Assembly (NCBI GenBank): GCA_019751815.1
Contig: JAIEMW010000001.1
Span: 961,839 to 1,025,838, forward strand
Reading direction: 5' to 3'
From: Cyanobacteriota bacterium
GTDB lineage: Bacteria; Cyanobacteriota; Vampirovibrionia; Vampirovibrionales; Vampirovibrionaceae
DNA length: 64,000 bases
Shown here piece after piece: positions 1-64,000 of this stretch (position 1 is its first letter; each line of letters starts with the position of its first letter). The position numbers were made by a program, and so were the translations under genes. Under the pieces are notes generated by a model, which did no database searches, was not told the DNA's origin, and saw nothing but the letters and a program-made list of their open reading frames with translations.

Positions 1-879
1 ATTCCGCTTAACCCGCTTAAATACCCCTTTCACAGCCTCAGGCCCTATATCATCTACCCCGTCGTATGGGTGGTGTTTTTTGGCACCCCGTTATTCGACT
101 GGTTTCGGCTCGATATGTTGAACCAAAAGCTGATTTGGCTGGGTCATACCTATCCAATGGAGCCACAGAACCTGATGTGGCTGCCCATTGGTTTTTACGG
201 AATGGTATTACTGATTGGAATCATTTCCGTGTTCTGGGGGCGTCTGTTTTGCGGGTGGAGCTGCCCACACAACGTGATGACTGAATGGACACGGCCGCTT
301 AGGGCTTTGGTTGGCAGAGAACCTCCTGCCCGTTGGCTTAAAACCTTGACTAATCAACTGATAAACCACTGGCCCAGTGCCCGCTGGATTCTTTGGCTTA
401 CCTCTATCACCTTAGGTACCCTTCTGGCCTTTGTTATGACCTTTTCTCTCACTGCCTATGTTCTACCGCCCTCATGGGTTTTCCAGAGCTATCTCACCGG
501 TAATGTCCACCCAGCATTAGGTTTTGGGCAAGGTTTATTTACAGTCATAGGCTTATTTCTGCTCTATTCTGGACACGATTTTTGCCGGGCCGCTTGTCCA
601 TATGGGATGGCCCAAGGGCTGTCTGCCTATCTAGAAGGCAAATGGCGTCCGATGGAGATTCGTTTTACCGGCAACGATATTGCCGCTGATTGCAAGACAT
701 GCAAAACCTGCGTGACAGCTTGTCCCGTCGATATTGACCCCAGAAAGCCAGAAAATTTAAAATTGGGGGAGTTTTACGGCTGTTTTAATTGCGGAGAGTG
801 CATTGATGCCTGTAATTTCATCCACGCCCCCAAGCAAAAACCAGGGATTCTTGAATTTTACCGAGAATCGATTTTTTAA
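1..879 (+). CDS. 4Fe-4S membrane ferredoxin, CcoG/FixG-like (5' partial)
   Basis: Frame is open from base 1. GRLFCGWSCP, FCRAACPY, CKTCKTCVTACP and CFNCGECIDAC motifs plus transmembrane segments. Confidence 0.85.
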   Translation: MPLNPLKYPFHSLRPYIIYPVVWVVFFGTPLFDWFRLDMLNQKLIWLGHTYPMEPQNLMWLPIGFYGMVLLIGIISVFWGRLFCGWSCPHNVMTEWTRPLRALVGREPPARWLKTLTNQLINHWPSARWILWLTSITLGTLLAFVMTFSLTAYVLPPSWVFQSYLTGNVHPALGFGQGLFTVIGLFLLYSGHDFCRAACPYGMAQGLSAYLEGKWRPMEIRFTGNDIAADCKTCKTCVTACPVDIDPRKPENLKLGEFYGCFNCGECIDACNFIHAPKQKPGILEFYRESIF

Positions 880-1511
880 TTCGTTAAATCCAGCCAGGGT
901 GGATCCATTGCGCCATTAGCGTTAAACGTCCCGGCTGAATTGGTAGCGTTTCCTTTGCCGCGGCTATTTACCGACCCATCATAATATAGCCATAACATTG
1001 CAGAATTAGGGGTACTCAGACGTCTTCCGTCCATATCCACCAAAAAGGGAATCGCATTATTGGTGCTAGACCCATTAAATTTGGCATTGCGGTCAAACAT
1101 CACGACAGCACCACTGGAGAGCACCATACAATTGGTGCCGCTGGGGTCAGCTGCATAAGAACAACTACAGTAGGTGGAAGGGCAATTAATGGGATCGCCA
1201 CCGGAGTGAGACGGGTTGGCATCAATATAGCCCCCATTGGCCAGACGGGTATATTTAATGTACGGCAACAGATCCGCAAAGGTAGACGTAGTACTCAGGT
1301 TTTCATCTAGTTTCAGCTGAGTCATCCCACTGGTAATTTCTGCAATGGCTTGTTTCACAACAGAATTATCTCTTTTGGTGGTATCAGAAAACAGCAAGGG
1401 AATGGCGATGGCGGCCATAACCCCTAAAATACCAATCGTAATAAGCATTTCTGCAATCGTATAGCCCCCGTTTTTAAGGGCTCGCCTTATCTTAATACCT
1501 TGCTTGGCCAT
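876..1511 (-). CDS. Prepilin-type N-terminal cleavage/methylation domain protein (pilin/pseudopilin)
   Basis: Basic leader followed by G|YTIAEMLITIGILGVMAAIAIP, a class III signal with E5. Confidence 0.85.
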   Translation of the reverse strand: MAKQGIKIRRALKNGGYTIAEMLITIGILGVMAAIAIPLLFSDTTKRDNSVVKQAIAEITSGMTQLKLDENLSTTSTFADLLPYIKYTRLANGGYIDANPSHSGGDPINCPSTYCSCSYAADPSGTNCMVLSSGAVVMFDRNAKFNGSSTNNAIPFLVDMDGRRLSTPNSAMLWLYYDGSVNSRGKGNATNSAGTFNANGAMDPPWLDLTN

Positions 1512-1670
1512 GGAGCATTATCCTTCTGCTACTCACAAAAGAGCACTTTATACAGAGCATTCTATCTCAAATGAGTCTGAGACGTTTCGCGCTCCGTGAA
1601 ATCAGTCTGTCTTTGTGTTTTACTCGTACCCTGTATAAAGCATTCCCAAACAGATAAGGAACATATCAAG

Positions 1671-2555
1671 ATGAGCCGACCCGAGGTAATCCGCGTTGCC
1701 CACAGCCCTGACTCCGATGACGCTTTTATGTTTTACGGACTGGCCAACAACCTGGTGGATACCGAAGGACTTGTCTTGTCGCATCATCTCAGTGATATTG
1801 AGACCCTTAACAGGGACGCCATGGAAGGTAAGTACGAGATGACGGCCATTTCGTACCACGCTTATGCCTATTTGTATAAAAAATACGCGCTACTGCCTGT
1901 TGGCTCTAGTATTGGTGATAAATACGGCCCTGTGTTGATTGCCAAAGAGAAAATGAGCAAAGACGAACTGAAAGATATTGTGGTGGCCATTCCAGGGGAA
2001 ATGACCACAGCCACCCTGGCACTCAAACTTTGGGAGCCCAGTATTAAAACCCAAGTGATGCCCTTTGACCAAATCATGGAAGCGGTTCTTGCGGGTAGTG
2101 TTAAAGCGGGTCTAATTATCCACGAAGGCCAACTCACTTTTAAGGAAGAGGGACTAAAGAAAATTGTGGACTTGGGTGAATGGTGGTTTGAAACCACCAA
2201 CTTGGTGCTCCCCTTAGGCGGCAATGCCATTCGCCGCGATCTTGACCCTGACTTACAACAAACCATTGCCCGAGTGATGCGCCGGGGCATTGAATACAGC
2301 TTGGCTCACCGAGAAGAGGCTTTGGATTATGCAATGCAGTTTGCCCGCGGGCTCGCCCGAGAACGTGCTGACCGCTTTGTGGATATGTACGTTAACCAGA
2401 TGACCCTCGATGCCTCAGCCGACATTCGCCGCGCGGTTCGTCTGCTCCTCTACATGGGACACGGTTTTGGTTTTCTCCCCGAGAAAGTGGACCCAGAATT
2501 CCTGACCCTGGACTCCGTTGATTCTGTTACTGCCGCCACGGCTTGCTGCCACTAA
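1671..2555 (+). CDS. mqnD: 1,4-dihydroxy-6-naphthoate synthase (futalosine menaquinone pathway)
   Basis: HSPDSDDAFMFY, IIHEGQLTF, DLGEWW and LPLGGN motifs. ATG at 1671 follows an AAGGA RBS (the track start at 1596 is probably too long). Confidence 0.88.
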   Translation: MSRPEVIRVAHSPDSDDAFMFYGLANNLVDTEGLVLSHHLSDIETLNRDAMEGKYEMTAISYHAYAYLYKKYALLPVGSSIGDKYGPVLIAKEKMSKDELKDIVVAIPGEMTTATLALKLWEPSIKTQVMPFDQIMEAVLAGSVKAGLIIHEGQLTFKEEGLKKIVDLGEWWFETTNLVLPLGGNAIRRDLDPDLQQTIARVMRRGIEYSLAHREEALDYAMQFARGLARERADRFVDMYVNQMTLDASADIRRAVRLLLYMGHGFGFLPEKVDPEFLTLDSVDSVTAATACCH

Positions 2556-2587
2556 CTAATCATCTTGGCTTTAGGCAATCTTTGCTT

Positions 2588-3580
2588 TTAGCCGTGCAGA
2601 CTGTCTTTGTAAGCTTGGTACTGAGCCTCTAGCCGGTGTGTCCGCTGTATCTCTTCCGCAATAGGCGGGACGTTTTTGGCTTTGGCAAAATAGGCCAATG
2701 AGGCCACCACACCAGAGGCAGTTAAACGGCCGTCGCATTTTGTTTTGTGGTGCTGCTCCAGGGAGTGTAATACATCCTTTTCATAGTCAATATCACCTTG
2801 AGTCCAGGTCATACCAGACTCCGTTGCAACCCAGCTTGCAGGAAGCCCCGCCAGCGTTTGCCCAGGCCTTAAATCCATCACGGCTGCCCGGAGCTCACCA
2901 ATGGGGTCATCTTGAAATAGAACACGAGCAGCATCTTCTACAACACTCAATCTACCGTCATGGTTGGTATCAAAGGCTTGAAAGATGGCTTTACCAAGTT
3001 TGTCTATTAAGGGCAGTGTACTTTTGACGTAGCGCTTCTGTTTTCCACCAGGAACCTGCACTTCTGCTTGGAAACGACGAACAAACTCATCTTGAGTTAA
3101 CGAAAGAGCTGAAAGAGTTGTTTGTCCTTCTGATTTTGACGTGGTGATAAAAGGCCTCATCAGGGCTTCAACAAACCCAAACAGGTTAGGGTACAGCTTA
3201 GCATCGGGGTCAAAGAGAGAACGGGTCGGTGAATACCGAATGGTGGGGATGTTGTTTTTAATGTCCAGCGCCAGTACATCTCCAGCACTCGTTTCTGGGC
3301 CAGTCTCTAAACCTATATCCCGACCGGGTGTGGCCGGGATAGGACACATTTCAATTCGGTACTTTGGGTAGGCACTCAGGTAGGCCAGATAGTTCACCGC
3401 GGCTGTTCTACCAAAAAGCCCTGCATCTTGCACAGAGGAGGGCAGAGAGGCGTTTTGAACAACCAACTTACGAGAGGCTTTCTTGCCAGATAAACTATTG
3501 GCATCGCCAGGGCCTTGCAAAAGCCTTGCTCCAGTGATGAGTGAGGGACGGTTTTGAGGCTGTAAACGAGCGGATGCCAT
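2588..3580 (-). CDS. Hypothetical protein with EF-hand-like loop
   Basis: 330-aa ORF. FDTNHDGRLSVVE fits the DxNxDGxxxxxE EF-hand pattern. Confidence 0.65.
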   Translation of the reverse strand: MASARLQPQNRPSLITGARLLQGPGDANSLSGKKASRKLVVQNASLPSSVQDAGLFGRTAAVNYLAYLSAYPKYRIEMCPIPATPGRDIGLETGPETSAGDVLALDIKNNIPTIRYSPTRSLFDPDAKLYPNLFGFVEALMRPFITTSKSEGQTTLSALSLTQDEFVRRFQAEVQVPGGKQKRYVKSTLPLIDKLGKAIFQAFDTNHDGRLSVVEDAARVLFQDDPIGELRAAVMDLRPGQTLAGLPASWVATESGMTWTQGDIDYEKDVLHSLEQHHKTKCDGRLTASGVVASLAYFAKAKNVPPIAEEIQRTHRLEAQYQAYKDSLHG

Positions 3581-3713
3581 AAGCCAAACAGATCCTATAT
3601 ACCAGATAGGGCTTAATATCTAGAACTTCACACGAGTAAGGTCTCAAAAATGGAGAAACAACAACCAAAGTACCCCAACAGACATCAGCACCAGTGGTCG
3701 GGGTAATCCAGTA

Positions 3714-5054
3714 TTATACTTCTAATTGACCAAACTTTCTACTATTGGGCCCGGCTCCTGTCTTTAGCAGAGCCAGAATAATCTGCCTAGCAATACTGTC
3801 TTTAGAAGCCTTCGGAAAATGTATCCGCTCAGCGGAAGGGAATACGAGAGTCATCTCATTGTCAGACGCTTCAAAGCCAATATCAGAACGACTGACATCG
3901 TTCAGTGCCAAGGCATCCACCCCTTTACGGCGGCATTTTTCTTCGGCCAGGGCAATGGCATCTGGCTCTGTTTCTGCCGCAAAGCCAAGAATGAATTGAC
4001 CGGGACGTTTTTTGGCCGCAACGCCTTTCAATATATCTTCGGTGGCAGTGAATGAGACCTCCCAGGAGGACTTGCCTGATTCTTGTTTGTGTTCTCGTTT
4101 ATGTTTCTGAGCGCTAGGATTCTCAAGTGTGAAGTCTGAGACCGCCGCGGCCATCACCAGCCAGTCTGTCTCTTCAAAATAAAGATTGACGACATCGGAC
4201 ATTTCTAAGGCAGAAGCACACCAATGAATAGAGAAACCCGGGCTTGCCTCACCAGACAGTTTATCTTTTAGCGCTTCTGTTGCAATCAAAGTGACGAGAG
4301 CGCCCATAGCATCCAGTTCTCGAGCAAAAGCCAGCCCCATTTTACCCGAACTCCGGTTGGTGAGGACCCGAACGGGATCGAGCATTTCCTGAGTACCGCC
4401 CGCTGTGACCAAAGCTCGAACACCCTTCAGGATCTGTGCATCAGGATGGACTGCACGATAAATCGCCTGTAAGATCTGCTCTTGCGTTGGCAGATGCCCG
4501 TCTCCCACTTCCCCACAGGCAAGTAACCCTGAAGAGGGGAGTAATACCGACACATCTGAGCGCTCAGTGAGGGTTTTAATATTAACCTGGGTGGCTGGGT
4601 GTTCCCACATCCGGGTATTCATCGCTGGAACGACCAACATTGGTTTCGCTGTCCAGGTAATCGCGGTTGTGCTCACAGCATCATCAGCCAGACCGTAGGC
4701 TAGTTTCGCCAACATATTGGCCGTGGCAGGAATCACCACCAAGACATCGGCATCTTGTGCCAGTTGAATATGCATGGGAGTTCCCGAAGGACTTAAGCCG
4801 TCCATCAACTGTTGTTCCAGCTGACTATCCAAGCTGGGTAAATCACCCAGGTATTCAGCGCTGGAGCGAATCACCGTTTCCCGTGAGAGTGCTTCTAGTG
4901 TCAGTGGGGTAATAAAGGCTTCTGCGCCTTTGCTCATCAGAGGAATAACACGAGTCGCCCCACGGCGGTAGCATTCACGTATCAAATCACAAACGCGGTA
5001 AGCGGCAATTCCGCCGCAAACACCAATAGCAATTGTTTTTCCACTAAAATCCAT
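3714..5054 (-). CDS. coaBC: Bifunctional phosphopantothenoylcysteine decarboxylase/ligase
   Basis: GGIAAY, PATAN, PAMNTRMW, LACGEVG, NRSSGKMG, AAAVSDF and GFAAET motifs. Confidence 0.96.
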   Translation of the reverse strand: MDFSGKTIAIGVCGGIAAYRVCDLIRECYRRGATRVIPLMSKGAEAFITPLTLEALSRETVIRSSAEYLGDLPSLDSQLEQQLMDGLSPSGTPMHIQLAQDADVLVVIPATANMLAKLAYGLADDAVSTTAITWTAKPMLVVPAMNTRMWEHPATQVNIKTLTERSDVSVLLPSSGLLACGEVGDGHLPTQEQILQAIYRAVHPDAQILKGVRALVTAGGTQEMLDPVRVLTNRSSGKMGLAFARELDAMGALVTLIATEALKDKLSGEASPGFSIHWCASALEMSDVVNLYFEETDWLVMAAAVSDFTLENPSAQKHKREHKQESGKSSWEVSFTATEDILKGVAAKKRPGQFILGFAAETEPDAIALAEEKCRRKGVDALALNDVSRSDIGFEASDNEMTLVFPSAERIHFPKASKDSIARQIILALLKTGAGPNSRKFGQLEV

Positions 5055-5262
5055 TTGCTTAGCTTACGACAAAGTCGCCGGTTCAGCATCTCCTGCCTCT
5101 GCTTCAAGGGGTGGTATTCTCATCGCCACAAGAGGGGCCATCACAATACGGACTATTAAAAAACAGGGGTCCGAGCACGGAAACCGTCATCGTGTACAGC
5201 CAACAATAATCTAGGTTTAAGGCAGTGCGTGGGATTGAGGCGTTGGAAAATTTAAAAAAATG

Positions 5263-5290
5263 TTGCACTTTTTTTTACTTGATGTATTCT
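5263..5290 (+). promoter_or_regulatory. Putative sigma70-type promoter of sRNA unit A
   Basis: TTGCAC-N16-TATTCT immediately upstream of the 5' hairpin. Confidence 0.5.
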
Positions 5291-5293
5291 ACT

Positions 5294-5395
5294 AACAACA
5301 GTTAGTAATAACTTGTTAGCTTAAAAAATCATTTTAGTTTTCCCCCTCACTCCCAACCTAAAAATTGGATGAGCTCCCATTCTGGGAGCTTTTTT
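5294..5395 (+). ncRNA. Putative sibling sRNA, unit A
   Basis: 5' hairpin AACAGTTA-GTAA-TAACT(T)GTT; 33-nt core at 5338-5370; terminator AGCTCCCA-TTC-TGGGAGCT-TTTTT. Confidence 0.75.
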
Positions 5396-5493
5396 ATTGT
5401 CCTTAATGTAAAGTTTTGTTTCTATTTCGGCCTTTTTCGGGCAATTTGCAGGCCATTTTAGACTCTATTGGAATGTAAGATTGCTACTACCTA

Positions 5494-5588
5494 CGGTTAG
5501 TAATAAACCTTACCCGCAACCCTTGCTTTACTCACACACTCACTCAAACTTTTTCCCTTGCGACAGATAACAGCGAGGGATTTTTTTT
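5494..5588 (+). ncRNA. Putative divergent sibling sRNA, unit B
   Basis: GGTTA-GTAA-TA(A)ACC hairpin; ACTCACACACTCACTC core; terminator TCCCTTGC..GCGAGGGA followed by T8. Confidence 0.62.
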
Positions 5589-5607
5589 GCCGATTTATTT
5601 TTTGTAC

Positions 5608-5635
5608 TTGATCTTTGAGACATCTGTCGTATAGT
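5608..5635 (+). promoter_or_regulatory. Putative sigma70-type promoter of sRNA unit C
   Basis: TTGATC-N16-TATAGT. Confidence 0.5.
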
Positions 5636-5642
5636 AGTACCC

Positions 5643-5744
5643 ACAACAGTTAGTAATAACTGTTTGCAAGATAGAATTTTCATTTTCCCCCTCACTCCCA
5701 ACCTAAAAATTGGATTCCCCTTTATCACAATAGAGGGGATTTTT
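5643..5744 (+). ncRNA. Putative sibling sRNA, unit C
   Basis: Perfect hairpin AACAGTTA-GTAA-TAACTGTT; 33-nt core at 5683-5715; terminator TCCCCTTTAT-CACA-ATAGAGGGGA-TTTTT. Confidence 0.75.
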
Positions 5745-5873
5745 ATTTGGGTTGTTTATTAAAGGCAAAGACTGAGCGGGTTGGGGCCTTATTGGTTACT
5801 GGAAGACACTATTTGTATACGTCACCAAGTTGTGAACAAATGTAAATCATTGCTGTCCTTTTGACACGATCCC

Positions 5874-5903
5874 TTGCCATAATATTCACTTCGATCGTAT
5901 TAT
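5874..5903 (+). promoter_or_regulatory. Putative sigma70-type promoter of sRNA unit D
   Basis: TTGCCA-N18-TATTAT. Confidence 0.5.
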
Positions 5904-5909
5904 TACTAT

Positions 5910-6013
5910 CCAAGGTTAGTAATAACCTTTGCTTTTTTTAAGTTTCATTTTCCCCCTCACTCCCAACCTAAAAATTGGATCGACCTCTGAACGGATTCAG
6001 AGGTCTTTTTTTT
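5910..6013 (+). ncRNA. Putative sibling sRNA, unit D
   Basis: Perfect hairpin AAGGTTA-GTAA-TAACCTT; 33-nt core at 5948-5980; terminator GACCTCTGAA-CGGA-TTCAGAGGTC followed by T8. Confidence 0.75.
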
Positions 6014-6058
6014 GCTTTTCACAAAAGAATCTGTTCCAGAGGTCGTTGATTTTCTTCA

Positions 6059-6136
6059 CTCTGAACGGATTCAGAGGTCTTTTTTTGCTCTTTATAAAGA
6101 CGGTTGATTTTACGCTGAACGGATTAAGCGTTTTTT
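6059..6136 (+). repeat. Two extra copies of the unit-D terminator hairpin
   Basis: CTCTGAACGGATTCAGAGGTC-T7 at 6059-6086 and ACGCTGAACGGATTAAGCG-T6 at 6112-6136. Confidence 0.75.
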
Positions 6137-6224
6137 CAAAAGATACAATTCTTAAAAGAAGAAAGCCCCTTTCAAGACAGCGAGAACCCCCGCCCAATAA
6201 GCACTTAAGCACCTTAATTCCTCA

Positions 6225-6242
6225 AGGTTCCCTTGGGAACCT
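6225..6242. promoter_or_regulatory. Perfect palindrome upstream of sepF (candidate operator)
   Basis: AGGTTCCC-TT-GGGAACCT. Confidence 0.4.
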
Positions 6243-6411
6243 CACATGACTTTCCCCTCAGGATGGAATCCGGTGCTAAAATGAGGGGAGTCAAAAAATC
6301 AACATATAAATAGATGACGATCCACTCCTTTTATATACAGAGAGTTAGTTCATCGAGAGTTAAATCATTCAAATCGACTTAGGATAGAAGTTAGGAGGTT
6401 GTAGGACGCGC

Positions 6412-6960
6412 ATGAGTCAAGGATTTATGAGCAAAATTAAAAATTGGGTCTCTGGTGACCCCTTCGAAGAAGATGTTTACAGCTTTGAAGATGACTTTGA
6501 GCAAGAGCCACGGCTCTACCGCGCAACGGCGTCTAATCCCCGTCCAGAAAGACATGAATTAGAGCCTTCCGCCTTAGAAGCTAAGAAGCGTCGGCCCAAT
6601 CTCAAATTAATTGACCAGCCCAACACCCAAGCCACGCAAGTGGTGGTGATTGAGCCCAAGGCTTTTGAGGAAGCGCTGGAAATTATTGAACACCTGCGCG
6701 CCAAGAAGTCTGTTATTTTGAATCTCCACTTGCTGGATACCAACCAGTCCCAGCGTGTGGTTGATTTTCTCTCGGGTGCCACCCATGCCATTGACGGCAA
6801 TCAGCAACGCATCGGGGACGGGGTCTTTATGTTCACCCCAAACAATGTTGTTATCACCACCCCGGATGTACATGCGGTGATTAAAGAAGCACCCATTCCT
6901 AGTGCCAGCTCTTCTTTGGCTGGAGCTTTGGGAGATACATTCTGGAGCAACCCCCACTAA
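6412..6960 (+). CDS. sepF: Cell division protein SepF
   Basis: VVIEPKAFEEA, SVILNL, QRVVDFLSGATHAIDG and FMFTP motifs; AGGAGG RBS. Confidence 0.93.
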   Translation: MSQGFMSKIKNWVSGDPFEEDVYSFEDDFEQEPRLYRATASNPRPERHELEPSALEAKKRRPNLKLIDQPNTQATQVVVIEPKAFEEALEIIEHLRAKKSVILNLHLLDTNQSQRVVDFLSGATHAIDGNQQRIGDGVFMFTPNNVVITTPDVHAVIKEAPIPSASSSLAGALGDTFWSNPH

Positions 6961-6986
6961 GTCATCTATTTGCTCGCGCGAAATAC

Positions 6987-7025
6987 AAAAAAGACCTGGA
7001 GTATCAGTACTTCAGGTCTTTTTTT
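6987..7025. terminator. Bidirectional intrinsic terminator
   Basis: AAAAAAGACCTGGAGTA-TCAG-TACTTCAGGTCTTTTTT between convergent genes. Confidence 0.85.
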
Positions 7026-7503
7026 AGGCATGTCGGGCCACTTGTTGCATCATTTGCTTTAGCCAGCCCGGCTTTTCGTTTACCCAGTAGATGAATTCCT
7101 CTTCATCAAAGGTTTGAAGTTCTGGGAACAGCTGACGCAGATACTTATAGAGGCGGGCCAACTCTTTTGCCCGTTGGACAGGAGATAGGGCACCGTGGCG
7201 AATCATTTGTCCCCAAATAGAATAGGCCATACTAGCGGCATTGTTTTGGGACACAACATCATCCTTGCTGGCTTTGGCTTGTGCCGCAGCAGGGGTGGGG
7301 AAGTACGAGGCGACTTGAGCGGCTTTTTCTGTTTGCAGCGCTTGAGAAGGGGCAATAAATTTAGCCTGAGAGGCATTTAAAAAAGCTTGGTTGGCATTTT
7401 GGACGGTTTGTTGCACAAAACGCGCTTGCGAACTCTGGTTGAGTTGCGCAGCCTGGACGGCTTGTTGGTTTTGAAAACCGGGGTTGTTGCCATTGACTTG
7501 CAT
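7024..7503 (-). CDS. Hypothetical Gln/Ala-rich protein
   Basis: 159-aa ORF with a low-complexity N-half and helical C-terminus, ending at a terminator. Confidence 0.7.
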   Translation of the reverse strand: MQVNGNNPGFQNQQAVQAAQLNQSSQARFVQQTVQNANQAFLNASQAKFIAPSQALQTEKAAQVASYFPTPAAAQAKASKDDVVSQNNAASMAYSIWGQMIRHGALSPVQRAKELARLYKYLRQLFPELQTFDEEEFIYWVNEKPGWLKQMMQQVARHA

Positions 7504-7703
7504 AATCGAAAATACCCTTTTGAGTTTCTGGGGTCAGGTCGGGCGATATGCCTTCAAGCGTAAAGGGGATGCCCGAACAGTGACTTATCAGGGGAGTCAT
7601 TTCATGGGGTCGAATTGTTACTTTACGTTATATAAAAATAAAAATATTTGTAACGAAAGAATTGCGCTCAAAAGGATATAAAAAAGCAATATTCCGTGTT
7701 TTA

Positions 7704-7721
7704 GTTACAATTATTTACATT
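7704..7721 (+). promoter_or_regulatory. HLR1-like (RpaB-type) direct repeat
   Basis: GTTACAAT-TA-TTTACATT matches KTTACAWW-N2-KTTACAWW exactly. Confidence 0.55.
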
Positions 7722-7838
7722 TTGACCAATTTCGCAGGAAAAAAACCCGAAAAACTCGTTTATTAGACATTTCTAGATATTTTTATTACAGTGCTAGAGG
7801 ACAAAATTGAGTGGAAGACAGTGTGAAGGAAAAGGTTT

Positions 7839-8375
7839 GTGATTCGAGAAAATGTTTCACTAATTTCGACTAAAATACCTGCTGTAACCCGCTTTGGCGC
7901 AAAGCCAACCGAGAGAGAGATGGAAAGCATTCGCGCCATGGCACTGAGCCACCCGCAACTGGGTGGTTGGGTTTCTCGCGGGCTCAGCGCACGGCATGTG
8001 ATGGTCAATCAGGGCTCTCACAAGAGAAATACACTAGCGCTTATTCGTTCCGGTGCTGAAACACTTTGGGATACGCTGCGGGTCCATTTTAATCTCTCTT
8101 CAGACGTCGCAGCGTGGAAACACAATCCGGTAGGGCTTGCTCCCATTGGCTGGCTACAATGGGTCCCCTTCAAGTCTCAGCAAGACTTAGAAAGCTTTGT
8201 CGGCCCCGTGGATACTTTTATAGTGACGAAACGGGTTGAATACAATCGTCGCCAACCAGAAGACCCCATTACCGTTGTCCTCGACAATAAAAATCTGATC
8301 CACTTTCACCCAAGGGGCCCGATTACCCCCAATGATAGTGGAAGTAAGACAGGGAAGAAATTAGGACTGGCTTAG
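7839..8375 (+). CDS. Hypothetical protein
   Basis: 178-aa ORF, GTG start after AAGGAAAAGG; no recognised family. Confidence 0.55.
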   Translation: MIRENVSLISTKIPAVTRFGAKPTEREMESIRAMALSHPQLGGWVSRGLSARHVMVNQGSHKRNTLALIRSGAETLWDTLRVHFNLSSDVAAWKHNPVGLAPIGWLQWVPFKSQQDLESFVGPVDTFIVTKRVEYNRRQPEDPITVVLDNKNLIHFHPRGPITPNDSGSKTGKKLGLA

Positions 8376-10616
8376 CTGACTGAGCAATAATCCGGTTTGC
8401 TTTGCGACGTCATTTCCTGTTGTCGAAAGCACTTGGGATGTCAGTCCGTCTTTAATCATTTGCAACTGGGTCAAAACGGCACTTCGAGTCGAAGAAGAAG
8501 CTTCAAAGGGTGAGGCTTGAAACACGCCCGCACGATCTGCCTTTTCAATCACACCCAGAATGTCACCCAACAATTGTTCTGCAGCCAAGCCCGCAGATTG
8601 TTGCATAGGCAGACTTTGCTGGGCATTGGCAATCACAGCAGATAAAAACTGGGGGTGTTGTGCTTGAAATGCCAGTAATGCGCTCAGCGCTCCAGCCGCA
8701 TCTTGGCTCTGTGTTAATTTATGCAGAATTTTGCGACGGACCAACAGCAACTGATACCGAAAGGGCTCAAAGTTTTCAGGCTGCAACAGCCCGGCGTGGA
8801 AGCGGGGATCGCTCACCAAGCGTTCACCCAATTGCTGGTGCACTTCCACGGGAAAATTCAGTAAAGACGAATGCTGCGTTAAGCCCTTCAAACAATCTCG
8901 GTAGGCTCGGTAAAGGATATTCTGCCAACGCAAGGGCACACTGCGAATTAGCCTGGACATAAGAGAACGGGGGTGCCGGGCACTGCGTCTAATTTCAGAC
9001 TCTAATAACGCTTCCCCGTCTACATGGTTTAGTGGCATATCGGGCACATCTAAGGCGATATTCAACAGATTTCCGGGTTTCGCCCCTTCTGTTAACGGTA
9101 GTGTGGCCACAGAGGGTTCAATAAAGGTATCTTTTGGATCGTGTGCAGCAACAATGGTGAGTGGCCTGGTTTGCATTTTTTTCTGAGTCAATTGTTCGAG
9201 TCCGGATTTAATTTTTCGCATCAACGGACTGCCCACTCTCATTTCAGGGACAGCGGGGCGCCCTTCTTGAAAATAGTGCCATAGGACCGGCATCAGGAAA
9301 AACCGCGTCAACCGTTCACTCTTAAACACATTTCGCTTCAAGATATCTTTTACCGCAATGCCCCAGGCCGGCATATCTGGAATCCCATTGACCGGGGCAC
9401 TAAACAGGGTGGCAATGCCCATAAACTGTCCGCCCAAATCTTCAGGCCCCATGTCAGGCAAATTTATGGGAGCCTTCCCTGATTTAGTCTGAGAGACCGC
9501 TTGCTGGCTATTTAATAGGGCACTGAGCAAGACAGTGCCCCCTTGACTATGCCCAAAGACCAAACCCTGAGGAGAAATCACTGCAATCAACGCTTGCGCA
9601 AACCGTGTCGCCCAAGCGTTACGTTCTGTTTCTATGGGTATTCTTGCGGCCATCGGAAGTTGGCTGAGTCTTTTGGCCAAGTGTGCTTCCAACCGGCCCA
9701 AACGCGCTTCCAATTCGGTCACATCCTGCAAGGTGATAGCCCGAATATTGACCACATCATTTTTGGACACCGGGTTTTTCATATCCATATTGATGGTTTT
9801 ACCCTGAACCAGGGCTTTGGTGTGCAGGCGGTATGAATCATAAATCGGAATGTCATAAATAGGACCGTCGTATATGGGGTTTTCTGAATCTGGAGAGAGC
9901 CCCAGTTTGCCCACCTCCACCATTAATTTTCCGACTGTCTTATCTAAAAACTGCCACAAGGGTTGTCGGGCCTCATCATCCAGAGACGAAGCAAATATCG
10001 GAGCAAGCATTGCCTGTTTCAGGACAGGCAGCACCTGTGCTTGGGCTTCAGGCAGAAGTTGAAAAACTCTGGCAATGGCGTTATCACGTTCTAGGGGGTC
10101 CATCTTTGTATCCAGCCAAAGCGTTCGAAGCGGTTTCAGGTTTCGGTAAGTCACCTGTGTTCTAAAATCCCCCATATCACGAATGGCGAGCTTGTAAGAA
10201 GGCATCACCCGGGACGGATCAGCAACGGTTTCGATTCCCAGCGCGTCTTTGACTTCCGGAATATACGACGAATAGGTTGGGTGTGTTGTTTCCACGCCGG
10301 AAATAAACTGCACGAGCGGCTTCCAATCCACACTGGTTGCAAACGTCCCGTGGAGAAAAAATACCGGGACCCCGGACGGCAGCATAATGTTTCGCAGTGA
10401 ATGGCCAGGCAGTTTCTGTATAGAGGGGTTGGCAGAAAACTGGAGCGCTTGTAATCGAACAAACTGGTCGCGGGTATTCCCATGAACAGTTCCGGGAGTA
10501 TTTCCTGGTTTTAAGGCGCGGGAGGATATCGTATTTGGCAATGTTGAGCCTGGAAATATTAAGCCTGGCAATGTGGACACAGGCTTATGCTGGCATATGA
10601 CGGGCGGCGATATCAA
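8361..10616 (-). CDS. Alpha/beta-hydrolase (lipase/esterase-like) with large insertions
   Basis: FFLHGT oxyanion motif, GHSQGG nucleophile elbow, and candidate catalytic Asp (DPKDTFI) and His (TQHSS). Confidence 0.75.
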   Translation of the reverse strand: MISPPVICQHKPVSTLPGLIFPGSTLPNTISSRALKPGNTPGTVHGNTRDQFVRLQALQFSANPSIQKLPGHSLRNIMLPSGVPVFFLHGTFATSVDWKPLVQFISGVETTHPTYSSYIPEVKDALGIETVADPSRVMPSYKLAIRDMGDFRTQVTYRNLKPLRTLWLDTKMDPLERDNAIARVFQLLPEAQAQVLPVLKQAMLAPIFASSLDDEARQPLWQFLDKTVGKLMVEVGKLGLSPDSENPIYDGPIYDIPIYDSYRLHTKALVQGKTINMDMKNPVSKNDVVNIRAITLQDVTELEARLGRLEAHLAKRLSQLPMAARIPIETERNAWATRFAQALIAVISPQGLVFGHSQGGTVLLSALLNSQQAVSQTKSGKAPINLPDMGPEDLGGQFMGIATLFSAPVNGIPDMPAWGIAVKDILKRNVFKSERLTRFFLMPVLWHYFQEGRPAVPEMRVGSPLMRKIKSGLEQLTQKKMQTRPLTIVAAHDPKDTFIEPSVATLPLTEGAKPGNLLNIALDVPDMPLNHVDGEALLESEIRRSARHPRSLMSRLIRSVPLRWQNILYRAYRDCLKGLTQHSSLLNFPVEVHQQLGERLVSDPRFHAGLLQPENFEPFRYQLLLVRRKILHKLTQSQDAAGALSALLAFQAQHPQFLSAVIANAQQSLPMQQSAGLAAEQLLGDILGVIEKADRAGVFQASPFEASSSTRSAVLTQLQMIKDGLTSQVLSTTGNDVAKQTGLLLSQLSQS

Positions 10617-10784
10617 AAGCGTTTTCCCCTAGAAGAACCCCTACAGTATAAATCCTAGATTCTAGACCCCAACCCCCGTATTATACGGAGGCCGTCTCGC
10701 CGTGACAATCACTCTGTTTCTCTCAAGAACAGGTTACAATAATGACGTACTTTTCCGTTTCAAGCGAGGGATTTCACACCGCTG

Positions 10785-11675
10785 ATGTCTCTGTCTTTAT
10801 TTAGACCCCAGACGCCCTATTTATATCTGACAGTTCCTTTGATGGTATTGACCGCCTTCTTCGCTCTACCTCTATTGTGGGCCGTGGGTATTAGCTTACA
10901 AGACTATAGCCAGGATCTATACCACCCCACTTGGGCTGGACTTTCAAATTATCAAAGGCTTTTCAGCACCCCTGGATTTTGGAAATCTCTGGGCTGTACT
11001 GCCTGGTTTGTTTTGGGTGTCCTTCCCCCGATGGTCTGCTTGCCTTTAGGTCTTGCCGTCTTAATGAACGGGACATTGAGAGGAATGACCCTGTTTCGCT
11101 TGGTGCTCTATCTGCCGGTGATTACCTCGATGGTGGTAGTGGGTATTGCCTGGAAATGGCTACTGGCCGATAACGGATTGATTAATTACGGCCTATCGCA
11201 GCTGCATCTCGGGCCTGTTCCCTGGCTGACCAGTCCAGATTTGGCGATGTGGTCCATTATTATGGTGGTGGTCTGGAAGGGTTCTGCCTATTACGCCATG
11301 ATGTATCTCGCCCATTTACAATCGCTGCCCAATGAGTTGTATCAGGCCGCCGAAATTGACGGTGCCTCATTCTGGCAGAAGCACTGGCATATCACACTCC
11401 CCCATTTACAACCCACCATTGCCATGGTGGCCACCATTTGTACGATTGCCGGGGTTAAAGTGTTTACTGAGCTAGTGGTGATGACCAAAGGCGGGCCGAT
11501 TGGCAGCACCCATTCGCTGGTTTATTTTATTTACGATGCCGCCTTTGAGCAGCTGGATCTGAGTCTGGCATGTGCGGCAGGTCTTGTACTGATGGGAATG
11601 CTGCTCGCACTGTCTCTGATTCAGCTGCGGTTAAAGCATTCAGCCAATACAGCATCAGAAAGTACGGCTAACTGA
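10785..11675 (+). CDS. Carbohydrate ABC transporter permease
   Basis: ELYQAAEIDGAS EAA loop, MTKGGP motif, multiple TM helices. Confidence 0.92.
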   Translation: MSLSLFRPQTPYLYLTVPLMVLTAFFALPLLWAVGISLQDYSQDLYHPTWAGLSNYQRLFSTPGFWKSLGCTAWFVLGVLPPMVCLPLGLAVLMNGTLRGMTLFRLVLYLPVITSMVVVGIAWKWLLADNGLINYGLSQLHLGPVPWLTSPDLAMWSIIMVVVWKGSAYYAMMYLAHLQSLPNELYQAAEIDGASFWQKHWHITLPHLQPTIAMVATICTIAGVKVFTELVVMTKGGPIGSTHSLVYFIYDAAFEQLDLSLACAAGLVLMGMLLALSLIQLRLKHSANTASESTAN

Positions 11676-12541
11676 TGCCAATCCTAACAAAACACCGCCT
11701 GCAATATGTCCTGCTGAGTCTGCTTAGCCTGCTGGCCGTTATCCCCTTTGTCTGGCTGCTTTCGACCGCGCTAAAAGCTTCTGATGAAAATATTTTTGCC
11801 TACCCGCCCCATTGGATTCCTGCGAAACCGACCTTCGATAATTTCCAGAGCGTCTGGAAGCAGGTACCTTTGGGTGCCTTTGTGCTGAATAGTTTGGTTG
11901 TCGGCGCGTTAACCGTGGTTTTTAATCTCACGTTTAGTACGCTTGCGGCCTATCCACTTGCTAGAATGAGTTTTCGTGGAGAAAAAGGCATCTGGATGGT
12001 GATTTTATCCACGATGATGCTGCCCTTTCAGGTGATTATGATCCCCCTCTACTTGATGATGCTTCACCTTGGGCTTGCAGATATTGCCGGAAGTTACAAT
12101 ACGGGATTAGAAGCCAGTGTTCGGACCTGGCTCGGCCAAGTTATCCCGTTTGTTATCAGCGGCTTTGGCATCTTTTTTGTACGTGATGCACTGGTCTCAC
12201 TGCCTCGGGATTTGGAAGAATCTGCTGTATTGGACGGATGCAACAGCTGGGATATTCTTTGGCGGATTCTGATTCCATTGATACGGCCTACACTGGCGAC
12301 GTTAGCTGTATTTAGTTTTATGGCCAGTTGGGGTGAGTTTCTCTGGCCCAGTATTTTGCTCTCTGAACCACAGCATTTCACACTCCCCTTGGGCCTTGTA
12401 CAGCTACAAAGTGCTTTTAGTGCCAATTGGCGTCTAATAGCTGCAGGTACCACCCTATCCATGCTTCCCATTATTGTGTTTTTTCTGTTGATGCAACGCT
12501 ATTTTGTGAGCACCGACGTCGGTAGCGGGGTTAAAGGGTAA
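11675..12541 (+). CDS. Carbohydrate ABC transporter permease
   Basis: DLEESAVLDGC EAA loop, WGEFLWP, C-terminal GVKG. Confidence 0.92.
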   Translation: MPILTKHRLQYVLLSLLSLLAVIPFVWLLSTALKASDENIFAYPPHWIPAKPTFDNFQSVWKQVPLGAFVLNSLVVGALTVVFNLTFSTLAAYPLARMSFRGEKGIWMVILSTMMLPFQVIMIPLYLMMLHLGLADIAGSYNTGLEASVRTWLGQVIPFVISGFGIFFVRDALVSLPRDLEESAVLDGCNSWDILWRILIPLIRPTLATLAVFSFMASWGEFLWPSILLSEPQHFTLPLGLVQLQSAFSANWRLIAAGTTLSMLPIIVFFLLMQRYFVSTDVGSGVKG

Positions 12542-12640
12542 CTGTTCAATACAAAGCAAATCACATCGTTATTCGGATGGCTTTGCGTTAGCATTGACTT
12601 TGCACCCAAGATATTTGAGAAAAAATAATTCGAGAGAGGA

Positions 12641-13447
12641 ATGCTAGCCATGCCAAATCACGAAAAACCGTCCCAAGAAAATACATCTGTCATCAATGTA
12701 TCTCGCCGAGATTTTTTAAAACAAGCCGCCCTATTGGGAGGAAGTGCTCTCACCTTGGGGACCCTCACCGCAAATCCACTACTGGCTGCTGAAAAGTCGT
12801 CAAACCCGACCGCAGTGATTCCCCCTTCTGCACCGGCTGGACCGCGTTACACGGCCAAAAATTTCAACCATCTCACCACTGGGCTTCCTGGAATGAGCGC
12901 GACCAGTATCCAAAACCACCTAAAGCTCTACGAAGGGTACGTCAAAAAAATCAATGAGATCCAAGACCAAATTGCGGGATTTAATGGCGACTTAGGCACT
13001 GTTAACGGGACCTATCACCCCTTTCGCGAACTTCACGTCGAACAAAGTTTCGCCCTGAATGCAACCGTTCTGCACGAATTGTATTTTGAGAATCTGGGCA
13101 GTGGGACAGAACCATCCAGCGACGTTCAAGCCCATTTTACGGAATGCTTTGGCGACTGGAAAACCTACACCACGCAACTCAATGCCCTCGGCAAATCGAT
13201 GCGCGGCTGGGTGATGACAGCCTATAACCTACGTGACGGCCGCATTCACAACTACGGCCTCGACATGCACAACACGCAAGTCCCGCTCAATGTATGCCCC
13301 CTCTTGGTATTGGATGTTTATGAGCATGCCTATTTTGGCGATTACGGCACCAACCGAGCAGGGTATCTCGACGCGTTCTTTAAAAATATTGACTGGACAA
13401 AAGTGGACGCCCGTCTCAAAGCCTCACTGCATCACCCAGTTGGTTAA
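12641..13447 (+). CDS. Fe/Mn superoxide dismutase family protein with Tat signal
   Basis: SRRDFLK twin-arginine motif. Metal-ligand motifs HLKLYEGYV, LHELYFENL and LDVYEHAY. Confidence 0.88.
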   Translation: MLAMPNHEKPSQENTSVINVSRRDFLKQAALLGGSALTLGTLTANPLLAAEKSSNPTAVIPPSAPAGPRYTAKNFNHLTTGLPGMSATSIQNHLKLYEGYVKKINEIQDQIAGFNGDLGTVNGTYHPFRELHVEQSFALNATVLHELYFENLGSGTEPSSDVQAHFTECFGDWKTYTTQLNALGKSMRGWVMTAYNLRDGRIHNYGLDMHNTQVPLNVCPLLVLDVYEHAYFGDYGTNRAGYLDAFFKNIDWTKVDARLKASLHHPVG

Positions 13448-13466
13448 TTCTTTCAATCGTCAAGAA

Positions 13467-13496
13467 AAAACCCCGCAGTTTTTTCTGCGGGGTTTT
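13467..13496. terminator. Bidirectional intrinsic terminator
   Basis: AAAACCCCGCAG-TTTTTT-CTGCGGGGTTTT. Confidence 0.85.
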
Positions 13497-13516
13497 ATCG
13501 TATTTATAGGCTGGGG

Positions 13517-15061
13517 TTAATTCCGCTTAATTCGGACTGTATAGGTAATACGGGTCTCTCCGTCTGCTGGAATCACCACCGGAAAAACAACCGTATGTGA
13601 ATCTACTTTTTTGAACGGATGCGAATTAGAGACCATCGTCCAGTCCCCAAACAAGTGGTCTGTTGACTCAATCGTCACGGGCGATTTTTTGTGATTGCGC
13701 AGAGAGACTTCGTAGGTTTCCTCTATAAATGACGATTCCTGACGGTAACGGCTGCGTTTTTTCTCGCCCACCAAATCAAACGCATCGCCGAGATACAGCT
13801 CAATTTTTTCATCCTTCGGCGTGTGATCAATCGCATCTTCGCCAATAAATTGCAAAGAACCTGAAGAATCAGCTTTATTCACACGTATTTTTCCCTTAGG
13901 TAACGGCATACCCAAATGATTTTGCTCACTGTTTTTTAGCGAAATCAGGGTATTCACTTTTTTATACGCCGCAGTGGACCAGGAATCTCCCGGGCGGCCG
14001 TAGTAGTTATATGTACCGTAATACCCATCCGACCAACCATTGCTCAGCCAGTTATGGTAAGAAATTCTATCGGGATCGTAAATATAGCGTTTGGTGATCG
14101 GAATTTGATTGGCGCTGACCAAACTCACTTGTTTGGTTTCGTTATTGGCCAGTGTGGTTCGGTCTTTTAGCGTATAGAGATGATACTCAAACAGGTCTTC
14201 TTGAGAGAATTGAGGTGCAGCAGCCTCATCAACGGCCATGCTAGATTTCATCATCAACCCACGGGCTTCTCTATAATTATTGGTTGGTTTTAATTTCCGG
14301 ACATCACCCGCCACTAGCTTTAGTTTGGCATTCTCGTATTTGGCACCCGTTTGGTTATCCACAGAAACCCATCCAGTGAGATCAAGGCTGTCATCATTGG
14401 GGCTAATCACAGCGACATAATCACAGCGCCAGGTGAGACCGTCTGTAATATAAGAAAGCTGTGTGTGATGGGTGCCACCAGAGCTGGATCCCAACTTCCA
14501 CATCAGGGTTGGTCTGGGATAAAGTCCGTCAGGCAGGGAGTCAACAATCACATCTCCCAAGGTGGTGAGTAGAATTCCCTCTTTGGTTTTAACGGCAAAT
14601 TCAGAAGTGGAAGTTTGAGAGTAATTATTTTCGTAACTCGCCCCGTTATAGTAGCTATTTCTCACGTAATTGGTGACAGGATTCAGCAGAATCCCCTCTT
14701 TTTCGGCACCGTCCTTACGAAAACGGATATTTTTTCCGACCATGCGGTCCAGAATATTACTTTTGGAAATCAGGTCATAGCGAAAATTCTGTTCAAGAAC
14801 AGTGACGCCCTGAGGCGCTGTCAGCGATTTAAAATGGACACTGGTCGGGTCAATTTTGGCAGCAACATCATCAAAAAAAACTGTGTTCAACCCGCCTTTT
14901 AGAGAGAGGTCACGGTAATCTTTCACCAACGCAAAATTTTGGTTATAGACAGTCACTTCAGGATTATCTGCCAAGACAGGTGTAAAATTTCCGAACACAG
15001 AAATAGTGAGTGCCAATAATAAAGAAGCAGAAAACATTTTTCTAGAAAGTATCGGTGGCAT
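13517..15061 (-). CDS. Secreted DUF4139-domain protein
   Basis: Signal peptide. VTVYNQNFALVKD, EQNFRYDL, LKLVAGDV, EYHLY, LGMPLPKG and IDHTPKDE motifs. Confidence 0.82.
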   Translation of the reverse strand: MPPILSRKMFSASLLLALTISVFGNFTPVLADNPEVTVYNQNFALVKDYRDLSLKGGLNTVFFDDVAAKIDPTSVHFKSLTAPQGVTVLEQNFRYDLISKSNILDRMVGKNIRFRKDGAEKEGILLNPVTNYVRNSYYNGASYENNYSQTSTSEFAVKTKEGILLTTLGDVIVDSLPDGLYPRPTLMWKLGSSSGGTHHTQLSYITDGLTWRCDYVAVISPNDDSLDLTGWVSVDNQTGAKYENAKLKLVAGDVRKLKPTNNYREARGLMMKSSMAVDEAAAPQFSQEDLFEYHLYTLKDRTTLANNETKQVSLVSANQIPITKRYIYDPDRISYHNWLSNGWSDGYYGTYNYYGRPGDSWSTAAYKKVNTLISLKNSEQNHLGMPLPKGKIRVNKADSSGSLQFIGEDAIDHTPKDEKIELYLGDAFDLVGEKKRSRYRQESSFIEETYEVSLRNHKKSPVTIESTDHLFGDWTMVSNSHPFKKVDSHTVVFPVVIPADGETRITYTVRIKRN

Positions 15062-15424
15062 ATTTATTCATATCCTTTCATGTCTTGATAAATACGATAC
15101 ACATAACCTCAAATACAGGGCCTCAAATACAGGCATTACAGCGTTTATCGAAATTGAGGATTATTTTAAACACCCAAGAATCGATCAGGTCAGAACTGAC
15201 AAAACCAAATTTAGAAGCCTTATTCAGCAAGCCCAGAAATTATCGCCCAGAAACAGTCGCTTTAAAAAGCAGCCCTTTCTGGCATCACCGGACGTCGCTG
15301 ATTTTGATTTTTTAACTTAGTCGCCCAGATGACAATTTTGTTCCGAGCAATTTTTTTCATCTGGTCTTTAAGCTATAATTTTGCTCATTCTAGTTCTAGT
15401 CAACATACTTCATAATGCACCTCT

Positions 15425-15500
15425 GGGGGTGTAGCTCAATTGGTAGAGCGTCGGTATCGCACGCCGAAGGCAGTGAGTTCGAATCTCATCACCTCCACCA
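15425..15500 (+). tRNA. tRNA-Ala(CGC)
   Basis: 76-nt cloverleaf, G3:U70 pair, anticodon arm TCGGT-AT-CGC-AC-GCCGA, GTTCGAA T-loop, encoded CCA. Confidence 0.95.
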
Positions 15501-15528
15501 GAATTAATCGGTTAATAAAAATAAGAAA

Positions 15529-15564
15529 AAAACCCTCTAGTTTCTTTGGATTCCAGAGGGTTTT
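15529..15564. terminator. Bidirectional terminator-like hairpin
   Basis: AAAACCCTCT...AGAGGGTTTT between the tRNA and a convergent CDS. Confidence 0.65.
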
Positions 15565-15594
15565 GTGTGTGTTAACAATACACAGATTCAGTTT

Positions 15595-17184
15595 TTAGGG
15601 CTGTTGAGCTTCTATTGTATCTGAGGACTCCTGAGTATTGGGATTGGTATTGTCTACAGAGTCAGAATTTGTCGAGGACACTGGGGCAGGGGTCACTTGC
15701 CCGTTATGTTGCCAACCGTTTTGGGCAGAATACGTTGTATTACCCTGATAGGAGGCGCCATTGGCTTTATTCACTTGAGAGGACTGAGTGAACGTTGCCC
15801 CTTGGGTAGGACTGCCTGTCAGCTCATTACTTCGAGTAAAAGAGCCTCCATTGGCATTGGTTCCGTTGGCGTCCAGGGTGCGTTTGTAGCTGCCGTCTGC
15901 ATTTCTACTGGCATCCACATCCCGGCTATACGTTCCCCCATTGGCTCCTTTCACGGTATAGTCATTGCTAAACGTGCGGTTTCCTTGCCCATCACTGGTG
16001 TAATCACGGTCATGGGTATACGTTCCACCTTTGGCATTTGTTCCGGTTGCATCAAGACTGCGCGTAACAGAACCATCTGGATTACGGGTGTAATCCTTAT
16101 CACGACTATACGTAGAACCATTGGCGCGAGTCACATCTGTATCCACAGATTTGGTGACTTTACCAGAGGCATCTTTGGAATAATCCACATCACGGCTGAC
16201 GGTTGTACCGTTAGGCTTAGTGACTTTTGTGTCCTTACTCCAGGTAGAGGCACCTGAGGGGTCTTTGGTCGCTTCCGTTTGCCTACTGGCCGTCGCGCCA
16301 TTAGGGCCTTTCCAGTCTGTATTGGCCTGACGCGTTGAAGTCCCATTGGCATCTTTATTGCCAGAGACGTTACGGTCATAGACTCCTCCATTTGGGCCTT
16401 GGCCAGAATGGTTTCGAGACCAACTTTTGCCATTATTATCGGCCTGTGTGTTATCTGAGTGCAGTACTCCGTTGGGTGTTTTCAAAGGTTTGGCTTCAGA
16501 GTCGTTAAGGGGTCGATCAAAACGCCCGTTAGGTCCGTCTTGAGGGCCTTGAAAACGAACACCTTCATTGGGGCCGTCTCCAAAACGTCCGCCTTCTCTA
16601 TTGCCAGGACGTCTACCTTCAGCATTACCAAAACGGCCAGCTTCAGGCCCTTCTGGTCCACCAAAACGACCACCTGGACCTTCTGGCCGACGTTGCCCAA
16701 AATGTCTACCATCACGACCCTCTGGACCGTTACTAAAATGACCGTTTCGGCCGCCACGGGCTGGTCCACCTTCGGGAACGTCAAAACGACCATTAATTCC
16801 ACCAGAGCCACCCTCTTGGGTCACACCAGGGCCGCCACTCTGAAATCCAGAGCTTGGTCTTCTAGACCCACCCTCTTGGAAAACGCCTGGGCCACCACTC
16901 TGAAAGCGACCGCCGCCAAAACCTTCGGCACGTCCGCCATTCCCAATTCGTGGACGAGCTTCAAAGCCGCCACCGCCTCCGCCCCCTAAACGGCCACCAC
17001 CGCCAAGACCAGCTGAACGTCCTGCACCTTGGAAGCCACCACCGCCTCCGCCACCAAAACGGCCACCACCGCCACGAGCTGCATCGGCAATAGGCGCTAG
17101 AGCAATAGCACAGGCTAACGAGAATGCCAACGCTACAGAAAACATCAATTGGGGTCTCATTGTTCGAGTCATCACAGCCTCCAA
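15595..17184 (-). CDS. Secreted Gly/Arg-rich low-complexity and 30-aa beta-repeat protein
   Basis: Signal peptide ending ADA, RFGG/GP-rich region, then about 8 repeats of 30 aa. Confidence 0.8.
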   Translation of the reverse strand: MEAVMTRTMRPQLMFSVALAFSLACAIALAPIADAARGGGGRFGGGGGGGFQGAGRSAGLGGGGRLGGGGGGGFEARPRIGNGGRAEGFGGGRFQSGGPGVFQEGGSRRPSSGFQSGGPGVTQEGGSGGINGRFDVPEGGPARGGRNGHFSNGPEGRDGRHFGQRRPEGPGGRFGGPEGPEAGRFGNAEGRRPGNREGGRFGDGPNEGVRFQGPQDGPNGRFDRPLNDSEAKPLKTPNGVLHSDNTQADNNGKSWSRNHSGQGPNGGVYDRNVSGNKDANGTSTRQANTDWKGPNGATASRQTEATKDPSGASTWSKDTKVTKPNGTTVSRDVDYSKDASGKVTKSVDTDVTRANGSTYSRDKDYTRNPDGSVTRSLDATGTNAKGGTYTHDRDYTSDGQGNRTFSNDYTVKGANGGTYSRDVDASRNADGSYKRTLDANGTNANGGSFTRSNELTGSPTQGATFTQSSQVNKANGASYQGNTTYSAQNGWQHNGQVTPAPVSSTNSDSVDNTNPNTQESSDTIEAQQP

Positions 17185-17406
17185 TAATTTTTAATTTATT
17201 AGATATAACAGAATCTTCAACTGATTATGGGGATTGATCATAGCCTAGGAAATAAATATAGAATCTCTTGACCCCATATTTATTGGCTATTTATGGTCTT
17301 ATTGATCCATTACGCGGAACACTAAAAGATAGTTTCACACAAACTTTGTCAGTATAAAAATAAGGCAGTCAACTGATTGACAGTGCCTAGAGTAGGTCAG
17401 TTGAGT

Positions 17407-17868
17407 CTATGAACTTTCCAACTTGGCCATATCTGCAATCGTGAGCAAGCACTCCAAGAGTCGATCAAGCTCTATGGGTTTATTCAACACATAGCTAAAT
17501 CCATGTAATGTCGCCTCGTGAGAGCGACTGACCTCATTGGGCAAAATCATCAACACAAAGGGCGGTAGTTTGCCCCCGCGCATCTCAACCAACTTTTTGG
17601 CCAGTGTAATCAGGGTGATACCATCGAGTTGTTGCATAGAAAGGCAACAAAAAACGGCATTAAAGACCTCTTGTCCGTCCATATAGCGCAGAGAATCTTT
17701 GGGAGAAGCAATGGTAACCACCTCAAATCCAAAACGTTCAAGCATTTTTTTAATGGTTGAGAGGTTAAATGCCACCTCATCAATCACCATTATCCGTTTC
17801 CCGACCCCAAAATTCTGGGGAATCGAATCGTAAGAAGTTGGAGACAATCCGTCAGACATTGATAGCAA
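17407..17868 (-). CDS. Single-domain response regulator (atypical receiver)
   Basis: RIMVIDE..., MQQLDG and KP motifs; the phosphoacceptor position reads AVFCCLSM. Confidence 0.8.
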   Translation of the reverse strand: MLSMSDGLSPTSYDSIPQNFGVGKRIMVIDEVAFNLSTIKKMLERFGFEVVTIASPKDSLRYMDGQEVFNAVFCCLSMQQLDGITLITLAKKLVEMRGGKLPPFVLMILPNEVSRSHEATLHGFSYVLNKPIELDRLLECLLTIADMAKLESS

Positions 17869-17965
17869 CCCTGTTAAAGACTTTGACCTAATTATACCAC
17901 TGGCTATTTAGTGCCAGACGATTGTACTATAGAAGACCCTTTGTATTAGAAAGACCCCTCAACCC

Positions 17966-18886
17966 ATGTTTCGCTCCGGTTTTGTCGCTATTGTTGGCCG
18001 CCCTAACGTCGGGAAATCCACGCTACTCAATCAATTGATTGGCGAAAAAATTGCCATTACTAGTCCTGTCGCCCAAACCACCCGTCACCGAATTAAAGGG
18101 GTTGTCACACGGGAAAAGGGACAAGTGATCTTTCTCGACACCCCGGGGTTTAGTAAACCATTGGATTCCCTTGGTACGTTGCTCACCCAAGAAGGAATGG
18201 CCGCATTGAGTGAAGCCGATGTGGTTGTGGTGGTGGTTGAGGCAGACGAAGAACCCGGGAAAGGCGATTATTGGGTGATGGCTCAGGCCATTCAATCAAA
18301 AAAGCCGACCATCCTGGTGCTCAACAAGGCCGACAGCCTGAAGAGTAAAAACGGCCCTTCAATCCCGGGTCAAAAAGCGGCTTATCTCAATCTTTTCCAG
18401 TCGATTGACTCCCAGGCTGAGCCTGAAACTATCCTGGCCATCTCTGCTAAAACCGGAAAACATGTTCCCAACCTGCTTGATAGCATCTTAAGACTGCTCC
18501 CAGAAGGCCCTGCTTATTACCCAGAGGATGCACTGACCGACCAACGTCTGCGAGAAATCTCTGCCGAGATGATTCGAGAAAAGATTTTGCACCGCACCCT
18601 AGAAGAATTACCCCATAGTGTGGCTGTTGCTATCGAGACCTTTGAAGAAAAAGATACCAGCACCCATATCCGGGCCACCCTTTTCGTGGATCAAGACTCC
18701 CAAAAGGGCATCTTGATCGGCAAAAACGGCCAAATGATTAAAACCATCGGGAGTGACGCCCGTCAAGATATTGAAACCCTGCTGGGACACGCTGTATATC
18801 TGGAATTAACCGTCAAAGTGAAAAAAAATTGGCGCAAAGATCCGCGCTTCCTCAAATCTTTGGGTTTAGCGCCCGCCTCAAATTGA
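17966..18886 (+). CDS. era: GTPase Era
   Basis: GRPNVGKST, QTTR, DTPG, NKAD and a C-terminal KH domain (QKGILIGKNG). Confidence 0.97.
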   Translation: MFRSGFVAIVGRPNVGKSTLLNQLIGEKIAITSPVAQTTRHRIKGVVTREKGQVIFLDTPGFSKPLDSLGTLLTQEGMAALSEADVVVVVVEADEEPGKGDYWVMAQAIQSKKPTILVLNKADSLKSKNGPSIPGQKAAYLNLFQSIDSQAEPETILAISAKTGKHVPNLLDSILRLLPEGPAYYPEDALTDQRLREISAEMIREKILHRTLEELPHSVAVAIETFEEKDTSTHIRATLFVDQDSQKGILIGKNGQMIKTIGSDARQDIETLLGHAVYLELTVKVKKNWRKDPRFLKSLGLAPASN

Positions 18887-18933
18887 AGTATAATAAGGAC
18901 CCCTACCCATTAACAAGAGGTAACCACAGTGCC

Positions 18934-19869
18934 ATGTTATTTTTTAAACGCTATTCTCCAAGACTCTCTATTCTCTTAAGACCGGTACTGGCCACTGTTA
19001 TGGCAGCCACTGCCTTTACTGCTGCATCGTCACAAACATTACCTCCAGTCCAAACACCCAGTAACGGTCCGCAGAACTTGGCACCCATGCCTTTCCCAAA
19101 CAATAATGCCCTGGGCATTAATGCCGGAAGCGTTGCCTTTATTGATCTGCCTGAGAGCAGCGCACAATCGATTATTTTAGATATCAACCAAGCCCGTTTT
19201 GCCCAGCAATCAGTGGGAAGGCTCACGCTCAATGCCACAGGAATCGATTTTAAACAGGGGAATTTACAAAAACTGAAAGCATCCCTGCAAGACGGCAATT
19301 TCAACAATATGCTCGTCAATGAACTCGTCCTAGACAGTGCCCCCTTTCATTTCGACACCTTTGAACTGCTCAATCACCGCCGTTTTATCCTAGATAAACC
19401 GGTATACGCTGGCGTCAGTCTCAAAATATCTGAGGCCAACCTCAACAGCTTTATTCGCAGCCCCAAAACCATCGGAAAACTGGAAGCTGCCGTCGCCAAA
19501 AAGACCGGCGGTATTAAATTAATTCAATTTAGCAATCCCACCGTCGATATTCCCAACGGGAAATCTCGTGTCAAACTCACCATGCAGGTTTCTCTGGCCA
19601 ATGCTCTGGCCACGCCCATAGAGATGAGTGGGATTCTCACCGTCTTTGAGGGGAAACTGCTTTTTCAACAACTGAAAGTGGTGTCCAATCAGGTACAACT
19701 CCCCGTGGATATTGCCACGGTGTTTGAAAAAAAATTGAATGAACTGATTGATGTCGAACGCATCGGGCGCAGTAATTTCACCATTTATGCTCAATCGCTG
19801 AGCATTCATCAAAAAACCATCCAAATTCTCGGCAACGCCAAGCTCAGCCGATTAGAGTTTGGCAAGTAA
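18934..19869 (+). CDS. DUF2993/LmeA-like exported lipid-binding protein
   Basis: ATG at 18934 after AAGAGG, signal peptide, ISEANLNSFI motif. Family assigned by resemblance. Confidence 0.6.
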   Translation: MLFFKRYSPRLSILLRPVLATVMAATAFTAASSQTLPPVQTPSNGPQNLAPMPFPNNNALGINAGSVAFIDLPESSAQSIILDINQARFAQQSVGRLTLNATGIDFKQGNLQKLKASLQDGNFNNMLVNELVLDSAPFHFDTFELLNHRRFILDKPVYAGVSLKISEANLNSFIRSPKTIGKLEAAVAKKTGGIKLIQFSNPTVDIPNGKSRVKLTMQVSLANALATPIEMSGILTVFEGKLLFQQLKVVSNQVQLPVDIATVFEKKLNELIDVERIGRSNFTIYAQSLSIHQKTIQILGNAKLSRLEFGK

Positions 19870-19923
19870 AATAAACCGCCTTAAAATAAAACGATCTATA
19901 GCAGCAGAGGACCGTAATTCTCG

Positions 19924-21039
19924 ATGATATATAGAGCTCGCGACACCAAAACGGAAGGTCTCAATCTCAGTGACTATGATTTTGATCTCCCCTTTGAGGC
20001 CATTGCCCGCTATCCGCTGAAAAACCGAGATCAGTCCAAACTGATGCAGATGGGCCGCAAAACCGGTGCAGTTTCTCATCACTGTTTTTCGGATCTCCCG
20101 AAGCTCCTTCAGCCAGGAGATCACCTTGTGCTCAACAACACGCAAGTTATCCCGGCCCGTCTGTTTGGGACACGAAGAGGCTATACGGGGAAAGTGGAAA
20201 TTCTCCTATTAAATCCCGTCTCAAATCCTGACCCTGACGAACCAGAAGACACTGTTTGGGAAGCGCTTGTCAGACCCAGTCGTAAAATTTTTCCAGGGAC
20301 TGAGATTATTTTTGGAGATCCCGAAGCCCAAGTTGGGAAGGCTTATATCCAAATTTTAGACACTGCAGGACGCGGTGATGTCCGGGCCCGTGTTCATCTG
20401 GGCCCCTTTTCCACCGTGTACGAGTTTTTAGAGGCCCATGGCGAAGTCCCCATCCCCCCTTATTTAAAGCGCGAAAGCGAGCCCATCGATAAAACTGCTT
20501 ATCAAACTGTGTTTGCCAAAGTTCCGGGTTCTAAAGCAGCACCTACGGCTGGACTCCACTTTACCCCTAGCGTTTTGTCCCAATTGAAAGCCAACGGCAT
20601 ACAAATATCAGAAATCACCTTGTCCGTCAGTAGTGGAACTTTTCGTAGCGTCCGCACAGAAAATATCCGTGAACACAAAATGGACCCAGAGTTTTATGAG
20701 CTGACTGAAGAGACTGCACAGGCACTCAGAGCCACACAAGCTTCTGGGGGGAGAATCATTGCGGTCGGTACAACCGTATTAAAAACCCTGGAGTCTGTCG
20801 CGGCCAAATATCAGGGGGAAATTCAGGCAGATTCGGACTGGAGTACCCTGTTTATATATCCGGGGTTTCAATTTCATGTGGCAGACGGGATGCTCACAAA
20901 TTTCCACACCCCGAAAAGCACTCTGATGATGCTAGTGAGTGCTTTTTCAGACCGAAACTATCTTCTGGATGCCTACAGAGTTGCCCTGGAGAATGATTAC
21001 CGCTTTTATAGCTACGGCGATTGTATGCTCATTCTGTAA
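19924..21039 (+). CDS. queA: S-adenosylmethionine:tRNA ribosyltransferase-isomerase
   Basis: PIPPY, YQTVFA, AAPTAGLHFT, TNFHTPKSTL and YRFYSYGD motifs. Confidence 0.97.
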   Translation: MIYRARDTKTEGLNLSDYDFDLPFEAIARYPLKNRDQSKLMQMGRKTGAVSHHCFSDLPKLLQPGDHLVLNNTQVIPARLFGTRRGYTGKVEILLLNPVSNPDPDEPEDTVWEALVRPSRKIFPGTEIIFGDPEAQVGKAYIQILDTAGRGDVRARVHLGPFSTVYEFLEAHGEVPIPPYLKRESEPIDKTAYQTVFAKVPGSKAAPTAGLHFTPSVLSQLKANGIQISEITLSVSSGTFRSVRTENIREHKMDPEFYELTEETAQALRATQASGGRIIAVGTTVLKTLESVAAKYQGEIQADSDWSTLFIYPGFQFHVADGMLTNFHTPKSTLMMLVSAFSDRNYLLDAYRVALENDYRFYSYGDCMLIL

Positions 21040-21045
21040 AAAGCA

Positions 21046-21393
21046 TTATTTTTTGGACTTTTCCCATTCCGCGGGTGTGAACAACCTCAGTTCAAGTGCG
21101 TGAATGTGAGCAGACATCTCAGGGGCTAAAACCTCGTGGAGACGACGGTGTCGGTCAATCAGTGGCATTGCTTCAAAGGAATCAGAGACAATTTGTATGG
21201 CCAAATGGGTGGCCACACGGTCTGGATCGGCCCCCACATGCCCGGCGTGTTGCCAGCTGTTATCAATGATTTCTACTTGTTGGGCGGCCAGTGTCTGTTT
21301 GAGTTTTTCTGAGAGGGCATTCAGCACGGCCGTTGCCTGTGGATTTGCCTTTTGAGGATGGGAAGTCGGGTTATTTGCTGAGGATAACGTCAT
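21046..21393 (-). CDS. BolA family protein
   Basis: HAGH, IVSDSF, RHR and IHALEL motifs. Confidence 0.88.
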   Translation of the reverse strand: MTLSSANNPTSHPQKANPQATAVLNALSEKLKQTLAAQQVEIIDNSWQHAGHVGADPDRVATHLAIQIVSDSFEAMPLIDRHRRLHEVLAPEMSAHIHALELRLFTPAEWEKSKK

Positions 21394-21495
21394 CGAAATG
21401 GGCTCCTAGAGAATCATTGTGCGTGAGTAATTCCTATCGAGCGCTATTATCTCATAGCTGAGCAATCGTTATCTTAATACGCTTACATTCAACGC

Positions 21496-21663
21496 TTACA
21501 CTCGTTCAGAGCGCTCAAAGGTGTGCATCATCGCCAAACATTCGCTCAGCAGTTCTGGGTTATGGCCCAACTGTTGCGCGAGTATTCGTCTTGCCAAATC
21601 TGCTTGGGGTACATTGTTGACCTGTGCTGACTGAAGCAGTATCCGCTGGAGTGATTTATCCAT
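21496..21663 (-). CDS. Small ORF (55 aa), possible ribbon-helix-helix-like protein
   Basis: Manually translated as MDKSLQRILLQSAQVNNVPQADLARRILAQQLGHNPELLSECLAMMHTFERSERV; absent from the ORF track, whose smallest entries are 60 aa. Confidence 0.4.
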   Translation of the reverse strand: MDKSLQRILLQSAQVNNVPQADLARRILAQQLGHNPELLSECLAMMHTFERSERV

Positions 21664-21893
21664 ATAACACCGAATTCCCCGTATTTCATGCCCCGCTTTT
21701 TCTTTGGCATCACCTCACAACCCCTGTCAAAATATTTATTGGGGTGGTCTCAAAAATTGGATGTTTTTTATGACCTGATCGTCATTTTATATAAGCATTA
21801 TTGTACCCAAAACGAGCACATTGCCTAGCCGCATGGTGTCTGTAAGACAACAAGCTAGGGCAGAACCGATGTCGGACCTTATCTGCTATTGGA

Positions 21894-22211
21894 CTAGTTC
21901 CAAAGCGGCTGAAACAGTAGACGGTTAAGCCCACCAAACAGGGTACCCACCAGATTCACAGGATGAGCCGGGTGATACACGGCAGGGTGTGCCATTTGTT
22001 TTTGCTGAGCAGGAACACGCTCAAAGGTATCGTGCTCAAGCGCTTGCTTGGGGCGTATACCCTGGAACATAGTCCAGTCAAACAGGGGATCCATATTGTT
22101 TTCCGGTGGTTTAAACCGGGGAGCTGGGGTGGCTACTAGGCGCCATCCGAAGTCTACAGCTCTCATTTCACGCGGTGCGAGCATGACCAAACACCTCTTT
22201 TCTACTTTCAA
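21894..22211 (-). CDS. Hypothetical small protein
   Basis: 105-aa Pro-rich ORF; the true start is probably an internal ATG. Confidence 0.45.
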   Translation of the reverse strand: MKVEKRCLVMLAPREMRAVDFGWRLVATPAPRFKPPENNMDPLFDWTMFQGIRPKQALEHDTFERVPAQQKQMAHPAVYHPAHPVNLVGTLFGGLNRLLFQPLWN

Positions 22212-22255
22212 GGTCGTTTTTATTTCTTCATAAAAACGGCTCGCGGGATGTCAAG

Positions 22256-22321
22256 GAACATGGAGGTTAGTGTGTTATCAACACCACCATAGTGTTTATA
22301 ACACACATTGTACTCATGTTC
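22256..22321. other. Long imperfect inverted repeat/hairpin
   Basis: GAACATG..GTGTGTTAT-C-AACAC-CACCATA-GTGTT-T-ATAACACAC..CATGTTC. Confidence 0.65.
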
Positions 22322-22545
22322 AATAGAATTAGAAAAAACTCACCTATCCAACGGGGTGGGTTTACAGGGTCTTCAACCGGACTGAGTGCCACATACCTTG
22401 AAGATCATCACACGAGAAAAACGATTATATTATCACTTGATTCACTGCTTGGCAAATACTTTTTTAAAATAAGCCCCAATAAATCCCGAAAACCCATTAC
22501 AATAGAGAGTATCCGAGTTTTTATAACACAGGATTTCAAAATACG

Positions 22546-23910
22546 ATGTCCAGCTCCTCACAGCCTCCTTATCTCAGTGAAGACACTATAAGAGAGTCGC
22601 GTACACGAATACGAGACATCCTTTACGGGGCCGATCTCTATAAATACAAGGGACGGGTCTCTAAATTGATGGGCTTGACAGTAGAAGCGCAACTTCCGAA
22701 GCTTAAAATTGGTGACTTGTGCTTTATTGAATCGATTGATGGGGAGCCAAAAGCAGCCGAAGTGGTTGCCTTTAAGGCCGATGTTGCCCAAATGCTTCTA
22801 CTTTATGACGGTAAAGGGATTTCTCAAGGCAGTTGGGTGACAACCACCAACAACCCCATTACGATTCCGGTTGGAGACTTCCTTTTGGGCCGTCTGGTCA
22901 GCCCCTTAGGGGAACCTATGGACGGCCGACCAATGGACACAACAATGGCCAAAATGATCTCTGTCGACACCCCACCGCCCAACCCCTTATCACGTCCTAT
23001 TATTAAGCATAAGTTTTCTACCGGTCTAAGAGCAGTTGATTCACTCCTGACCATGGGCGCTGGGCAACGGATGGGATTATTTGCAGGCTCCGGGGTCGGG
23101 AAATCCACCCTCCTCGGTATGATTGCCAGGAATTCGGAAGCAGATGTCAACGTGGTGGCTCTGGTTGGAGAACGCGGCCGCGAAGTGAAGGAATTTATCG
23201 AAAACAGCCTCGGGGAAGAAGGGGTCAAACGCTCTGTGCTAGTTTGTTCTACCGGGGATCAACCGCCTCTGATGCGGATGAAATGCTTGCAAACCGCCAC
23301 CGCCATTGCCGAATACTTCCGAGATCAAGGCAAAAAAGTGTTTTTGATGACCGATACCGTCACCCGGGCCGCAATGTCTGGCAGAGAAGTGGGGCTGGCC
23401 ATTGGAGAGCCCCCAACGATGAAGGGCTATCCACCGTCGATTTTTTCCTGGCTTCAAAAGGTATTAGAACGCTCAGGGATTACGGAAGACGGTTCAATTA
23501 CCGCCTTGTACACGGTATTGGTAGAAGGGGATGATTTTAACGACCCTGTCTGCGACACGGTTCGGGGCATTATTGATGGACACATTTTGCTTTCCCGCAA
23601 AATTGCTGCGATGAATCACTTTCCCGCTATCGACGTTTTAGGCAGTGTGAGCCGCTTATTTACCGAGATTTGTGACCCGGAACATATGCAGGCGGCCGGA
23701 AAAATGCGTGAGTTGATGGCCATCTACGCCGATGCCAAAGATTTAATCGATGTGGGTGCTTATGAGCATGGCTCAAATCCTCGGATAGATATTGCCATCC
23801 AGATGATGCCTGAGATTAACCAGTTCCTACGGCAATCCGTCAAGGATTTGGTGAATATGGACTCTACCATTGGCCGGCTTAAAGAACTGATGCTCTCGGT
23901 GAATCTTTAA
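22546..23910 (+). CDS. fliI: FliI/YscN family type III export ATPase
   Basis: GQRMGLFAGSGVGKST, GERGREV, GEPPTMKGYPPS, GSITA, DGHILLSR and PAIDVLGSVSR motifs. Confidence 0.92.
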   Translation: MSSSSQPPYLSEDTIRESRTRIRDILYGADLYKYKGRVSKLMGLTVEAQLPKLKIGDLCFIESIDGEPKAAEVVAFKADVAQMLLLYDGKGISQGSWVTTTNNPITIPVGDFLLGRLVSPLGEPMDGRPMDTTMAKMISVDTPPPNPLSRPIIKHKFSTGLRAVDSLLTMGAGQRMGLFAGSGVGKSTLLGMIARNSEADVNVVALVGERGREVKEFIENSLGEEGVKRSVLVCSTGDQPPLMRMKCLQTATAIAEYFRDQGKKVFLMTDTVTRAAMSGREVGLAIGEPPTMKGYPPSIFSWLQKVLERSGITEDGSITALYTVLVEGDDFNDPVCDTVRGIIDGHILLSRKIAAMNHFPAIDVLGSVSRLFTEICDPEHMQAAGKMRELMAIYADAKDLIDVGAYEHGSNPRIDIAIQMMPEINQFLRQSVKDLVNMDSTIGRLKELMLSVNL

Positions 23911-24779
23911 TATAATAGCTGCCAGGCCTGCCTCAGACCGATAAAATTCAGTTGACGTTCTACCCGACAGTTTGGCAAATACGGCGAAAGCGCCTTTAGT
24001 AAATACGTTGCATCGCCCCCAGTAAGAATCACTGTATGCTCGCACTGAAAATCCCCCACCTGTTTATTCGATAAAAACAGACTGTTCAACACCCCCAGAA
24101 TCATGGCAGGGTAACCGAGCTGCAAGCCCTTGAGCATAGACGTTTCGGTACTTGTGCCTATTTGATTTATAGCTTGAGTGCATTGGCTGCTTAATTTTTC
24201 AGAAATATCCGGCAAGCGGGCCGTATAGGCCGTCATCGCTTTAGCCTGCATCTGCAAACCAGGCAGAATCCAGCCACCCAGATAACCAGCATCTGGATTC
24301 CCATCTTCTGAATGGTATACGTCCACTGTGCAGCAGGTGCCGGCGTCAACCGCAATCCAAAGCGAATGATCATGGTCTTGCCCAACAGCTTTCGACAAAG
24401 CAAGCAAGCCCAGAATATTCATCAGCCTGTCTGCCCCCAGCTCTGATAGCTCATACTGGGTTGAAAAAGGCATCGTAAAACTCTGTGGAAGCAACTGCAA
24501 GCAGTGTGCCTCTGGAAAAACCTGCTGAATTTCCTCGCACAAAGCCCGGGTTTCTGCGGCCGTTCGCACTGAACTGACGATCACTCCCTGGACTACCGCC
24601 TGAACGTCCTGTGCCCAGGTATTGAGATCAAATATCGCAGGAGTGACCCGATCTGAGATCACTCCCTCTGAAAGCGCCAGAGCACCATCACCGGGTTCTA
24701 ATAGGAGAAGCCCCCATTTAATCTGCGTATTACCCGCATCCACTGCTAAAAGAGCAGGGGTGCCGTTTACTGATATCAT
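23907..24779 (-). CDS. coaX: Type III pantothenate kinase
   Basis: VDAGNT, LGADR, VDAGT, GGWILPG and TGGDA motifs. Confidence 0.92.
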   Translation of the reverse strand: MISVNGTPALLAVDAGNTQIKWGLLLLEPGDGALALSEGVISDRVTPAIFDLNTWAQDVQAVVQGVIVSSVRTAAETRALCEEIQQVFPEAHCLQLLPQSFTMPFSTQYELSELGADRLMNILGLLALSKAVGQDHDHSLWIAVDAGTCCTVDVYHSEDGNPDAGYLGGWILPGLQMQAKAMTAYTARLPDISEKLSSQCTQAINQIGTSTETSMLKGLQLGYPAMILGVLNSLFLSNKQVGDFQCEHTVILTGGDATYLLKALSPYLPNCRVERQLNFIGLRQAWQLLY

Positions 24780-24803
24780 CCACTGTACCCTGGGTTGTAA
24801 ATT

Positions 24804-25433
24804 TTAGCGTTGACCAATCATGGATTTTTGGAAGCGCCATTCAGAGCGTTCCTTGAGCGCTTGTAAGGTTTCTTGCACCTGATTAAACACCAAACGCTGA
24901 GAACCAGGTAGACGCAACCCTCCGGGATCAATGCCCAAACGGTAGGTCAAAACCGTGCGTTGTTGTCCGTCAGAGGACAGTGCATAAAAGCCTTGAAGGG
25001 CTTTAAAGTCTCCAGACACTCGGTTTAATTGTACCTGATAGGTTTTGGGGTTTTCTTGCACCTGGAGTTGATACTGAACTGCTGGGAAAAACCGAATCAC
25101 AGATTGAGAAATTTGGAACCACTTTTGATTCCCCCGGACTTGCAGCAAGGTACTTTTCTTGTAGCCAGGTAAAAACTCTTTCAACTCAGTTGGGGTGGTT
25201 AAGGTTTCCCAAACCAAATGGATAGGCGCATCCACTGTGATTTTAGACTCTGCTTGCAATACCGAAGCGGCTTCAGGTCGACTGGGTTGCTGCAAGCCTG
25301 AAAAGGCATTACCCGAAAAGGAATTGGTGCGAGCCAAAGCAGGTTGACCGTTGAGCAAGGCCAGGAGCAAAAGTGCCATGCAAACCATCGGGTTAACAGT
25401 GTTTTTGGCTAAAAGCATTCTATCCAGTCCCAT
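24804..25433 (-). CDS. SRPBCC/START (polyketide cyclase-like) protein with signal peptide
   Basis: Signal peptide; VDAPIHLVWETLT...FLPG and SGDFK motifs. Confidence 0.7.
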   Translation of the reverse strand: MGLDRMLLAKNTVNPMVCMALLLLALLNGQPALARTNSFSGNAFSGLQQPSRPEAASVLQAESKITVDAPIHLVWETLTTPTELKEFLPGYKKSTLLQVRGNQKWFQISQSVIRFFPAVQYQLQVQENPKTYQVQLNRVSGDFKALQGFYALSSDGQQRTVLTYRLGIDPGGLRLPGSQRLVFNQVQETLQALKERSEWRFQKSMIGQR

Positions 25434-25636
25434 ACGTCTGCCAGAAGAAATCTCGTAGCAATATTCCAGTACTTCACTCTGTTGGCTAACGGCATCTTGA
25501 TACTGAGATCATAATCAGGATCACCATCAAGATCACGGTCTTTGATACGCTCAAAAAGACGCTCATACAGAATCCAGATAATAGCGTACCATATTACAAG
25601 GGAAATGAGCGCCCCTGTTAACCAGAATAAATCCAG

Positions 25637-28159
25637 GTGGTAATTTATACCGTGATATTTAAAACACAGTTTCAGCAAGCGCTGACAGTGCTTCAAGCCT
25701 ATTTCATCCCGCTTTTGAGCGGTCTACTTATCGCGGTTACTCTGGGTGGGGTCATTTTTTTCACGCCTTTAGGCAGTGGGATTAACGCCAGTCTTAACGC
25801 GGCTGAAAACGTCTTGCTTGATATGCGCTTAAGACTCAGGGCAAATCGTTTTGCCCCATCCTCCAACATTGTGCTGGTCACGATGGATCAAAAAACGGAG
25901 CAATACGGTCAGAATCACCCCGAAAGCGGGCTCGATAACGATTTTTTACCCCGCGATAAATTGGCAAAAATATTGGAATACATTGAGAAACAGCATCCCA
26001 AAGCCATTATTTTGGATATGTACTTAAAAGTACCACGCGATCCGGCTGGGGACCGGACACTGGCAGAAGTTTTGCACCGTCATCCCAATATCATTCTAAC
26101 AACGGCAACCACCTACTCATTCGAAACGTTTGCCAACAGATATAAAGCCCCCTTACAAGATGAGTTGGCTCTCTTTAGACAATACCTGGTACCTTTCGTC
26201 CTAGAGCACCGGCAGAGCTTAGAAGCCTGGGTGGCCCTGGATGGTTTTTTCCCGCTATTTTCGTCTAATCAACATTTGTATCAGGCCAGACAGCCCTTAC
26301 TATCAGAATGGCAATTACCCCCTATCAGCACAACACTGAATCAGCATCAATTAGCTGGCATTGTGAGTGTCCCAGGACGACGACCCAGATTGTATGACAG
26401 AGTCACTTCTGACACCCAGAAATACTGGCAACTGAGCGAGCAAGGTCTCTACCAAGACTGCGCCATACAAAATTATGACCTTGTTTATGATCACCAGCCT
26501 GAAATCCTCGCACAATTTTTACTGCATCAGCTTCCTCTGCACCTGGCCAGTCTCCCCAGCGCTAAAATGCAACTCGCTAACAGTTACTGTTATATGGCAC
26601 CCATTAAGCCTGGATTTATGGGCACCAATAGCACCATTGGGATTTCTAAAGTCAGCTACGACTCTCAAGACACCATTTTAAGACAAGTCCCCTTAATCTA
26701 CAGAGGCTATCAGGGTGCCTGGTTCCCCTATTTAGGGCTTACTCCCTTACTGACTAATGGGAATCGTCCCTCTGTCGTCTATCTCGGAGATTTTCTGCAA
26801 ATTAATCAACAAAAACTGCCTTTGCTGAATGGGTCTGACCTGATGGTCAATTGGCGAAACCCTTCTCTGCTCGTTCAAAAAATGTTTCTAGAACAAGGCA
26901 AAAAGGCCTCTCAAGATGATTTAAAACAATCCTTTGATTATTTGGGAGGGGGGTTTTTATACCGACATGTTCCCGCTGTTGATCTGCTGAATCAAATCGA
27001 GCCATTGCCCTCGCCCGACAGTAACATCGGAGCCCATCAATATCATTTATTTAATCAACCCAAGTCAGGGATTTTTTCGTTTAAAGACAAAGTGGTCATT
27101 TACGGGGAAAGTTTGAAAGACTTACACCCAACCCCTATCAATGAAGCACTTCCAGGCTCTGAAATTGTGGCTTGTGTGGTCGATATGGTGATGAACGATC
27201 ACCAATTTATTACCCCCCTTAGTCTGCCCAAAACACTCATTTGGGTTTTCACATGGTCACTCATCATTTTACTCTGTATCCTTCGGATTCCCCGTGTTTC
27301 CGTCGGTTACAGCATCGTGTTTGGCATTTTGGTTTTATTCACGACATTAAACTTTTATCTTTTTACCAATCAAGGATTATGGGTCCCGCTGGTTGGGCCT
27401 CTGTTGTGGATGGTTGGCTTAATTTTGCTGACCAGCCTGATGAAGTATGCGCTCCAGGATAAAGACAAGCGGGAACTCACCCAGGTGTTTTCAAAATATG
27501 TGTCTCCCCAAGTAATGGAAACCATTATTGCTGATCCGGGTAAGGCCTTGGAAACCTTGAAGGGAAGCAAGCAGGAACTCACTGTCTTATTTTCTGATAT
27601 CCGAAATTTTACCTCCACCTTTGAGACTGAAGACCCCGAAGTAATGGTGGAACAACTCAATGAATTTTTTGAGGTGATGACACAGATTGTATTGAAACAC
27701 GGGGGCACCCACGATAAATATATGGGCGATGCGATTATGGCATTTTTTGGGGCCCCGCTTCCCTTAGATAACCATGCGCTTTCTGCAGCCAAGTCCGCAT
27801 TAGAGATGATTGAAGCCCAAGAGATACTCAATGATAAATGGCGAAAAATGGGGAAATTAGAAATTCGCCAAGATATCGGGCTGAGTTCTGGCATGATGTA
27901 TGTGGGCAATTTTGGGTCAGAACTTCAAAAAAATTATACGGTGATGGGCAGTACGGTGAATTTAGGCGCGCGTCTGGTAGCATTGGCCCATCAAAACATG
28001 GCTCAAATTATTTTAAACCAACGCGCTGCCGATTTAATTGCTAATTTAGCTGAAATTACCCCTCTGCCACCCGTCATGGTCAAAGGCTTTCGAGAGCCGG
28101 TTTCTGCCTATTTGCTCCACGCATTAAAAAAGACAAAAAATATACGAGATGCCCGTTAA
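25637..28159 (+). CDS. CHASE2-domain adenylate/guanylate cyclase
   Basis: CHASE2-like N-terminus (PRDKLA..ILD..GDRTLA), three TM helices, class III cyclase motifs FSDIRNFT, DKYMGDAIMA and YTVMGSTVN. Confidence 0.92.
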   Translation: MVIYTVIFKTQFQQALTVLQAYFIPLLSGLLIAVTLGGVIFFTPLGSGINASLNAAENVLLDMRLRLRANRFAPSSNIVLVTMDQKTEQYGQNHPESGLDNDFLPRDKLAKILEYIEKQHPKAIILDMYLKVPRDPAGDRTLAEVLHRHPNIILTTATTYSFETFANRYKAPLQDELALFRQYLVPFVLEHRQSLEAWVALDGFFPLFSSNQHLYQARQPLLSEWQLPPISTTLNQHQLAGIVSVPGRRPRLYDRVTSDTQKYWQLSEQGLYQDCAIQNYDLVYDHQPEILAQFLLHQLPLHLASLPSAKMQLANSYCYMAPIKPGFMGTNSTIGISKVSYDSQDTILRQVPLIYRGYQGAWFPYLGLTPLLTNGNRPSVVYLGDFLQINQQKLPLLNGSDLMVNWRNPSLLVQKMFLEQGKKASQDDLKQSFDYLGGGFLYRHVPAVDLLNQIEPLPSPDSNIGAHQYHLFNQPKSGIFSFKDKVVIYGESLKDLHPTPINEALPGSEIVACVVDMVMNDHQFITPLSLPKTLIWVFTWSLIILLCILRIPRVSVGYSIVFGILVLFTTLNFYLFTNQGLWVPLVGPLLWMVGLILLTSLMKYALQDKDKRELTQVFSKYVSPQVMETIIADPGKALETLKGSKQELTVLFSDIRNFTSTFETEDPEVMVEQLNEFFEVMTQIVLKHGGTHDKYMGDAIMAFFGAPLPLDNHALSAAKSALEMIEAQEILNDKWRKMGKLEIRQDIGLSSGMMYVGNFGSELQKNYTVMGSTVNLGARLVALAHQNMAQIILNQRAADLIANLAEITPLPPVMVKGFREPVSAYLLHALKKTKNIRDAR

Positions 28160-28171
28160 TTCGTTTGTTCT

Positions 28172-28447
28172 TTAACGCATTAAATCTTTCAATATCCATT
28201 TTGCCTGAATACTACAGCAGAGCTGCTCTAACGGCCTACAATACTCTTGGTATTGCGTTGCATTACTTTCAAACTGAAGTGCCAGAATTTGCCCTTCCGT
28301 TACACTGGTATTCAGCTGAATATGCCGAATGGCAATCTGAGATGATTCAAATACAGCAAAGAGTTCAGCCAGCCACTCACTAGAAAACATGAACGCGGTG
28401 GCCTGAAAATGGTAACGCGTCATGCTGTCATTTGGAGCCAGATTCAC
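28172..28447 (-). CDS. Hypothetical small protein (possibly ACT-like fold)
   Basis: 91-aa ORF co-directional with upstream genes; beta-alpha-beta-beta-alpha-beta-like pattern. Confidence 0.4.
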   Translation of the reverse strand: MNLAPNDSMTRYHFQATAFMFSSEWLAELFAVFESSQIAIRHIQLNTSVTEGQILALQFESNATQYQEYCRPLEQLCCSIQAKWILKDLMR

Positions 28448-28484
28448 GTGATAGCCTTCACTCTAAGCCTATAACAAGCCCAAA

Positions 28485-29546
28485 CTATTCTGTCAGTTGT
28501 AGCTTTTGTGTAAACCCAATTTCTTGCAGCAATTCATAAGCTTTGACCCCAATTTCACTGCGAGGCTGAGATTTAATCACTTCAGTCAACTCTTTGACCG
28601 CTTTTTTATATTCATTATCCGCCATCAAAATTTTTCCCATTTGGAAAAAAGATTTATCTCGCAGCATCGCAAACGAAAGAGCCAACTGCTTTTCGAGTTC
28701 TGCCTGGGCTCGGGCTGAGGAAATATTGGTAAGTGATTTGTATAAGCTTAAATGCGCTTCTGTTGCTTCCACCAGCCATTGTTTCAGGGGAATCAACATC
28801 ACTTTGGCAGTACCGTACTCTTTTTTATCAATCAGAAGGGCGGTTTCATTAATTCGATTTTCTGCCGCAACCAAGCCTAAAGGATTATTTGGATCATCGA
28901 GTGTGACCAATTTTTTGGGAGGATTTACCCGACTAATTTCTGGCTCTGCAACTTTGGGGTTAGTCAGTTCGGGTTGAGTCAGAAGTGGCGGGCGTTTATA
29001 AACCGGCTTCTCCACAGGAGATTGCTGTCGCGGCTGAACGGGTGCCTGTGCTGGGGCCTGAACGGGTACTTGTACCTGCTGTGGGGGTTCTGCAGCATTT
29101 GAAGGGATTTCTGGCTGAGGACTCACCGCTGTGTCTGAATTAACCGGCATTGCGGGGGCTGTATTGGCATTTAAACTTTGCTCACCGGCGTTTGTTTCGT
29201 GGGGAGCTTGATTGTCTGAATTCGTTTCATCTACCGGCAGTGCAACAGAAGGCAGTTGAATGGGTTTGGGCCTCTCAGGCATTTGAGGGCCTCTCGGGGC
29301 TAAAAAATTTAAGTCCCGAGACGGGGCTGCTTTTTTCTTTTCAGCATCCGGACTATTTTCTTTTTTAAAGATGTTCATGAACGTCTGTTTCATTTTATCC
29401 ATGCGCACATCGGGTTGCTGCACTCGGGGAGAGGGCGGACCCACCTCTTGTCCAAAGCAGAAGGAGGAAAAAACGAGATTCAGAAAGAGACTCAGCGTGA
29501 AACACACTGAAACGATTGAAAGAGAGAAAACAGACAGTTTTTTCAT
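28485..29546 (-). CDS. Exported Pro-rich protein with C-terminal TPR-like helices
   Basis: Signal peptide, P/Q-rich linker, helical TPR-like C-terminus. Confidence 0.75.
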   Translation of the reverse strand: MKKLSVFSLSIVSVCFTLSLFLNLVFSSFCFGQEVGPPSPRVQQPDVRMDKMKQTFMNIFKKENSPDAEKKKAAPSRDLNFLAPRGPQMPERPKPIQLPSVALPVDETNSDNQAPHETNAGEQSLNANTAPAMPVNSDTAVSPQPEIPSNAAEPPQQVQVPVQAPAQAPVQPRQQSPVEKPVYKRPPLLTQPELTNPKVAEPEISRVNPPKKLVTLDDPNNPLGLVAAENRINETALLIDKKEYGTAKVMLIPLKQWLVEATEAHLSLYKSLTNISSARAQAELEKQLALSFAMLRDKSFFQMGKILMADNEYKKAVKELTEVIKSQPRSEIGVKAYELLQEIGFTQKLQLTE

Positions 29547-29554
29547 GTGGTTAA

Positions 29555-30937
29555 TTACCCTCTGGCGGCTTGAAAGTCATCGCCCAATTGCAACGTGTAA
29601 TCTTCGGAACCACTACAAGCATTGGATTCATACGTGGTGCCAATGGGGGCATAAATAATGCGGGCTTGATCCAACCCCGGGTAGGTTCCTCGCAGCTTGT
29701 ATGTAGAACGGTCAGTCACCAAAGTTGTATGCTCAATCAGTTGTGTGGCCGTATTATTTTTCTTTAGCTTGCAGACTACCTCAAAACCCATTTTGGTCAT
29801 TGCCTGTTCCATAGCAGGAACCTTGGTTTCTTGATTGGCGGTGAAGAAAATACCCACCCGTAAGGGCCGAATTTGATCCACAGAGCGTTCTGCAGCCATG
29901 GGATTATCAAGAATTAATCTGTCCAGTACTTGTTCAGCTGCAGGGGGATCCACCAGCCAGTAACTAATGGGGCCGCCGGACGGGCGCCCGGGCAAAGTGG
30001 CGACACGCACATTTTTCCAGTCTAAATCTTTAGCAAACCAGGCCAGTTGCATCATTTCATTCATCGAAAGGTCTGTTAGCACATAGCGAGACCCCGTTTC
30101 AACCAGGCTGGGAATCCGAGTGAGGGTCCAGGGGTCTTTGAGTTTTTGAGCAACCGCACTGAGGAATCTCTGTTGCCGGCGTATACGGCCAATGTCGCCC
30201 AGAGCATCGTGACGGAAGCGGACAAAGCCTTCGGCCATCTTACCGTCCATCTCGTGATACCCACGGGTAAAGTTGATATGCAGTTTTGCCGTGTTATCGT
30301 CGTATTTCATTGGCTTTTCGACATAGACAGTCACCCCGCCCAGGGCGTCAACCATCTGACGAACCCCACGTGGGTCAATCACAATAAAATTATCGACAGG
30401 AATACCAAAGGTTTCTTTCACCGTTCTCACCGTTAAATCAGAACCACCCAAAGCAAAGGCCGAATTAATCTTATCAATCCCCATCTCATTGGCAATATAC
30501 ACCTTACTGTCTCGCGGAATTGAAACCATCGAAATCGATTTAAGGTTGGGATTTATCCGGACGAGCATCATCGAATCGGTTCGGCTACCCTTGAAGGGGT
30601 CAGGTCCGGGTTTCCCAGAAGCCATGTCATAACTGACATCCACCCCCATCACCAGCAGTACTTTATCACCAGGGGCACCGGGAGAATTAAACCCTGCGGG
30701 ACCGCCCCCGCCTGGAACAGGAATACTCAGACTAGAACCGCCCAGAAAGAGCCAAGCCGAACCGCCCAATACAGCCACCACAATCAATAGACATATCCCC
30801 AACGTAATAAATAATCGTTTTCTGGGACGAGAAAGTCTTCTGGGTGGTGGGGTTTCTACGTAGCCCAGAGGGTCTTGGCTACGAGCAGCACCAAACATCG
30901 TCAATAGGGTAAAAATGGGTATCAGGGGTGAAGGCAC
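29555..30937 (-). CDS. LCP (LytR-CpsA-Psr) family protein
   Basis: LLVMGVD, RTDSMML, SIPRD, KINSAF and RFRHDALGDIGRIRRQQ motifs. Confidence 0.93.
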   Translation of the reverse strand: MPSPLIPIFTLLTMFGAARSQDPLGYVETPPPRRLSRPRKRLFITLGICLLIVVAVLGGSAWLFLGGSSLSIPVPGGGGPAGFNSPGAPGDKVLLVMGVDVSYDMASGKPGPDPFKGSRTDSMMLVRINPNLKSISMVSIPRDSKVYIANEMGIDKINSAFALGGSDLTVRTVKETFGIPVDNFIVIDPRGVRQMVDALGGVTVYVEKPMKYDDNTAKLHINFTRGYHEMDGKMAEGFVRFRHDALGDIGRIRRQQRFLSAVAQKLKDPWTLTRIPSLVETGSRYVLTDLSMNEMMQLAWFAKDLDWKNVRVATLPGRPSGGPISYWLVDPPAAEQVLDRLILDNPMAAERSVDQIRPLRVGIFFTANQETKVPAMEQAMTKMGFEVVCKLKKNNTATQLIEHTTLVTDRSTYKLRGTYPGLDQARIIYAPIGTTYESNACSGSEDYTLQLGDDFQAARG

Positions 30938-31069
30938 GTCAGGGCGTTTCTTATACTAACAGGGGTAAAAAGATTCGCCCTATTATGACCCAGCCCCAGG
31001 GGACATGCAATGGGGCAAGTTTGTCAGCAAGGTTATTCGACAGGAAAGCGCCGAGATTATGGACCGAAG

Positions 31070-31531
31070 TTAGGGGTTGTATTGCTTGCCGTCAAAGCGC
31101 CAAACGTGCTGGCCATTTGCCACCAGGTTAGGAACCCCTTTATGCTCGCCTTTACCCACAGCCAGACCTTGAACATTGGCATCAAACACTTTACGCCAGA
31201 TTTTCTTGTCTTTACCTTCTGCAAGATAGACCAAGGTAAGGCATCCCGATGATCCACAGTAGTTGGTGTTATTCAACTGAACAGCCCAGGCTTTTTTCTG
31301 GGTTTTTTCGGCCAAAGGGAGGGCTTTCACCTTCACCTCAGTTGTGGAAAAAGGGATTGTGTTCTCCCGCTTAATCTGGGTCAGAATTTCTGAAGGGAAA
31401 GGCGCGCTGGAGATATTCTGAAACCGAATATCTTGAGCCGCCAGCACCGTGCAATTGGCTGTGGTGAGCATGAGAGAAAATACTATCCACTGTGCAGACA
31501 GAAATTTATTGATTAATTGACGAGATGGCAT
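31070..31531 (-). CDS. Hypothetical secreted protein (CGSSGC motif)
   Basis: Signal peptide; YCGSSGC and WRFDGKQY motifs. Confidence 0.7.
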   Translation of the reverse strand: MPSRQLINKFLSAQWIVFSLMLTTANCTVLAAQDIRFQNISSAPFPSEILTQIKRENTIPFSTTEVKVKALPLAEKTQKKAWAVQLNNTNYCGSSGCLTLVYLAEGKDKKIWRKVFDANVQGLAVGKGEHKGVPNLVANGQHVWRFDGKQYNP

Positions 31532-31558
31532 CCATTTTTCCTCCAGATAAAAAAGCGA

Positions 31559-31634
31559 TGGAGCGGGCGACGAGGCTCGAACTCGCGACCCTCAGCTTGG
31601 GAAGCTGATGCTCTACCAACTGAGCTACACCCGC
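31559..31634 (-). tRNA. tRNA-Gly(CCC)
   Basis: Reverse complement reads GCGGGTGTAGCTCAG...TCAGC-TT-CCC-AA-GCTGA...GTTCGAG...CGCTCCA. Confidence 0.96.
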
Positions 31635-31733
31635 AATCTTTAGAGTATCGAACCTGATATTATGTCCATGAGGCCAGTGCCTCGTCAAGAATCGAGTCGC
31701 CCCATCTATCAACTGAAAAAACACTGAGTACCC

Positions 31734-32735
31734 ATGACAGAGAACCAGACAATGAGCCAATTCGGGTTTCTGACAGACCCGCTTGCACTTTCTGTGCTCA
31801 ATGTCTACAAACCAGTTGGACCCACCAGCCACGATATGGTCTCGTTACTGAGACACAAACTGGGCGTTAAAAAAAATGGGCCTGTTAAAATTGGCCATAT
31901 GGGGACACTAGACCCCTTTGCCGAAGGTGTTTTACCCATTGCCATTGGCCATACAACCCGCCTGATAGAATACTTCGCCACGGATAAAGCGTACCAAACA
32001 GTAATAGTCTTTGGTAAAACAACCAACACACTGGACTGTACAGGGGAATTGACTGAGCAAAGCCCTTGCCCGCAGTTGACGGCCGACAGTGTCGAGGCTG
32101 TCCTTCCTGAATTTACGGGAACGATTCGCCAAGAGGTCCCGCAACATGCTGCGGTCAAAGTGGACGGTAAAAAACTGTACGAATTTGCACACAAGGGGAT
32201 TGAGGTCGCGGCCCCTGTCAAAACAGTCACCATCCATTCAATCTCTCTGTCTCAATGGGATACTCTCACAGAACCCGGTTTCCCGCGCTGCACACTGACA
32301 GTTGAGTGTGGCTCAGGCACGTATATCCGAGCATTAGCAAGAGATTTAGGCAGACGACTCCGAACCGTAGCACACCTCACCCAACTCATTCGCGTCAGAC
32401 ACGGGTCATTTAGTCTAGATAAAAGCATTCGGCTCTCACCAGAGAGAGCACTTGAGCCGGCACTTGTCTCTCAATTAGAGTCCCCATTGACGTATCTTCC
32501 CCTGCCGCAAATCACGGTTTCATCTTTAGAGGATATTGAGGCACTGCGGCATGGAAGAAGTCTTAATTTTGGAAGAAGTCTTAATTTTGAGAGAAATCAA
32601 TTTGACGATGGCCCGGTCCTGCTGGTAAGTCTGCCACAACAAATCTCTGAGCAAGATAGTTCACAGCCTTTCCTGTTGGCCGTCGCACAAATCACCCCTG
32701 AAGGACGCTTGGCGCCAATCAAAGTATTTTTATAA
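31734..32735 (+). CDS. truB: tRNA pseudouridine(55) synthase
   Basis: KPVGPTSHD, GHMGTLDPFAEGVL, AVKVDGKKLY and CGSGTYIRAL motifs. Confidence 0.96.
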   Translation: MTENQTMSQFGFLTDPLALSVLNVYKPVGPTSHDMVSLLRHKLGVKKNGPVKIGHMGTLDPFAEGVLPIAIGHTTRLIEYFATDKAYQTVIVFGKTTNTLDCTGELTEQSPCPQLTADSVEAVLPEFTGTIRQEVPQHAAVKVDGKKLYEFAHKGIEVAAPVKTVTIHSISLSQWDTLTEPGFPRCTLTVECGSGTYIRALARDLGRRLRTVAHLTQLIRVRHGSFSLDKSIRLSPERALEPALVSQLESPLTYLPLPQITVSSLEDIEALRHGRSLNFGRSLNFERNQFDDGPVLLVSLPQQISEQDSSQPFLLAVAQITPEGRLAPIKVFL

Positions 32736-32782
32736 CGATATAATAAACTTGGTAGTATCCGCATTGAGGCAGCCCCGGTTTT

Positions 32783-33856
32783 ATGTCGATTCCCTCCACC
32801 ATTTTGCAGCGGACTTTAGTCGCGATTCCCACCCTGCTTATCATCTCTATGTTGGGATTTACGCTGATGCGGTTTCAATTTTCCATTGGGCCTGTTTTGT
32901 TACCCATTGGCCCAAACGCCCAATGGGTCACTGTTATTGAAAAGCAAACGTTTAAAAATCCAATCGATCCGCTGGCCAGTCTAAAATACAATCCCCAAAT
33001 TTCAAAAGCGGCGTTAGAGGCTGAAGAAAAGCGCCTTGGGCTCGATCAACCTCTCTGGATACAATACACTCGGTGGTTATCTCACCTCCTTCAATTTCAG
33101 GATGGTTTTTTCAAACCCGATTTAGGAAAAACCCACGAAGGTGAAGACGTCGCCTGGATTTTAGCCACTCGTGCTGGCAATAGTCTGATGTTAAATGTCC
33201 TCAGCATGATGTTAACCTGGCTAATTGCATTGCCTTTGGGTATTTTTGCAGCCCTTCGTTGGCGTTCTCATCTGGACAGAGCACTCACTGCTTTTTCCGC
33301 CATTGGGATGGCCATGCCTAGTTTTGTGATGGCGTTACTACTGGCCGTTTTTGCTGTAAAAACTGGTTGGTTCCCCTTAGGCGGACTGAGAAGTGAGGGC
33401 TATGCGCAATTTCCTTGGTGGCAGCAGCTGCTTGATGTCCTATGGCACCTGGCCCTGCCAACATTCATTTTGACCGTTCTCAGCATCGCCAGCCTGCAAC
33501 GACAAATGCGCGGTAACTTACTGGACGTTCTTCAGGCGGAATATGTTCGAGCGGCCAGAGCCAGAGGGCTCCCTGAAAATGTTGTCATCTACAAACACGC
33601 GGTCAGAACGGCCATTAATCCCTTGGTCACGCTGTTGGGTTTTGAACTCGCGGGTCTTCTCAGTGGTTCTGTCTTGGTGGAGATTGTTTTGGGCTACCCA
33701 GGGCTTGGGGTCTTAATCTATTCTGCGGTGCAAAAAGCAGATACCAATCTGGTGATGGCCTCATTGCTTATGTCCAGCGTGATGCTGGTGTTTGGCAACC
33801 TGATGGCGGATATCCTGTTAACGCTAGTAGACCCGCGCATTGAGCTAGAGAATTGA
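32783..33856 (+). CDS. Peptide ABC transporter permease (OppB/DppB type)
   Basis: LGLDQP, EYVRAARARGL, YPGLG and DPRI motifs. Confidence 0.92.
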   Translation: MSIPSTILQRTLVAIPTLLIISMLGFTLMRFQFSIGPVLLPIGPNAQWVTVIEKQTFKNPIDPLASLKYNPQISKAALEAEEKRLGLDQPLWIQYTRWLSHLLQFQDGFFKPDLGKTHEGEDVAWILATRAGNSLMLNVLSMMLTWLIALPLGIFAALRWRSHLDRALTAFSAIGMAMPSFVMALLLAVFAVKTGWFPLGGLRSEGYAQFPWWQQLLDVLWHLALPTFILTVLSIASLQRQMRGNLLDVLQAEYVRAARARGLPENVVIYKHAVRTAINPLVTLLGFELAGLLSGSVLVEIVLGYPGLGVLIYSAVQKADTNLVMASLLMSSVMLVFGNLMADILLTLVDPRIELEN

Positions 33857-33881
33857 GCCTGATTATGAGCCTAAAAATCCG

Positions 33882-34964
33882 ATGACGATTAAAGCCATAT
33901 TAATGCAACTGCTGAAAGACCGTGCTGCGGTAATTGCCAGTGTTATTTTGGTCCTTCTTTACGGGGCAATTGCGCTGGCTGATTTTATCAGTCCCTATTC
34001 AGAGCAGTGGAGTGAACGTGCTATTGCCAACGCCCCACCGACAGGCATCTATATGATTGACGCCAACACACAGCAATTAACATGGCCTTATGTCTTTCGA
34101 TACACCCGTGCATTCAATCCCGAATCATTCTCCTACGAGTTTCAACCCGATCTCACCCAGACTTATCCCATCAAGTTCCTGGTTCACGGGGAAACCTACC
34201 ACTTCTGGGGACTCATCCCCAGTGATATCCACCTGTTTGGCGTTGATGCACCCGGAAAAATTGGGCTCTTGGGTTTTGATATGAACGGGCGGGATAACTT
34301 TTCTCGGCTATTGTTCGGCGGGCAAGTCTCTATGACGATAGGCTTTTTAGGATTATTCATCGCCATCCCCATCGGGCTGCTCTACGGGGGAATTTCTGGC
34401 TATATTGGCGGTTTGATCGACGGACTAATGATGCGCTTTGCAGAAATTATGATGAGCATTCCCCAGTTTTATCTGCTGATTAGCCTTGCTGCGATTCTAC
34501 CAGCGGATATTCCCAGTAGTATTCGCTTCTCTCTGGTGGTTGTGATTTTAGCCTTTATTGGTTGGGCTGGGTTAAGTCGGGTGATTCGCGGGATGGTTCT
34601 GTCGATCAAGAGTCAAGAATTTATCGAAGCCGAACGGGCTCTGGGGCTCGACAGTTTCAGAATAATCACCAGGCATTTACTGCCGCAAACAGCCAGCTAT
34701 GTAATTATTGCGGTTACGCTAGGGGTTCCTGGTTATATATTGGCAGAATCGGGCCTCAGCTTTTTGGGGCTCGGCATTCAACAGCCCGATGCGAGCTGGG
34801 GTAATATGCTGAAAGAGGCGCAAGACATCACCAATATCATCAGCCGCCCCTGGATGTTAACGCCGGGACTTCTGATTTTTCTCGCGGTTCTCTCCTTTAA
34901 CGTGATTGGGGATGCACTTCGCGATATTTTAGACCCGAAAAGCGCACACAGGCAGGCTTCTTAA
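33882..34964 (+). CDS. Peptide ABC transporter permease (OppC/DppC type)
   Basis: GRDNFSRLLFG, EFIEAERALG, LSFLGLG, SWGNML and GDALRDILDP motifs. Confidence 0.92.
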   Translation: MTIKAILMQLLKDRAAVIASVILVLLYGAIALADFISPYSEQWSERAIANAPPTGIYMIDANTQQLTWPYVFRYTRAFNPESFSYEFQPDLTQTYPIKFLVHGETYHFWGLIPSDIHLFGVDAPGKIGLLGFDMNGRDNFSRLLFGGQVSMTIGFLGLFIAIPIGLLYGGISGYIGGLIDGLMMRFAEIMMSIPQFYLLISLAAILPADIPSSIRFSLVVVILAFIGWAGLSRVIRGMVLSIKSQEFIEAERALGLDSFRIITRHLLPQTASYVIIAVTLGVPGYILAESGLSFLGLGIQQPDASWGNMLKEAQDITNIISRPWMLTPGLLIFLAVLSFNVIGDALRDILDPKSAHRQAS

Positions 34965-35036
34965 GGGAAATACCAAAAACCGGAAAACAAAAAATAGACT
35001 GGCATTTCACTGTCTTTATGGCATTCTATTTCTGCT

Positions 35037-35876
35037 ATGAGCACATCATCCTATTTATACCAGCGCCCTGCAGGAACAACCCAACTGAACGAAACCACCC
35101 AGGTTCGTATCGCATCAGACATTGTGATTGGTGGTGATGCGGTTGTGATGATGGCAGGTCCTTGTGCGGTGGAATCTGAAGCACAACTCGAAGCGGTGGC
35201 GCAGACTTTGGTTTCCGTCGGGATTCGCTGCATGCGTGCAGGGGCGTATAAGCCCAGGACATCCCCCTATAGTTTTCAAGGCTTGCGAGAAGAAGGCCTG
35301 AAAATGCTGGGGAACATAAAAGCCAAATACCCCTTGGCCATTGTCACAGAGGTTCTGAGTGTCGACCAACTCGATGCCGTTGCCGCAGTGGCCGATTGTC
35401 TCCAAATAGGGTCGCGCAATATGCATAATTTTGAGCTGCTGAAAGCCGTAGGAAGTGTCCAGAAGCCTGTGTTATTAAAACGAGGACTGGCGGCAACGCT
35501 TGAAGAATTTCTCTTTGCGGCGGAATATATCCTGAAAGCCGGCAACCCCAATGTGATTTTATGCGAGCGGGGAGTCCGTAGTTTTGATCCCTGGACTCGA
35601 AATCTTCTTGATCTTGCCTCTGTGCCTTTGCTGAAAGAGATGACCCATCTCCCCGTGATTGTTGACCCCAGCCACTCAACCGGTAAGCGCTCTTTGGTAG
35701 TGCCTGCCAGTCGGGCTGCGGTGGCCATTGGTTGTGATGGATTGTTGATAGAATCCCACCCAACGCCTGATAAAGCCCTGTGTGATGCGGCTCAAGCCTT
35801 GCCCTTGGATGTCTTAACGTCGCTACTGCCCAGCCTCAATACGGTCGCTAGTGCCATTGGCAGAAGCATGTCCTAA
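35037..35876 (+). CDS. aroF: DAHP synthase type I-beta (catalytic domain only)
   Basis: AGPCAVES, KPRTSPYSFQG, LKRG, CERG and DPSH motifs. Confidence 0.93.
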   Translation: MSTSSYLYQRPAGTTQLNETTQVRIASDIVIGGDAVVMMAGPCAVESEAQLEAVAQTLVSVGIRCMRAGAYKPRTSPYSFQGLREEGLKMLGNIKAKYPLAIVTEVLSVDQLDAVAAVADCLQIGSRNMHNFELLKAVGSVQKPVLLKRGLAATLEEFLFAAEYILKAGNPNVILCERGVRSFDPWTRNLLDLASVPLLKEMTHLPVIVDPSHSTGKRSLVVPASRAAVAIGCDGLLIESHPTPDKALCDAAQALPLDVLTSLLPSLNTVASAIGRSMS

Positions 35877-35879
35877 GAT

Positions 35880-36530
35880 ATGACGCGCGCGCTCTGGTTA
35901 ATCGATAACTACGACTCGTTTACGTATAACTTATACCAGGCCTTACAAGTCAGTTCTCCCGTTCCCGTCAAGGTAGTGAGACACGACGAAATTGATTTTG
36001 TGACACTTGCAAGGTCTAATCCAATGGGGATTGTACTTTCTCCCGGCCCAGGACATCCAGAAAATCCAAACGATTTGGGGGTTTGCGCGGATATACTCAC
36101 CTGTCGAGAGATGATTGAATGCCCTATTCTCGGGGTTTGCTTAGGTCATCAGGCGCTGTGTGCCGTTCTGGGTGCACGCATTGTCCCGGCCAGTCAGATT
36201 ATGCACGGAAAAACATCCACGGCCAGGCGTGTCGCTTCCGTTCCTAGTCGGTTATTATTCTCTTTGCCAGAAAGCTTTGAGGTCATGCGCTACCACTCTT
36301 GGACAGTGGATCCGGCGTCCTTGCCAAGTTCTCTCCAGATAACCGCCATGGCCTGTGATGATGAAGCTGTGATGGCGGTTGAGCATATCGATAAGCCTTG
36401 GTTTGGCGTGCAGTTTCATCCAGAATCCATTGCCACAGCGCTCGGTCAACAATGCCTAGATGCCTTTATTGATATTGCACTCCAGCAAAACAGACGGCAG
36501 CGCAGACTAAAGGAGCCTCAACTTCAATGA
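35880..36530 (+). CDS. Anthranilate/aminodeoxychorismate synthase component II (TrpG/PabA)
   Basis: IDNYDSFTYNL, SPGPG, GVCLGHQ, RYHS and QFHPES motifs. Confidence 0.93.
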   Translation: MTRALWLIDNYDSFTYNLYQALQVSSPVPVKVVRHDEIDFVTLARSNPMGIVLSPGPGHPENPNDLGVCADILTCREMIECPILGVCLGHQALCAVLGARIVPASQIMHGKTSTARRVASVPSRLLFSLPESFEVMRYHSWTVDPASLPSSLQITAMACDDEAVMAVEHIDKPWFGVQFHPESIATALGQQCLDAFIDIALQQNRRQRRLKEPQLQ

Positions 36531-37135
36531 GCACTCAAGAAAATAATATCCCTAAAAAATACATCCTGAGTGGGGTTGGGCTGAATCACCCTGGCATTGT
36601 GGCCAGCATCTGCCAAGTACTCGATCAATGGCAGTGCAACATTGATGACACCAGCATGACCATTCTCGACAGTTATTTTGCGATGCTCTTTCTGATTTCT
36701 GTGCCAGAACACACCACGGTTCAAGAGATTCAGGCAAAACTTGCTCCCATATTGTCCTCTGAGCACGTCAGCCTTAGCTGGTTTCCTTTAGAAAACTCAC
36801 TTTCTCAAACTGCCGATAGCCCTTCTAATGATTCTGGGAGCCTTGAGTGGGCCTATGCGATGATCTCTGTGGCCGGAAATGACCGCACCGGGATTACTTA
36901 CAGAGTCAGTTCTCTACTGGCCGCAGCTGAGTGGGATATTACGGATCTTCATGCACAACAAGTCAACGGTCAAGACGGTCCTGTATACATTATGATGATC
37001 GAGACCCGCCGTAAAATTTGCGATGCCCTACAGGATGAGTCTCAATTCAAGACAGTACGCTCTCAACTGTCACAACTGGCGAAGGAACTTTCGATAGACA
37101 TCCAGTGTAAGCCGATTGATCCTATCGCGTTGTAA
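36527..37135 (+). CDS. Tandem ACT-domain protein (GcvR-like)
   Basis: GLNHPGIVA..NIDDTSM and GNDRTGI..DITDL ACT repeats. Confidence 0.85.
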   Translation: MSTQENNIPKKYILSGVGLNHPGIVASICQVLDQWQCNIDDTSMTILDSYFAMLFLISVPEHTTVQEIQAKLAPILSSEHVSLSWFPLENSLSQTADSPSNDSGSLEWAYAMISVAGNDRTGITYRVSSLLAAAEWDITDLHAQQVNGQDGPVYIMMIETRRKICDALQDESQFKTVRSQLSQLAKELSIDIQCKPIDPIAL

Positions 37136-37139
37136 GCCG

Positions 37140-37679
37140 ATGACTGTTTTACCGATATTAAAATACCCTCATCCTTTTCTCCGTCAGTGCGTTGAGGATT
37201 TTGAGTTTCCTGAGGATATTTCTTCAGAAAATATACCTATGAAAGCGTTATCCCACCTTAACGCGACCTTAGCCGATTTGTGGGAGACTCTCTACGACTG
37301 CCCTGGGGCTATTGGTCTGGCGGCACCTCAGGTAGCACTCCCTATGCGGTTATTTATTTTGGATTTAACAGCAAAAACCACCCGCAGTGAGCAAAAAGTG
37401 ATCATTAACCCTGTTATACTCCAGCAATCCAAACAAAAAATGGTGCGAGAAGGCTGCCTCAGTTTTCCAGACTACTTGGCCAACATCAAACGCAGTTTAA
37501 AACTGACTTTGGCCTACAGAAATGAACACGGACAGCCCGTTGAAGAGGAGTTTCGAGATTTGGGTGCCATTGCCGTTCAGCACGAGATCGACCACCTCAA
37601 CGGGGTACTGCTTATCGATCAGGTTGCCTGCCTGAAAAGCGATTGGATTCGCCGCCGGGGTCTTCCCCCGATTTCATAA
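37140..37679 (+). CDS. def: Peptide deformylase
   Basis: GLAAPQ, EGCLS and QHEIDHLNG motifs; ATG at 37140. Confidence 0.95.
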   Translation: MTVLPILKYPHPFLRQCVEDFEFPEDISSENIPMKALSHLNATLADLWETLYDCPGAIGLAAPQVALPMRLFILDLTAKTTRSEQKVIINPVILQQSKQKMVREGCLSFPDYLANIKRSLKLTLAYRNEHGQPVEEEFRDLGAIAVQHEIDHLNGVLLIDQVACLKSDWIRRRGLPPIS

Positions 37680-37777
37680 AATACCGCTTCCCCCCCTTGC
37701 AATCGTGTTGGCTTTGAGGCACTGTAATAGGACGGTTTTGTCTGGTAACTTATTTTCAGACGAAACGAATGTTCTAC

Positions 37778-37854
<77 letters not shown>

Positions 37855-37869
37855 CTTCTACAAAATACA

Positions 37870-37915
37870 AAGACCCCGGCCAGCTGCACTCAGTGACGGG
37901 GTCTTCGTATTTTTC
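37870..37915. terminator. Terminator-like hairpin
   Basis: AAGACCCCG...CGGGGTCTT followed by a T-rich tract. Confidence 0.6.
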
Positions 37916-37947
37916 AACTCACTATAACGATAGACGAGGGCCTAAGC

Positions 37948-38613
37948 TCAGTCCGCCGAAACCTTATGGGCCAAAACCCCTTGGGCCTCTTGCGCATTAT
38001 TCACCCCTAAATACAACGTGTGCTGACTCACCGACATATCCATTCCTTTAAAGGCATTGAGCCCCAAAAGACCGGACAACATGAGATCATCACCCAGATC
38101 GTGAACAACCGCCTGGACTTGACCGAGATCGACCTTACCGAGGGAGAGACTTGGAATCGTCACCAACGGCGCGTGAACCACCCCATTCGCCGTGCGAATG
38201 GCAATACGTGGTGCGTCATCCGAGACAACAATACCAAGCTTTGCAGCCAACCGTGGGGTAATTACTGTATAGGAGGCCCCCGTGTCAACCACAAATGTCC
38301 CCATCACCCGCTTATTCAGGAGGACAGGAACAGCCAATGTGCCATGATCACAGCCCGTCTGTAACAACGGAACAGCGACCTGCACCTTAACACCGGATTT
38401 TTGTTTGAGTTGCGACAGATTATCTCGAGCCATTTGGGCAATATATGGATTTTGGGTATCTTTTGCCATCTGCTCAAAGACTTGAACCGCTTCTTGAAGT
38501 TGTGGGCTAACGTCTTGCGCAGACACAGTCACTGTTGTTGACAACAGTAATGCAGCGCAAAGCAATAGCTGACTGGTCAGTCCCATCTTCATTGGACGAT
38601 CCACACCTCGCAA
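37948..38613 (-). CDS. Exported retropepsin-like (clan AA) aspartic protease
   Basis: Signal peptide; FVVDTGAS, TANG and GLLG motifs. Confidence 0.88.
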   Translation of the reverse strand: MRGVDRPMKMGLTSQLLLCAALLLSTTVTVSAQDVSPQLQEAVQVFEQMAKDTQNPYIAQMARDNLSQLKQKSGVKVQVAVPLLQTGCDHGTLAVPVLLNKRVMGTFVVDTGASYTVITPRLAAKLGIVVSDDAPRIAIRTANGVVHAPLVTIPSLSLGKVDLGQVQAVVHDLGDDLMLSGLLGLNAFKGMDMSVSQHTLYLGVNNAQEAQGVLAHKVSAD

Positions 38614-38723
38614 CTTTTAATAAAAAATATATACTTTATATTCGCAAGGTATGAACGAGTCTTGAAAAAGCACCGGTGTTTATAACTGAACTGTTACAAA
38701 GACCCTACTATCATTATTGGGGT

Positions 38724-40655
38724 TTAAGGCTGTAGCACAGGGATTGTCGGGGTTGAGGTTGCAATACCTTCTGAGACGTCCTGTAACTTCAAATCAGACG
38801 AAGCCGCTTTATCGGGCTGTTTTGCTTGCTTTTGCCGTTTCACCTTAATCGGGCGGTTCACTCGTTTGCCGCGCACCGCATAATCATCCGGCAATAGCTC
38901 CGTACGGATCCCAAAATGCACGCGGAAACTGGGCTGCGCATTAGGCTCTACAGTCCCCCGCTGTGCCAAGCCAAAGCCAAAATCAACAAAGCCTTGAGCA
39001 GTTCGGGTAATACCCACTCGTAGGCCGCCGCCCACACTGACCAACGTGGTTCGCTTGGCAGAGGCAGACGTCCCCCCAATATAACGCCGACTGCTTCGAT
39101 CTAAAAAGGCCTGTCCCATCTCGCCAAAGAAAGCCCCTTGGATTTTATCCCCAAGATAAGGCGATATTTTTCGCAATCCTGGGATGGGCCACCGGTGCTC
39201 GATGCCAAAACTATAACCCCGGTCACCGACTAAAAGACCTTCTGTGTAGCCACGGACGCTAAAAGCCCCCCCAATTTGGAATTGCTCCGCAGAAGGCAGT
39301 GCATCTGGAGTGAGTTGAGCCAGTGAGCGAATAATCAGCAATTGATTCCAGGGGAGTCTCTGGACCCTGGATAGATAAAGATCGGTCTTCCAGAACGCGG
39401 CATTGGCATTGAGCCAACCTTTGGGTGCAAAGGTCATATTTCCCCGAGCAACGGTTCTGCCGTATTTGTCGGCCTTATTATAGGTTAAACCGGTACTAAT
39501 AGAGGCAATATCAGTTGTGCTGGTCACACTCCCGTCAATTTCAGAGACAATTCGTCGAATATTCCAGGCGACATCACCGACAAATGTTTGGTTACGGTCA
39601 AACGGATGATTCAGTCCCAAGCTATAGTTGTAGGCTTTCCCGGTAATGCTGTTTTGGTTGGCAAGCCCCAAATCCACATCCACATTGCTATAGCCAAAGT
39701 TAAAGTTAAGTTCATCCCCGTGAGAATCCAGCGGCAGTGCGTAAGAGGCCAGTGCCACTTGTGTGCCGGCAGCCCCAATCCATTTACTGGAGAAGCGGTC
39801 TCCAAAACCAGTGAGGTTATTACTGTTAAGCTCAGTTCCCCAGCGCTGTGTACCAATAAAAGGTCGCCCTTGGTTGTCGTAAGTCAGAGCGACTTGCAGC
39901 GGTTGTCGTTCGCTGACCTCTAATTTAATATCCGTCTCACCCGTATTTTCCCCCGGTGATAAAACGGCCTTCAGCCGGTAAGCCTGAAAACGGTTGGAGC
40001 GGTTGAGCACCTGTTCTAATCGAGGGATGCTCAGTACTTCCCCAGAGGTTAAATCGATATTACGGGCCACAATACCGGTGCGGATATACTTATTACCCTC
40101 AACAGAGAGTTTGGCCACGCGACCTTCCACCACCTGGATCACGACATGACCCTGATCAATATCTTGGGGTGGAATAAATGCTTGAGAGGTGAGGAAGCCC
40201 TTTTTACGGTAAAGGTCATTAATTTGATCGACCAGCTTGCCTAACTCGTCCAGGGTGACGTCTTTGCCTTCCAAGGTCTTGGTTAACACGTCTATTTCCG
40301 ACTGCGTGAAAACCGTGACCCCTTCCACAGAGATTTTGGTCGCATTAAAGCGAGGCGCCGTATCCAACTGAACTGGTGTCGGCTTTTCAACCGTTGGTTG
40401 TTGTGGGACATCGATTTTAACTTTGGGGATTTTTTCTTGTTGCTCTAAGCGTTTTTCACGACTCGGCGTCTGCGTATCAATATTGCCAGAGCCCTGAGTC
40501 TGAAGTCCAGGATTAACTTGCCCTTGAGTATAAGTACTGTTTGTAGCTTGCGCCCACGATAAGGAAGCAAAGCCACTGAAGCCGAGACAAAGAAGCAACA
40601 CTGCGAGATGGCGCAGCCTGTGAATTAACCTAAAACACACAATATTCTCTAACAT
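38724..40655 (-). CDS. TpsB (ShlB/FhaC/HecB) two-partner secretion outer-membrane transporter
   Basis: Signal peptide, POTRA-like YRKKGF..SQAFIPPQ..VVEG, YDNQG, and the Omp85 motif IGGAFSVRGY. Confidence 0.92.
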   Translation of the reverse strand: MLENIVCFRLIHRLRHLAVLLLCLGFSGFASLSWAQATNSTYTQGQVNPGLQTQGSGNIDTQTPSREKRLEQQEKIPKVKIDVPQQPTVEKPTPVQLDTAPRFNATKISVEGVTVFTQSEIDVLTKTLEGKDVTLDELGKLVDQINDLYRKKGFLTSQAFIPPQDIDQGHVVIQVVEGRVAKLSVEGNKYIRTGIVARNIDLTSGEVLSIPRLEQVLNRSNRFQAYRLKAVLSPGENTGETDIKLEVSERQPLQVALTYDNQGRPFIGTQRWGTELNSNNLTGFGDRFSSKWIGAAGTQVALASYALPLDSHGDELNFNFGYSNVDVDLGLANQNSITGKAYNYSLGLNHPFDRNQTFVGDVAWNIRRIVSEIDGSVTSTTDIASISTGLTYNKADKYGRTVARGNMTFAPKGWLNANAAFWKTDLYLSRVQRLPWNQLLIIRSLAQLTPDALPSAEQFQIGGAFSVRGYTEGLLVGDRGYSFGIEHRWPIPGLRKISPYLGDKIQGAFFGEMGQAFLDRSSRRYIGGTSASAKRTTLVSVGGGLRVGITRTAQGFVDFGFGLAQRGTVEPNAQPSFRVHFGIRTELLPDDYAVRGKRVNRPIKVKRQKQAKQPDKAASSDLKLQDVSEGIATSTPTIPVLQP

Positions 40656-41275
40656 CTCGCTCTCTTGACCATGGTGTCCACAGCGGTGGTTCCAATCTTC
40701 TGATTCTTCAGATCTTCTGATTAATTCAGGGAATTGGCTGTGTGACTTCTGTATTGCGCTACAGTACCCTTTGTCAGCATCTCTATTTATAACTACACGT
40801 TAACACAATCTGCTTTACTGAACGCGATGAGGTTACACATCGTAATATTCTAAAAAATGCGAGAAAAAGCGAAGATCTTTGGCGGGCAAGGCGTCTTGGC
40901 CTGTGCAAAAAAGTAAGCACTTGGCATATATACATTATATATGTTATAAATATACTGCTATGAGTATGAGCCTATTTTGGTTTGGTATTTGGTAACCATT
41001 TTCTGCTAGGGATCTGCTCTATCCTTTAGGCTCTCATTGTGTCCTAGCAGTTCTATTTGACCGATCTTACTAGACTAAAATACTCAGTTAAAAAATAACG
41101 TCTGTTTGTGTGTCGTGATGAGTGAATTCATCCCAAAATTTGCGATAAATTTGCGATATAAGACAAGATAAATCGCTGAAACTCAATCTCTGAAAAACTA
41201 TCAGAGATTGCTCGATGCAGTAATTCACCCACGCTTATTTATTTTGTATGAAGTATTTAGCCAGGAGTGTTGTGC

Positions 41276-44200
41276 ATGCCTTATCTACCAAAGAAAAAAA
41301 GTCTCGACCTGTTCTATCAATTTCTTCCTAGCTTTTTAGCGTTGAGCCTTTCTCTCAATGCTTTCCCCTTAGCTTGGGCTGATGCAGCTTCTGACCACCA
41401 GAATGCCGCAGGCAATGGACCCATTGATACCAACCAAATTAACCAAACTTACAACGGCCAGATCATCAACCCGGGGAGTTACTACAATACAAGCAACGGT
41501 TCAACCACCTTTGTAAACACCTCAGGTGGGGGGCTCTGGCTCCAGGGCGGCACAGTTCACGGCTATCAAGTGGGCTCTAATAACCAAGTCAACGGTAATG
41601 GTGGAAACATCAATATCTACGCACCAGGGAGCGTGGTCCGTCTTGACGGTAATATTAATGTCAGTGGCATTTTAAGAGGTGGAAATCTGGGTTCTGGAGG
41701 TAACTTAAACATCACATCGGCTTACCTCTATCAAAACGGCCAGATTTATGCCGATGGTTCCCGCGGTGGACTAGTACAAGTCAATGTTGATAACCTTTCT
41801 ATGGGAACCCAAGCGCTTATCTCTGCCAAAGGACTGGGCGGAAGCTCTTCTGACAATCTAAACGGGGCCGGTGGTGCCGTCAGAATTAATGCCAACGGGG
41901 TTGTCGATATTGCCAGCCGTGCCTTGATTGTGACAGACGGCCGAGTGGTGGGCAATTACGACACCAATGTAATTGCCATTGAAGGGGCACTGATCCGTAA
42001 CGCAGGCACGCTGAGTGCCAACGGGGTTGTGATTGACGGCGCTGCTTCTCAAGGGGGAACCATTCGCCTTGTTGCCAATGGAGTGACTGGGCAAACCGCT
42101 GCCGGCCTTGACTCTGTGATAGCCAACGCGAATATCCGAAACAATACCCCCGCTGACACGGATTTCAACAATGCCGTACTAAGTGCAAGAACACTGCTCA
42201 ATAGCCCGTCAGGTAATCTGTCAAACACGGGGAGTATTTCCGCCAATGGTGCCAGTAATAATTCCGCAACCCCTATTACCGCTCAAGGAAATGCGGGTGA
42301 TGGGGGCAATATATTGCTGAGTGCTGCAGGCAATTTATCTAACAGTGGCAGTATTACAGCCAACGGTGGCAACGGCGGTAACTCACCGCTCATTATTAAC
42401 GGGGGCAACGGCGGAACTATTGCTGCGACCGCCTCAGGCAATATTCAAAACACAGGTACAGTCCAAGCCAATGGTGGTAATGGCAGTGTTGGCAACACCG
42501 CGGCAGGTTCCTCAACCGCCAACAGTGGCATCCTAAGGCTTAACCAAAATGTTTCACTTGAGACTTTTGCAGGCTTTAGTCAGACAGTCATCACCCAACA
42601 GCCTCAAACACTGGCCAGTGGTGGAACCATTTCACCCCCCAACCTCACTGTAACGACTGAAGTGATTGGTAATTCAGTAAAATTTACAGTTTATAGAGCT
42701 GGGGAATCCCAGCCAATATATACCCGAACGATTCAACGCCCGGCTGGTGCTACAGGTAACAACTGGACTGTAAGCGATACAGCTACTGTGAGCTATCAGG
42801 TACAAGTGAGAGATCCCAACACCAACACCCCGCAACAAGTCACCCTCAGCCAAAACTTGAATCTCTCATATAGAAATGCTGATCGTCCTCCAGCTAACTT
42901 TACTCTCAGAGATTTACTAGCCCTCCCTCCCGCTCTTCGAAACAACACCGCTGCATTACAACAATACATCAATGCAAAAAATGCAGAATATCAACAGATT
43001 TTAGCCAACAGTCCAAAACCAGTTATCACCATCAATGTCAGTAATCCGAATACATTTACCTACTCAGTAAGACCGACGTTTGCCGGGAACGGTGGGAATG
43101 CCGGCATGATTGGTTTTGGTGCAGGAGGGACCATCACCAATAACGGAAGTTTGCAGGCAAATGGTGGCAACGGCGGCAGTGGCAGGCTTCCCAATGCAGG
43201 CACTAGTGGGCAAGGCGGTTTAATTGTCTTAAGCGGTGACCCTTTGCAAAATATCTTAGGCACAGGCAGTATCCAGTTGAACGGGGGCTTAACCGCGAGT
43301 GCCTCTGCGACCGCAGGCAGAGCCGGAACGTTAGTTACCTCAAATGGGCTCGTTGGAAACCAGAATTATTCGGCTAAAACAGGTGGAAATGGCACGCTGA
43401 CAGGGAGTAACAATACCGTTCAGCGAGCAAGTGTCAACGAAGTCCTCAGTAATAACAACGTGCTTGTATTGCTCTCTAGAAGTGCGGGTAATACATCACT
43501 TGATAGCATTTTGAATAGCGGGACTTTTCGGTCCGTCTTGCAACCACTGAATGCCACTAGCAACATCAACTCTCTTATTGGCTCGGGTGGCATTCGACAT
43601 CTTATGCTTTTTAACCCCGCTGCAAATTCTGTTGACTTAACACCGTCCCAATCTGGCGCGTACGCCAATATACTCAGAAGCTTCAATTCACTGAGCGTGC
43701 TAACCAGGGGGTCCATTTTCCTTGGAAACAACGCAGCAGTTGAGTTAAACCGACCGCCTATCGGTGCACCAGACCAGCTAGACCCGCCTTACAGCTCCGC
43801 CATTTCTCTACTTAGTCAAAACGGTGGCATTAGCTTGGATAACAGAATTTGGGCTAGTAGCATCGTTCTGAAGGCAGGCAACGGCTCAATTAACAACAAT
43901 GGCACAATGCTTTTTACTACATTGGGAAAAACAATGGGTGGGTTTATCAATATGAGTGCCAGTAATAACATAGACATGGGGGACACCGTCCGAGCCAACG
44001 GCAGCCAAATGGGCGGTAGTGTTACTATGACTGCCGGAAACAATGTCACCAATGCAGGTGGCTTCCTCTCAGCCAATGGCGGTATTGTGGGCGGTCGCCT
44101 GGTAATGCGCGCTGGGAATGCGGTCACTAATAGTGGCAACATCCAAGTCAGCGGAGTTAATTACGGAGGCAGTATCACCTTAATCGGTAGAACTGTTAAC

Positions 44201-44284
44201 CCCAGTGCCGATCCCAATGGGTGGAGTCAAATCCAAGCCAATGGCCGCATCCAAAACGGACAAATCAGAATACTGAGACCCTAA
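41276..44284 (+). CDS. TpsA-like filamentous-haemagglutinin-type beta-helix exoprotein 1
   Basis: Signal peptide ending AWA, many N-x-G-x-I-x-ANG/GGxI repeats, divergent from tpsB; ATG at 41276 after AGGAG. Confidence 0.82.
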   Translation: MPYLPKKKSLDLFYQFLPSFLALSLSLNAFPLAWADAASDHQNAAGNGPIDTNQINQTYNGQIINPGSYYNTSNGSTTFVNTSGGGLWLQGGTVHGYQVGSNNQVNGNGGNINIYAPGSVVRLDGNINVSGILRGGNLGSGGNLNITSAYLYQNGQIYADGSRGGLVQVNVDNLSMGTQALISAKGLGGSSSDNLNGAGGAVRINANGVVDIASRALIVTDGRVVGNYDTNVIAIEGALIRNAGTLSANGVVIDGAASQGGTIRLVANGVTGQTAAGLDSVIANANIRNNTPADTDFNNAVLSARTLLNSPSGNLSNTGSISANGASNNSATPITAQGNAGDGGNILLSAAGNLSNSGSITANGGNGGNSPLIINGGNGGTIAATASGNIQNTGTVQANGGNGSVGNTAAGSSTANSGILRLNQNVSLETFAGFSQTVITQQPQTLASGGTISPPNLTVTTEVIGNSVKFTVYRAGESQPIYTRTIQRPAGATGNNWTVSDTATVSYQVQVRDPNTNTPQQVTLSQNLNLSYRNADRPPANFTLRDLLALPPALRNNTAALQQYINAKNAEYQQILANSPKPVITINVSNPNTFTYSVRPTFAGNGGNAGMIGFGAGGTITNNGSLQANGGNGGSGRLPNAGTSGQGGLIVLSGDPLQNILGTGSIQLNGGLTASASATAGRAGTLVTSNGLVGNQNYSAKTGGNGTLTGSNNTVQRASVNEVLSNNNVLVLLSRSAGNTSLDSILNSGTFRSVLQPLNATSNINSLIGSGGIRHLMLFNPAANSVDLTPSQSGAYANILRSFNSLSVLTRGSIFLGNNAAVELNRPPIGAPDQLDPPYSSAISLLSQNGGISLDNRIWASSIVLKAGNGSINNNGTMLFTTLGKTMGGFINMSASNNIDMGDTVRANGSQMGGSVTMTAGNNVTNAGGFLSANGGIVGGRLVMRAGNAVTNSGNIQVSGVNYGGSITLIGRTVNPSADPNGWSQIQANGRIQNGQIRILRP

Positions 44285-44338
44285 TTTATCCAATTGATGC
44301 AGTTGTGATGTACTAGTTACAAATCATCTCAGCTATCG

Positions 44339-44377
44339 GCAAGCTGCGGGACTGGAACCCGCGGCTTGCTATTTTTT
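44339..44377 (+). terminator. Intrinsic terminator
   Basis: GCAAGCTGCGGG-ACTGGAA-CCCGCGGCTTGC-TATTTTTT. Confidence 0.8.
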
Positions 44378-44728
44378 GTGTAAGATTTTTACTTTGTGTT
44401 AAGCCGGCATCGATACTGGCTGTGCGTTTTCTCAAAATTTAATCAAAACTTTAGCCTGCAAAGGCAATTCATCATATATGCTAGCGTTGTATCTAATAAC
44501 CACTTCAATAAAAGTCACTTTGAGACTATTCCCCAGGGCAAACGTCTTATTAAAAGAAAGACCTTAAAAGATATACCCATTGGTCAATGAATTTTGATGT
44601 CAAAATTATATACTGATACATATAGATGGGTGATTCTGAATAAGTGGTTATTAATGAGTGGTTATTTATAGAGCATCTGATTGAACCGCTGCCAAGCCTA
44701 AAACTTAATAGAGGAAGCCGTACACACC

Positions 44729-47700
44729 ATGCCTTACATTCCAAAATACAATCAACAAACTATTATTCGCCGCATTTTACCTGCTTTTTTAGCATTTAGT
44801 CTTAGCTTGGGGACTTTCCCAATGGCATTGGCAGATGTCGCCAGCGATCACCAGAACGGCGCGGGCACTGGTCCGATTGATCCCAACCAGATTAACCAAA
44901 CTTACAACGGCTCTATTATCAACCCTGGCAGCTATTACAATACCAATACCGGTGCCACCACTTTTGTCAACACCTCTGGTGGCGGGCTATGGCTTCAAGG
45001 CGGTACCGTTAACGGCTATCAAGTCGGCAGTAACAATGCTGTAAACGGTAATGGTGGCAATATCAACATCTACGCCCCGGGCAGTGTGGTGCGTCTTGAC
45101 GGCAATATCAATGTCAGCGGGATTTTAAACAACGGTTCACTGGGCTCAGGTGGTCAAGTGAACATTACATCCGCTTATTTGTACCAAAACGGCCAGATTT
45201 ATGCCGATGGTTCCCGCGGTGGACTGGTACAAGTCAATGTCGATAACCTTTCTATGGGCAGTCAAGCGCTTATCTCTGCCAAAGGACTCGGCGGCAATAG
45301 CTCTGATTCTCTCAACGGTGCTGGTGGCGCTGTCAAAATTAACGCTAACGGGGTTGTCGATATCGCCAACCGTGCCATGATTGTGACAGACGGCAAAGTG
45401 GTGGGTAACTACGACACCAATGTGATCGCCATTGAAGGGGCCTTGATCCGCAACGCGGGCACGCTGAGTGCCAACGGTGTGGTGATTGACGGCGCTGCTT
45501 CTCAAGGGGGAACCATTCGCCTCGTTGCCAATGGGGTGACTGGGCAAACCGCTGCTGGCTTAGATACCTTAATAGCCAACGCCAATATCCGCAACAATAC
45601 GCCTGGTGATACTGGCTTTAACAACGCCATTTCTCAAGCCAGAAATCTCCTCAACGGGCAAACGGGTAGCATCACCAATAGCGGGACTGTCCAAGCCAAT
45701 GGTGCCAGCAATTCATCCGCAGCACCTATCACCACAGGGAACGCCGGTGATGGTGGTAATATTTTACTGACTGCAGCTGGCAACCTTACCAACAGCGGCA
45801 CGTTCAGTGCCAACGGTGGCAACGGCGGTAACTCTTCGCTCATTATTAACGGGGGTAACGGCGGTGCCATATCAGCCGATGCCACGGGGAACATTCAAAA
45901 TTCCGGCACTGTCCAAGCCAATGGCGGCAACGGTAGTACCAATACTGCTAATGTGCAAGGAACGGTCACTCAGAGCAGTGGTCCCGTCGTCACATCTGCC
46001 AACAGCGGTCCGATTAACCTGAATCAAAATAAGTCCACCACCTTTACCAGTTCTACCACGGTTCAAATTAACCAACCCCAACAGACCTTGGCCAGTGGTA
46101 CCACGATTGCCCCGAGCAGCTTTAATGTTCAAGCGACCTATAATCGGGATGGTTCAGTCACCATTCGGATCATCAACCGCAGCAACAACGCCGTGGTTTA
46201 TGAAAGAATCCAACGCCCCAGCGGCAATGGGAACAACTGGACTGCCAGTGACAATGCCACGGTGACGTATCAAGTTCGGGTGAATGATCCTTTGAGCAGC
46301 TCCCCGCAATTCGTCAATCTGACCCAACGCATCAGCTATTCTTTCAACTTAACCCGACCTATCGTTCAGCTCTCACCCGTTAAGCCTGTTCTGCTTGAAT
46401 CGGCCAGTTTAAACTCGGTGAGTGTTTCTAATAGCCAAGCATTGGTTGCTGTGCCTATCAAAGATGCTGTTTTGGATGTCCAATCAGTCAAAGTGCTCTC
46501 ACTGCAGCCTAAAATCACCCTGAATGTGGGGATTGATAGCCCTGCGGCATTTGACTACAACATCCGCCCAGTCGCCTCAACCAGCACCAATGTAATAGCT
46601 GATGCTTCCGGATTTAAAGGCGGTAACGGTGGTAGCGGCGGCCTACTCGCATTTGGCGCTGGCGGAACGATTACCAATACAGGGACCATTCGTGCCAACG
46701 GTGGCAATGGCGGCAATGGCGGCAAAGCCAATGCTAATAACGGCAAATACATCACCGATATTGTCAAATCTGTCGCCACCGGTGGTGACGGCGGTAACGG
46801 CGGTCAAGGCGGTCTTATCGTCTTCAGCGGCAACCCCAGCAACGCAATCTTGGGTTCCGGCAATTTACAGGCCAATGGTGGTGCAGGCGGAGTCGGCGGT
46901 AATGCTGTCGCTTATGCCAACGCCAAAAATACCTTAAATACCCGTCTGAGCAATCTCAATTCCTCTTCTGCTGTTGCTGTGGCTTATGCCGGCAAAGGTG
47001 GACGCGGCGGGGCGGCAGGAACAGTCGTCACCCCCAACGGCAGCACCAACTCTCAACGTTATAGTGCCAAAGCAGGCGGAAACGGTGCCTCTGGCATTGC
47101 CGATGCTGATGCTTGGGCCGCCAGCCAAGGCCGGGGACAAGTCACCGCAAAAGCCTTTGCAGGCTTAAGCGATGGTAGCATTCTGGTCTCCAATTCCAGA
47201 ACCACCACAGGCAGCGTCTCTCAGTTTAGTGACTACAGAGTTTCGGGCCAAAGTGCCTTGGTAGGATCAAACAATGCAGTCCTTCGCACCCAAGAGAGTG
47301 AAGTATTAAGCCATAATAACCTCTTGGTCATTCTGTCTCGTGCCTCTGGAAACACCAGCTTGGGCTATATCCTTGACGGTGGGAAGTACCGAACGGTTAA
47401 CAATCCTACCGATACAAGAAATGGCGCTTTTAACAGCATTGTTAATTCTATTTCAACTGGCAATATCAACCATTTTCAGTTTTTCAACCCTGTTGCCAGC
47501 TCCATTAACCTCACTACTACTGGGCTCGGGGGTTTTGCGGGATTAACCAACCGCTTAAACTCTGCCAGTATCCTCAGCAACGGCAGCCTCTCCAGCAGTT
47601 CTAACTGGAATTTAAACAGCAACCGTTCTGGTGGTGAAATCAGTTTCCTCAGTAACAACGGTGGTATCACCCTGAGTAACAACAGTGTGAGCGCCAACGG

Positions 47701-49066
47701 CAGTGCAAATGGTGGAAGCATCGTCCTCAAAGCAGGCAATGGTTCTGTCACACTGCGAAATAGCCAACTCAATGCCACTGGCACCAGTAATCTGGGTGGT
47801 ATCATCCGGATTACTGCCACAGACCGTATTTCAGTCGGTGCTTTGGTGGACGGGTCTACCGGCGGCATCAATGCCAATGGTGGCCTGCTCGGCGGGAACA
47901 TTAGCCTTACCACTCCTGGCACAATATTAAACACCGGAACTATCTCAGCCAACGCCACCAGCGGCTCTAATGCCTACACGCGTGGCGGCAGAATCCTGTT
48001 AAATGGTTCTCAGGCCGTGGTAAATACAGGTAGCGTAGCTGCGAATGGCGGTCGGATTGGTGGATCTATCAATTTGCTTTCCAACCAACTCGTGGCCAAC
48101 CTAGGCACCGGTTCATCCATCAGCGCCAATGGCAGTAATCAAGGTGGTACTATCCGACTCATTGCAGGCGATACCAACGCAGCCAATAACAATCAAGGCC
48201 TCACACTGCCTGCGGATATTATCGCAGCGCTGGGAACGTCCAGTTCAGTCTCAGGCGTTGGAATCACTCAAACCACCAGCCCTGTTACCCTTTTAGGCGT
48301 TACCTACAACCCTCTGCTGAGAGAATCTGTTCTCAACAACGGCAGCATCAGCACCACTGGCGGGAACGGCAAGATCACGCTGGCTGGTAACAACCAAGTG
48401 GCTCTCGGCGTCGGTTCATCACTCAATGGAGTTGCCTTTAATGCCAGCCTGCTTGGTAGCAACACCCAACTGGCCACGCTAATTGCGGCAATCCGTAACA
48501 ATGCCAGCAGCGTGAAAATCTTCGCCGGGCAAAACATCAACACCAATCCTGGTGGGGAAGAACCTTCCAATCAGTCAGCCCTCACGCTGGCAAATGCTGA
48601 CTCTAACCTCACAGGGGCGACTTTCACCAATATCGACTCTACGGAATTTGCCTTCCCTGTGAGCACAACCAATACATCGGATCCGACCGCTACCACCTTG
48701 TTTGGTTTGTTCCAGCCGGATCGTCTCAACAATCAGACAATTAGCTCAGACACCAACACCAATAGCGGTGCAAGCGGACAGATTGCCTTTGCTCAAAGCG
48801 CGATGTTCTTGGCCAAAAATTACAGCTCTGTCACTCAAAACATCTTGGAACAGGCCGCCATCAACTACAATAAAGTGCTGAGTGCCACAGGCGATAAGTC
48901 CGATGCTGCCAGCAATACCGAAACCTTCTTGAAAGAAGCCGGGATTGATGCAGAAGTGGCCACCGGGATCATCAACCAAATTCAACAAGGCACGCTGAAA
49001 GCCGCGCCAGAAATCCAAGGTCTGCTCAGTAAGATTGTCGCCGAATCACAAACCGCGATGAATTAA
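44729..49066 (+). CDS. TpsA-like filamentous-haemagglutinin-type beta-helix exoprotein 2
   Basis: Paralog of 41276-44284 with a very similar first ~400 aa, extra repeats and a helical C-terminal domain. Confidence 0.82.
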   Translation: MPYIPKYNQQTIIRRILPAFLAFSLSLGTFPMALADVASDHQNGAGTGPIDPNQINQTYNGSIINPGSYYNTNTGATTFVNTSGGGLWLQGGTVNGYQVGSNNAVNGNGGNINIYAPGSVVRLDGNINVSGILNNGSLGSGGQVNITSAYLYQNGQIYADGSRGGLVQVNVDNLSMGSQALISAKGLGGNSSDSLNGAGGAVKINANGVVDIANRAMIVTDGKVVGNYDTNVIAIEGALIRNAGTLSANGVVIDGAASQGGTIRLVANGVTGQTAAGLDTLIANANIRNNTPGDTGFNNAISQARNLLNGQTGSITNSGTVQANGASNSSAAPITTGNAGDGGNILLTAAGNLTNSGTFSANGGNGGNSSLIINGGNGGAISADATGNIQNSGTVQANGGNGSTNTANVQGTVTQSSGPVVTSANSGPINLNQNKSTTFTSSTTVQINQPQQTLASGTTIAPSSFNVQATYNRDGSVTIRIINRSNNAVVYERIQRPSGNGNNWTASDNATVTYQVRVNDPLSSSPQFVNLTQRISYSFNLTRPIVQLSPVKPVLLESASLNSVSVSNSQALVAVPIKDAVLDVQSVKVLSLQPKITLNVGIDSPAAFDYNIRPVASTSTNVIADASGFKGGNGGSGGLLAFGAGGTITNTGTIRANGGNGGNGGKANANNGKYITDIVKSVATGGDGGNGGQGGLIVFSGNPSNAILGSGNLQANGGAGGVGGNAVAYANAKNTLNTRLSNLNSSSAVAVAYAGKGGRGGAAGTVVTPNGSTNSQRYSAKAGGNGASGIADADAWAASQGRGQVTAKAFAGLSDGSILVSNSRTTTGSVSQFSDYRVSGQSALVGSNNAVLRTQESEVLSHNNLLVILSRASGNTSLGYILDGGKYRTVNNPTDTRNGAFNSIVNSISTGNINHFQFFNPVASSINLTTTGLGGFAGLTNRLNSASILSNGSLSSSSNWNLNSNRSGGEISFLSNNGGITLSNNSVSANGSANGGSIVLKAGNGSVTLRNSQLNATGTSNLGGIIRITATDRISVGALVDGSTGGINANGGLLGGNISLTTPGTILNTGTISANATSGSNAYTRGGRILLNGSQAVVNTGSVAANGGRIGGSINLLSNQLVANLGTGSSISANGSNQGGTIRLIAGDTNAANNNQGLTLPADIIAALGTSSSVSGVGITQTTSPVTLLGVTYNPLLRESVLNNGSISTTGGNGKITLAGNNQVALGVGSSLNGVAFNASLLGSNTQLATLIAAIRNNASSVKIFAGQNINTNPGGEEPSNQSALTLANADSNLTGATFTNIDSTEFAFPVSTTNTSDPTATTLFGLFQPDRLNNQTISSDTNTNSGASGQIAFAQSAMFLAKNYSSVTQNILEQAAINYNKVLSATGDKSDAASNTETFLKEAGIDAEVATGIINQIQQGTLKAAPEIQGLLSKIVAESQTAMN

Positions 49067-49117
49067 ATTAAATTGAATTGATGAAACTTTCGTTTTAATC
49101 GAGCTTAATTAATCCTT

Positions 49118-49153
49118 CAAAACCCCTTCCCTAAAAAGAAGGGGTTTTGTTTT
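49118..49153 (+). terminator. Intrinsic terminator
   Basis: CAAAACCCCTTC-CCTAAAAA-GAAGGGGTTTTG-TTTT. Confidence 0.8.
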
Positions 49154-49217
49154 GAAACTTTTTCACTGCCCTCGCATATGATGAAATAAGGGATTAAATA
49201 AGGGAGCGTTTTCGCAA

Positions 49218-50828
49218 ATGCCATTGTTTCAAAAACGCAGACAGGCTTTCCTGCAATTCACTGTGCTGTTTATGCTCGTTCTTTTGCTGCCTTTACCAAT
49301 CTGGAGTCAAGACAGCACCACACATACACTGGATAGCAATGAGAAAGTGCATCACATGCTCAACCGCATTACTTACGGCCCAACACCAGAAGAAGTCGCT
49401 TATGTCGAAAAAATTGGCGTAGACCGCTACCTGAATGAACAACTGAATCCAAAGCAAATCCCCTACTCTGCTGAATTAAACCAGAGTTTGAAACAGCTCA
49501 ATTCGCTCAATATGTCACCGCAGCAACTGTATCAAACTTATGGACCCAAAGCCTTAAAGCAGCTTGCCAAACAACAGTCCGAGGGGGATCCTGATGCGGC
49601 CAAAACCATTCAAAAAGAACTTAGAAAGCAGGCAATGGCCGTGATGGGAGAAGCCATCGAAGCCAGAATTATGCGGGCCCTATACAGTCCGCGGCAACTG
49701 GAAGAAAAGCTGAGCGAATTTTGGTTTAATCACTTCAACGTGTATCAACAAAAAGGGGCTACCTATGTTTGGATAGGCCATTATGAGAATCACGCCATCC
49801 GCCCCTATGTCCTGGGCCGTTTTAAGGATATGCTCACCGCCACAGCCCACCATCCTGCCATGCAGTTTTATCTGGACAACTGGTTGAATACAGCACCCAA
49901 TAGCCCCGGAGTTCGAGGGAAGCAGACCGGGCTTAACGAGAACTACGCAAGAGAACTGCTGGAGCTTCACACACTGGGCGTTGACGGTGGGTACACGCAA
50001 AAAGATGTCACTGAGCTGGCACGCGTCTTAACCGGCTGGGGAATTATGAACCGAGAGGCTTTACGGGCCCAATATCAAGCGCAATTTCAGCACCGCGGTT
50101 TAGGACAACGCCCACAGCCGGTGTTCTCCTCTGGGCTGGTCTCCTCTGGGCTCAATTTTGAAGCCAGCCGCCATGACTTCGGCAGTAAAATCATCCTGGG
50201 ACACCGCATCCAGGGAAGTGGAGCCTCAGAGCTGGATCAGGTCTTGGATATTCTGGCCAAGCATCCTGCCACTGCACATCATCTCTCTTATCAACTGGCG
50301 CAATGGTTTGTGTCTGATAAACCACCGACCAGTCTGGTCGATCGGATGAGTCAGACTTACCTAAATACAGACGGAAATTTAAGTGCTGTGACCAGTGCGA
50401 TGTTTCACAGCCCGGAATTTTGGGAGTCTCAGTATTACCGGCAAAAATTCAAGACCCCCTATGATTATGTCCTGTCGATTCTCCGTTCCAGCAATACCGA
50501 TCTTCCCCAAATTGAGACCCAAAGTTTGATGCTGGCTGGGCAGCTGAAAAAAATGGGGATGCCGCTCTATGGATGTGAAACGCCCAACGGCTACAAAAAT
50601 ACGAAAGAAGCCTGGCTCTCTCCAGATAGTCTCACCAACCGGATTAATCTTAGCACTGGGTTTTCTTCGGGCCGAACTCCCTTGGGGGAACCCGGCATCA
50701 GAGATATACAGGCATTAACAACCACTGTTGGAAAACTCTCAGACAAAACTCAACAAGTACTCAATAAGACACCTGCCGCGCTTCAACTTTCCATTCTGAT
50801 GGGTAGCCCCGAATTTATGATGTATTGA
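49218..50828 (+). CDS. DUF1800 family protein
   Basis: QLEEKLSEFWFNHF, MQFYLDN, NENYARELLELHTLG, YTQKDV and C-terminal SPEF motifs. Confidence 0.9.
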   Translation: MPLFQKRRQAFLQFTVLFMLVLLLPLPIWSQDSTTHTLDSNEKVHHMLNRITYGPTPEEVAYVEKIGVDRYLNEQLNPKQIPYSAELNQSLKQLNSLNMSPQQLYQTYGPKALKQLAKQQSEGDPDAAKTIQKELRKQAMAVMGEAIEARIMRALYSPRQLEEKLSEFWFNHFNVYQQKGATYVWIGHYENHAIRPYVLGRFKDMLTATAHHPAMQFYLDNWLNTAPNSPGVRGKQTGLNENYARELLELHTLGVDGGYTQKDVTELARVLTGWGIMNREALRAQYQAQFQHRGLGQRPQPVFSSGLVSSGLNFEASRHDFGSKIILGHRIQGSGASELDQVLDILAKHPATAHHLSYQLAQWFVSDKPPTSLVDRMSQTYLNTDGNLSAVTSAMFHSPEFWESQYYRQKFKTPYDYVLSILRSSNTDLPQIETQSLMLAGQLKKMGMPLYGCETPNGYKNTKEAWLSPDSLTNRINLSTGFSSGRTPLGEPGIRDIQALTTTVGKLSDKTQQVLNKTPAALQLSILMGSPEFMMY

Positions 50829-50834
50829 GAGGAG

Positions 50835-52181
50835 ATGATGATGTTCGACTCCCCCTTACCACTCTTTGAACCCAATTTTAGCCTCTCACGTCGAGACTTT
50901 TTAAAGCTCGGCGGGGTTTTTACCCTCAGTTTACTCGCATCAGGACTTCCTGGATGGGCAGGAAAAACGACCGCGCCTCTCAAAAGCAATCAAAAACTGA
51001 TTGTGGTGTTTCTGCGCGGGGCTGCTGACGCCCTTAGCCTGGTCGTCCCTTACGGAGATCCGCTTTACTACAGTTCTCGCCCAAATATTTCTATCCCACG
51101 GCCTGGGCAAACAGGGGGCTGCCTGGATTTAAACGGCTATTTTGGTCTCAACCCGAACTTATCGGCCCTCTATCCCTATTGGCAAAAGCAACAACTACGG
51201 CTAATCCTCAACAGTGGCTCTCCCGATAACACCCGGTCTCACTTTGACGCGCAAGACTACATGGAGAGCGGCACCCCCGGAGTCAAATCCACAGAATCCG
51301 GGTGGCTTAACCGGCTTTTACAAGTACTTCCAGAGACACACTCGCCAACGCGCGCGATGAATATTGGGCCAACAGTTCCCAGAATTTTAAAAGGTCCTGT
51401 GGCTGTGGCCAATTTGGATGTTCAAAGCCAAAACCCGAACCGAAGGATGCCCCTCGATCAACCACGCCTTGCCAATGCCTTTGAGAGTCTTTACGGGGCC
51501 GGTGCCAATGCGAGTCCCAATCAACGGGCCCTGAGTAATGCCTTTGAAGAGGGCATGGCCGCACGTCATTCCATTGAAAAATCGCTATCAATGGAAAACA
51601 CTCTCAATGGGGGACTCAATGGAGGTCTTAATGAAGGCTCAGAAGCTGAAAAAACAGCGGCCAACCGGGGCGCCACCCCTACCGGGAAATTTGGTCAATT
51701 TGGGAAAAAAATCAGCCAGCTCCTCAGAAACGACCCCAGTATCCAGGTGGTGTTTCTGCCACTGGGGGGGTGGGATACCCATGTCAATCAGGGCAGTGTT
51801 CAAGGGGCCTTTGCCCAACAAGCATCCGCACTCGGGAACGGTCTGTCAGATTTAATGCAGGGTCTCTCCAGTAGCAGTGATCCCACATTGGCTGAGAGAA
51901 CCACCATTGTGGTGATGTCGGAATTTGGCCGAACCGTGAAAGAAAACGGCAACCGCGGGACAGACCATGGCCATGGCAATGTGATGATGGTGATGAGCGG
52001 TCAACAGAATAGTCGGCAACTGCTTGGCAATTGGACCGGGCTCGAATCCTCTCTGCTCTTTGAAGGGCGCGATTTGCCCGTGAATACAGATTTTAGACAG
52101 GTGTTTGACGGGATTCTGAGCCACCGCTTTGGATTGACGAGTGAACAGCTGCGAACCGTTTTTCCAAGCAGAGGTCTCTAA
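50835..52181 (+). CDS. DUF1501 family protein with Tat signal
   Basis: SRRDFLK, FLRGAADAL, RSHFDAQ, GGWDTH and SEFGRT..ENGNRGTDHG motifs. Confidence 0.9.
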   Translation: MMMFDSPLPLFEPNFSLSRRDFLKLGGVFTLSLLASGLPGWAGKTTAPLKSNQKLIVVFLRGAADALSLVVPYGDPLYYSSRPNISIPRPGQTGGCLDLNGYFGLNPNLSALYPYWQKQQLRLILNSGSPDNTRSHFDAQDYMESGTPGVKSTESGWLNRLLQVLPETHSPTRAMNIGPTVPRILKGPVAVANLDVQSQNPNRRMPLDQPRLANAFESLYGAGANASPNQRALSNAFEEGMAARHSIEKSLSMENTLNGGLNGGLNEGSEAEKTAANRGATPTGKFGQFGKKISQLLRNDPSIQVVFLPLGGWDTHVNQGSVQGAFAQQASALGNGLSDLMQGLSSSSDPTLAERTTIVVMSEFGRTVKENGNRGTDHGHGNVMMVMSGQQNSRQLLGNWTGLESSLLFEGRDLPVNTDFRQVFDGILSHRFGLTSEQLRTVFPSRGL

Positions 52182-52205
52182 ATACTGTTTTCTTTTATTT
52201 CTCTT

Positions 52206-53693
52206 TTACTTCTCTTGTTGCGGGGGCTGCAATATCTTCAAGCCGCTGGCTTTCGCCACCCCTCTCAACATGCCGTTAAACACCACGTGGTGTAAAGGCG
52301 TCACCGCAAACCAGTACAACATGCCCATCAGCCCGCGAGGAGCGAAACGAGCGGTTTGGGTTAGTTTCACCGCAGCAGGGTTTTCCGGTATCTGGCTCAG
52401 CTCGAACTCTAAATACGCTTCTCCCGGCAGCCTCATCTCTGCCTTCAGAAAAAGCCTCTGTTCAGTCAAGCAATCAATCACTCGCCAAAAATCCAAGGCA
52501 TCCCCAGGCTTCAACCATTCGGGATCCCGACGACCTCGTCGAAGCCCCACCCCACCAAACAGTAAATCCAATAACCCTCTCAAATGCCATAGAAAATTCC
52601 CATAATACCAGCCCGTCTCTCCACCAATTCTGATAATTTTAGCCCACAATGCGCCCTTTGATCCTTCCACCACAATACTCCGTCGGTCTAAATAAACCGT
52701 CCCCCCAGACCAAGTCGGATCACCGGGATAAATAGTCTCTGGAGAGGGAAGCTCTCCCGCATCACTCCAGTGAGTTTCCACCTGCCTGTCTTTGTGGCGT
52801 TGCAAGGCCAGACGAATCGCTTCACGACAGCTCAGCAGGTCTTGAGGAATCCACCGGGTTATCTCGTCATTTTGGCAAAGGGTAGAGTTTTTCAGCCCTT
52901 CCGCCAGTGGTCGGGCAATTGCAGCCCCCACCGGGGTCACAAAATGAATCCAGTACGCGCTAAGAGACGGGGTAAAAAACGGCACAGGGATAAACCACCG
53001 CTTTGCCAGACCCGCTTCTTCCGCATAGGTCCGCATGAGATCCAGATAAGTTAAACGATCGGCTCCGCCGATATCGAGCACCCTCCCTCGGACCTCTGGC
53101 GTCGTCAAACAGCCAATCAGATAGCCGAGCACGTTTCGGATAGCAATCGGTTGCGTTGGGGTAAACACCCATTTGGGCGTAATCATCACTGGCAGTCGCT
53201 CGACGAGATAACGCAAAATCTCAAACGAAGCGCTACCGGAACCAATAATCATGGCCGCTCTAAGAACAGTCACATCACACTGGGCCTTCTGCAGGATAGC
53301 GGCCACTTCGGCCCGAGAGGTCAAATGCTTACTCAGATCCGGACCGTGTTCTCCGAGACCACCCAAATAAATCAGTTGAGACAGGTCATTCTGATTGGCC
53401 GCGTCCACAAAAATTTGTGCGGCTTTTCGGTCAGCCGCAGAAAAATCCGCGTGCTCCACACTCATCGAATGGATTAAATAATAGGCAGACTGACACCCTG
53501 CAAGTGCCGTTCTGACAGATTCTGGATTAAACACATCCATTTCTTGAACATCCAGATTGGGATGATCCGCCCATGGCCGACTCAAAATTTTTGCTCTTGA
53601 ACGTGCAACCGCCCGCACTTGAAAGCCCAAAGCCAATAGCCGCGGAATTAATCGACCGCCCACATAGCCTGTAGCACCGGTAACGAGTATCAT
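52206..53693 (-). CDS. NAD(P)-binding SDR protein with DUF2867 (YbjT-like)
   Basis: TGATGYVG, YYLIHSM, GSGSASFE, IGGETGW, DFWRV and AEMRLPG motifs. Confidence 0.88.
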   Translation of the reverse strand: MILVTGATGYVGGRLIPRLLALGFQVRAVARSRAKILSRPWADHPNLDVQEMDVFNPESVRTALAGCQSAYYLIHSMSVEHADFSAADRKAAQIFVDAANQNDLSQLIYLGGLGEHGPDLSKHLTSRAEVAAILQKAQCDVTVLRAAMIIGSGSASFEILRYLVERLPVMITPKWVFTPTQPIAIRNVLGYLIGCLTTPEVRGRVLDIGGADRLTYLDLMRTYAEEAGLAKRWFIPVPFFTPSLSAYWIHFVTPVGAAIARPLAEGLKNSTLCQNDEITRWIPQDLLSCREAIRLALQRHKDRQVETHWSDAGELPSPETIYPGDPTWSGGTVYLDRRSIVVEGSKGALWAKIIRIGGETGWYYGNFLWHLRGLLDLLFGGVGLRRGRRDPEWLKPGDALDFWRVIDCLTEQRLFLKAEMRLPGEAYLEFELSQIPENPAAVKLTQTARFAPRGLMGMLYWFAVTPLHHVVFNGMLRGVAKASGLKILQPPQQEK

Positions 53694-53719
53694 AAAGCCC
53701 TACGCCCTAATATAATTTG

Positions 53720-55585
53720 TTATTCTTCCAGGTAATAGCGAACTGTAGTGACCACTTTACCACGTCGAAACCGAAGCAGTGCTTTAATTAATATCGCCGT
53801 CTGATTATGTAAGAGTATGTGCCACCATTTTTTAGTGACGAACTCCGGAACAATAATGGTCACCAAATTGTTCTCATATCGTTTATCGACCTCATCGATG
53901 TAATCCAATAGGGGTTGCGTAATAGATCGATACGGAGACTTTAAAATAGTCAGCGGAATCCCACACCCCCATTGATCCCAGGCCTTTTTCAGTCGGTCCG
54001 TGGCATCGGGTTTCAATTCAATATGGACGGCTTCGAGTCGCGTTGAAATGGTTTTACCATATTCCAAAGCGGGGATGGTACCCCGGTTGAGGGAGGAGAC
54101 CAACACCAGCACCGTGTGAGAAACAGCCAGAGGGCAGTACCCTTCTTCAGGCAAAGCCAGCTGCCTGCCAATGGAACGGTAATGTGCATGGATCGAGCGA
54201 AAGAGAACAATTAAAAGCGGAATCGCGATGGCAACAATCCAGGCACCCTCAAAGAACTTTTCGACCATCAAAATAATCGTGACAATGGCGGTGACAATGG
54301 CCCCCAGTCCGTTAATTCCAATGCCCCACTGCCAGCCTTCCACATCACTGTGTAAGCGGTGATGCATCACCATCCCGACTTGCGCCAGTGTGAAAGACAG
54401 AAACACACCCACGGCATACAACGGAATGAGCGCATGGGTATCGGCTTGATAGAACAAAATCAGGAAAAAAGCGGTGGCACTGAGTATCAGGATGCCATTG
54501 GAAAATACCAACCGATCACCCAAGCTCATTAACTGGCGGGGTAAAAACCCATCAGAAGCCAAAATCGTGGCCAAGCGAGGAAAGCCGGCATAACTGGTGT
54601 TGGCCGCCAGAATTAAAATAATCATCGTAAATATTTGGACCACATAGTACATCCATCCCATATTCCCGCTGATCGGAAAAACATGTCGGGCAATTTGTGA
54701 CAGCACGGTCTCAGACGGACTGGGGATAATATGAAAGCCATTGGCCAGAATGGTCATTCCAATAAAAATAAACCCCAAAATACAGCCCATCCACACCAAG
54801 GTTGCATTGGCGTTAACCGGGGCGGGCTCTTTAAAGGCTTTTACCCCGTTGGATACAGCCTCAATCCCCGTAAGTGCAGCACACCCATGAGAAAAGGCAT
54901 TGAGTAACGCCAAGACCAGTGCCACATTGAAAATCCCATTGTCAAAAACCGTGGGTATCGCAGTCTCTTTTGCTAAATAAGGACAAGGGATTGGATGAAC
55001 TATCATCTGCCAGGCACCGGCACACACCAGCACCAGCATGGATGCCAGAAATATATAGGCGGGAACGGCAATAGCCTTTCCTGATTCTCTCACCCCGCGC
55101 AGATTTAGGAACATAATAAACAGCAAAAAGAAAAGAGCAACAGGTACTTTGTAGTCTATGGGCACCCAACCAGTTGATGTTAACGCCGCCACACCAGCAG
55201 AAATACTGACAGCCACAGTCAACACATAATCAATCAACAGAGCAGCACCCGCAATTTGGCTGGCCAAGGTCCCCAGACGTTCTTTAGAAACTTCATACGT
55301 CCCCCCGCCTTGTGGATACGCCCATATCACCTGTCGGTAAGAAATCACGACCAGGGCCATCAAAACCCCAATTGCCAGAGAGACTGGAATAGACAGCGGA
55401 TTAGCCACTGCGGCAAATGAACTGGCACACAGGGCGATCAAAATTTCTTCTGTCGCATACGCCGTTGATGAAAGCGCATCGGCCGCAAACACAGCCAATG
55501 CCAAAGGCACACCTAGCCTCTCGTGTTTTTCGCGGTGAGAGGCCAGAGGGTCTCCCAGTATCAGACGTTTGAGTTTGTTCATCAT
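53720..55585 (-). CDS. APC family permease (YdaO/KimA-like)
   Basis: DALSSTAYATEEI, DYVLTVAVS, LRGVRESG, ALTGIEAVSNG, LIPLYAVGVF and LLHNQ motifs. Confidence 0.9.
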   Translation of the reverse strand: MMNKLKRLILGDPLASHREKHERLGVPLALAVFAADALSSTAYATEEILIALCASSFAAVANPLSIPVSLAIGVLMALVVISYRQVIWAYPQGGGTYEVSKERLGTLASQIAGAALLIDYVLTVAVSISAGVAALTSTGWVPIDYKVPVALFFLLFIMFLNLRGVRESGKAIAVPAYIFLASMLVLVCAGAWQMIVHPIPCPYLAKETAIPTVFDNGIFNVALVLALLNAFSHGCAALTGIEAVSNGVKAFKEPAPVNANATLVWMGCILGFIFIGMTILANGFHIIPSPSETVLSQIARHVFPISGNMGWMYYVVQIFTMIILILAANTSYAGFPRLATILASDGFLPRQLMSLGDRLVFSNGILILSATAFFLILFYQADTHALIPLYAVGVFLSFTLAQVGMVMHHRLHSDVEGWQWGIGINGLGAIVTAIVTIILMVEKFFEGAWIVAIAIPLLIVLFRSIHAHYRSIGRQLALPEEGYCPLAVSHTVLVLVSSLNRGTIPALEYGKTISTRLEAVHIELKPDATDRLKKAWDQWGCGIPLTILKSPYRSITQPLLDYIDEVDKRYENNLVTIIVPEFVTKKWWHILLHNQTAILIKALLRFRRGKVVTTVRYYLEE

Positions 55586-55659
55586 ATTAATAAATAACCT
55601 GCGCGATAGAATAGCATAAGCATTGCGTTACTTCTGGAAGGATTCACGTCAAACAATAT

Positions 55660-58014
55660 ATGAACCCCTTTAAGCAACATATTAAGCAACGTGGCCAGGC
55701 CCATTCTGGCGGGCAACAGATTCGTTTACTGCCAGGGAAGCCCTACCCATTGGGGGCTACCTGGGACGGAATGGGGGTCAATTTTGCCCTTTTCTCTGAG
55801 CATGCCACGCAAGTGGAATTATGCCTGTTTGATAGTCCCTTGGCAGAAGAAGAGTATGTTCGCATTCCCCTGTCTGAATTTACGGATCACGTCTGGCACG
55901 GGTATCTCCCAGATGTTCATCCGGGACAGCATTATGGATACCGAGTTTACGGTCCCTATCAGCCAACACAGGGGCACCGATTTAACCCCAACAAGTTGGT
56001 ACTCGACCCCTACGCCAAAATGGTCAGCCGCATGCCCATATGGCACGACAGTCTGTTTGGCTACAAGGTCCAAAGGAATCCCGATTCCTCTTTTTTAGAA
56101 GAAGTATCTACCAAGCCCCTGGTCGCCAGTCTTGTTCCGGATAATCAATCGTCACCAGAAAAATCTCCAGAAACCCCTTTAGAAGCGCCTTTGGTTAAAG
56201 CCGAACGGCGTCAAAGCGAGAGATCCACAGCCTTATATACACCACCAGATTTTAAACTGGATGTGCGCGACAGTGCTGCCTATGCTCCATTAGCCATTGT
56301 GATTGACCCCGCCTTTACCTGGGGAGATGACAAAGCCCCGCGTACCCCGTGGCACAAAACATTGATCTATGAAACCCACGTCAAAGGCCTCACCTACCAG
56401 CATCCAGACATCCCTGAAAACATCCGAGGCACGTATGCCGGTATTGCCTCAGAGCCCATGATTAACTACTTTAAAGACCTCGGCGTCACCGCCATCGAAC
56501 TTATGCCGATTCACACCCATCTCGACGATCAGTTTCTCGTCAACAAAAATCTGAGTAACTATTGGGGCTACAACTCTCTGTGTTTTTTCTCTCCCGATGC
56601 CTGTTATGCCAGCCAGCCGCACGATCCCTTTAGCGTACTGAGAGAATTTAAGATGATGGTCCGCACGCTCCATTCAGCAGGGCTGGAAGTGATTCTCGAT
56701 GTTGTCTTTAACCACACCGCCGAAGGGAACCAGATGGGGCCCACACTCAGCTTTCGGGGGATTGATAACCGCTCATATTACCGACTGGTAGACGGCCAAG
56801 CCCAATACTATATGGATTATACAGGCTGCGGGAACACAATTAACATTGCTCACCCGCGCATACTACAACTCGTGATGGATAGCCTACGCTACTGGATTGA
56901 GGAAATGCATATCGACGGGTTTCGGTTTGATCTGGCAACCGCCTTGGCACGAGAACTCCACGCTGCCGACAAGTTGAGCTCCTTTTTTGACATTATTCAC
57001 CAGGATCCGGTCATTTCCCAGGTTAAACTGATTGCAGAACCTTGGGATTTGGGAGAAGGCGGCTATCAAGTTGGCAATTTCCCGGTACTGTGGACGGAGT
57101 GGAACGGCCGTTACCGCGATACAGTTAGGCATTTCTGGCGAGGTGATAATGGTTGTCTCAGTGATTTTGCGACCCGTTTCTCTGGCAGTAGTGATTTATA
57201 CGCGCACAGTGGGAGAAAGCCCCACGCCAGTATCAATTTTGTAACCGCCCACGACGGTTTTACCATGGCTGATTTGGTCAGTTACAATGACAAACACAAC
57301 CAGGCCAATGGGGAAGACAATAGAGACGGGGAAAACCACAATATTAGCGATAACTGCGGGGCAGAAGGCCCAACTGATGACACCGAAATTCTACGCCGCC
57401 GAGAAAAACGCCGCCGGAATCTAATGGCAACCTTATTATTGTCTTTGGGTGTGCCCATGATCTCGGGTGGGGACGAGATGGGGCGGACTCAACACGGGAA
57501 CAACAATGCCTACTGCCAGGATAACCCTCTCAGCTGGTACGACTGGAGCCCCTCTCAAAGTGATCAAGACTTCTACCAGTTTGTTCGTCGAATGATTCGT
57601 CTGCGAAAACACCAACCCGTCTTACAGAGACGCCGGTTTTATACCGGCAAATCAAAACGCGGCGCTGAGTTTAAGGATATCTATTGGTTTACCCCGTTTG
57701 GCCGAGATATGGAAATGGAAGATTGGCAAAACCCGTTGTTAAAAACGGTTGGCATCCTGCTAGAAGGATCTGCCATTGCCGAAATGGATGAACAAGGGCA
57801 TGCGATTAAAGGGGAGACGCTGCTGATACTGATCAACGCGGATTGTCACCCAGTCACCTTCCAGCTCCCTTATCACCGGACTCAAAATACCTGGGAGCAT
57901 CTGGAAGATACATCACAAACCATCAGCTGGTCGACCTGGGAACCTGGTGCCAGTTATCTCTTGCAAGAAAATAGTCTGGTCCTCTTTAAACTCCATACTA
58001 TACCTGCTACTTAG
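55660..58014 (+). CDS. glgX: Glycogen debranching enzyme (isoamylase)
   Basis: PLGATWDG, NYWGYN, DGFRFDLA, IAEPWD, TAHDGF and GNNNAYCQDN motifs. Confidence 0.96.
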   Translation: MNPFKQHIKQRGQAHSGGQQIRLLPGKPYPLGATWDGMGVNFALFSEHATQVELCLFDSPLAEEEYVRIPLSEFTDHVWHGYLPDVHPGQHYGYRVYGPYQPTQGHRFNPNKLVLDPYAKMVSRMPIWHDSLFGYKVQRNPDSSFLEEVSTKPLVASLVPDNQSSPEKSPETPLEAPLVKAERRQSERSTALYTPPDFKLDVRDSAAYAPLAIVIDPAFTWGDDKAPRTPWHKTLIYETHVKGLTYQHPDIPENIRGTYAGIASEPMINYFKDLGVTAIELMPIHTHLDDQFLVNKNLSNYWGYNSLCFFSPDACYASQPHDPFSVLREFKMMVRTLHSAGLEVILDVVFNHTAEGNQMGPTLSFRGIDNRSYYRLVDGQAQYYMDYTGCGNTINIAHPRILQLVMDSLRYWIEEMHIDGFRFDLATALARELHAADKLSSFFDIIHQDPVISQVKLIAEPWDLGEGGYQVGNFPVLWTEWNGRYRDTVRHFWRGDNGCLSDFATRFSGSSDLYAHSGRKPHASINFVTAHDGFTMADLVSYNDKHNQANGEDNRDGENHNISDNCGAEGPTDDTEILRRREKRRRNLMATLLLSLGVPMISGGDEMGRTQHGNNNAYCQDNPLSWYDWSPSQSDQDFYQFVRRMIRLRKHQPVLQRRRFYTGKSKRGAEFKDIYWFTPFGRDMEMEDWQNPLLKTVGILLEGSAIAEMDEQGHAIKGETLLILINADCHPVTFQLPYHRTQNTWEHLEDTSQTISWSTWEPGASYLLQENSLVLFKLHTIPAT

Positions 58015-59021
58015 ATAACCAGCTTGCGGGAGAACACTTCGGTTTTGGCATCATGGGTAAGCGGGTTGAAAAACGCAGAGGATCCGACCATGGCCGCATT
58101 ATCCGTGCAGTAGCCCAAATGAGGCACAAAAAGTCTTATGCCCGGACAGCGGGTAATCCACTCTTGAAATACAGCCCTTAGAGCTGTATTTGCAGAAACG
58201 CCTCCAGCAATGGAAAGGGTCTGAAAACCAGATTCTTGCATCAATCGTTGGGTCTTTAAAAACAGGGTGCGCACAACCGTTGCCTGAAAGCTAGCCGCAA
58301 CGTTGCCTCTCATCAGCGCCAATGCAGAAGGGTCTCCCGCACAGGCTACTGTTTCACGCTCGATCAGACGCATGACAGCCGTTTTTAAGCCGCTAAAGCT
58401 AAAGTCATACGGGTGCTTGGTCACCGCAATGGGTAAGGAATAGGCATTGGGATCTCCTTGTTGAGCCAGCTTATCGACGGCAGGACCACCAGGGAAACCA
58501 GCATCTAAAAGCCTTGCCACTTTATCGTAGGCCTCTCCTACAGCATCATCCAATGTTTGGCCCACAATTTCAATATCATCGAGCGCATTAACCTTGACCA
58601 ATTGAGTATGCCCCCCACTGACAAGCAGGCACAAGAAGGGAGGTTCGAGATCGCTCTCTAAAAAATTAGAACAAATATGGGCTGTCAGATGATTCACCCC
58701 AATAAAGGGCCGCCCGGTCAAAAAACTCAGCGCTTTGGCAGTGCCAGCTCCCACCAGGAGAGAACCCACGAGACCAGGACCCAGTGTTGCGGCAAAGGCA
58801 TCAATCTCTGAAAGTTCTAGTTTTGCAGAAGCAAGTGCTTCTGCCACGCAGGGGTTTACCCACTGAATATGATTCCGTGCAGCCAATTCTGGAATCACAC
58901 CGCCAAAAGGAGCATGGACGGAGTCTTGAGATTTAACCACACTGGCCAGTACCCGCCGACCGTCTTCAACAATCGCACAGGCCGTGTCATCACAACTGGT
59001 TTCAAGTGCCAAGATTCGCAT
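58011..59021 (-). CDS. tsaD: tRNA N6-adenosine threonylcarbamoyltransferase
   Basis: ETSCDDT, GGVIPELA, GPGL, HLTAH, SGGHT, GEAYDK, FSFSGLKT and TDNAAM motifs. Confidence 0.97.
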   Translation of the reverse strand: MRILALETSCDDTACAIVEDGRRVLASVVKSQDSVHAPFGGVIPELAARNHIQWVNPCVAEALASAKLELSEIDAFAATLGPGLVGSLLVGAGTAKALSFLTGRPFIGVNHLTAHICSNFLESDLEPPFLCLLVSGGHTQLVKVNALDDIEIVGQTLDDAVGEAYDKVARLLDAGFPGGPAVDKLAQQGDPNAYSLPIAVTKHPYDFSFSGLKTAVMRLIERETVACAGDPSALALMRGNVAASFQATVVRTLFLKTQRLMQESGFQTLSIAGGVSANTALRAVFQEWITRCPGIRLFVPHLGYCTDNAAMVGSSAFFNPLTHDAKTEVFSRKLVI

Positions 59022-59106
59022 CCCTTCAAAGTATCATATGACACTAGAGATTCAAACGATTTTGCAGTTAAAATAGCGTTAGTCACTTTTTTCAAAGACA
59101 GGTTCT

Positions 59107-60042
59107 GTGATAATGCATGACGCTCGATTCAGTCGATTTTCCCGTTTTTTAAGCACAACCGTCGCTGTGGTAATGGGAATCTCTTTATTTTCAGCCTGGT
59201 TAACTTCTCAGACTGCGGATAAACCAACACTCCAAGTGGCATTCTTAAATTACACAGAGCCAGAGAACAATCGGCTGGGTGAGTTTTACTACGCACTCGG
59301 CAGCCAACTGGCTGTGCGCGGCCAAGTCGCTCTGGCTGAAGGGCTTTTAGAGAAGGCCACTGTCTTACGACCCCGTCATGCGGAATCTTTTTTGAACTAT
59401 GGGGTCGTTCTAGAATCCCTGGATAAAAAATTTCAAGCCATTGAAGCCTACAAGGCGGCTGTCAGCATTAATCCTACTCAGACTGAAGCGCACTATCATC
59501 TCGGGCTGATGTTAGACCGCACCGGTGAAACCGAAGACGGTATTAAGCATTTACTGATTGCCTATTACCAAGATCCGAAAAACCCTTATATTAACTACGA
59601 TTTGGGTGTGCTCTACGCCAAAACCAATGATTTCAATCATTCCGCGCTGTATTCCAAAAATGCCGTACTTGCAGATAAAACCTTTGCAGAAGCCTATAAC
59701 AATTACGGCTATGCTCTCGCTCAACTGGGACAATATCTTGAAGCCGTTGCTGCCATTGACGAGTCACTCAAGCTAAAGCCAGACAGCGCTGCCACTTTGG
59801 ACAGCAAAGGTTATGCGCTAATGGGGATGAGAAAGATTGACGACGCACTGTCACTTTTTAATCAAGCCCTAGAGCAAGATCCCACCATTGGCGAAATCTA
59901 TTTACACAAGGGCCAAGCCTTAGAACAGGCCCAAAAAACCGAAGAATCTATTCAGGCTTACGAAAAGTACCTGCTCCTTACCCCAAATGCATTGGATAGA
60001 AAACAGGTGGAAGACCGCCTGGTTATTTTAAAGAGCAAATAA
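59107..60042 (+). CDS. Tetratricopeptide repeat protein
   Basis: N-terminal TM/signal segment followed by multiple TPR repeats. Confidence 0.88.
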   Translation: MIMHDARFSRFSRFLSTTVAVVMGISLFSAWLTSQTADKPTLQVAFLNYTEPENNRLGEFYYALGSQLAVRGQVALAEGLLEKATVLRPRHAESFLNYGVVLESLDKKFQAIEAYKAAVSINPTQTEAHYHLGLMLDRTGETEDGIKHLLIAYYQDPKNPYINYDLGVLYAKTNDFNHSALYSKNAVLADKTFAEAYNNYGYALAQLGQYLEAVAAIDESLKLKPDSAATLDSKGYALMGMRKIDDALSLFNQALEQDPTIGEIYLHKGQALEQAQKTEESIQAYEKYLLLTPNALDRKQVEDRLVILKSK

Positions 60043-60052
60043 CAGAAAGAGT

Positions 60053-60385
60053 ATGATGTCAGTTCGACGGTTTTCTTTACGAGTGCTGGTATTGAGCCTC
60101 ACCGCTGCATGTGCTGCATGTTTGGTATTTCAAAATCTGGTTCTTGAAAACCAGGTTATCGCACAAACCACAGGTTCTAATACCTCACCTGGCGGGTCCG
60201 GGGGAGCATCCTCAGGGGGCGCTTCGGGGAATAGCGACAAAGAAGATTGCAGCATAGGCAACGGAAATATTGTCACAGTAAGCCCTACGACCATTAACCC
60301 GCAAAACGATTACACTATAACCAACAACCAACTCAAACGCCCTACCACTATTTGCCCTGCTGAAACCCGCTTTGTTCGTCCTTAA
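60053..60385 (+). CDS. Small secreted hypothetical protein
   Basis: Signal peptide, Gly/Ser linker, two Cys; lies inside an operon. Confidence 0.55.
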   Translation: MMSVRRFSLRVLVLSLTAACAACLVFQNLVLENQVIAQTTGSNTSPGGSGGASSGGASGNSDKEDCSIGNGNIVTVSPTTINPQNDYTITNNQLKRPTTICPAETRFVRP

Positions 60386-60396
60386 GAATCTTATCA

Positions 60397-61017
60397 ATGA
60401 CTTTAGAAACTGAAATGACTGAGTCCTCTGATCGCGCGCTCCGGCTTTATCTGACCGGATATATGGGGGCGGGAAAATCAACCATTGGTAGAGCTCTGGC
60501 TGAGAACTTATCATACAAATTTATCGATACCGATCGACAATTGGTACTGCATTTTCACCGACCCATATCGGAAATATTCAGGCACCATGGAGAATCCGCT
60601 TTTAGAGAGGCAGAACTCAACTGTCTCAAAGGCTTGTCTAATCAAGAAAGGGTTGTGATTTCCACCGGGGGTGGGACGTTAACTCGTGACGAGACAATGC
60701 AGGTTGCCAAGCAATCAGGCTTGGTGATCTACCTGGAAGCCCCAGTGGATGTCCTCTACGAACGCGTAATTTTCAGCCCCAAAGACCGCCCGATGATTGA
60801 TGTACCGGATCCGGAAGCCGTCTTTAAAGAACGGTTTTTGCGTCGAGAACCCTACTATTTACAGGCTGATATGACTGTCAATTGCGCCCATAAACCACCC
60901 AAGCAGGTTGCTCTAGACATTATTGAAGCGTTAAAGCCCTTCCAAAACCAGGCACTCAGTCCGCAAGATCAGACCGCACGTGAGCAAAACCCAACTGATG
61001 TGACCCCACTGTCATGA
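60397..61017 (+). CDS. aroK: Shikimate kinase
   Basis: GYMGAGKST, DTD, GESAFR, STGGG and RP motifs. Confidence 0.95.
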   Translation: MTLETEMTESSDRALRLYLTGYMGAGKSTIGRALAENLSYKFIDTDRQLVLHFHRPISEIFRHHGESAFREAELNCLKGLSNQERVVISTGGGTLTRDETMQVAKQSGLVIYLEAPVDVLYERVIFSPKDRPMIDVPDPEAVFKERFLRREPYYLQADMTVNCAHKPPKQVALDIIEALKPFQNQALSPQDQTAREQNPTDVTPLS

Positions 61018-62159
61018 TTCTAAAGACTGAGATTGAAAAAAGCGCTCAAACAGTTCCCATCCACATCCGACCAGGGGAGTTACTCTTGCTTTCAGAGGTT
61101 TGTCTGACCCATTACCCCCCAAAAACCAAGCTGCTGATTGTGACTGACGCGATAGTAAAAGAACTTTGGGGACAGGCACTGTCTGAATCACTGAAACAGG
61201 CTGGCTATTTAGTCTACACCTATACGATTCCTGTAGGCGAATCTGCAAAATGTCTCTCAGTGATGGAGTCTGTACTCAGATTTGCACTGGAAGCTGGTTT
61301 ATCCAGACAAGATGCGATGATTGCCTTTGGTGGCGGCGTTGTTGGGGATTTAACCGGGTTTTGTGCGGCCACCTATTTTCGAGGGATCGACTACATCCAA
61401 GTCCCTACCACACTACTGGCACAAGTCGATTCCGCCATTGGGGGAAAGGTTGGGGTGAATTTGCACCATGCCAAAAACGGTCTGGGAGCGTTCTATCAGC
61501 CTCGCTTTATCTGGATGGATCCCACCCTGGTAAAACACCTTCCCTGCAGACAGCTCAGGGCAGGATTGGCCGAAGTCATCAAGTACAGTCTGATCGAAAC
61601 CAGTATTCAGGAAGCATGCGGCTCACCAGAAAGCCTTTCTCACACACCACCCCTGTTTACAGTGCTGCAAAAAATAGTTGTTAAAGAAGAAGCTGTTGAA
61701 AAAGACTGTTTGGACACTGAGTTATGCGAATTAATCTCCCGCTGTGTGGCGCTTAAGACCGCGGTGGTGAGTTTAGATGAACAAGAAAAAACAGGGCTTC
61801 GGGCTTTGCTGAACCTGGGACATACCTTTGCCCATGCTTATGAGGAGCTGAGTGGTTATCAGGATCTGCTCCACGGAGAAGCCGTCTCCCTGGGGCTAGT
61901 CAAGGCGGCTCAACTGGCCAGCATTTTGGGACACTTTTCCAGTAGCCACGTAGAAACTATCATCGCGATGCTAGAAAAGTTTCAACTCCCCACTGTCCCC
62001 TCACCGTCTCTAGAACCCTTAAAACTCATCGCCCTGATGCGGCAAGACAAGAAGGCCACGGGCAACGGTATCCGTTTTGTCTTACCAGATTCAGACATAG
62101 GACGTGTTCGTATCGTGGACGGAGTTGATGAGCACCAAATACTGAATATTTTATCTTAG
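61014..62159 (+). CDS. aroB: 3-dehydroquinate synthase
   Basis: GGGVVGDL, PTTLLAQVDSAIGGK, LNLGHTFAH, HGEAV and DKK motifs. Confidence 0.96.
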   Translation: MILKTEIEKSAQTVPIHIRPGELLLLSEVCLTHYPPKTKLLIVTDAIVKELWGQALSESLKQAGYLVYTYTIPVGESAKCLSVMESVLRFALEAGLSRQDAMIAFGGGVVGDLTGFCAATYFRGIDYIQVPTTLLAQVDSAIGGKVGVNLHHAKNGLGAFYQPRFIWMDPTLVKHLPCRQLRAGLAEVIKYSLIETSIQEACGSPESLSHTPPLFTVLQKIVVKEEAVEKDCLDTELCELISRCVALKTAVVSLDEQEKTGLRALLNLGHTFAHAYEELSGYQDLLHGEAVSLGLVKAAQLASILGHFSSSHVETIIAMLEKFQLPTVPSPSLEPLKLIALMRQDKKATGNGIRFVLPDSDIGRVRIVDGVDEHQILNILS

Positions 62160-62171
62160 AAAGTATTCCTG

Positions 62172-63317
62172 ATGCTGTACTCAGCGCCTTTACTTCCAGA
62201 AGAAACTCCCTTGGTAATTATGGCCGAAGGTTTTTTGACCAGCCCTAACGGGAAAGTAGCCACTGGTGTACTTCGTTACGGTCGCTGGCCCGTTGTGGCA
62301 GTGATTGATAGCTCTCATGCCGGACAAACCACCGATATAGTTCTTGGATTTGGAAAGCCCGTTCCCATTGTCGCTCATCTAACAGAAGCCCTGAAGTTTC
62401 AACCCGCTGCCTTGCTCTTGGGGACAGCCCCTCAAGGGGGAGGGCTTCCAACAGCTTGGAAAAACCTGATTGAACAAGCCATTCAAGCCAGACTTCATGT
62501 CATTAGCGGTCTGCATGACTTCATTGCAGACAATCCTATCTGGCAAAGCTTAGCAAAACAGAATCAGGTCACGCTTTGGGATGTGCGAAATACAGCAACT
62601 CCCGAAATGAAAGCCCTGAACCGGGTGGCACAACTCACGCCAAGGCCTTCTCATACCCGGGTGGTAACCATGGTCGGCAGTGATTGCGCCGTTGGCAAAA
62701 TGAGTGTTGCCCTTGAAACTGCTCAAGCCTTTCGCACGTCCCAATTTTCTGCCCAACACGCAGCGCTTATGGTGCCCACCGGCCAGACAGGGATCCTGAT
62801 CGAAGGTTGGGGAGTGCCCTTAGACCGGATGATCGGTGATTTTATGGCCGGGGCCATTGAAACTTGCATCTCGCAAGGAATAGACCGCTTAACACTCTCT
62901 GATCCTGGAAAATCCCATTGGCTTTTGGTTGAAGGTCAAGGGTCCCTGCTACACCCAGGCTACTCTGGGGTAACAATGTCTCTACTCCATGGCTCACACC
63001 CGGATGCAATGATTCTATGTCATAAGGAGAGTGGCGATAAGCATATTCGCGGGGGTTATCCCGTCGAAATCCCCACCATGCAAATGCTCATCCAGCTTTA
63101 CGAGACCGCCGCACAATGGGCCAGAGACCCCAACAAACCCAGCGCCCGGGTTGTGGGAATCGCCGTCAACACCTCAGCGCTTTCTGAATCAGAGGCCACG
63201 GCTATTTTATCTCAGTACAAGGCTGAAACCGGTCTGCCGGTGACCGATCCCGTGCGCTACGGGGCAGAGTCTCTTGTTAAAGCGCTGATTCAAGAACGAA
63301 ATGAGCTTTCGCTATGA
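62172..63317 (+). CDS. DUF1611 family P-loop protein (DgcN-like)
   Basis: SGLHD, GSDCAVGKM, TGQTG, EGQGSL and TDPVR motifs. Confidence 0.88.
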   Translation: MLYSAPLLPEETPLVIMAEGFLTSPNGKVATGVLRYGRWPVVAVIDSSHAGQTTDIVLGFGKPVPIVAHLTEALKFQPAALLLGTAPQGGGLPTAWKNLIEQAIQARLHVISGLHDFIADNPIWQSLAKQNQVTLWDVRNTATPEMKALNRVAQLTPRPSHTRVVTMVGSDCAVGKMSVALETAQAFRTSQFSAQHAALMVPTGQTGILIEGWGVPLDRMIGDFMAGAIETCISQGIDRLTLSDPGKSHWLLVEGQGSLLHPGYSGVTMSLLHGSHPDAMILCHKESGDKHIRGGYPVEIPTMQMLIQLYETAAQWARDPNKPSARVVGIAVNTSALSESEATAILSQYKAETGLPVTDPVRYGAESLVKALIQERNELSL

Positions 63318-64000
63318 GCTTAGCGTATCAAGTGCTCTCACTCCCCTTGGAGTTTCCCTTTACGATTTCCCGCAGCACGCTCTCTGTGGCCAAAACAGTC
63401 CTGGTGCAGCTGAGTGATCCGGATAATCCAGGTCATGATGGTCTGGGAGAAGCGGTCCCCAGCGAATTTTACGGCGAATCCATTGAGACTGTCCAAGCCT
63501 TTTACCAACAACTCGCCCGTGACGAAGCTTTTTTGGCCCTTCCTCCAGAGAATCATCAAGCGTTTGAAGCGTATCTAAACCAATTTCCCGGCAATGCCGC
63601 AGCAAAATCCGGGCTCGATATTGCCTTTTGGGACCGTTTTGCCAAGCGTCTCGGACGGCCGCTGCACCAGGTTTGGGGGCTTGATCCCGCCGCCTGTCCA
63701 AAAACTTCCTACACCATTGGCATTGCTGATCTGGCCATGGTCCGCCATAAAACAGAAACAGCCCTTTCGAGGGGATATGATGTTCTGAAAGTAAAACTGG
63801 GCGGCCCTCAAGATCTTGATACCCTCTCTTTAATCCGAGAATTGGCCCCATCGGCTACGCTACGGGTTGATGCGAACGCTGCCTGGCGGGTTTCAGACGC
63901 CTTAGCGTTAATGCCGACACTGGCAACATTAGGCGTAGAGTTTGTGGAAGAGCCATTGCTACTGGATAGCCCCGTCCAGGACTACGAAAGACTCAAAGCA
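63314..64000 (+). CDS. Dipeptide epimerase/enolase superfamily (DgcA-like), 3' partial
   Basis: Manually translated as MSLAYQVLSLPLEFPFTISR...GLGEA...KVKLGG...RVDANAAW...VEEP; overlaps the DUF1611 stop (ATGA) and runs off the window. Confidence 0.88.
   Translation, partial: MSLAYQVLSLPLEFPFTISRSTLSVAKTVLVQLSDPDNPGHDGLGEAVPSEFYGESIETVQAFYQQLARDEAFLALPPENHQAFEAYLNQFPGNAAAKSGLDIAFWDRFAKRLGRPLHQVWGLDPAACPKTSYTIGIADLAMVRHKTETALSRGYDVLKVKLGGPQDLDTLSLIRELAPSATLRVDANAAWRVSDALALMPTLATLGVEFVEEPLLLDSPVQDYERLKA

What the first reader, a model, noticed from the sequence alone, without database searches (positions are those of the whole stretch)
5263..6013. Tandem array of four putative sibling small-RNA genes between coaBC and sepF
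Seen: the 1.35-kb gap holds four co-oriented ~95-105-nt units (A 5294-5395, B 5494-5588, C 5643-5744, D 5910-6013). Each starts with GTTA-GTAA-TA(A)AC, a GNRA-capped hairpin whose outer stem changes while staying paired (AACA/TGTT in C, AAG/CTT in D). A, C and D share the identical 33-mer TTTTCCCCCTCACTCCCAACCTAAAAATTGGAT (5338, 5683, 5948). Each unit ends in a different-sequence intrinsic terminator. A, C and D have -35/-10 boxes just upstream, and the sequences between units are unrelated. Known: multicopy sRNAs with exposed CU-rich seeds that pair with ribosome-binding sites exist elsewhere (Listeria LhrC, alphaproteobacterial cuckoo/CcsR, cyanobacterial Yfr1 and NsiR1), but I do not recognise this family. 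Inference: a possibly undescribed sibling-sRNA system in which separate promoters feed different signals into one anti-SD-like seed that pairs with GGGAGUGAGGGGG-like leaders. Protein titration is an alternative.
Basis: partly seen in the sequence, partly recalled or inferred. Interest (0 to 1): 0.9.

Follow-up and report, generated by a model that had tools for sequence, protein, structure and literature searches.

The report
Conserved sibling small-RNA genes in Vampirovibrionales
The gap between coaBC and sepF holds four tandem small-RNA genes of an undescribed family, conserved across the predatory, non-photosynthetic relatives of cyanobacteria and carrying an almost invariant C-rich stretch whose binding partner is still unknown.

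Summary
Window 5263-6013 (+) holds four co-oriented ~100-nt units. Each has a 5' hairpin with GUUAGUAA and its own intrinsic terminator. A, C and D share an identical 33-mer and have -35/-10 boxes. B is a diverged sibling.

No Rfam 15 family matches (best E 0.32). The genome has no Photo_RC (photosynthetic reaction-centre) gene, and its relatives are labelled Vampirovibrionales.

A model of core plus terminator scores at least 39.5 bits in 30 of 49 genomes of the order, with 1-4 copies, usually tandem. The array lies beside coaBC in 22 of 30 genomes. It was not found in the other Vampirovibrionia or in a sample of the phylum.

All 7 terminator pairs show compensatory changes. The 5' motif sits in a hairpin in 33 of 34 distinct sequences. 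The core UUUCCCCCUCACUCCCAACC is predicted to be unpaired.

The best reading is a new family of independently transcribed sibling sRNAs with a C-rich seed, like LhrC, RsaE or Yfr1. What the seed binds is not shown. Seed matches at ribosome-binding sites are no commoner than for shuffled seeds, and no target is conserved. One lead is a trypsin-like protease: a near-full complement in its leader here, and an adjacent sRNA copy in four other genomes. Expression could not be tested because no RNA runs were listed.

The parts
3714..5054 (-). coaBC (flanking gene, transcribed divergently from the array)
   Evidence: Pfam DFP 2.2e-52 plus Flavoprotein 7.1e-28. An orthologue lies within 1.5 kb of the best sRNA hit in 22 of 30 genomes.
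5263..5290 (+). Promoter of unit A: TTGCAC, 16 nt, TATTCT
   Evidence: Read; below the threshold of the scan. The -10 box lies at -16..-11 from the G of GTTAGTA, the same geometry as across the family.
5292..5397 (+). sRNA unit A (~100 nt): 5' hairpin 5292-5319, 33-mer core 5338-5370, terminator 5371-5391 plus U tail
   Evidence: Fold z -3.85. Model R1 70.7 bits.
5492..5590 (+). sRNA unit B, a diverged sibling: 5' motif GTTAGTAATAAA at 5496, CA/CU-rich ACUCACACACUCACUCAAAC in place of the core, terminator stem 5554-5580 plus U tail; weak promoter
   Evidence: Fold z -2.71. Not hit by R1 at E<=1.
5608..5635 (+). Promoter of unit C: TTGATC, 16 nt, TATAGT
5645..5745 (+). sRNA unit C: 5' hairpin 5645-5664, core 5683-5715, terminator 5716-5739
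   Evidence: R1 71.5 bits.
5874..5903 (+). Promoter of unit D: TTGCCA, 18 nt, TATTAT
   Evidence: 10 of 12 matches.
5911..6013 (+). sRNA unit D: 5' hairpin 5912-5929, core 5948-5980, terminator 5982-6005 plus U tail
   Evidence: R1 84.9 bits.
6059..6140 (+). Two extra terminator copies without a core: 6059-6086 is an exact 28-nt copy of 5985-6012, and 6113-6140 is degenerate. Probably duplication leftovers.
   Evidence: the repeat finder family D3; terminator scan 6059-6076.
6412..6960 (+). sepF (flanking gene, downstream)
   Evidence: Pfam SepF 5.8e-27. sepF lies within 1.5 kb of the sRNA hit in 6 of 30 genomes.

Best explanation
Window 5263-6013 holds four independently transcribed sibling small-RNA genes of a family specific to the order that contains Vampirovibrio. 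Each RNA of about 100 nt has three parts: a 5' hairpin with the conserved GU(U/A)AGUAA, a G-poor unpaired stretch with the near-invariant UUUCCCCCUCACUCCCAACC (minimal conserved part ACUCCCAA), and an intrinsic terminator.

The most likely mechanism (inferred, not shown) is trans-acting base pairing. The exposed C-rich seed would bind G-rich sites such as UUGGGAGU or GAGGGG in or near ribosome-binding sites, changing translation or stability. The 5' hairpin and terminator would protect the RNA. The 2-4 copies would give dosage or separate inputs.

Shown here: gene anatomy, conservation, covariation of both helices, synteny, and the absence of a match in Rfam. Inferred: expression, the base-pairing mode, and the targets. 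My confidence is about 0.9 that these are real sRNA genes and 0.55 for the whole statement including base pairing.
For: Anatomy:
- Repeats, promoters and terminators are well beyond chance.

Conservation:
- blastn finds the units in 29 of 41 relatives.
- Model R1 hits 41 of 49 genomes of the order at E<=0.01, and 30 of 49 at >=39.5 bits.
- Diverged copies keep ACUCCCAA(CC).

Structure:
- Terminator helix: 7 of 7 pairs have changes on both sides; 96.8% of cells are paired against 75.1% in shuffles; 0 of 500 shuffles reach the covariation score.
- 5' motif: it lies in a hairpin of at least 4 bp in 33 of 34 distinct sequences, with compensated variants such as GUUAG:CUAAC against GUAAG:CUUAC.
- Core: mean unpaired probability 0.84 against 0.61 for the same window in shuffled units, over 33 units.

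Promoter and position:
- A -10 box sits at a fixed distance (-16..-11) from GTTAGTA, with a -35 box 16-18 nt upstream, across genera.
- The array lies next to coaBC in 22 of 30 genomes.

Coding is unlikely:
- The mechanical ORFs in the gap have no Pfam match, and the FPLTPN frame stops within unit A (read).

Seed complements:
- 7-mer complements of the core occur in 111 of 2337 translation-initiation windows against 54 of 2337 coding windows.
- One near-full-length complement (about 19 of 21 bp, -27.4 kcal/mol, rank 2 of 2336) lies at -31..-10 of a trypsin-like protease gene.
Against: - No expression data: no RNA run holds the stretch.
- Seed complements at translation starts are no commoner than for shuffled cores. 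At k=7, 86 of 300 shuffles reach the observed 111. At duplex energy <= -18 kcal/mol, 85 genes against 60 +/- 15 for shuffles.
- TTGGGAGT is not favoured among GGGAG-type Shine-Dalgarno sites: rank 5 of 51.
- Outside the sRNA genes, the exact 11-mer complement occurs about as often as the reversed control across the 49 genomes.
- The hemC 'site' lies in codons 3-6 and is not conserved in 28 orthologues.
- The protease site has a true orthologue only in the same genus. The protease leaders next to sRNA copies in four other genomes show no complementarity beyond the sRNA gene itself.
- Twenty invariant bases are more than a typical seed needs.
- My gene calls come from a home-made ORF caller, and some starts are wrong, as hemC showed.
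Confidence: 0.55

Rival explanations
1. The RNAs act through a protein. The invariant C-rich single strand, or the conserved GUUAGUAA hairpin, would be the binding site of an RNA-binding protein that the multicopy RNAs titrate or guide.
For: The 20-nt invariance across an order whose CoaBC proteins are only about 45-55% identical exceeds what a 7-10-nt seed needs. No enrichment or conservation of mRNA sites was found. The genes are multicopy and the promoters look strong.
Against: No candidate protein was identified. CsrA is encoded, but its GGA motif appears at most once per unit (UUGGAU) and is missing in f2/f3-type copies such as CCUAAAAUUGAAU and CCUACAGAAAU. The Yfr1 paper reports an invariant 11-mer across 31 cyanobacteria and suggests it may target RNAs by base pairing, or be a protein-binding motif (PMC2190773, passages). 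The diverged copies keep just an 8-10-nt piece, which is seed-like.
Confidence: 0.2
2. It is the diverged orthologue of cyanobacterial Yfr1/Yfr10 rather than an independent invention. Under this reading the mechanism is the same and only the origin differs.
For: The layout is the same: a 5' hairpin, an unpaired C-rich motif and a terminator (PMC2190773 passages). By my own reading, 8 of 11 motif positions agree when CCUCAC is aligned. There is a weak Yfr10 hit of 23.5 bits, E 0.94. No exact ACTCCTCACAC occurs in the window's genome, so there is no competing Yfr1.
Against: The Yfr10 score is far below the gathering score of 43. Length is ~100 nt against 54-69. The Yfr1 motif is not enriched in 151 Vampirovibrionia genomes (41 matches against 53 for the reversed control), and none of 30 loci has the Yfr1 layout. 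The family is not found in the other orders of the class or in the phylum sample, so there are no intermediates. Short C-rich motifs arise easily by convergence.
Confidence: 0.12
3. It is not a gene: an intergenic repeat, a mobile-element remnant, or a DNA-level array of operator sites.
For: A palindrome spans the -10 box and transcription start (pair I5). Duplicated terminator fragments lie at 6059-6140. Contigs of relatives often break at the array.
Against: The units sit at a syntenic position across genera. Compensatory changes keep two RNA helices. There are only 1-4 copies per genome, and in the window's genome only at this locus. The palindrome's half-sites do not covary.
Confidence: 0.03

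Closest known systems
LhrC1-5 of Listeria monocytogenes (features recalled, not from a call)
   Same: Several ~100-nt sibling sRNAs, mostly in tandem, each with its own promoter and terminator, and with C-rich (UCCC-type) unpaired seeds that pair with G-rich ribosome-binding regions.
   Different: No sequence or Rfam match. This family has one long invariant C-rich stretch rather than three short UCCC motifs in loops. It has a conserved GUUAGUAA 5' hairpin. The phylum differs, and the regulator and targets are unknown.
Yfr1 / Yfr10 of cyanobacteria (PMC2190773 and PMC6778093, passages read)
   Same: Sister lineage. The layout is a 5' hairpin, an unpaired or loop-exposed ultraconserved C-rich motif containing CCUCAC, and a terminator. 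Copy number varies when Yfr10 is counted.
   Different: The motif is ACUCCUCACAC against CCCCCUCACUCCCAAC. Length is 54-69 nt against ~100 nt. Yfr10 reaches only 23.5 bits against a gathering score of 43. The family is not found outside one order.
RsaE/RoxS of Firmicutes and CcsR ('cuckoo') RNAs of Alphaproteobacteria (recalled)
   Same: C-rich anti-Shine-Dalgarno-like seeds. CcsR occurs as tandem siblings.
   Different: CcsR copies are cut from one co-transcript behind a small ORF, whereas here each unit has its own promoter and terminator. No Rfam family scored below E 0.3 on the region.
NsiR1 of Nostocales and PrrF1/2 of Pseudomonas (recalled)
   Same: Tandem arrays of near-identical sRNA genes, each with its own promoter.
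   Different: Unrelated sequence, and those families have known regulators (NtcA/HetR, Fur). No regulator is identified here.

Membership tests
Any Rfam 15 family | Score at or above the family's gathering threshold | tested here: not met
   Whole window at gathering thresholds: only 3 tRNAs. Region 5050-6420 at E<=10: best hits Phe_leader 23.7 bits (gathering 55, E 0.32) and Yfr10 23.5 bits (gathering 43, E 0.94).
Yfr1 | Invariant ACUCCUCACAC in a 12-20-nt unpaired stretch (RNAMotif descriptor in PMC2190773) | tested here: not met
   The units carry CCCCCUCACUCCCAAC. No exact ACTCCTCACAC occurs anywhere in the window's genome.
Yfr1 | Two hairpins (5' helix of 5-10 bp, 3' terminator) flanking the motif; total length 54-69 nt | tested here: inconclusive
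   The two-hairpin layout is met. Length is ~100 nt and the unpaired stretch is about 45-60 nt, outside the descriptor.
Yfr10 | Yfr1 motif in the loop on top of a stem (PMC6778093); Rfam RF02362 | tested here: not met
   23.5 bits against a gathering score of 43. Some relatives do close a stem around the core, but it is not conserved.
LhrC-type sibling sRNAs (functional class) | Multiple paralogous sRNA genes, each with its own promoter and terminator | tested here: met
   1-4 copies per genome.
LhrC-type sibling sRNAs (functional class) | C-rich seed pairs with ribosome-binding sites of target mRNAs | tested here: inconclusive
   The seed is exposed, but there is no enrichment over shuffled seeds and no conserved target. 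A real test needs experiments.
CsrB/RsmZ-type protein sponges | Many GGA motifs in loops or single strands | tested here: not met
   At most one GGA per unit (UUGGAU), and it is lost in the f2/f3 copies. A CsrA gene is present.
Small protein gene | Conserved open frame across copies | tested here: not met
   The frames differ and stop inside units. The ORFs in the gap have no Pfam match. Conservation is confined to the RNA units.

The most novel reading that the evidence does not exclude
The family is an ancient regulator of the predatory lifestyle. It would be tied to secreted trypsin-like proteases, and possibly be the Vampirovibrionales descendant of the same C-rich 'CUCAC' regulator that became Yfr1/Yfr10 in photosynthetic cyanobacteria. 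If so, this RNA regulator would predate the split between photosynthetic and non-photosynthetic Cyanobacteriota.

The protease lead rests on two observations. One sRNA copy sits divergently beside an orthologous protease gene in 3 of the 5 f2 genomes and in one f3 genome. In this genus, a near-complete anti-core sits in a protease leader.
Probability: 0.12. Interest if true: 0.7.

Novelty: new member of a known kind. Interest (0 to 1): 0.5.

Why it matters
My four literature searches found no paper on small RNAs of Vampirovibrio or Melainabacteria. This family offers a first, easily tracked riboregulator for the non-photosynthetic sister lineage of cyanobacteria.

It has a 20-nt element as strongly conserved as the Yfr1 motif, a fixed genomic address beside coaBC and the sepF neighbourhood, and a cultivable member, V. 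chlorellavorus, whose record carries two copies (L107). Finding its partner would show how an obligate algal predator controls gene expression after transcription. It would also show whether C-rich 'anti-SD-like' sRNAs are an old trait of the phylum.

The family could also be added to Rfam to improve annotation of these genomes assembled from metagenomes.

Tried and rejected
- Expression: the look-up of sequencing runs listed 11 DNA holders and no RNA holder.
- Duplex energies of the 28-nt seed against 2336 start regions showed no excess over coding windows or 40 shuffled seeds.
- Exact k-mer complements (k=6-9) showed no excess over 300 shuffled cores.
- The flanks of GGGAG-type Shine-Dalgarno sites are not biased toward the seed complement.
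- The 11-mer GGTTGGGAGTG across 49 genomes gave 103 matches. Most are the sRNA genes themselves; the rest are about as many as the reversed control.
- hemC as a target: rejected. The site is coding (R-V-G-S) and not conserved in 28 orthologues, and my start call was wrong.
- ResB as a target: not followed, because the same problem is likely.
- Trypsin-like protease leaders of 28 homologues and of the four sRNA-adjacent genes showed no conserved complementarity. The ORF picking was crude.
- rRNA operon: only 7-mers complementary to the core.
- The Pfam Hfq model did not match in the window's genome. It also misses the Synechococcus control, so this says nothing.
- Weak R1 hits in family f7 (25-33 bits) lack the core and are terminators behind CU-rich runs.
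- Outside the order, the 20-mer hits with 2-3 mismatches are coding or GC-rich repeats.
- Of the 88 stretches holding the exact 18-mer in genome contigs, I read 28 as family members. The other 60 are mostly the NRPS A10 motif FPLTPNGK or unrelated.
- A full-length covariance model and R-scape were not run.
- Supplements of the Yfr papers were not seen.

Full report
WHAT IS THERE

The 1.36-kb gap between coaBC (3714-5054, minus strand; Pfam DFP and Flavoprotein) and sepF (6412-6960; Pfam SepF) holds four co-oriented units on the + strand.

The 12-mer GTTAGTAATAAC, allowing one mismatch, occurs four times in the window, only here. The expectation is 0.21, and 0 of 100 shuffles reach 4. The repeat finder returns a 3-copy family containing the identical 33-mer (A, C, D) and a 4-copy family around the 5' motif. 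Nothing else is shared between units.

Terminator-like sites number 6 against 1.3 expected, among them those of A, C and D. B's terminator has an 11-nt loop and appears in the fold. Each unit folds better than its shuffles, with z from -2.7 to -3.9. Each fold shows a GUAA-capped 5' hairpin, a long unpaired middle and a terminator.

Promoter-like boxes were scanned for C and D. A's boxes I read by eye, and B has only a weak -10 box. The mechanical ORFs in the gap have no Pfam match.

WHOSE GENOME

The genome is 2.62 Mb in 7 contigs and 93.9% complete. It has no Photo_RC (photosynthetic reaction-centre) gene, while the Synechococcus control rings.

An exact scan of 185,579 species' genomes for the 18-mer core gave 88 stretches. 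By their context I read 28 as family members. Of these, the 25 whose record titles were listed are all Vampirovibrionales, Vampirovibrio (including V. chlorellavorus NCIMB 11383), 'Melainabacteria', or loosely labelled cyanobacterial genomes assembled from metagenomes. The table showed titles for only 80 of the 88 stretches, so three family loci have none. Two of these loose labels (L051, L057) are sequence-identical to genomes that GTDB places in the window's own family.

The other 60 stretches are mostly the NRPS motif FPLTPNGK, which happens to be encoded by the same letters, or are unrelated.

HOW FAR IT IS CONSERVED

- blastn with the array finds the units in 29 of 41 relatives.
- I built a covariance model of core plus terminator (R1, from 17 sequences). 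It hits 41 of 49 genomes of the order at E<=0.01. At 39.5 bits or more it hits 30 of 49: f1 22 of 25 including the window's genome, f2 4 of 5, f3 4 of 19.
- Weaker hits in four further genomes keep ACUCCCAA(CC) behind a changed 5' half. The minimal invariant piece is therefore 8-10 nt.
- Copy number is 1-4, usually two in tandem 220-350 nt apart.
- In 401 genomes of the class, the 20-mer with 0-1 mismatches occurs only inside the order. The hits with 2-3 mismatches outside it are coding sequence or repeats.
- In a phylum sample of 151 genomes, nothing beyond 33 bits was found outside the window's genome, and those alignments lack the core.

EVIDENCE THAT IT IS AN RNA

On the model-fitted alignment of 54 distinct sequences, all 7 terminator pairs show changes on both sides. 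96.8% of cells pair, against 75.1% in shuffles and at most 65% when partners are slid. The fitting leans toward the structure, but the margin is large.

The 5' motif GU(U/A)AGUA lies in a hairpin of at least 4 bp in 33 of 34 distinct sequences. The outer stems differ, and there are compensated variants (GUUAG:CUAAC against GUAAG:CUUAC). In some genera the motif moves from the stem into the loop, so its sequence as well as its pairing is kept.

The core has a mean unpaired probability of 0.84, against 0.61 for the same window in shuffled units, over 33 units.

A -10 box sits at -16..-11 from the G of the motif, with a -35 box 16-18 nt upstream. A conserved ACTA(T/A)C lies between the -10 box and the predicted start.

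The array lies next to coaBC in 22 of 30 genomes and near sepF in 6 of 30. In two f3 genomes it lies between a YkuD-type transpeptidase gene and, in one of them (G179), a YggS/YlmE-like gene; the equivalent ORF in G040 had no Pfam match.

WHAT IT DOES

This part is inference. The layout is that of a trans-acting sRNA with an exposed C-rich seed.

- 7-mer complements of the core are twice as common in start regions as in coding windows (111 against 54). But 86 of 300 shuffled cores do as well.
- Duplex energies show no excess.
- TTGGGAGT is not preferred among GGGAG-type ribosome-binding sites.
- Across the order, the 11-mer complement outside the sRNA genes is about as frequent as the control.
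- A 10-nt 'site' at hemC proved to be codons 3-6 and is not conserved.
- The rRNA operon holds nothing.

The one notable site is at C6:46634-46653. It is the only other 20-mer within 3 mismatches of the core in the genome. Its complement lies at -31..-10 of the GTG start of a 415-aa Trypsin_2 protease gene. The predicted duplex has about 19 of 21 pairs and -27.4 kcal/mol, rank 2 of 2336. The same 20-mer is found in the same-genus genome G001, next to the protease's only true orthologue.

Independently, one sRNA copy sits divergently beside an orthologous Trypsin_2 gene in three f2 genomes and one f3 genome. Those protease leaders have their own promoters and no complementarity. This is a lead, not a finding.

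A protein partner remains a serious rival, given the 20-nt invariance. CsrA is encoded, but the units lack its repeated GGA motif.

COMPARISON WITH WHAT IS KNOWN

No Rfam 15 family matches. Functionally the closest are LhrC-type sibling sRNAs, RsaE/RoxS and CcsR; their features I recall from memory.

Phylogenetically the closest are Yfr1 and Yfr10 of cyanobacteria: two hairpins around an invariant ACUCCUCACAC, 54-69 nt (PMC2190773, passages), with the Yfr10 motif in a loop (PMC6778093, passages).

The units fail the Yfr1 descriptor on motif and length. The window's genome has no exact Yfr1 motif. In 151 genomes of the class the motif is not enriched (41 matches against 53 for the control), and none of 30 loci has the Yfr1 layout. 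Homology with Yfr1 is therefore possible but unsupported.

My four literature searches, which paired Vampirovibrio or Melainabacteria with small-RNA or transcriptome terms, found no description (listings only).

VERDICT

This is a real, undescribed, order-wide family of sibling sRNA genes: a new member of a known kind. The gene-level claim is strong. The mechanism is plausible but untested, and expression could not be checked.

Noticed in passing
window 6059-6140: An exact 28-nt copy of unit D's terminator part (6059-6086 = 5985-6012) and a degenerate third copy (6113-6140). Each is preceded by GTTGATTTT, and neither has a core. They are probably leftovers of tandem duplication.
   Followed up: partly
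window 5900-5925, and family-wide: The palindrome TTATTACTATCC / GGTTAGTAATAA spans the -10 box and predicted start of unit D. The half-sites TACTA(T/A)C and GT(T/A)AGTA are both conserved across the family but do not covary. This could be an operator or a processing hairpin of read-through transcripts.
   Followed up: partly
G000 C6:46634-46653 (locus L224): A core-like 20-mer with 3 mismatches. Its complement lies just upstream of the GTG start of a 415-aa Trypsin_2 protease gene, which is one of three tandem paralogues. The predicted duplex with the sRNA core is -27.4 kcal/mol. The same 20-mer is found in same-genus G001.
   Followed up: partly
L175 (G027), L177 (G025), L319 (G031), L240 (G141): One sRNA copy lies divergently, 130-260 nt away, from an orthologous Trypsin_2 protease gene in three f2 genomes and one f3 genome. 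The protease leaders show no complementarity to the core.
   Followed up: partly
Genome-contig loci such as L038, L055, L073, L105: The 18-mer core is letter for letter the coding sequence of the NRPS adenylation-domain motif FPLTPNGK. This accounts for most non-family hits across phyla.
   Followed up: yes
L051 and L057: Contigs from metagenome-assembled genomes labelled Coleofasciculaceae and Oculatellaceae cyanobacterium carry arrays and coaBC identical to G017 and G010, which belong to the window's own GTDB family. The labels look wrong.
   Followed up: partly
G000 C1, minus strand near 549502: A hairpin GCCAAT...ATTGGC followed by a T-run, with AAUCCUCACAC in its loop. It looks like Yfr10.
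   Followed up: no
window 6254-6288: In the sepF leader, CCCCTCA (6254-6260) and TGAGGGG (6282-6288) can form a hairpin. The 5' arm resembles the sRNA core, and the 3' arm is a 7-nt seed complement.
   Followed up: no
G000 C1:673479-673631: A CsrA gene (76 bits). The Pfam Hfq model finds nothing, but it also misses the Synechococcus control.
   Followed up: no
L324-L327 (family f7 genomes): Weak R1 hits are terminators preceded by CU-rich runs such as UUCCUUCCUUCCU. They could be unrelated CU-rich sRNA 3' parts in the gut Vampirovibrionia.
   Followed up: no
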